A program made the position numbers and the translations under genes. Positions 1 through 32,529 of a DNA stretch of 32,529 nt are shown piece after piece. How positions within the stretch are numbered: position 1 is the stretch's first letter; the number at the start of each line of letters is the position of its first letter. This DNA comes from Klebsormidium nitens (lineage: Eukaryota; Plantae; Klebsormidiophyceae): positions 1-32,529 of the forward strand of contig DF237740.1 of NCBI GenBank assembly GCA_000708835.1, given 5' to 3'. The notes beneath the pieces are model-generated. The model made no database searches. It worked only from the letters and a program-made list of their open reading frames with translations, and had not been told where the DNA came from.

Positions 1-361
1 AGCGATGACCATAAAGGTCTGACTTACTAACGAACCAGCCGCAGCCATCGGCACGGTCCCCCTTAACCTACTGTACTAAACCTTACCCCACGCTTGGTGG
101 CTGGTACCTTAGCGAAGCAAACAAATACGCGAGAAGCACCGCCTCGTTCTCTTACGCCGGCTTAAGCGCGCCTTAGACCCCAAATCCCAACCCCAAACCA
201 ATTGATCGAACGGTCCAAAACTCCGGTTCACCATATATAAACCGAAGGCCTACTAGTAACCAGCATGTCTACAACTTGTTTACAACTCGTCCGCCCGCGA
301 CACGTGGCAGCGGCCGCCCACATCGTTCACACGACGTCCGAATCGCGGCCGCCCCCCGCAC

Positions 362-3300
362 TCAGCAGCGGCTTCGCGGCCCAATGCCGCAGGCGACACG
401 TGACGACGCCGAGGGCGACCTCCCCGAACCGCGGCCGCCCCCCGCGCTCGGCGCAGCCTTCCGCCCGGTGTTGCGCCCCGAGGCCTGCGCCCGGATGCGG
501 AAGTTGGCCTTGAAGCACGCCTGGCGCAGCTTCAGCGTCTCCTCCGCCATGCGGATGGCCGGCCGCCCCGCGATCTGCGCGCGCTCCATCTCGAGGCGCT
601 GCACGGCGTCGCCGAACTGCGCGCGCGCGCAGGGTTTGGGGTTTGGTCGCACTTCATAAGGAACAGGGCGCAATTGCTGGCGGGTGGTAGAGTGAGCCTT
701 CGATCCGAAAGCCTTGAGAAAGGGTGGAGCGAGAGGGACATCAGGATCTGAGAAGCCGTCAGCACGTCAGTCAAGCTGCTGTTCGCAAGAGGAGATCCAG
801 ATTTCAGGACGGTTTAAGATAGACGAGAAAGCCCAGATGCGTAGCATGAACGTAAAGCAAGCTTTCCTTACAGCTTCCAAGACTCGCTCTTCAAAGGATC
901 GTAAAAGTCGACGGTCCAATGACTCCATACCCATTGAGGGATGCGGACTTGAGGTGTCCACGTTATGCGTCGAAGTCCTTACCGAGGCAGCAGGAACGGA
1001 GGAGCTGTCTTTCGGGTCGGCCAACTCTTTGATGTTGTCGATGAGCACCTTGATGCTCTTAATCTTGCGGTGCGGCCAGCGGGGGATGCCGAAGTCCCGG
1101 CACCGCTTCTTCAACACCTGGGAGGGCAGAATTGTGTGGGCTTTAGAAGAAAGCGAAACCTATGTTTTTGAGCGCGGGTTGAGTGGTGTGAATACGGCAA
1201 GTGGGGGCTGCCGAAGTCCCGGCACCGCTTCTTCAACACCTGGGGGGGGCAAACTGGGCGGGCTTTAAAAGGTAGCGAAACCTATGTTTTTGAGCGCGTG
1301 GAGTGGTGTGAATACGGCGAAGTCCCGGCACCGCTTCTTCAACACCTGGGGGGGCCAAATTGGGCGGGCTTTAGAAGGAAGCGAAACCTATGTTTTTGAG
1401 CGCGGGTGGAGTGGTGTGAGTACGGCCAGTGGGGGATGCCGAAGTCCCAACACCGCTTCTTCAACACCTGGGGGGGGCAAATTGGGCGGGCTTTGAAAGG
1501 AAGCGAAACCTATGTGTTTGAGCAAGGGTGGAGTGGTGTGAGTACGGCCAGTGGGGGATACCGAAGTCCCGACACCGCTTCTTCAGCACCTGGGGAAGGA
1601 AGTGTGGGTGAGGCTGAGCAGGGAAGGAGTGGTTCGGGCTTATTCCAGTTTCTGAGCCCGGGTGGAAATCGTGTGGTCAAGCGGGGGATGTCGAAGTCCT
1701 GAAAACACAGTCTTCAACACCTGGGGCGGGGAAAATGGACGAGGTTTAGCAAGAATCTAGAAGTGTGTAGGGTTAAAGCCGATGATAGAGGGGAGAGGTA
1801 GTGCATATGAACATGCCGAAGAGCAGCCCTAGAATCAAGTCACCGCCCTGCAGCCTTTTACTTGCAGACACAAACAGAGACTTCCGCGATCCTCACTTTT
1901 CTCACTTTAATAAAACCTTCGAACCAGAAATTCCTAACCCACTGCAGCGAGTCGATAACGCCCACGGGCTTTGCAACATAACCGGACGCTTTGAGATTAC
2001 GAACCCGAAGCTCCTGAATCTTAGAATATAAGCTTTTATTACTGGTCAACGCCCCGCATCGTGCAAACACAATTAAACTCGTTGCAGTTGTGGCTTCTGA
2101 ATCTACTTGAGTTCCCTCTAACTCTCACAGTAAGGCCGACGCCCAGCAGCTTTGCATTCCAGCCCCTCTCGATACTGAGAGCGTGATGTCCTAAACCCTG
2201 CCTAAACCCCTCACCGTGAGGCCGACGCCCAACAGCCGCGCCGCGCCCACGATCGGCACGTCGAAGTACGTCTGCATCTCCTCCAGAGTGATGCGCTCCA
2301 TGCGCGCGGTCGCGCGCTTCGGGTCGCGCGACATGAAGACGGTCCGTACCGACGCCTGCGTGAGGGAGACCGGGGACTGGTCCCCAGGGGTGTCTCTGGG
2401 GTCGAGGAATTCCGTTCCGGCGCCTTGTTCCGACAGCGGAGAGCGCGGGGAGTCGCGGCAGACACTGGAATCCGTGAGGATTGAGGCCTCGGTCATGAAG
2501 TCGTCATCCGGTTCAGACCGCCGGGGGGAGATGTTGGGGACCGGGGGATCCCCCAAGTGGACGGCGTTCGGTGTGGGCAGGAACCGGGGCTCGAACTCGG
2601 GGGCCATCTGGTTCATCTGGTCGCCGTCAACCGGCAAGGGGGTGATTCTCACCCGGGAAATGGACCCCCCCGGGGGAAGAAAGGACACCCCGGGGCGAAC
2701 CCCCTCCGATGCCTCGGCGTTTATGCACACCCAGAGGCTCGCGGGGGGGTCATTCTCGCGGGTCGCGAGCCCCCCCGCGATCGGCGAGAGGAGGGCAGGG
2801 TCGACTAGAGGGGAATCCCCAAGGGACGGCAGGCTCGTGCTGGGGGGGCCGGAGGCGGGGGCGGAGGACGCCCTCTGGAAGGGCGCGGCGTCTTTCGCCG
2901 GCCGTTCGCTCGGTATGGTGCTCCGGCTCCTCGGCAAGAGGGACCGGTTCCTCTCGGGGACGACGGATGAGGTGTCGTCAGCAAAGACCTCCGGGAGGCC
3001 AGGAGAGCCTGGAATCTCCAACCGCGGGGGTGGGCGGTAAAGCAGGCCCTCCGTTTCCTGGTCGGAGGGATCCCCCCGCTCCTCCTGCTGCTGACGCAGG
3101 TCGTCGTACAAGGAACCGGGGGTGACGTCCGGGGGAATGAAGGCGGGGTACTCCGCTAAAAACGCCAGCTGTTGGTGGAAGTCTGAGTAGCCGGTGACGT
3201 GGGCCCACGGACCCCAGGCGCGGTCGGAGATGAAGCCCGGGATGAACGGGACGAAGTTTGGGGAGGGGAAGTTCTCGGGGTCTGCCCGGGGCTCGCTACC

Positions 3301-6300
3301 GGGCCGTCCTCCGAAGCCTGGAAAGAATTGTTTGATTTGCCAATTCTTTCACTTTTCTTTGTGAGACTTTCCAGCAGAAGTAGCGAAGTGACGGGTCTGT
3401 GATTCGAGTGAGAAAGGCGACAGATTGCGGGAGCATCAAACTACTAAATCAGGCCGGAAAATTGATTGTAAGGAGCTTTGAAGGATACTACCGAGCGTCA
3501 CACTTTTCGCATTCCGGCAGAGAAAACTTAGGGGTCGTCCGAATGTGTTCGTATCGAAATTCTGGTGGGCGGGCAAGCGAGAAAATCCCTTCTCGTTCGT
3601 CAATTTCGTCAATTATGTAAAACTTGAATACCTCAGCAACATAAAGGCAATCGGAAGCTAGGAAGCTGTCCTTGAATCAACCAATGAGCGCCCGTGACTC
3701 GAAAAATGAAGATGTCCGTAGCGATGGCTCGCCAACTTTTTTTCATTAGTTGGGCCTTCTTGCCCTACTTAACCGCATCAGTCATCTTTGCAAAGGTCTC
3801 TCGAAACTCAAACACTCTGACCGCATTGTGAGCGTGTGACCAAACATCACAAGGAGAAGGACGACTCCCTCATCAGTCATTCCCTACGCTTTTGATCGTA
3901 GTACACAGTCTTTTCGGCCCTTGTTGACTATACCGTGCCAAAGTCTGGTTGGCTTCTTGTGTCGCTGCCAAGTAGTCCAAACTCTTAAAGTCAACCATTC
4001 AAGTGGAAAGTCAACCAGTCAACGAGTCACTTGTCACTTGTAAAGCTCTGCTTAAGAAAGCTGAACACTCACCGCCAGGGGGTGGATATAACTGTCCTGC
4101 GGCCCGAGTATTTGGAGAGGTCAACATCGGGTGCGGCCCCTTATCCAATCTTTGAGTCGTCGGGTTAGAGGGGCCGGGTGACTTAGTTGGGGACGGGAAG
4201 TTGGGGTGCAGCGAAACCAGGGGACACGAAGGGATCCCCGGGGACTGGGCGCACGAGAGAAGATCTGCCCACAGAAAAAGCGGGGTTGAATCAACGAGAG
4301 GGCGAGGGGGATACGCAAGGGACGCAAATACAAGGAGAGGACAGTTTAGGTTCGGACCTCAATGTCTGCGAAGTTTTCTGATACATTTCGGCACTCTTCG
4401 ATTGGCGGCCAAGTTTTACAGCACCAACAGAATCCAGAACCGCGATCCGATTCTCCCCATGTCGTCAAACTGGTTACCCATACTCCGACCGCCAGATTTT
4501 GCAGCAACCCAGGAAACCTCAGAACCAGCTAGAGACCGCTTTCACGAAGATTCACAAAGATTCGCACATCATGACTTTGACATCCTTCTCACCAGTAAAC
4601 GAGTCGACATCGTTCCAGAGAGAGCCGTTGGGCGAGTTCGACTCGACCATGCTGCCTTGCCGCGGGCTGGGCAACGAAAGGCTCCGGTGCACGCGGCTTC
4701 CGATGAACGGAACGGAGTTCCGGGCGTCGCTCTCTTGGCTGACGCACGCAGTGGGGGGGGACGGAATGCTGCAAACCGGAACAAATTCTAGAACATAAGC
4801 AAGTGGTCTGCAGAGTTTCGTTCTGACTTCGTCTTTCTTCTGCACCCACCTTTAAAGTGGATAATGTTATAACCTTGACGTGCCAAGCACTGCGGTCTTT
4901 CGGTCGGAAACAAGCGGGAGACGGAATGTGATGAGACCGAGCGGAACGGAAAAGGCCAGATGGATATACCTAAAAGGAAGCAAAGCGGAAGGTCTTCGAG
5001 CTCAGCAGCTACTATTCTTTGTTGAGATCCGCCAGATTAAGATTAGTGAGTCGCTTCGACTTTTGAGGAACAGGGAGAGCTTCAGACCCGCAGGTCTTCG
5101 AAATGACTTGACCTTACAAACTGCCACGTTGACCGTGCAGTGCTGCCTAAGACCGTAGACCACATATCTGCTTTAAGAGTTGATAAGAGGAAACCTGTTG
5201 CTGCTCTGAAATCGTACACCAAGACCAGGACTGAAGTTGAGGTCGAGATCGAGGTTATGTCTGACCATTGGGTTGGCCGAAGCGTCGGCTCGGCGCGGCC
5301 GCCCTCCGCGCCCTTTTTGATGACGGCCTCGACTAATACCAGGTCAGAGTACACGGAGGGGAGGCTGCCCAGAAGCGGGTTCCTGCAAACCGGTACATAA
5401 ACCGAGAGTAAGTCAGACATGAATCTAGTCGTGGAAAAGGTGGCAAGCTAAGACAGAAAGAGGTCTCTGCAAACCCCAAGAGTTGGGTGAGTAAAAGCGG
5501 GTTCCTGCAAACGGGGACCGAAGGCGAAGGTAGGTAAGAAATCAATCTGTGTCAAACGAGTCGAGGAAGAGAGCCACGGTGGACAGAAAGAGGTTTCCTC
5601 AAACGCGAGGGTCGGATTAGTGGCGGTTGAGCAGCTCACAGACGGCTTTGGTGGACGGAGGGACTGAGAGCAAAAAGTTCTTTCAAATAATTAGTGGGCG
5701 GTCGATCCGCGCTTACATGGTAACGCAGTGCAGACTGGTTTGGCTTTTAGTGGCAATCCAAGCGGCGAAAAAACCGTGACGAACCTGCTGGGCGCCAGCA
5801 ATGGGCACATTGACGTGGGTAGGGGGTCATAAACAGCAAAGTCGAGGATGCAGATCCACCCCCCCGCGGCGTGGCCCTTCTTTTGGCTATCCACGAAGCC
5901 CGCCATAGCAGACCAGGAGGGGAGCATCCTGTAAGAAGCGGACACGTGTCAAGAAGGGACGGGTGCAGATTGGGAAGGGGCCACATCCGAGGTAGAGATG
6001 TGGGGCCTCAGGGGGAGCAACTGGGGACAGAATGATATAAATGGGGTTGGAAATCCTGACTGCTGAAAGGAGATACTCCCTTCTTGCACGATCCTGAAGT
6101 CTGGATGATCTGATGAGGTTTCAAACCTTTGCTAATGAAGCTGATGTCGAAAGTCCAGAGCTCGACAGCAATCAACCATCGGACGATGGTTGTCTCCAGA
6201 CTTTTTTCAGAGCGTACTAGGAGCAGCGAGTCACTTGCAAGGCCGAAATTGTGTGACTTCTGTTTGCGGCTAAGCATCAACGCCTCAGCGTTGAACTAAG

Positions 6301-8473
6301 TACAAGAAACGGATCTGTGGGAAGCCGCCGCCAGATTGTAAGGAAGCGAACGCCAAGTTGTCAGGGCTTGTTGACTGTAAGGGTTTCTACTAGGATGCAG
6401 AACTTCCCTTCCCAAAGGGTCAAGAGGTGTTAGAGGGGTTTGGGAAACTTACATCCTCAAAGGTTGGTTCAACACACGGTAACTAGGAGAAGACAGCATC
6501 AGGTCTTGTTGGATAGCAAACAGGGAGGCACCCTGAGCGTAGACATGGAGGCTCCGTATCGAATCTGCAGGGGTTTCTGAAAAACGTGTTAGCAGGTCGT
6601 CAGAGAACTCATATCCAATTTTGCAGGAAGACTGATCAAAGGGCGTTAGTTAGGAAGTCCATAAGCAATGTTTTGGGGACTCCTGGGAGGTTTTGTGTAG
6701 GAACCAAGGTTTTGGTTTGGAACAAAAGGGTTTGGATTGGAACCAGGGGGGTTGGGAAGAGTGACTTGATAAAAGGACGTTTTTCAGAAAGATTGCAGCC
6801 CCTGCCAATCCAGATGGCAAGAATGATATGGATCCCTGGGATGAGAATCGATGGGGCTCTCTGGTGCATCTGATCAATCAATCCCATGTCCTCTCTTTCG
6901 TTGCAAGGTCTGCAGTAAGGGGACTGCAATAGGAATTGCCGTAAGGCAAACAGCCAAACAATGCCTCCTTCATTTCAAATGTCTAGACCCTGGGAGGTCT
7001 TAGTAGAACCTGGGTAGGTTGGCGGGCTAGGAAGATCGGATCAAGAGCTTCTTGCTTCTTAGCTTTGGCTCTGTGAGATGAACACGCCGTCAGAGAATCA
7101 GCATAGGCCCCGCAATGAGATGAGCATGTGAGACTCCTGAAAATGGCTGCATTTCACACTTTTGCTCATGTCTCCATTCCTTGTCTCGTCTGCATCATTA
7201 ATGCATAAAGCCAAGTGCCACATAGCTTGGGGATGGCTCAGCTTTGACCTTTCAGCCTTTTTTGACTAGCTTTGATTGTGTTCACATCAAGTGCAGAAAC
7301 TATTCTGGAGATGCTCGTGTGAGATGTCCAAGCATGAACTGGAAAGATTAAGGATGTCTTGATGAAGCCTGTTCTTCAAGCATCATAAACCTCTCAGTCC
7401 CCTTAACTTGTCCGAGTTCAGGCTTTGAAGAGAGAGAGAAGAGGAGAGAGCAATGAAGGACAGCTAAGAAATTGCTTGATTGTCTGAACAGATGAAGCCC
7501 ATGATTGAGAGGAAACAGAGGAAAAGGAACAAGAAGAAACAAAGCCCTTTTGCGGGAACTCAAGAAGCTTTATGAAGAAGGTCTGCCAAGAGGGAAGGAC
7601 TGCTTTCTTTCCAGAAAGTGGGTCAAGATCAGGCCTGAACAATTCAAGACAAGCAACACTGCGGTGCGGTCTGGACTTTTGTCAACACATAACCTTCTTA
7701 CCAGAAGTCTGGGGATAGCTGCACGCTCCTTCAGACAAAGCCAGGAGCTCTGGAAGTGCCCTTGATCTATTCAGGAGACTCTATGCCCTCCCAATAGACT
7801 CCCTACAGTTCCTTTGAACTCCTGTCTTTCTGATCCCTACTAGTCTCTGTTTTCCAGAACAAGTTGTGTACTACACTTTCTGACCCGCCGAACCATAACC
7901 CCTTTTAGGGGCTTTCTTGCATGCAGCGCTGTTTGTTACAAGCCCAGAAAAGCTTCTTGAAGAGGGGAAGATGAACCCATTGCCTTCCTCAGCGGGGGTT
8001 GAGAGGCAACTAGATGCAACAAATCGGACCCAGAGGAGGTGAAACTAATCTTGGTAAAGCAGAGAGTCTGTGTGGCAAGGCTCGCTAGAAGACAAAGTCT
8101 CCACAAGCGGACTGCAAATATCTTACACTGACAAGGCCCTTTGCTCTCTGGAAAATGCTGGAGATGGGGGGGAATAAAGATGTTTCATGTTAGGCAAGAA
8201 AGAGGAAAATCTGGGTGGACATACACAGAGGATAACACTCACTAACAAGCCCCTCCCGCTTTGGAAACATGCAATAGAATAAGAAAGAAGATTGCACCAA
8301 GAAAGCAAGAAAGCGGACAGCGTCAGCAGTGGCAATTTGTAGGCCGTCAATTTACCTGGATCGCTTTGGTGCTGAAACGCGGCGAGCACCTCCAAGCTGG
8401 GTTGACTCTCCGCCGCAGACTGACTCTCCTGCGTCCCGGAACTGGAGGCCGCCCCCTCCGCTTTCTTCTTCAT
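362..8473 (-). CDS. RKD: RWP-RK domain transcription factor (RKD type, RKD5-like N-terminal domain), 9 exons, ~787 aa
   Basis: Exons read by hand: 8473-8356, 6576-6453, 5928-5785, 5382-5266, 4768-4593, 4264-4073, 3317-2215, 1117-983, 616-362; all GT-AG, phases compatible, total 2364 nt. The spliced product has ITLEEMQTYFDVPIVGAARLLGVGLT|VLKKRCRDFGIPRWPHRKIKSI (RWP-RK signature) and C-terminal ETLKLRQACFKANF (RKD motif). The last three exons are high confidence. The start codon and the 5266 donor are less certain, and a further upstream exon is possible. Confidence 0.88.
983..1117 (-). CDS. RWP-RK core exon (VLKKRCRDFGIPRWPHRKIKSIKVLIDNIKEL...)
   Basis: Acceptor ctgccctcccag|GTG at 1117 and donor tcg|gtaagg at 983; 135 nt, phase 0/0; encodes the RWPxRK motif. 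Confidence 0.93.
1081..1730. repeat. Tandem array (~106-131 bp unit, 6 copies including the true junction) of splice acceptor plus RWP-RK exon start
   Basis: Core gaagtcccggcaccgcttcttcaacacctggg recurs; the exon-start equivalents are at 1117, 1239, 1345, 1467, 1589 and 1720. Confidence 0.95.
5370..5615. repeat. Degenerate ~122-bp duplication covering the acceptor of RKD exon 4
   Basis: aagcgggttcctgcaaac at 5373 and 5495; gacagaaagaggt..caaac also occurs twice (~5452 and ~5582). Confidence 0.7.
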
Positions 8474-9949
8474 GATGCCCCGTGTTGACGCCGCGTGCTC
8501 GTAGCGACAGCTGGCAGCGCCGGGAGACAGCTGTCCGCAACAAAATGTTACATCACCCCCCAGGTGTCAAACTAGATACTCTGCTCCTTAACAACAGCTG
8601 TCAAGAGCCTGATCCAAATTGTATCTCTGTGGGCTCTGGTGTTGGCTGATGTTGATGGGAGGCGCTATGAATGTGTGCAATGCCTCTGGCTCTGCGCTGA
8701 AAGCATCATAAGCTACGCGGTTGCAAGTCTCCCTTCAGCGGTTGTTCTTGGCTTTAGAACCTGACCGCCATTGCTACACTCTTGCAAGCCCGTACATTCA
8801 ACACCTTCCAAGTTACCCACAAAGAGATGAGGTCCCCTAGATAGCATTATTCTACAGTGCAACTATCAACATGGCTCCTGGGCGCCGGTTTCCGGTGATC
8901 ACAGTAAAAGCCCGGCAGCTCGTATGAAGAGTGTCCCTTAATCTTGCAATGCAGAGAGAACGCTCTCTAGATATCCGCTTTAATTAGACACGAGGACCCT
9001 TGGATGCCATCCGGGCGACACCAGAACCACCACCACCTTCGTTTGGCAACTCAGTTCTGACAGAGCCCAAACGACCATGTCATCAAAAGTGCTTCTTTTC
9101 TGGAAAAAGGTGATTCAAAGTATCTTGAGACGAAGAGCCTGTAAACAAACGTGACCTAGACCGACTCAAAAAAGCTTCTCACGGTGTGGCAATGGAAGTT
9201 TGGCACACTAACTTTCTCCTGACGCTTTTCTCACGGATGGCACGAACTGCAAGCACATGTTGTTGACCAGATTGGACTGCGCTTCGAGCTTTGAAACGAA
9301 ACGCAAAGCGATGCCGGACTTGGAAGCAGCCGAAGGGCCCCCTCATCACACAAGCGGCTGGGTACACCGTTTGTTAAACGGCGCATGGAAACTGAGCTGG
9401 GGTCTGCCCAGCTGACGGGAGCCTTCTTCCTATCTGGACGTCGAGAAGCTCAGTCCGTGACACCTGTTGGACATCGGTATGCCCGCGCCATCCGACCTCG
9501 GACAAGCAGTCTCCAGCTACCTTGGGCGGCGACGTTTCGCCTTCCACAGAATTGGGGCAACACATCTCCCCAAGAGAGCTGGGGACAGAGCTCTCTCTGG
9601 GGACAGACCCCAGAGAGTCTGGCTCTGTGACTGCGCCGCGTACGGTATTCGCAGTAATCATGTTTAAGATGAGGAGGAAGGCAGCTGCCGTTGTCGAGTC
9701 TCGACCCGTACTGCAGTGATCTGACGGTACGGTCAGCTTCCATGCTTGCACGCAGAGCTCTACCGTACTGTCTGCCATGGGTTCAGCGAATATCCAACTT
9801 GCGCGATCAGGCGGTTACTGCATTTAATGATTGCAGGGCCCTGCAGAGGTGCACTGCCGCACTGGGTTGCACGCATGAGTTGTTTGTACATAGGTAGGTA
9901 CCTACGTACTTACTACTTAGGTACCGTAGATGGAACTTATACAGATACT

Positions 9950-10139
9950 TCTCGATTTCAGGTTGACTAAGCGCATGTTGACTAAGGATAGTGCTCGGGG
10001 CACAAACAAACCTAAAAACCTAAAACGATAGTTAACACACGCTCCGCACCCGTACCCACCCTAACCCCCAAACCGACCCTACCCGTCCCCCGGGTGCCTT
10101 CCCTTAGTCAACATGCCCTTAGTCAACATGAAATCGAGA
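9950..10139. mobile_element. MITE-like element, 190 bp, 38-bp imperfect terminal inverted repeats
   Basis: tctcgatttcaggttgactaagcgcatgttgactaagg (9950-9987) matches the reverse complement of 10102-10139 at 36/38 positions. No ORF and no clear target-site duplication. Confidence 0.6.
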
Positions 10140-11415
10140 CCTATCTAATACAGCTAGCGTTCAGCTGGCGTCGGAATTCGGTACGTAAACCCGAAGAGAG
10201 GTTGTGTACCGTACCTACCTGCTCTTCCCGTACATCAAGAACTGCGTCAGACACTGTGCAGTGTGGATGGCCTACCGGTACCTATCCTGATTCCTACCGT
10301 ACTGTGTACACGTAGGAGCCGAAACACGACTCGCGGATCGGACCAGATATTATGGATCCGATCCGCGAATATTTCTGATGTGCAGCAGGAAGTCCGTCTG
10401 GTGACTGGTCGATCCGAATCAAAGAAGGTGTTGTCGAAAATCTTTATCTCTTTGATAGAACAGGTTTCGAAATTCGTCGAAAAATTTGGGGTCTTTCGAG
10501 GCAGAATTTTGTTCGATGAACGTTGAAAGATTCGAATACGGGCGCGCGGCTATTCGATGGCCGACCTACCAGCATTCAAATGTTTAGGCCGGTAGACCGA
10601 ACTGTTAATCTTGGCGGTTCCGCGCATGGGCGTCGGCGTTCCTTTCCACATTCCAACCAACTCGCAATGATGAATTCGGCCACGGCGGTGGCCGGGGCCG
10701 GGGCCCGCCGGGCCGGCCGTCGGAGGCAAGTTGCCGCTTGATTCCGCTTTAATATTCCACTTAGGTATATTTGCCGCTTCCAAGTACGGTCCTCCCGCGC
10801 CTACGGAGTCGGCATACCGCCATCTGCTGCAGTCGAGAGTCTCGACTCTCGACTCTCGAGCCTACCGGTTACCGGTAGATCGACGGACGGGTAAGAAGCT
10901 GTACGTTGGATCATGGATGGGTCGAAAAGAGTCGCGCAGACGCAGTCCGTACCGCACGATGTGGATCTCTTACTTGTCTCCTGGACTCGAGGCTCGGCGC
11001 CGGCGGATCGGGATTCGGTTGAAGCAAACATGCCAACAGTTTCAAAGAAGCCAGCCCGAAGCCAGCTAGAACTTTATGGTGGTTGTGGCGCCGCCGGTCG
11101 GTATCCGGGTATAAGTTAGTTAAGCCGCTTACGTGTATGCGGTTGATTACATGGCTCGAGCTAGCATTTACAGAAACTTACCAGTTCCGCATTCAGTTCG
11201 GCGTTGCAGTTCAGCACCACTGAGTTCAATTCCTCTAGAGATTGTAAGATTTAAGATTGTACATGTGAGTAAAAGCACCTGGTAGGTTGAGCATAGACGC
11301 GTTAGCAAACGAAAAAAGACCATTGGCGAGACATCTCGACATTGACAAGATATAAGATTAGGTACTCGGACCGGGCTCGGACCATTGTTCCCGCAACTTA
11401 CTTCTCTCAAAGGCA

Positions 11416-11909
11416 GGAGAGGGTTCACATTGGACTTTCCGGAACAGATTATCCTCCTTCGAAAACACGAAGTTACTGCAGTGACGGAAGCACACGTCAT
11501 GGTCCGGAACGCTCTTTGCCAACGGTCAAAGTTACGAACATCAAAAAGCTTTCGGCATCGAAGAACGGACCAAAATGTCATCCGTAAAACATGTTTTCGA
11601 AAGGCGGTCGGCGACCGCCTTTCGAAAACATGTTTTACGATTATGACGTCCGACTCAGCGATCGAGTGGCTCAGATTCACCGATGCGCAGTTCGGCCGAA
11701 TGTTATGACGTCAAAGTGTACCAAGTGTACCATTTTGTACATCCACGTGATCGCACGTTGTCTCCGCCGAAACTGGTGATGCATTCGACAATGGTTTTCC
11801 CTATGTGAACCCAACTTCGGAACTCGCTGGTACAACGTCAGCACACGTCATTTGGGTACATCTCAAAACAAAGCGAAAGTTGATCGAAAGTCCAATGTGA
11901 ACCCTCTCC
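11416..11909. mobile_element. MITE-like element, 494 bp, perfect 24-bp inverted repeats and internal palindrome
   Basis: ggagagggttcacattggactttc (11416-11439) is the exact reverse complement of gaaagtccaatgtgaaccctctcc (11886-11909). No clear target-site duplication. Confidence 0.6.
11583..11639. repeat. Perfect 57-bp palindrome (28-bp arms, 1-nt spacer)
   Basis: cgtaaaacatgttttcgaaaggcggtcg-g-cgaccgcctttcgaaaacatgttttacg, read directly. Confidence 0.97.
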
Positions 11910-13271
11910 AGCATGCGCCGGATTATACGAATGGCTTACCCATTGCGAGGGTATGTTCTCAAGATTTATGGGATCTGCTCAAAGCAGTATGACTATTAGG
12001 CTACTGCTCGTGCAAGGGACGCGATCGATCGCATCCTCCATGTCTGCTATTTGGGAGGGTCTGGCAAACAGAAATGTGATACTAGAAGGTCAATCATCTT
12101 CGAGCGACGGCAATGTAAGAATAAAGCTAGTACAAAGCATGTGAAGCGTCAGCCAAACCGCTAACGTTCAAGCTATGGAGCGAACACGGAGCGAATCGGA
12201 CGCGTGTTGATCAGACTTTAAAACTTAAGTAGATAAAATGCAATTGTAAGCATGGAAGCATACCGGTAGCATAATATTGTAACGCTGAAACTAAATAAGC
12301 GAGTCGAACAGTGCCTAAACAATTGAAAACATACGTTGGAAGATACGCCGGTGCATGCATCAGGGCTCCATCAGGGCCGCATCTCACGAGAGGAATCTCG
12401 AAAAGCCGAGGCTGCCGCATTACGAAAAACTCACGACCATGAGCATGCAACAATCATTGCGACTCTTGTTGCTTTAATTTCGAGTTGAATCCGAGTTCAA
12501 TACATTCGCATCAACTATGTCAATGGATCTAAGGCATGGTTGCCGCATTCTGATCGTTCAGAACTCAAACATTGTATCATCCATGGAAGTGTATAGCCCA
12601 TGTGGCTACGGCGTTTTGAAAAGTGAGGATGATGCATGATGTGCACGTACCTTTTAAGTTGTTGAATTGTCAACGAGATGGCATTCTGGTTGCAATGATG
12701 CCATCATGGCATGATGCACGCTGCCCCGCATAATACAACAACGTACTTGCGTATTGCATAGAAAAGACATTTCAGCATATATAGCTGTGCCAGATGATGG
12801 CATGAGCCACTGCAGGGGCCGAACGTAATGTCGCGATCCCATGCAAGACCGAGATTGATTTACAGTCAATTTGTTGTACGACTAGAGCGCTGAACTTCAT
12901 GTGGGCGGAGTATTGCTGCAAGCATTTTCAGGCTTTAGGGTGTGTTGAATTTGAAACACACCTTCCACCCAACTTGACTTTACCTAACGTGGACGGCAAG
13001 CTCGTAGACGTTGTCTTAATTGGCTGCAGATCATGGGCACTGCAATTGCACACTGCAATTGCACTGCAAAAGAAGTGTGTTTTGCAGGCGCCTCGAAAAC
13101 AAGACGCGCACGAGTTCTTGGAGCGTCGAATCAGCGCTTTCCTGAAAGGCCTTCTTTATATGTTCAGAGCGGAACCGTAATGCACGCGTCTTCTTGACGG
13201 GGACCCTTTCGGTCCACTGACTGAGCATTCCTTCCTCTCCGTATATGCGGTCAGGAACAAAGACGTGTGTC

Positions 13272-16200
13272 TCATCGTTGAGAGCTCGAAGCAATCCGTT
13301 TGATCGCTTTGATGTCCAGCACGCCCGGAGTACTTTCATCCCTCACGGCCTCAACGGCGGCCCGTGCCACGTCTTCCACGTCGACCGGCGGCGCGATCAG
13401 GACGTCCGAACCCGGGATTCTACAGAGAGCGTCCGTCAGCGCGTCCGGCAAAATGGACAAACTTTTTTCTACGGCGGCGCCCACCGGCGTCAGCGGAATG
13501 CTGACGTTGTTCGCCTGGGGGACTCGTCGGGAGCCGTAGATGAAACCCGGCCGCAGAATGACGCCTGCACGGGGGGGGCGGGACGTCAGGCTGACGTGAG
13601 GCGCAAAACCGGGCTTTGGAACGACTGCCCGCACTGCGTCAAAGTCTACTTGAAATTCGAAGGGCTGAACAACGTTTGACAAGCATGCAGATCGTTGCAC
13701 AAGAAATCAAAACCCAAGCCGATCAGCCGTGTTGAACTCACGAGCAAGGCAGCCAACTCCAAAATGTCTCCTCAGTTTCTCTCAGCTCGCAAGTTGAAAT
13801 AAGACAAAGCCGCACGAGCCAGTCGCAAGCTAACAAGCCGCAGAAGGAAGGCGGTTTCTGGGGACAACAACAGACAGATTACCGGGAGAGTTAGAAGACA
13901 CCCGGGGTCAAAGTAAGCGGCCAGGGAGACAAGCAAACCCAAGAGGTTAAGGAATAACCCACCAGAACCCGGGTAGAGCTCCGCGATTCGCGCCTCCGCC
14001 TTCTTCTTGCCCACGAAGTATCCGATGCTGTCCTTTACCCCGGACGGCAGATTGTAATCATGCACGCTGACGAAGATGAAGCGCGGGACGCCTGCCGAGA
14101 AGAAAAGGTGACGTCGGTAGAGCAACAAGGCTGGTGCGTGCTAGGGGCAGGATGGTTGCAAATCGGGAGAGGTGACGTCAGTGCGGCGACAAGTCCGGTG
14201 CGCGCTAGCGCCAAGATGGTCGCTCCAAAGGCTTCGCAAAGTGCGAGATGCGTACGCAAAAGACTGGAATGTGGAAATTCTCGGAGGCGAGGTGTTCGTT
14301 CCAGCGGCAGCCCAAGAGAGTGCGTCAAGTGGGGGATGCTTGAAACGACATTAGTTCAACAATTCCTGAGCGCTGAACAGATTTCGGCAATAAGATAGAC
14401 GCGGCAGGGGGAAGCTCCCAAAGCAGTTTTGGAAAAGAGGACTGAGTCCCCTTGAGCCGAGGCACTTTCTCCATCGGGACAGTACTGAGGTCACCACTTA
14501 CGTCATCACAACCTGTCATCCTCAACCGCGCCAAACTCTCGTTCATACAAGTTGACCTCGACTCAAGGATGATGACGTCATGCTAAGGCTGATCCACTTG
14601 TAGGCGCTAACTACTGCAGCCTCAGCGAACCTGGCGGCGCACAGGGTAGTGTTGAATCCCATAGCCCAGACGGTTCAACAAAGCTGACTTCGGCTGCGAT
14701 TTCGGATACCAACAAGGAATGAAGGGAAGAGACACGAGAGGAAAGAAGGGGACGCTGACGTCACGCTCACCTGCGTTCTTGGCGGCCTCGGCGGCGCGCA
14801 CGGTGGCGTCGCCGCAGATGCGCTCCATCTGCTCGTTGGTGCCGAAGCCGCCGAGGCAGGACATTACGGCGGACGCGCCCGCGAAGTAGCTCTCGAGGTC
14901 CGCGGAAAAGACGTCGGCTGCACGGAACAATTAAATGCTTTGATTGTTCAAGCCCAATGCAATGCAGTGTCTAAGCCCGAGTGCTAGTCTTTGGAAAATT
15001 TGATCAATGAATCCGCCCCAAGTGCGGCATGACGGCAGACGCGCCTTCGAAGTAGCTTTCAAGATCGGCAGAAAACACGTCGGCTGCACAGCAAAACGAA
15101 GCGGATGAGAGCTTTTTTGTTTACACACCCAACGGAATAGTATTTTAGCCCAGCGTGTCTGAGGATTTTGGGTAAACAAACTGACGGCGGACGCGCCCGA
15201 AAAGTGGCTCTCGAGTTCCGCGGAAAAGACAACGACTGCACAGCAAAATAAAGTGTATCAAGGTGCTGCTATACCGAAATGGGGGTGTGTATTTGTACGG
15301 TTTGGCTTGGTAAACCTGCCCCCATGCACAACATTACGGCGGACGCGCCTGCGAAGTAGCTCCCGAGGTCCGCGGAAAAAGACGTCGGCTGCCCAACAAA
15401 CGAAAGTTGAGAGGGCGGTAAATTGGAAGACATATATTTCAAGAATGCAGATTTTAAATGAAACGGAACGATGCATGACAGAACGGCGGCCGCGCCCGCG
15501 CCCGCGAAGAAGCTCTCGAGGTCCGCGGAAGACACGTCGACTGCACAGCAAACGATCGGTCTTAAAAAAAATCTACATTCGGAGAATTTGGCTTTAGGTG
15601 TGCAGGTTTCGGAAAGTAGAAACGGACGATGCACGACGAAGCGGCCGAGGCGCACATGAAGTAGCTCGCGAGGCCCACAGACGTTCGGCTGCGTGGCAGA
15701 TGAGAGCGTATCAGAAAACTGCTACATTTCTAGGTCTTCTGGGTTGGCATGAGCGAACCCGCCTACCGCACGTCATGTCGGCGGATGCGCTGAAATGGTG
15801 ATTCTCGAGATTGAACGGGGATGACCTCGTAGCCGCAAGCGGAATGAGGGGTTTGAGCGTGCTGGGGGCCAAGGGCTTTCGGCTTTCTGTGAAAACTACC
15901 GGTGGTTGGACGGGCCAAGAGGCAACCCCAGACCAGCGGACACGGCGGCAGAAAGGAAAAGTTGTCCACTTAAGAGGGCTTCTATAACGGGCTTTGCGGC
16001 TTCCTAGAGATCGGATTCCAGTATCTGGCGAACGGTCGGAGCGACCCCAAGCGCGGCAGAGAGGGGGCTCGAATATCCAGCGGAACAATCTGCTTTGCGG
16101 GGCTGTTACGTGACCCACTCACCCGTGATCCACTGCGCATTGTAGACCCAGGCTTCGGCCACTGTGGGCCGCCCCGACCTGCGGACGAAGGACGAGAGGT

Positions 16201-17869
16201 TTCATTCAGCTTCTTCTCTTCTTGATTCATCTTCTTCTTGCCTTTTAGGCTTTCCTACTTCGTTCTTCTCTTGTTTTTGTTCAGGACCACAGCCTACCTC
16301 GAGAAAGGAAACGACTGAACGCGTGAATATCTGACACAGAAGGGTTCCAATACCCTCCTCGAACTTTCCCTTTTGATGAAATAGAGGCTCTGTTTAAACC
16401 AGACGCTCGGAAGTGCTGAACCTCACTCGCACTCTGGTCGTTTCCTGGATGAGTTAATGTGAGCGTGCTTGGGGAGAAGGATCCCAATAGCGCCATGTAG
16501 ATATCTAAAGTACGGAAAAGTAACTTTGAAACGTGAACGGGCAGCACACAAGCACTTCAGAAGGACGACTTCGATCGGGTTGCCAGGTGACTACTGAGTA
16601 ATGCTAGAGAATTGTCGGGGCTGCTATTCGTTCCACGATGCGGTTTTGCGATGCTCGAACTGCTCTAAACCTTCGCGACCCTAAGCACTTTTTTGGGGTT
16701 GCCAAAATTAGACAGATCTGGCGGCACGTGCTGGGATCAGACGGCTGAGAGTTTGAACCATGACCAGACCACCCTGTCACGCGTGCTACGGAAGTCAGAC
16801 TCTACGAGGAACCGCAGCTGACCTTACCCTACCCATTAGCCGCAGTCATCACCAGTATCTTCCGCAAAGAAGTCCTTTACATCTCCGTAAATGTCACTGT
16901 TTTTGAACACTCAAATCCTGCTGAGACATTCACACCGAAGGCGACGCAACAAGCTTCCAGGCAAATAAGCTAGTGGGCAAAAACACGGAAGGTAGCAAAG
17001 GGAGGCTTCAATAAAGGCCAGCAAGGAGGGGGGACGTTACCTGTTTATGCTCGTGACTTCGTACCCCTTCTCGATCGCCGCCCTGACCACGTGGGAGCCG
17101 ACGAAGCCGTTGCCGCCGAGGACAATCAACTGCGACAATGAGCAGAACAACAATGTCACTGCGCATTTCGGGTGAGAACGTTTGAGTCTCTGCGGCTTTC
17201 AATTATAGAAGGGTGAAAGGCGACTGGTAGGCTCTACTAACACCTTCAAGCACTTGGGCTGATTGTGTTCCACGGGTTCCTCTACAGCTTGGAGGAGCAT
17301 CAAAAGGTTTGGATACACATACTAATATTCGCTGTATTGGGTCGGAAAAGTACCCAATTCGGGCAGAGGAAAGGAAACGACAAACATGGCGCATGAGCTA
17401 CATGGAGAATGTAGCGAGAGCGTTGCAACAGCTTTCCCCAGCTTTGAAGGCATCCTTGCCGATCAGTCTGAGAAGACGGGAGCAGTAAATGTGGTAATAA
17501 GGCCACTGATCACTGTTCAAAAACTGGCTCAAAGGAAGCGGCTAAACATTGCTAAAGAAAGAGCCTCCCATGGCTGGTGGCCTCCAAAGACGGGATGTCC
17601 AATGTGCGGCGCACCCCCATTGCTTTGCTATCTGCATTTCATGATGACTTCTCAAAACATAAGCCTTGCTTTTGAGTTCCGAATGAGGTTTCTGAATTTA
17701 GGAATGAAGTTCGATTTGCTATCCGACTTGAAAAGGAACAGTGCATTTCAATCAAGTGCCGATATGTACCTTGATCGGTTTGACAACTCCTTCGACGTCA
17801 ATCACGGGACTGGTGGCAGTGGACGAACCCACAGCAGCTCGACATGAGCTGTTCCTTGGTGCTGGTGAC
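13272..17869 (-). CDS. NAD(P)-binding Rossmann-fold (atypical SDR) protein, At1g32220-like; N-terminal exon(s) unresolved
   Basis: Exons 17869-17770, 17129-17041, 16178-16123, 14917-14771, 14091-13963, 13564-13272, phases compatible. Product includes LIVLGGNGFVGSHV, RSGRP, DVFSADLESYFAGASAVMSCLGGFGTNEQMERICGDA, FVSVHDYNLP, GYFVGKKKAE, ILRPGFIYGSR and LIAPPVDVEDVARA, as recalled for the At1g32220/At5g10730 family. Confidence 0.88.
14860..15700. repeat. Tandem array (~148-166 bp spacing, 6 copies including the true junction) of splice acceptor plus Rossmann-gene exon start
   Basis: Core like gacgcgcccgcgaagtagctctcgaggtccgcggaaaagacgtcggctgcac recurs; the exon-start equivalents are at 14917, 15083, 15235, 15388, 15540 and 15688. 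Confidence 0.93.
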
Positions 17870-18190
17870 CTGTTCCAGAATTAATTAAATGTAAGAACCT
17901 TTACATTCTGTTCAGGACCGTGCAGTGACAGGATGATTCGTGCAAATTGATTAGCTTGCATCTGTTATCAGGAAGATTTCCCATGAAATTTCACATGGAA
18001 AGTTTCCACAGGGGCAAAGGGCGCTCCTGATGGGTGATCATCGCTCGAAGAAAGGTTGGGAAAGACGGTCAGTTGTCTTGTTCGCGTGGCTAGCTTGAGG
18101 TCCCCGGAGCAAGAATGCTGTCCTCTAATGTCAAAAAGGTACGGCCTATGTCTGGATCCAATATTCCCAAAGAGCAAGAATCAGCGCGAG

Positions 18191-18255
18191 TTGTGATGAT
18201 CACAAAATCGCCTTGTGATGATAACAAAATCGCCTTGTGATGTGATGATAACAAA
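18191..18255. repeat. 22-bp minisatellite, ~2.7 copies
   Basis: ttgtgatgatcacaaaatcgcc / ttgtgatgataacaaaatcgcc / partial third copy. Confidence 0.8.
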
Positions 18256-20070
18256 GAACTAGACCCAGCAAACGACTTTGACAAGGCGTCTGAGAGAAAA
18301 AGCGCCGAACCAAGCAATGCAATGAATGGAGAGCCAACGCTGGAGCGCCATGGCGATCCAGAGTCAGTGCAAAGCGTTTTGTGATTTGCCACTAGTTGCC
18401 TGATGGCAAAGCCCGACAAACTGCTCAATTGAGTGACACCCCGCCTGCGTCACAGTACAGATTCCTGCAATCTCTCTGCAACGACGCTTTCAATCGCACC
18501 ACTTTCAGTAGATCACTTGGTCTAGAGATGACTCAGGATGGTATAAGTTGGAGCAAACAAATCAGAATCTCGCTTGATCCCTTCTGATGCAGGGGTATTA
18601 AAAGCGCACAAAAGGGCCCTTGACCGATCTTCGATAGATCTCAGAGCAATCTTACCTTCTGATGGGATCGTGAGTCAAAGACTCGAGCGCTCTTCCCAAG
18701 AACCCATCCGTTTTTGGAGTCAATGCGTGTGCCACATTTGTCCTTCTCCGCTCCTGCCGCAAGCTACTCAACCTGTGCTGACTGCATTCGGCCCCGCAAC
18801 AGTGCACCCCAGCAGATGAATGCGCCCTCGTCTGAACAGTCTTTGCAACTTTGTGGGCGCCCTGGAATGTGCTTAGCGCAGGCGACTGCAGGTTGATGCA
18901 AACGGACTGAGATGCCATTTTGGGTCAACCCCGGAGCTGCACCACTTTTTTCTCTGTCAGCTACAGCTCCTAGCCAATCTGATACAGGTGGCACTTGCTT
19001 ATTACTCACAAGAACTTTGCTGCCGATGGTCAACCCAAGGTGATCATGCGACCTTGATGAGCTGTGAATGCAGCCCTAGCGCTGTGTAATCAGGATTGCC
19101 AGTAAACATCCAAATGTGTCAATTGGTCTGGTTACTTCCAACTAGCACCTTGTGCTCGAATCTCACTAAGACAACACACATGCCAAGCTGGCCTCCAATT
19201 GCAAAGGCGCCAACAATGATGGAAGTTCCCCTTCTTGAACTTGAGAGTTCTTGTCACTTGACCAAAGATCCATCTTCTTGTCCAAGCCGGAGTCCAAGTC
19301 GGATCCAACTCAGGACATGCAAGCAAATCCAGATACGGTAATGGCTTTGAACCTACGGTAACGGTCTCTGAAAGCGCTGACGTCGACGACAAGCCGAGAT
19401 CTCCAGATTGCCTTTGCTCGACGTTGCATCCTTCTCAATTCGTCGTAGCAGATGCCTGACACGCAGATTACACGGAATTCTGCCGCTCACAAGCTCTGTA
19501 GCCCACATTTCATTTTCGAATCGAATTTGAGAATGCCGGAAGCTTCGACAGCGAATCCGGGCGCGGCTCGGTTTGGCGTGACGTGGCCCAAGCACAATCT
19601 CAAATTGGATGAGGGAGCCTTCGTCCCCCTTCCAGTGTCCACCGTGGCTGTCGATGTACCCAAGTCCAACTTTGGAACGGTCTAGACTCTTGCGCAGACT
19701 GCCGAGTGCTAGAGAAAGGTGGTCACGCGACACGACAGTTGGGTACCTTTTCTGAGCGCCATTGAACAGCAAACACGTCACCAGGCCGTCTGCTGAACCG
19801 AAGCCTCAGGAAAGGCCATGGTGCCTACAAACAGGCGGTGAACCTACAGGCTACACTCTCATGTTCCATGTCGAGAGCGATTCCTTGGTTTCAAAAGTAG
19901 ACAGCACCTTTCAACAGGTGATTGAAGAAGGAGGAACGCTGTATTGCGAGCACAGTTGAATTTGATTAAGACTGGCGGCAGATTGTAGTCCTAAGTGATC
20001 AAGAGTTTCTATTAGCGTTTTCGCGTCAATTGCGAGGCAAAAAGAAGGGGCCAATCCACGCGGGCATCGA

Positions 20071-23000
20071 ATGGCATCAGCGTCGCCCCTGGTTCAGTCC
20101 ACCTGGGCTCGTTTAACACCAGCTCCCGCTCCTGCCTGGCGAGATGGGCTTCAGTCCGGCAGAGTGTCAAGCAGCCCGGAGCCGGAGGCTGTGGCTGTTT
20201 CCAGGGGCGCAAGGATTGGCGTCACATGCGTCAACTCGACACCCTCAACGTCTGGAAGCTCCCTTGACTCGAAGCGGCCTCATCGGGTCAGGCGCTTCTT
20301 GGAGCCTGCTTTGCAGCCAAAGCAGGGAGGCGATCGTCATTTAGAAAGCAGCCCCCGGGTTGTGCGAACGCGCGTTTCTGTCAGGGAGGCTGCGATTGAA
20401 CCCCCGTCTTTGGAGGCCGCCGCGGCAGCTCTAGAAGTTGCCTATCGGGAACCCTCTTTTGGGCTCGACGATGTGTTGGCGCTGAGCGACGAGTTGGAAG
20501 TTGTGGGTCCTCCTCCGGATTGGAGTTTAAGCCTTGAAAACAATGCCCAAAGCCCTGTGATCCTGGCCAGGGGTCGCGGCGGCGTTGCTCTAGATAGCGT
20601 GCGGCAGGGGTTGGACGATGTGTTTGAGATGAGCGGGGATCTGGACATTCTTGGACCGTCGCCGGACGACACGTCAAGCTTTGCGGTGATCGATCAGGGG
20701 GCGGGTGCGGGTCGGGGCCTCCAGTGGCCGCAGATTGCGGAGACTGTTGTTTCAGCTGTTGGAGACTTTGCGGAAGATGTGTTTGATAGCGATCTTGCAT
20801 TAGAAAGGGCTCTGGATCTGGAGTCGCGTGTTGTAGAGACGGAGACGGGAGCGAGGGAAGCATCGGGTGCCAGCTCTAGTTTAGAATCTATGGAAGTTAA
20901 TGGAAGTAGGATAAATACAGGGGTGGAATTGTCGCGGAAAGAAGAGAGTGCTTTGGGGGGCAGTGAAAACGCGGGTGGGCTATCCGGTGAGGGTTTGTGC
21001 ACCCTAACCAGCAACAGTCTGCGAAACTTAGCTACGGCGCCGGTGCTTCGAAAGCTAGCTTCCAAGGCGGTGAGCCTCGTTGCTCCAAAGACGATCAAAG
21101 CTAGAGTCAAGCGGGGGGACAAGAAAGTTGTTCGCCGACGGTTGGGGGGCGCTGAAAGCTCTGTAAATCCACCCCCCATTAGAATCCCTAGGGCCGCAGC
21201 GGTGTCTGCCGATGGGCTGATTGACGCATCAGCATTGAAGGCGATCTACGAGGAGGGTGTCACGAACATTGGGAGTCGAGCTGGGGGGGCGAGTCGGCGG
21301 GGGGCCGATGGCATGTCGTTTGTCAACGAGTGGAACCTGTTGACGGCGGAGGAGGAGAAGAAGCTGGCGCTTGTCATCCAGAGGAGCAAGGTGAGGGTGT
21401 GAGTATTTACTGGGGCGCTGTAGGTTGGAGCTGATCGGGCACATGTTGTGCTTTGAATCATATGGCAGGGTTGATTGCCTGTATTGTCCCCCATCTCTAA
21501 GGGGGGTCATGACACTAGCCTCCCCAGCTTGTCTTCCTATCGGGCCTATCTTTGATCGTTTAGTTGAACATTGCATATATGACATAAAGATCTCTCATGG
21601 ACATCTGTCAATTGTTTGGCTCTGAATTGTCATTTCACTAGGGCATGTCTGTCCTTTGAAGTTTTTTTCATTTTCGCTCATTCCGGGCCAGGCCAAAATT
21701 TCTGGTCAACGGCACTTCTGCCTTACGAGCTACTCAGGGACTTCTGCCTTACAAGCTAGTCAGGGAGAGGTGTACTCAACGAGTAATTCTGTGGCACAGG
21801 CCTTGACGACCCTGAAAGAAGGTTTAGAAGCGAGCACGGGCGTCCCTGCATCAGAGGAGCAGTGGGCCAAGGCAGCGGGCGTGTCAGTGAATGCACTGGG
21901 GCGGCAGATTGCGGCAGGAAAGGAGGCCAGGCAACGGCTAGTGGAGGTAAGATTCCAGGTCGCTTCTTGTTGAAGAAATTTGATTGGCGTGTGGATTCGA
22001 CGTCTCGAGTTGGAGGTGTGCTGGTTGTTTGAAACCCGTGTGGTGTCACTTTGTGGTGTCGGCTCATCTTTCAAGTGGTCCAATTCTACATTGCCCACGT
22101 TTGAAAGGTCTGAGTCGTTCCAGTGGGGATGTTGGTCTTATGAGAAGCAGATTTCGTATCCAAAGCTTTGCTTCCAGTTGTCGTTTCTCCTCCTAGCATC
22201 ATGCTTAGCATCATTCTTTGCGCTTTTATTAAAGCCACAATATGAAGCAATCCGTCAACGGCATAATGCATACTCCTCAACCGTCATATGTACTCTTTGT
22301 CTTCTCCCGAAGTCTTAACGAACCTTCGCTTCGACCCAACCTGACGCTCCTTTTCAAACCTCGTTTTGCAGTGCAACCTGCGCCTAGTCATGTTCGCCGC
22401 AAACAGCATGAAGCACTACCCCAACGCGCTCCCGACCGAGGACCTCTTTCTCGCTGGCATCCAAGGGTTGCTCATCGCCGCAGACCGGTTCGATCCTGCG
22501 CTCGGAAACCGCTTCTCGACGTATGCTCTTCCGGCCGTCCGCTCGTACCTGCACCGTGCGATCCAGCGCTCTGGCGTCCTCATTTGCGCCCCCGTCAAGC
22601 GCACCACGGTGAGACGTTTTGCTGACGTCATTGCTCCCGTTTCTGATGTAAATAGCGTATCTGGCCTGCAGAGTTATTTCGCCGTGGTAGGCCGGTTCCC
22701 ATCTTGGAAGACATTGTCAAGATCTTCGTCTACATTTCTTTCTCTCGCTAACCTGACCGTCCTTTTGCTAACCTGACCGTCCTTTTGCTAACCTGACCGT
22801 TCTCTGGCTGACCTGACCTCTCGCTAACCTGACCAGTCATTTTCTTGCAGGGTTTGGTTAACCTTGACAAGGTGCGCCGGGAGCTCTCCGCCAAGCTCGG
22901 CCGTCTCCCCACACTAGACGAAATTGCCAAGTACAAAAACGTGGGCGTCGATCTGATAAAGGACGTCCTGAAGTGGCACCGTGGAATGGACGTCACCTTC

Positions 23001-23832
23001 AACGACTTTTCGGACGGCTGGGAAGAGTTCGCGAACGGCGCGCTGTCCGGCGCGCTGTCCGAAACGCCGGACGGGTTCCTCGCGATGGACGAGGAGTACT
23101 TGAAATCGGACCTGGAGCAGTGCATATCGACCCTGCCCACTAAGGTGAGGATTTGAAGAAGAAATCGTTCTGGTCTATACTTGGCTGTCAATTCCGTATG
23201 GCTCGGTCTGTTTCTTGGATAACTCGGACGGGCTAGTTTGAATCGGACGGGGCTGGTTAAAGCGCTCATGGGAACGGTTTGTCCAGCTTCCGGCGAAGAT
23301 AGAATAGGATCTCGAGTTGAATCTCAGTGAGTGCGGACGATCGCTGCCGCCCTTGCCTCGGTCTTTTGGAAGAATTGGACGATTTCGAGAAGCATTGCGT
23401 ACTTCATGCAAGCTTTCTGTTCGACTTTGAGTCCCTTCGCGAAGAGCGCCAATGGTTTCGGAGTGTTCGTGTCGAACACCATTTTTCTTGCCTTAGAGTG
23501 CAAATCTGCCTAAGGTGCAAATTTCAGATATGGCGGCGTCAATCTGCACGACAGCGTCGTGGATTTCGACCATGCTTTCCTCATGGTCATGCAAGATCTG
23601 GGAGCTAAACTCAGCCGTTTCTTTCCTATAGGAGGGCGAGGTTTTGCGGCGGCGGTACGGCCTAGCGGGTCACCAGCCGGCGACGCTTCGCCAGATCGGA
23701 GATGCGCTCGGGCTGTCATACGAGATGGTCCGGCGGTACGAGGCACGTGCCCTGGTGCTCATGCGCAAGGCGCAGCGCATGGAGCGCCTCTCACAGTACC
23801 GCCCAATGCTCGGCACCGCCGCAGGGGTTTAG
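20071..23832 (+). CDS. SIG5: Nuclear-encoded plastid RNA polymerase sigma-70 family factor, SIG5/SigE-like, 5 exons, 732 aa
   Basis: Exons 20071-21390, 21800-21946, 22372-22608, 22851-23144, 23632-23832; all phase 0, GT-AG, 2199 nt. Region 1.2 LLTAEEEKKLA; region 2 CNLRLVMF...DLFLAGIQGLLIAADRFDP..RFSTY; region 3 LGRLPTLDEI; region 4 VLRRRYGL...TLRQIGDALGLSYEMVRRYE. NLRLVMF, LGRLPT and S.EMVR resemble land-plant SIG5 as recalled. The sigma family call is secure; the SIG5 subfamily call is moderate. Confidence 0.88.
22747..22835 (+). repeat. Intronic ~20-bp minisatellite (5 copies) containing a branch-point-like motif
   Basis: gctaacctgaccgtcctttt x2, then gctaacctgaccgttctctg, gctgacctgacctctc and gctaacctgacca, ending ~15 nt before the acceptor at 22850. 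Confidence 0.9.
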
Positions 23833-25313
23833 CGTAACCCAAGCCGCTAACCGGGGTGTCTGCCGGGCTTAGGTTGTGATCCGAGCCGTTTTGACGGATT
23901 GGATTGATTGATTTGTGGGGGTGTCCACAAAGCACGGCGCTTGGGGCGCTTTAGTGGTTGGTGTTCAATTTGAGAGGAATAACCCGTACCGGGTTAAGCC
24001 GCTTGGTTAGCTACCCATCTCCACGACCGTTAGGTAGTGGGTTTCTTGAATACGGAAGAGACTACTGGTTAACGTGGGGGTAGCGTTTGGATTCTTAGCT
24101 TGTACACTTGTAGTTTTTGAACGGTCATAGGGATCCACGCTAATAGCAATCCACGTTGCAAAACCGTATACGTTGCAAAGCGTTGGGCCGTCAGCCTCTA
24201 GGGCGGGCTTATTTGGCCGCAGAAACTTGACTCGACCTGCTATAAGGTTCATGAACAGATACGAAGGTAACATGCTTGATCTTCGATTGAATGCTGACCC
24301 CTCCGAAGCTTGCGCGCGATCGAATGATTGGAACGATGATAATTCCACGGACAAGGGCGCGATTCACACATCCAGTGGAAAGATTAGTAAGATTGACATC
24401 TAGTGCTTATGCTTGCACAAAAGATGAGTTCCGGCGCAGCATGCCAGGTATTCGTCAGAGTACTAGTCACGGTATATGCTAGTTCTGCTTTAACCCTCGG
24501 GTTATATCATTGAGTCAGGATATCCATATGAGTCGCGGGGTGTGTGAAGCGGCCCTATCCAATCGTTCGCGTCAGATCAGGTCCCATCATGCGTACTACG
24601 TCAAAGATTCCATGTACGATGGTCTCAGTTGCGACCATTCTGCAGCATGTACGTGTATACATGCAATTGCATGCATGAGCATCTTTGTACGTAGCTTTAA
24701 TTAATCCTGGCACGTACTTGTCAATGCAATACCACGTTGATTGAAAAGTTCTATATAGTTGGATTCTGAACCGGCAATATACTGGCATGACAGCATCCTA
24801 CATGCCAGTGCGCTGGTGTGTAGTATTATGGGACTTCACAGTCCGGCTAGGCAGTCCCGCTACAGGCAGCCGCCATGCGCCGGTTGCGCCAACCGGTCAA
24901 GTTGACCATGATGCGCAGGCCCTGGCCGCGCCGCGCGGCGATCAATGGCATGGTAAAACGCATGCAATTGCCAGCTTGCATTTGCATAGGCACAGGAGTG
25001 GTCTTAACGAATCCTCATTGTCTACAATAGCTGCCATCCATGATGTGAATCGAGACTCGACAATTACCATATAGAGTTGACATGACAACATCCCGCATTT
25101 TGCATGATCGACCTGCCATGGGTGGCCCATCAATCAAAAAACGCTCAAGGTTGTGATGCACATCCAAATGGTCGTCCAAGCCAGCCCGGCTCAGTACATC
25201 CCGGATTGACTCCCGAGTTCCGCAAAAGGCAAGACTTCACATCCCGTCTACTGTAAACAACATTGGCTGGATCAGTGTACTCCCATGGGCATCCTTATAA
25301 GACACCCATGCAT

Positions 25314-26390
25314 CTAGTGCCCTGACTGCGACGCCACATCATCCCGCGTGTCCAACGACGAGCTGCGCTCCCGACCGTCCGAATCCGTCCGCCTGCCCGT
25401 CGGCGCGAGCGAGCTACCCCGGTACACCGCCCCCAACCGCCCCGGGCTGTAACTCTGCACGCTCAGCGGCGAACCAAAACCCGCGAGCGGGTCAACGCTA
25501 ACCCCGCGTTCCATGCTAACCGCGCGGCTTGACCCGGGGCTCAGGCACGGAGATGGGCTCTTGGCCCTGCTGGCGAATGACGGGCTGCCAAGTGGCAAGC
25601 CGGTAGGGGTCGAGGGAAAATCCTCTGGGGGGAGCGCTTCCCGGTCCGAGGTTAGGGGTAACGGAAGGGTTGGGGTTACGGTCTCCTTAACCGGGCCCGG
25701 TTGAGGAGCGGTTTCCGGGACGGTTAGCGGTGGAACTGGGGGGGTAACTCTTGAATGCAATGCTGCCTCGACTTGGGGCAGATTGAGCTCGTCGGAGTCG
25801 GACGGCTGTCGTGCGGACCGTTCAGGGGGCTCTTCTTCGAAGACTCCCTCACCCCCCTTTTCCAGCGCCGCTTCTTCCTGCGCCCCTGTCTCTTCACCGG
25901 CGCCTCTCTCCCCTTCGCTCAGCCCTGTCTCCGCTATTTCTGAATCTCCGGCATGCGTCCCCACAGCTCCATCCCGTTCGGCAGCGGTCATCTCTCCTTG
26001 GGCCCCCTCCGCTTCTGCGGCATCCGACCCCCGAAGCTCCAGCGCTCCCCCTCCCTTGAGATCTGCTGGTGCAGCTTTCACTCCATCATCCACACCAGAA
26101 TTACTCGCTGGCCCACTCGTTCCGGAGGGTTGGTCGGTTTCGGCAAGGTTCTCCGTTCCTGCGGCGGGAATCTCCATTCCGGCGTCGTCTTCAGCCTCTA
26201 ATTCGATTCCAACCAATCCCTCCTCTTGCACCCCCTCACTGCCCCCCACCCCCTGAGCCGCCAAACCCCGATCCCCTTCCCCCTCCCCAGCAGGCGTTCC
26301 CTCCACTTTCCCCCCCTCAGCAACCGCCTCACCGCTAGGGGCTGCCAGAGCCCCGTCTCGCGGCCCCTCATCTCGAAGATTCTCTGACAC
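25314..26390 (-). CDS. Acidic/Pro-Ser-rich low-complexity ORF, probable C-terminal part of the bromodomain protein beyond the assembly gap
   Basis: Open for ~358 codons, with the same composition and a shared repeat (GVSENLRD) as the preceding exon; ends QSGH*. Its join to the upstream exon is obscured by Ns. Confidence 0.55.
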   Translation of the reverse strand: MSENLRDEGPRDGALAAPSGEAVAEGGKVEGTPAGEGEGDRGLAAQGVGGSEGVQEEGLVGIELEAEDDAGMEIPAAGTENLAETDQPSGTSGPASNSGVDDGVKAAPADLKGGGALELRGSDAAEAEGAQGEMTAAERDGAVGTHAGDSEIAETGLSEGERGAGEETGAQEEAALEKGGEGVFEEEPPERSARQPSDSDELNLPQVEAALHSRVTPPVPPLTVPETAPQPGPVKETVTPTLPLPLTSDREALPPEDFPSTPTGLPLGSPSFASRAKSPSPCLSPGSSRAVSMERGVSVDPLAGFGSPLSVQSYSPGRLGAVYRGSSLAPTGRRTDSDGRERSSSLDTRDDVASQSGH

Positions 26391-26433
26391 CCCCCTTATA
26401 GCAACGTACTTCGTTCCTTAGGGCTCGCCGACG

Positions 26434-26453
26434 NNNNNNNNNNNNNNNNNNNN
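26434..26453. other. Assembly gap (20 N)
   Basis: Run of n characters. Confidence 1.
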
Positions 26454-26475
26454 CCTCCAGCAACCGCCTCACCGC

Positions 26476-29400
26476 CTACGGGGCCGTGCCACGAGACCCG
26501 TCCTCCGTCGGCCCTCCACTCTCCGAACGACTTCTCTCGACACCCCCCCGGCCCGTCTCCCTCTCAGCATCCGCTCCAGCGCCAGGGGCTCCTGGCGCCC
26601 CTGCCCGCACCCCCCCATCTCGGAGATTCTCAGACACCCCTCCAGCCGACTCTTTTTCGTCCAGAGCACGTTCCTGGTTTCCTACCGAGGGCGCTTCTTC
26701 CAACGGGGTGGACTCTTCTGCTTCCCTGGGGGCGGGTGGTGATACCGTCTCCGGGCGAAACTCCGGCCCGTGCAAACCAGGAGAAGCCCTTGGACCGTCT
26801 AAGCGAGCAGGCGCCCGTTGCTCGGTTGGCGTGTCAGCAGACCCAACGGAAGGGAGAACCGTTTCCGCCCGCTCGTTCCAGTCTTCCGTCAATTCATCCG
26901 GCATCTGGTCTTCCGAACGTCTCTCAGCCCCTTCTTTTCCGGGAACTGGGTCCCCCTCCCTTTCTTCCTCAACCCGGGACAACGGACCTTCCTCATCAGA
27001 ACGAAAAGACCCGTTCTGAATGTTTCCGATGCCAGCTTCTCCCGCTTTCTGCGTCCAAAGGAGCTCAGCAGACGTTGCACCCCCCCCTTGAGGGGATCCC
27101 CGGAAGTCGGCCGGTGTCAAGAACGGCAAGACGCTGTAAGACTCCGACGGCCCTATCGCACTCGGAGGCTTTTCTGACACACTCGGACCCACAGACGCCG
27201 CTTGCTCCGCACCTGCTGACGACGCCCCGGCGCCGCTGACGCCATCCGCTCCCACCGGCGCAACGCCATGCACGGGCGCTTCTGGGGGCATGCCCTCCGG
27301 AACCGCCGCGACCGCACTCTCCGGTATTGGTTCCCGCTTCTCCTCAGCTCTTGGCCCTTCAAGCGATCCGTGGGCTGCTGACGTGGCGGTTCCTGGTTGG
27401 CCGCCTGCTGACGTGGCAGCTCCAATTTGGCCGCCTGCTGACTTGGCGGGTTCTGGTTGGCCGCTCGCCGACGTGACCCCTTCGAGTTGAGCGCCTGCTG
27501 ACGTCCCCATGCCGAACCCGTCCCTCTCAGAAACTTTTGCCTGCTGGTTCGTACCCGCATCAGCAGTCCATGCGGTAGATTCCGTTCGCGCCCCTTCCCG
27601 CATTTCCGTATCCAAACCCGCGCTTTCTTTCTTGCCAGCAGAGCTTGGTCGGGACCCAGGCGCCGAGGGGGGGCGTCCGTACGGGGTCGGGCTTGCCCCC
27701 CGTTGCGGTCCGCCAAACAGTAGCCCAATTGGCTTATCCTCTGCGTCGTGATCGTCGCCCTCAGAAGGGGTGATCGCAAGGTTTGTTCGACTCCCCACCA
27801 GAGAGATCTTTATCGCTGGGGGCCCATTTGCGGTGACCGGTGTGAACGGGGACGCTAAGCTGAGAGGCGGCCCTGTTTTCAGGACTGGTGCAGGGCTCGC
27901 ACTGGTCTCCGACTTCGCAACCGCCGACGCGGCCCCCAGCAGGGCCTCCGGTTTCGCCCCTGCCGCAGGGAGAATCCCGGGCCCTGTTTTTGCGGCCGTT
28001 GCTGTCCGGGGAACAATTACTTCAGGGGGCTTGGGCTGGCCTCCGCTGGGCTTCTCTTCCTCCCCCACCCAACCCCGGCCGAACTTGACCCCCGGGGGGA
28101 GGATTTTCTGCACTTTGGCGACCACTTTAGCCCACACCGGGTCTGGCAAGTTGGCCGCAAAACGGCAGAGGCTGCGCGCGTACGCGTAGGGGGGGTGCCA
28201 TCCGGTCTGCAATGAGGAAGTAAAGACCAGCCTTAGCATCGGCATGCTTTGGGGAAGTGCGGGAAAAAAGGTAGCTATCTTGTTGTGGGGTTGTAGATAG
28301 CTTGCTACACGGTCTGCATGCAGTGAGCACTTTCTTGAAACGAGAGTGAAGCTTTCGTCTTCAACCAGTGATAAGCGTAAGATGGGTCCACGATAAATAC
28401 AAGCAGGAGAGACTCATTACGCAGTGTACGGACAAACGTTGCACCCGACGTGACGGTGAAAGACCTCTGATTCGACATCCGTTACAATTATCTTACTCCA
28501 GAAATGACTTCAAACGCTCAGTTTCTGGCAGAGCTGCTTCCGTTCCTCAGAGCGTTGGAGCCAGCACAAAAACGTCTTCAGATCCACTCACCGGAACGAG
28601 AACGTGCGACTCCCCCCCCGGAGCGCTCGGCTTCGGCCCGTGGCCCAACATCGGGAGCTCCCGCGCGCGGTAGCTGCTCCGCTTGTACTCTGCCGAGGCG
28701 AGCGGTAGGCGCCCGTCTTTCGGGCCCCAGAACTCCTTAGTCTTGCGGTAGCCTGCAACGGAGCGCGGATGACGTCAGCATCTGGCTTTTATACTTATGC
28801 ATGCCTTTATCTTAGTACCGAAGCTCATTGAGAATCTTTCGAAGAAACGTCATGAGGCATGTTGGGACGACAAAGCTCACGAAGTCCTCGCAAGCAAGGA
28901 GAACCCACCCCCACCAAGCAGCTGGAACGTTCTTCCTTTCCAGCCATGGCTGCTCCGTTCACCTTTATAGAATCAAACAGCTGTGATTCTGAGCCACTTT
29001 CAGGATATCTGATAAGGTGATTCTAGCCGTGAATTACCACAGACATCCCACCTTCCTCCCCGACCAGGCCAACAAACATACAGGCTTCCGGACAGGAACA
29101 AAACAAAGAACCTCTGCCACGCACCTGGCACGTCCTCCCCAGCCTTTACATCCGACGTTGCTGCTCCAAATCATAAACCATAACCAAACAGCCCACGATC
29201 CGGCCGTTCCCTGCAAAGTACACGTACACATTTTCCACAAATCAAACAAATATCCCCCCAACGCACCTGGCACGTCTTCCCCATCGTTCGCGTCCGACCA
29301 CGCCTGCTTCCCATCGTCCCCCCCCTTGCCACCCGCGTACTTGCCCCCCCCCTGCTTGCCCCCAAGCTTCGCCAACTCGTCAATGCTCAGCCCCTTTTGG

Positions 29401-32192
29401 ATCAGCTGGTCTACTCCGGGGATGCTCGCGAGCTTCTGGCCCTTGATGCGGCGGCCCCCCCATCCCGCGGTGGTTTTCTTCTTGGGCTCGGTCGACGGCT
29501 CCTCCTTGAAGCGGGATGCGATCTGGCGCTTACGCTGGCCCGTGCCTGAAAGGGAATAATCCTTTTCGATTCAGTGAATACAAGCCCATGGAATAATACG
29601 CGCTTGTATGAGCAGCCGCACCCACTTCAGGCCTCTGACTAGCGCCACCCATCCCAGTACTTTCTTCTTGATGACAAATGGACCTTTTACTACACCGATC
29701 AGAATGGGAAAATGGATGCAACCCGTCGAGGATTCCCAGAACTTTCTTTCTTCATGTTCAGTGTGCATTTCACTGCACCAATCCGAGTGAAGAAACGGAT
29801 GCAACCCCGTGTGTTGCTCTACAAATCAATCTCGGCGGTTCTGCTTTGATAGCAGGAAATTGGTGCCCGAAAGAATCAGATTGGGCTAGTCCGTTAAGAA
29901 AACACTCTGGTGGAGACAACTGCGACAAAAGCCTTGAGTTTGCCAACTCAGCAACTGTCCCGCTTAAACGATCATAATGAACTAGAAAGGATGAACAACC
30001 GACAACTACGCAAGGAGAATTTCGTAGCTGACTAACGTCCAGAAGATGGCCAAAGAGTTCGATTCAGACGATCCAAAGATCACACCTGCGCACGCAAACA
30101 GAGAAAAGGGCAGCTCACCGAGGGCGCCCCGCGCCGCGTCGATCACCTTCCGAGACGCCTCCTGCATGCTCTTGGCCGTCTTGTAGAAGATGGTATCGGG
30201 GGAGTTGTACTTTTGGGCGTTGTCAAACATCTGCAAGGGGGTAAAAGCGCGCTCTGTCTAAATGTCTGAGCACTCAGGAGCGTCCCAAAAAGTTCTATCT
30301 TCTGCCAAGCGACCGCAACCGGGGGGTGACAGAATCGCCAGTCGAGAGGCTCAAATCTGCTTGAAGGTAGTGACAATGAGCAACCCGAGTCTATGTTGAG
30401 AATGCGCAGCTAGTTAAAAGGCTGGAAGCACGATAACAAACAAATGAAGGAACTGATGGAAAATCGTAGTTGGAAAACGATCGTAGCTTCGTGCCAGCTT
30501 TGTCTTGTTCACAGGCACATAAATGGTGCTCTAGAGCAACAAGTGCAATGACAAGACCGGAGTTCGCCAGCTTGAGCACATCGAAGCCCAGAATTTCAAG
30601 CCGTCCAACTCTTACTGAAGTCCGGCGCACAACGATCAGGTAGTAAGATCGGTGGAAAAGCAGTGGCCAGACCTGCCGCCAAGAGACCGTCACAGATTGC
30701 GGCTTTGACCGACACGAAACCACATAACTACCACAAAATCGAAAAAAGGAAAAACAGGAAAAGAAAGGAAAGCTGGTGAACGAAACAAACACTTGGCAAA
30801 ACCCACCAGCTCGACGTGCGCCTGGAAATCATCCCACGTGAGGTACAGCCCCTTCTTGAGCCGCTTCTTCATCGTCGAGAAGTCCATCGGGTCCTTGATG
30901 ACGTCATAGTAGTCGAGCACGACGTCAGCATCCACCGGCTCCGCAAAGATCTGGTACGTGTCCTTCTTCTGCAGCCGCGCGATGATGTCGTCCATCGCCG
31001 CCGCCGAGGGGGGGGCCTCCTCCTGCTCAGAGTCTTGCCTGGAAGGGGGGGGGGGAGGTGGAGAAACACGGGTCACGCTTAGAAAACTCCGAATTAGTCT
31101 GGTTCAGAAGCTGGTCAAGCGAGTGGTTCAGAAATTGGCCAAGCTGATCGTTCAGAAGTTGGTCAAGCAGATAGTTTCGTATCAGAGTGTTGACAGCAGC
31201 CCTACTGCCACGTCCACTACCCTTTTGGGGCACCGCTCAGAGGACTCACATGCGCTCAGATCCCCAGCGGGCGCTTGCTTTACTATCAGCAACGCGCAGA
31301 TGATATTACCACCAGACCTCACATTTTCCATCCATGACAAGCGATTTAAATCCACCGCCAGATTTATATCTGTCGGTACCATGACTTGCAGAATCATCAT
31401 CTCAGAGGCAACCGTTTCACATGCCCATGCGTGCGGCAGAAGATGAGCGGAACACACTGCCACATGCGCCCGTGTTCTCTAAAGCTGCGCCACCTACCCT
31501 TGCTTCTCCTCGCTCAATCTGCTCCCGTCCACCTTCAAGCGCCCCTCCGCCGCCAGTCCCACCTTCATCTTCCGGCCGGCTGTCTCCAGCTTCCCCGTCA
31601 AACCCACCGACTTCATCTTGTTTGCCGAAGCTTTCAGTGGTGCAGCCTTCTCCCCCTGTCCAGCGCCATCCCCGCTTGCATTCAAACTCTTCATTTTTGC
31701 GTCCGTCTTCTTTGCACTCCCGTCCAGACTTTGTCCTGCTTTTCCGCTTGCATCCTGCTTCTGTCCATTCCCGTCCGTTCTGACTCCGCCGCTAGTTCCC
31801 CCCTCTCCGTGCTTGGCTCCAAACTGATCGCCCGCCCCATTGCTGCCAGGCTTAGCGTCCCCCCCGCCTGTCTTCTCCCGCTTCTCCTTACTCCGCTTTT
31901 TCTTCTTGGGGGGCCCCTCTCCGGTGTGATCTCCATCCCTCGACCTCTTCTTATCTTTCTTGCTGCGTTCCCCATCCTTGTGACTCCTCTCCCCATCCTT
32001 GTGACTCTTCTCTCCGTTCTTGTGACTCTTGTCTCCATGCTTCTCATCCCGCCTCTTCTTGTCCTTCTTATGTTCCCCGGACTTGTGCTTTTTGGGGGGC
32101 CGATCCGAGCCCTGCTTTGCAAGTGCTGCATCCTCCGGCCGGATCTTTTTAGGGAGACGAACCAGGATGGGGACAGCTTCGTCCCCAGCCAT
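26476..32192 (-). CDS. Plant-type bromodomain-containing protein (At1g20670-like architecture)
   Basis: Exons 32192-31498, 31038-30807, 30230-30119, 29545-29267, 28752-28593/28592, 28206-26476 or beyond; phases compatible with the fifth exon ending at 28592. Bromodomain LQKKDTYQIFAEPVDADVVLDYYDVIKDPMDFSTMKKRL..YLTWDDFQAHVEL|MFDNAQKYNSPDTIFYKTA, plus the conserved plant motif YARSLCRFAANL..VWAKV..KVQKILPPGVKFGRGWVGE. The 3' end is uncertain because of the gap. Confidence 0.87.
27376..27475 (-). repeat. Coding 30-bp tandem repeat (~3.3 copies; TSAGGQPxxA-like peptide)
   Basis: tgctgacgtggcggttcctggttggccgcc-like units start at 27376, 27406 and 27436. Confidence 0.85.
31101..31172. repeat. Intronic 24-bp tandem repeat x3 upstream of the bromodomain exon 2 acceptor
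   Basis: ggttcagaagctggtcaagcgagt / ggttcagaaattggccaagctgat / cgttcagaagttggtcaagcagat. Confidence 0.85.
31971..32033 (-). repeat. Coding 21-bp tandem repeat x3 (KSHKxGE)
   Basis: cccatccttgtgactcctctc-like units encode KSHKNGE-KSHKDGE-RSHKDGE. Confidence 0.85.
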
Positions 32193-32529
32193 CACTTTGC
32201 TTGCCACCAATGGCAATATTCAAATTCAAATCCTGGACGCCACACAGCCGCTCATTTGCAAGCTCATCTGGCAGCCACTCTTGTGATTTTCTGGAATATT
32301 TGAAATTCAGAAAATATGATGACCCGATGCGATATGTAACTAGACATGGTATACCTTCTGTTGCGAAAACCCAGTTTGTTGGCTCGCGCTCTCACTGATG
32401 CCAGCTGGCATAGGCTTGCCGGACCATCCGATGCAGTTTCTGTACAGATTTGACGGACCGATGATGCCCTCAACGTTTGAGCGACGTATTCAGTGAAAAG
32501 CTTATTCTATGAGTCGCTGCTAGTCTTTG

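What the first reader, a model, noticed from the sequence alone, without database searches (positions are those of the whole stretch)
1081..1730. Five decoy copies of the acceptor and first half of the RWP-RK motif exon
Seen: upstream (in transcript direction) of the true exon are five copies of ...cag|gtgttgaagaagcggtgccgggacttcggcatcccc, spaced 122, 106, 122, 122 and 131 nt. They translate as VLKKRCRDFGSPHLPY, VLKKRCRDFAVF, VLKKRCWDFGIPHWPY, VLKKRCRDFGIPHWPY and a more degraded distal copy. Every copy keeps its AG. The two I followed to the end (1239, 1345) reach a stop within 45 codons. Inference: the spliceosome must skip five near-identical acceptors. Using one would cut the protein in mid DNA-binding domain (RWPHRK replaced), giving an inactive, dominant-negative or NMD isoform.
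Basis: partly seen in the sequence, partly recalled or inferred. Interest (0 to 1): 0.8.

Follow-up and report, generated by a model that had tools for sequence, protein, structure and literature searches.

The report
Decoy splice-acceptor array in RWP-RK intron
One intron of an alga's RWP-RK regulator gene holds five tandem copies of its own 3' splice junction; the assembled mRNA skips all of them, and similar arrays in other genes and related algae point to a habit of this lineage, not a switch built for this gene.

Summary
A 122-nt tandem array lies at 1073-1730 on the minus strand. Each unit holds about 74 nt of intron tail, a CAG acceptor and the first ~48 nt of the RWP-RK exon.

Spliced RNA contigs from four studies all join 2215 to 1117. 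No assembled contig uses a decoy. Using any decoy would give a stop codon after 26-42 codons.

The regulatory reading is not supported:
- This window alone holds four more splice-junction duplications, in this and other genes.
- A close relative has one decoy at the same junction, with the same unit boundaries.
- Two more distant relatives have none there, but carry 3-5 decoy acceptors in the next intron of the same gene.

In the older copies the exon part and acceptor are better preserved than the spacers. This suggests the copies evolve together with the parent exon.

Best reading: serial DNA-level tandem duplication across a splice junction. It is tolerated because the outermost sites are still used and mis-spliced RNA would carry early stops.

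The scan noted this habit before on other DNA of this genome (for example the E2F ladder). New here are the RNA evidence and the comparison between species. Rare decoy use cannot be excluded from contigs.

The parts
2215..3317 (-). Upstream exon of the RWP-RK gene. It ends ...GVGLT and encodes the first half of the RWP-RK domain. The donor GT lies at 2214-2213.
   Evidence: RNA contig pieces cover 2212-3316 in four runs, with joints 1114>2212 (cut +3) and 3316>4072 (cut +1). The frame is open.
1118..2214 (-). Phase-0 intron of 1097 nt that holds the array. It is removed whole in the assembled mRNA.
   Evidence: A joint that skips 1097 nt with GT..AG ends is present in X1-X4. The intron position is conserved in L001, L002 and L003.
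983..1117 (-). True exon that starts VLKKRCRDFGIPRWPHRK, the second half of the RWP-RK domain.
   Evidence: Pfam PF02042, E = 2.3e-10. RNA contig pieces cover 983-1114.
1073..1732 (-). Tandem array with a 122-nt unit: about 74 nt of intron tail with a CTAAA-like branch motif and a C-rich tract, then CAG, then the first ~48 nt of the exon.
1192..1241 (-). Decoy u1: AG at 1241-1240, exon-start copy 1239-1192.
   Evidence: 93% identical to the true exon start. A stop follows after 42 codons if it is used.
1314..1347 (-). Decoy u2: AG at 1347-1346. The exon-start copy carries a 16-nt internal deletion, which shortens the unit to 106 nt.
   Evidence: A stop follows after 26 codons.
1420..1469 (-). 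Decoy u3: AG at 1469-1468, exon-start copy 1467-1420.
   Evidence: A stop follows after 42 codons.
1542..1591 (-). Decoy u4: AG at 1591-1590. The exon part is 91% like the true exon, but its intron tail is only 42-64% like the younger tails.
   Evidence: It lies inside the RNA-run contig 1487-1732.
1676..1722 (-). Decoy u5: the oldest and most diverged copy. AG at 1722-1721; the exon part is 78% like the true exon.
   Evidence: It lies inside the RNA-run contig 1487-1732.
2115..2150 (-). Decoy donor in the same intron: a copy of the last 22 nt of the upstream exon plus GTGAG, 86 nt downstream of the true donor.
   Evidence: the repeat finder families D5 and D14, 81% identity. RNA uses only the upstream true donor.

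Best explanation
The array is a junction minisatellite. A DNA segment of about 122 nt straddling the 3' splice junction (intron tail, AG and first 48 nt of the exon) was duplicated in tandem. It was then amplified by further tandem duplication or unequal exchange, including one two-unit step.

Each extra copy sits upstream of the true junction, so it becomes part of the intron. The intron grew from roughly 370-420 nt to 1097 nt.

The duplication is tolerated because splicing still joins the outermost sites, the true donor 2215 and the most downstream acceptor 1117, which restores the original mRNA. I infer that the true acceptor wins for two reasons. Only it is followed by the rest of the exon and by a donor 135 nt away (exon definition). 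Any transcript that uses a decoy carries a stop 26-42 codons in and should be removed by nonsense-mediated decay.

The copies are partly homogenised with the selected parent exon (concerted evolution). This keeps their exon part and acceptor recognisable while the spacers decay.

The structure is one case of a general habit of this algal lineage. It is not a device specific to the RWP-RK gene.

Shown: the structure, the splicing outcome in assembled RNA, the recurrence at other junctions and the differences between species. Inferred: the duplication mechanism, exon definition, decay of mis-spliced RNA, and gene conversion.
For: - The array and unit anatomy are documented.
- All four RNA runs join 2215|1117 with GT..AG ends, and no contig shows a joint to a copy.
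- Every copy would give a premature stop.
- The same intron has a decoy donor. The window also has a second five-copy acceptor array (14854-15700, period 152), a one-copy acceptor duplicate (5504 decoy against 5382 true, spacing 122, with RNA using the downstream one) and a donor duplicate at 29119/29261.
- In orthologues, L001 has one decoy with period 121 and the same -74/+48 boundaries. L002 and L003 have a clean intron here but 3-5 decoy acceptors in the next intron. L003 has one extra copy there, 97% identical to the true junction, next to the true exon.
- In the older copies the exon part is better kept than the spacer. For u4 the exon part is 91% against 42-64% for the tail. In array 2 the core from about -20 to +50 is kept while the spacers are at random level.
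- The intron upstream of the repeats is saturated between the window and L001 (58% identity), yet copies within each genome are 85-93% alike.
- No Rfam family matches the region.
Against: - Only assembled contigs could be laid, so rare or NMD-cleared use of decoys is invisible.
- Junction-spanning duplications outnumber purely intronic ones in this window (5 loci against 1). My rough random expectation was about 0.7:1, so a junction-directed process is not excluded. The count is small and detection is biased towards copies that are refreshed from a conserved exon.
- All 10 decoys of the two arrays keep their AG. From their divergence I estimate a chance of roughly 0.03 for this, which hints at some constraint.
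- Cis-competition work in mammals, as I recall it, would predict substantial use of fully equipped upstream acceptors. Why they are bypassed is inferred, not shown.
Confidence: 0.68

Rival explanations
1. A junction-directed copying process makes the arrays. Breaks or template switches tied to transcription or splicing at 3' splice sites (for example at the pyrimidine/purine tract or at R-loops) are repaired with local templated synthesis. Junctions would then be copied preferentially, not merely tolerated.
For: - In this window 5 of 7 tandem duplications with periods of 80-170 nt span a splice junction, and the multi-copy arrays are all on the acceptor side.
- The same holds in L001-L003.
- About two dozen first-stage notes on this genome describe the same thing. 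These are leads only.
- Periods near 121-122 recur at three junctions.
Against: - The junction sits at variable places within the unit. The exon part ranges from about 11 to 70 nt, as expected if random duplications merely happen to include a junction.
- Donor-side, purely intronic and terminal-exon duplications also occur.
- The sample is small and detection is biased.
- The intron part of the unit (74 nt) extends well beyond the likely branch motif at about -30. This argues against copying from a lariat intermediate.
Confidence: 0.18
2. The decoys are alternative acceptors that are actually used. They divert part of the pre-mRNA into truncated or NMD-targeted isoforms and so tune the dose of this RWP-RK factor, perhaps in response to nitrogen or development.
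For: - Each decoy has a branch-like motif, a C-rich tract and CAG, and would give a stop codon.
- All decoys keep the AG.
- A low-depth contig, 3.7 against 29.8 for the mRNA, covers 1487-1732 in X1 and X2. The unique part of the intron upstream has no contig. This is unexplained.
Against: - No contig in four runs joins the donor to a decoy.
- The 1487-1732 contig is colinear with the genome across the u5 acceptor, so it is not spliced there.
- The decoy coding parts carry non-synonymous changes and a 16-nt deletion.
- Orthologues have 1 or 0 copies here and arrays in a different intron.
- Unrelated genes carry the same structure.
Confidence: 0.1
3. The decoys act as recursive (ratchet) splice sites. 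The exon starts with GT, so each copy reads CAG|GTGTTG. Splicing to a decoy regenerates a donor-like site, and a second splice to the next acceptor gives the normal mRNA. Decoy use would then be harmless.
For: - The sequence context cag|GTGTTG is present in the copies (u4 has GTGCTG).
- A weak donor, GTTCGT, is used elsewhere in this gene.
- Dual-specific AG|GT sites are described in other systems (PMC10809524, title and abstract seen).
Against: - GTGTTG lacks the +4 A and +5 G found in five of the six donors of this gene.
- The other arrays (array 2, the 5382/5504 duplicate, and the arrays of L002 and L003) have exons that do not start with GT. Recursion therefore cannot be the general reason such arrays are tolerated.
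Confidence: 0.03
4. The array is an assembly artefact, or a transposon or snoRNA cluster, and not a duplicated junction.
For: Tandem repeats are sometimes mis-assembled.
Against: - The units differ by 8-40% and by a 16-nt deletion, unlike a collapse or expansion artefact.
- Independent RNA-run contigs match 1487-1732 exactly.
- The orthologous locus in another assembly has a copy with the same boundaries.
- No Rfam match was found.
- There are no dispersed copies in the window.
Confidence: 0.01

Closest known systems
Human F7 intron 7 minisatellite (37-bp VNTR whose first unit spans the exon 7 donor; PMC1557585)
   Same: A tandem array overlaps an authentic splice junction, so the intron carries several near-identical pseudo-sites. 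These pseudo-sites are competent but silent, and the outermost (authentic) site is chosen.
   Different: F7 is a donor-side array with 37-bp units in one human gene. Here the array is on the acceptor side, with 122-nt units that each carry a branch-like motif, a pyrimidine tract and an AG. The same intron also has a donor copy. Comparable arrays recur in many genes of the lineage.
Intron gain or multiplication by tandem genomic duplication (Rogers 1989 model; potato RdRp case PMC4974935; Gao and Lynch 2009 as cited there)
   Same: A tandem duplication inside a gene includes splice signals. Choice of the outer sites leaves the mRNA unchanged and turns duplicated exon sequence into intron.
   Different: No new intron is created here. 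The intron is old and is shared with relatives that lack the array. The duplication only lengthens it, and it has been repeated up to five times.
Unproductive alternative 3' splice sites coupled to nonsense-mediated decay
   Same: Upstream acceptors would introduce a premature stop if used.
   Different: No use is seen in assembled RNA. The sites are not conserved in number or place between orthologues.
Recursive or dual-specific AG|GT splice sites (PMC10809524)
   Same: The copies read CAG|GT.
   Different: The regenerated donor would be weak. Other arrays of the same kind lack the GT.

Membership tests
Splice-junction minisatellite (F7 IVS7 type) | Head-to-tail tandem units | tested here: met
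   TRF finds period 122, 4.4 copies, score 750. The units align.
Splice-junction minisatellite (F7 IVS7 type) | One end unit overlaps the authentic junction, so every unit carries a pseudo splice site | tested here: met
   The array runs into the true exon to about 1073. All five copies keep CAG|G.
Splice-junction minisatellite (F7 IVS7 type) | The authentic outermost site is used and the pseudo-sites are silent in mRNA | tested here: met
   The joint 2215|1117 is present in four runs and no joint to a copy is seen. This rests on contigs only, so rare use is not excluded.
Splice-junction minisatellite (F7 IVS7 type) | Copy number varies between individuals or strains | not testable with these tools
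   The four runs are identical to the window where they cover it, and they do not span the array. Between species the copy number differs: 5, 1 and 0.
[quoted passage not shown] | A new intron appears where relatives have none | tested here: not met
   The intron is present at the same phase-0 position in L001, L002 and L003.
[quoted passage not shown] | The duplicated segment supplies splice signals and the mRNA is unchanged | tested here: met
Regulated unproductive splicing (alternative 3' site plus NMD) | The alternative site is used in RNA | tested here: inconclusive
   No use is seen in contigs of four runs. Raw reads were not available.
Regulated unproductive splicing (alternative 3' site plus NMD) | The alternative site is conserved in orthologues | tested here: not met
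   There are 5, 1 and 0 copies at this intron, and arrays in another intron of L002 and L003.
Transposon or introner-like insertion | Dispersed copies, terminal repeats and target-site duplication | tested here: not met
   The copies are only local and contain the host exon start.
RWP-RK domain gene | Match to Pfam PF02042 above the curated cut-off | tested here: met
   Exon 1117-983 scores 40.6 bits against a cut-off of 29.3, over model positions 28-49. The first half of the domain is encoded before the intron.

The most novel reading that the evidence does not exclude
This algal lineage has a junction-directed process that keeps spawning complete 3' splice sites (branch motif, tract, AG and exon start) inside introns. 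The arrays persist for long periods by evolving in concert with the parent exon because they do something in splicing. They could act as loading pads or kinetic buffers for the spliceosome, or as a general NMD-coupled throttle. Introns would then grow mainly by copying their own acceptor.
Probability: 0.15. Interest if true: 0.85.

Novelty: new variant of a known kind. Interest (0 to 1): 0.55.

Why it matters
Natural arrays of near-identical, fully equipped acceptors are a ready-made competition experiment for 3' splice-site choice. They are the acceptor-side counterpart of the F7 donor model, available in many genes of one organism.

They also show a concrete route by which introns lengthen: copying their own junction. 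The series of 0, 1 and 5 copies across relatives gives a time course for that growth.

For the RWP-RK gene itself, the practical message is that the array is most likely neutral baggage. Gene predictors can easily pick a wrong acceptor here.

Tried and rejected
- **Rfam** on 900-2400, both strands, at E up to 1 gave no match. An intronic snoRNA or other known RNA cluster is therefore not supported.
- **Transposon reading** is rejected because the copies are only local.
- **Copying from a lariat intermediate** (the unit's left edge at the branch point) does not fit. The unit's intron part is 74 nt, while the conserved CTAAA-like motif lies near -30.
- **Recursive splicing as a general explanation** fails because the other arrays' exons do not start with GT.
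- **Orthology of single decoys between the window and L001** could not be resolved from sequence identity, because the introns are saturated (58%). Only the shared unit boundaries and period argue for common origin.
One search failed on syntax, and Gao and Lynch 2009 is not held.
- **The global-alignment shuffle baseline** was uninformative. I replaced it with the analyses.
- Exons were searched one by one, by reference. This limited the homology search to three hits.

Full report
**Observation**

On the minus strand, the window carries an RWP-RK gene. The sequence shows the upstream exon ending ...GVGLT and followed by GTGAGG. About 1.1 kb downstream lies CAG followed by the exon VLKKRCRDFGIPRWPHRK.... 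This exon matches Pfam RWP-RK over model positions 28-49 (E = 2.3e-10).

Between the two exons, Tandem Repeats Finder reports an array at 1073-1595 with period 122, 4.4 copies, 85% matches and score 750. It also reports a two-unit period of 228 at 91%. The repeat finder adds a diverged distal copy.

The copies of the exon start lie at 1239, 1345, 1467, 1589 and 1720. Each unit holds about 74 nt of intron tail (with a CTAAA-like motif near -30 and a C-rich tract), then CAG, then the first ~48 nt of the exon. One unit (u2) is 16 nt shorter because of a deletion.

All five copies keep the AG. Read-through from each meets a stop after 42, 26, 42, 42 and 26 codons.

**RNA evidence**

The run search returned no run on record as RNA. 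However, the contigs of the four runs I laid come from four studies under two coded organism labels, and they are spliced at six GT..AG introns of this gene. They are therefore RNA-derived.

- All four runs join 2215 to 1117 and skip the whole 1097-nt intron with its five decoy acceptors.
- No contig joins the donor to a copy.
- The RNA-supported exons on the minus strand are 5928-5785, 5382-5266, 4768-4593, 4264-4073, 3317-2215, 1117-983 and 616 downward. All are in one open frame.
- In the two deepest runs a 246-nt contig of low depth (3.7 against 29.8) matches 1487-1732 exactly. It is colinear with the genome across the u5 acceptor, so it is unspliced intron RNA. It also independently confirms part of the array.
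- Contigs drop rare isoforms, so minor or NMD-cleared use of decoys is not excluded.

**The structure is not special to this gene**

The same intron has a decoy donor: the last 22 nt of the upstream exon plus GTGAG, repeated 86 nt downstream of the true donor (2115-2150 against 2201-2236).

Other junction duplications in the window:
- Another intron of the same gene has a one-copy acceptor duplicate (decoy at 5504, true acceptor at 5382, spacing 122). RNA uses the downstream one.
- A second gene has five decoy acceptors with exon starts at 14854-15700, period 152.
- A third gene has a duplicated donor at 29119/29261. That gene model is inferred from the open frame only.

Only one duplication of comparable period is purely intronic (29665/29748), and one lies in the terminal exon (338/424). 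In every junction case the site taken as authentic is the outermost one. RNA shows this for the three cases in the RWP-RK gene. For the other two it is inferred from the open reading frame.

First-stage notes on other pieces of this genome describe the same habit. One follow-up, the E2F ladder, reached the same reading without RNA data. I treat these notes as leads, not evidence.

**Relatives**

I searched the long upstream exon by reference, on its own, and did not search the joined model. The search found three proteins, and I fetched their contigs.

- **L001** (72% amino-acid identity; the second exon is 90% identical in DNA). The same phase-0 intron is about 419 nt and has exactly one decoy acceptor. 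The spacing is 121 nt and the homology runs from about -74 to +48. These are the same unit boundaries as in the window, although the last ~20 nt of its exon part are scrambled.
- **L002 and L003** (about 40% identity; two metagenome contigs from related organisms). This intron is about 367 nt in L002 and about 330 nt in L003, and it is clean. The next intron of the same gene, before the last exon (IG.AIQRLE...), carries three to five decoy copies of that exon's acceptor and start, with periods of 130-140. L003 has an extra copy next to the true exon, 97% identical to the true junction, that L002 lacks.

The habit is therefore shared by the lineage. Arrays arise at different junctions and turn over between close relatives.

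**Evolutionary signal**

The intron upstream of the repeats is saturated between the window and L001 (58% identity in a global alignment). Yet within each genome the copies are 85-93% like the true junction. Together with the shared boundaries, this suggests one old duplication whose copies evolve in concert. The alternative is a recurrent hotspot, and I cannot separate the two.

In the older copies the exon part is better kept than the rest:
- For u4 the exon part is 91% like the true exon, against 42-64% for the tail. For u5 the figures are 78% against 61-65%.
- In array 2 only about -20 to +50 around the acceptor is conserved among copies, while the spacers are at random level.

Diagnostic sites show chimeric units. 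Copies u1, u3 and u4 share a decoy-specific G-to-A change near +38 (u2 has lost that position), and u1-u4 share a decoy-specific C-to-T change near +46. Copies u1 and u2 share with the true exon a derived synonymous C at +18. This mix is what unequal exchange or gene conversion with the selected exon would produce.

The decoy coding parts carry non-synonymous changes and a frame-breaking deletion. They are therefore not under coding constraint.

**Mechanism**

I conclude that a DNA-level tandem duplication across the 3' junction was later amplified and turned exon-start copies into intron. It survives because the outermost sites are still paired.

My inference for why the true acceptor is chosen has two parts:
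- Only the true acceptor is followed by the rest of the exon and by a donor 135 nt away. Apart from the 1103-nt exon 3317-2215, the RNA-supported internal exons are short (117-192 nt), and the introns are 328-1097 nt, which fits exon definition.
- Any decoy-using transcript has an early stop upstream of the last exon junction and would be a target for nonsense-mediated decay.

Neither point was tested.

**Rivals**

- A junction-directed copying process is not excluded. In this window 5 of 7 duplications with periods of 80-170 nt span a junction, against my rough expectation of about 40%. However, the numbers are small, detection favours copies refreshed from a conserved exon, and the junction sits at variable places within the unit.
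- A gene-specific regulatory role has no support.
- Recursive splicing could apply only here, because only this exon starts with GT.
- An artefact, transposon or snoRNA cluster is rejected.

**Comparison with known cases**

The closest described case is the human F7 intron 7 minisatellite. Its first unit spans the exon 7 donor, and its pseudo-donors are functional but silent (PMC1557585).

[quoted passage not shown] Here, however, the intron is old and is only lengthened.

I found no paper describing acceptor-side arrays as a recurrent feature of an algal genome. The library is incomplete. What I can say from the window is that it encodes a sigma-70-like (probably plastid-type) factor, judged by eye from motifs in the translated open frames and not scanned against any family library, and an RWP-RK gene. 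This fits a green-lineage alga.

**Verdict**

- The regulatory reading is unsupported.
- The array is one well-documented case of a lineage-wide splice-junction duplication habit. It now has RNA evidence that the copies are bypassed, and comparative evidence that such arrays are born, grow and are homogenised.

Noticed in passing
window 14854-15700 (minus-strand gene): A second array has five decoy copies of an acceptor plus the first ~65 nt of the exon, with a period of 152-153 (166 for the first step). Only about -20 to +50 around the acceptor is conserved among copies. The spacers keep their length but not their sequence.
   Followed up: partly
window 5373-5548 (minus strand): An upstream exon of the same RWP-RK gene has a one-copy acceptor duplicate (decoy start 5504, true start 5382, spacing 122). 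RNA contigs use the downstream, true one.
   Followed up: yes
window 29119-29298 (minus strand): A donor junction is duplicated (exon end plus GTGCGT) 142 nt inside the following intron of another gene. The gene model is inferred from the open frame only.
   Followed up: partly
window 1487-1732: In runs X1 and X2 a 246-nt contig of depth 3.7 covers decoys u5 and u4, while the unique part of the same intron (1733-2211) has no contig. It may be intron retention, a stable intron fragment or a separate transcript. This is unexplained.
   Followed up: no
window 338-461 and L001 3324-3466: An 86-nt tandem duplication at the end of the coding region and the start of the 3' UTR of the RWP-RK gene is shared by the window and the relative L001. 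Such duplications can therefore predate the split of the two lineages.
   Followed up: partly
L002 7241-8093 and L003 6995-7875: In two more distant relatives the last intron of the orthologous gene carries 3-5 decoy copies of the last exon's acceptor and start. L003 has an extra copy, 97% identical to the true junction, next to the true exon.
   Followed up: yes
window 617-982: The last intron of the RWP-RK gene is covered by low-depth unspliced contigs in all four runs (for example 588-1012 at depth 5.9 against 29.8). This points to partial intron retention or pre-mRNA.
   Followed up: no
window 20071-22776 (+) and 30690-31076 (-): A sigma-70-type factor gene, probably plastid-type (motifs of regions 2 and following), and a bromodomain exon are present. 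Both were read by eye from the translated open frames and were not scanned against any family library. The palindrome TGACGTCA recurs in the window (for example near 14570, 14755 and 28775), as another note on this genome reports.
   Followed up: no
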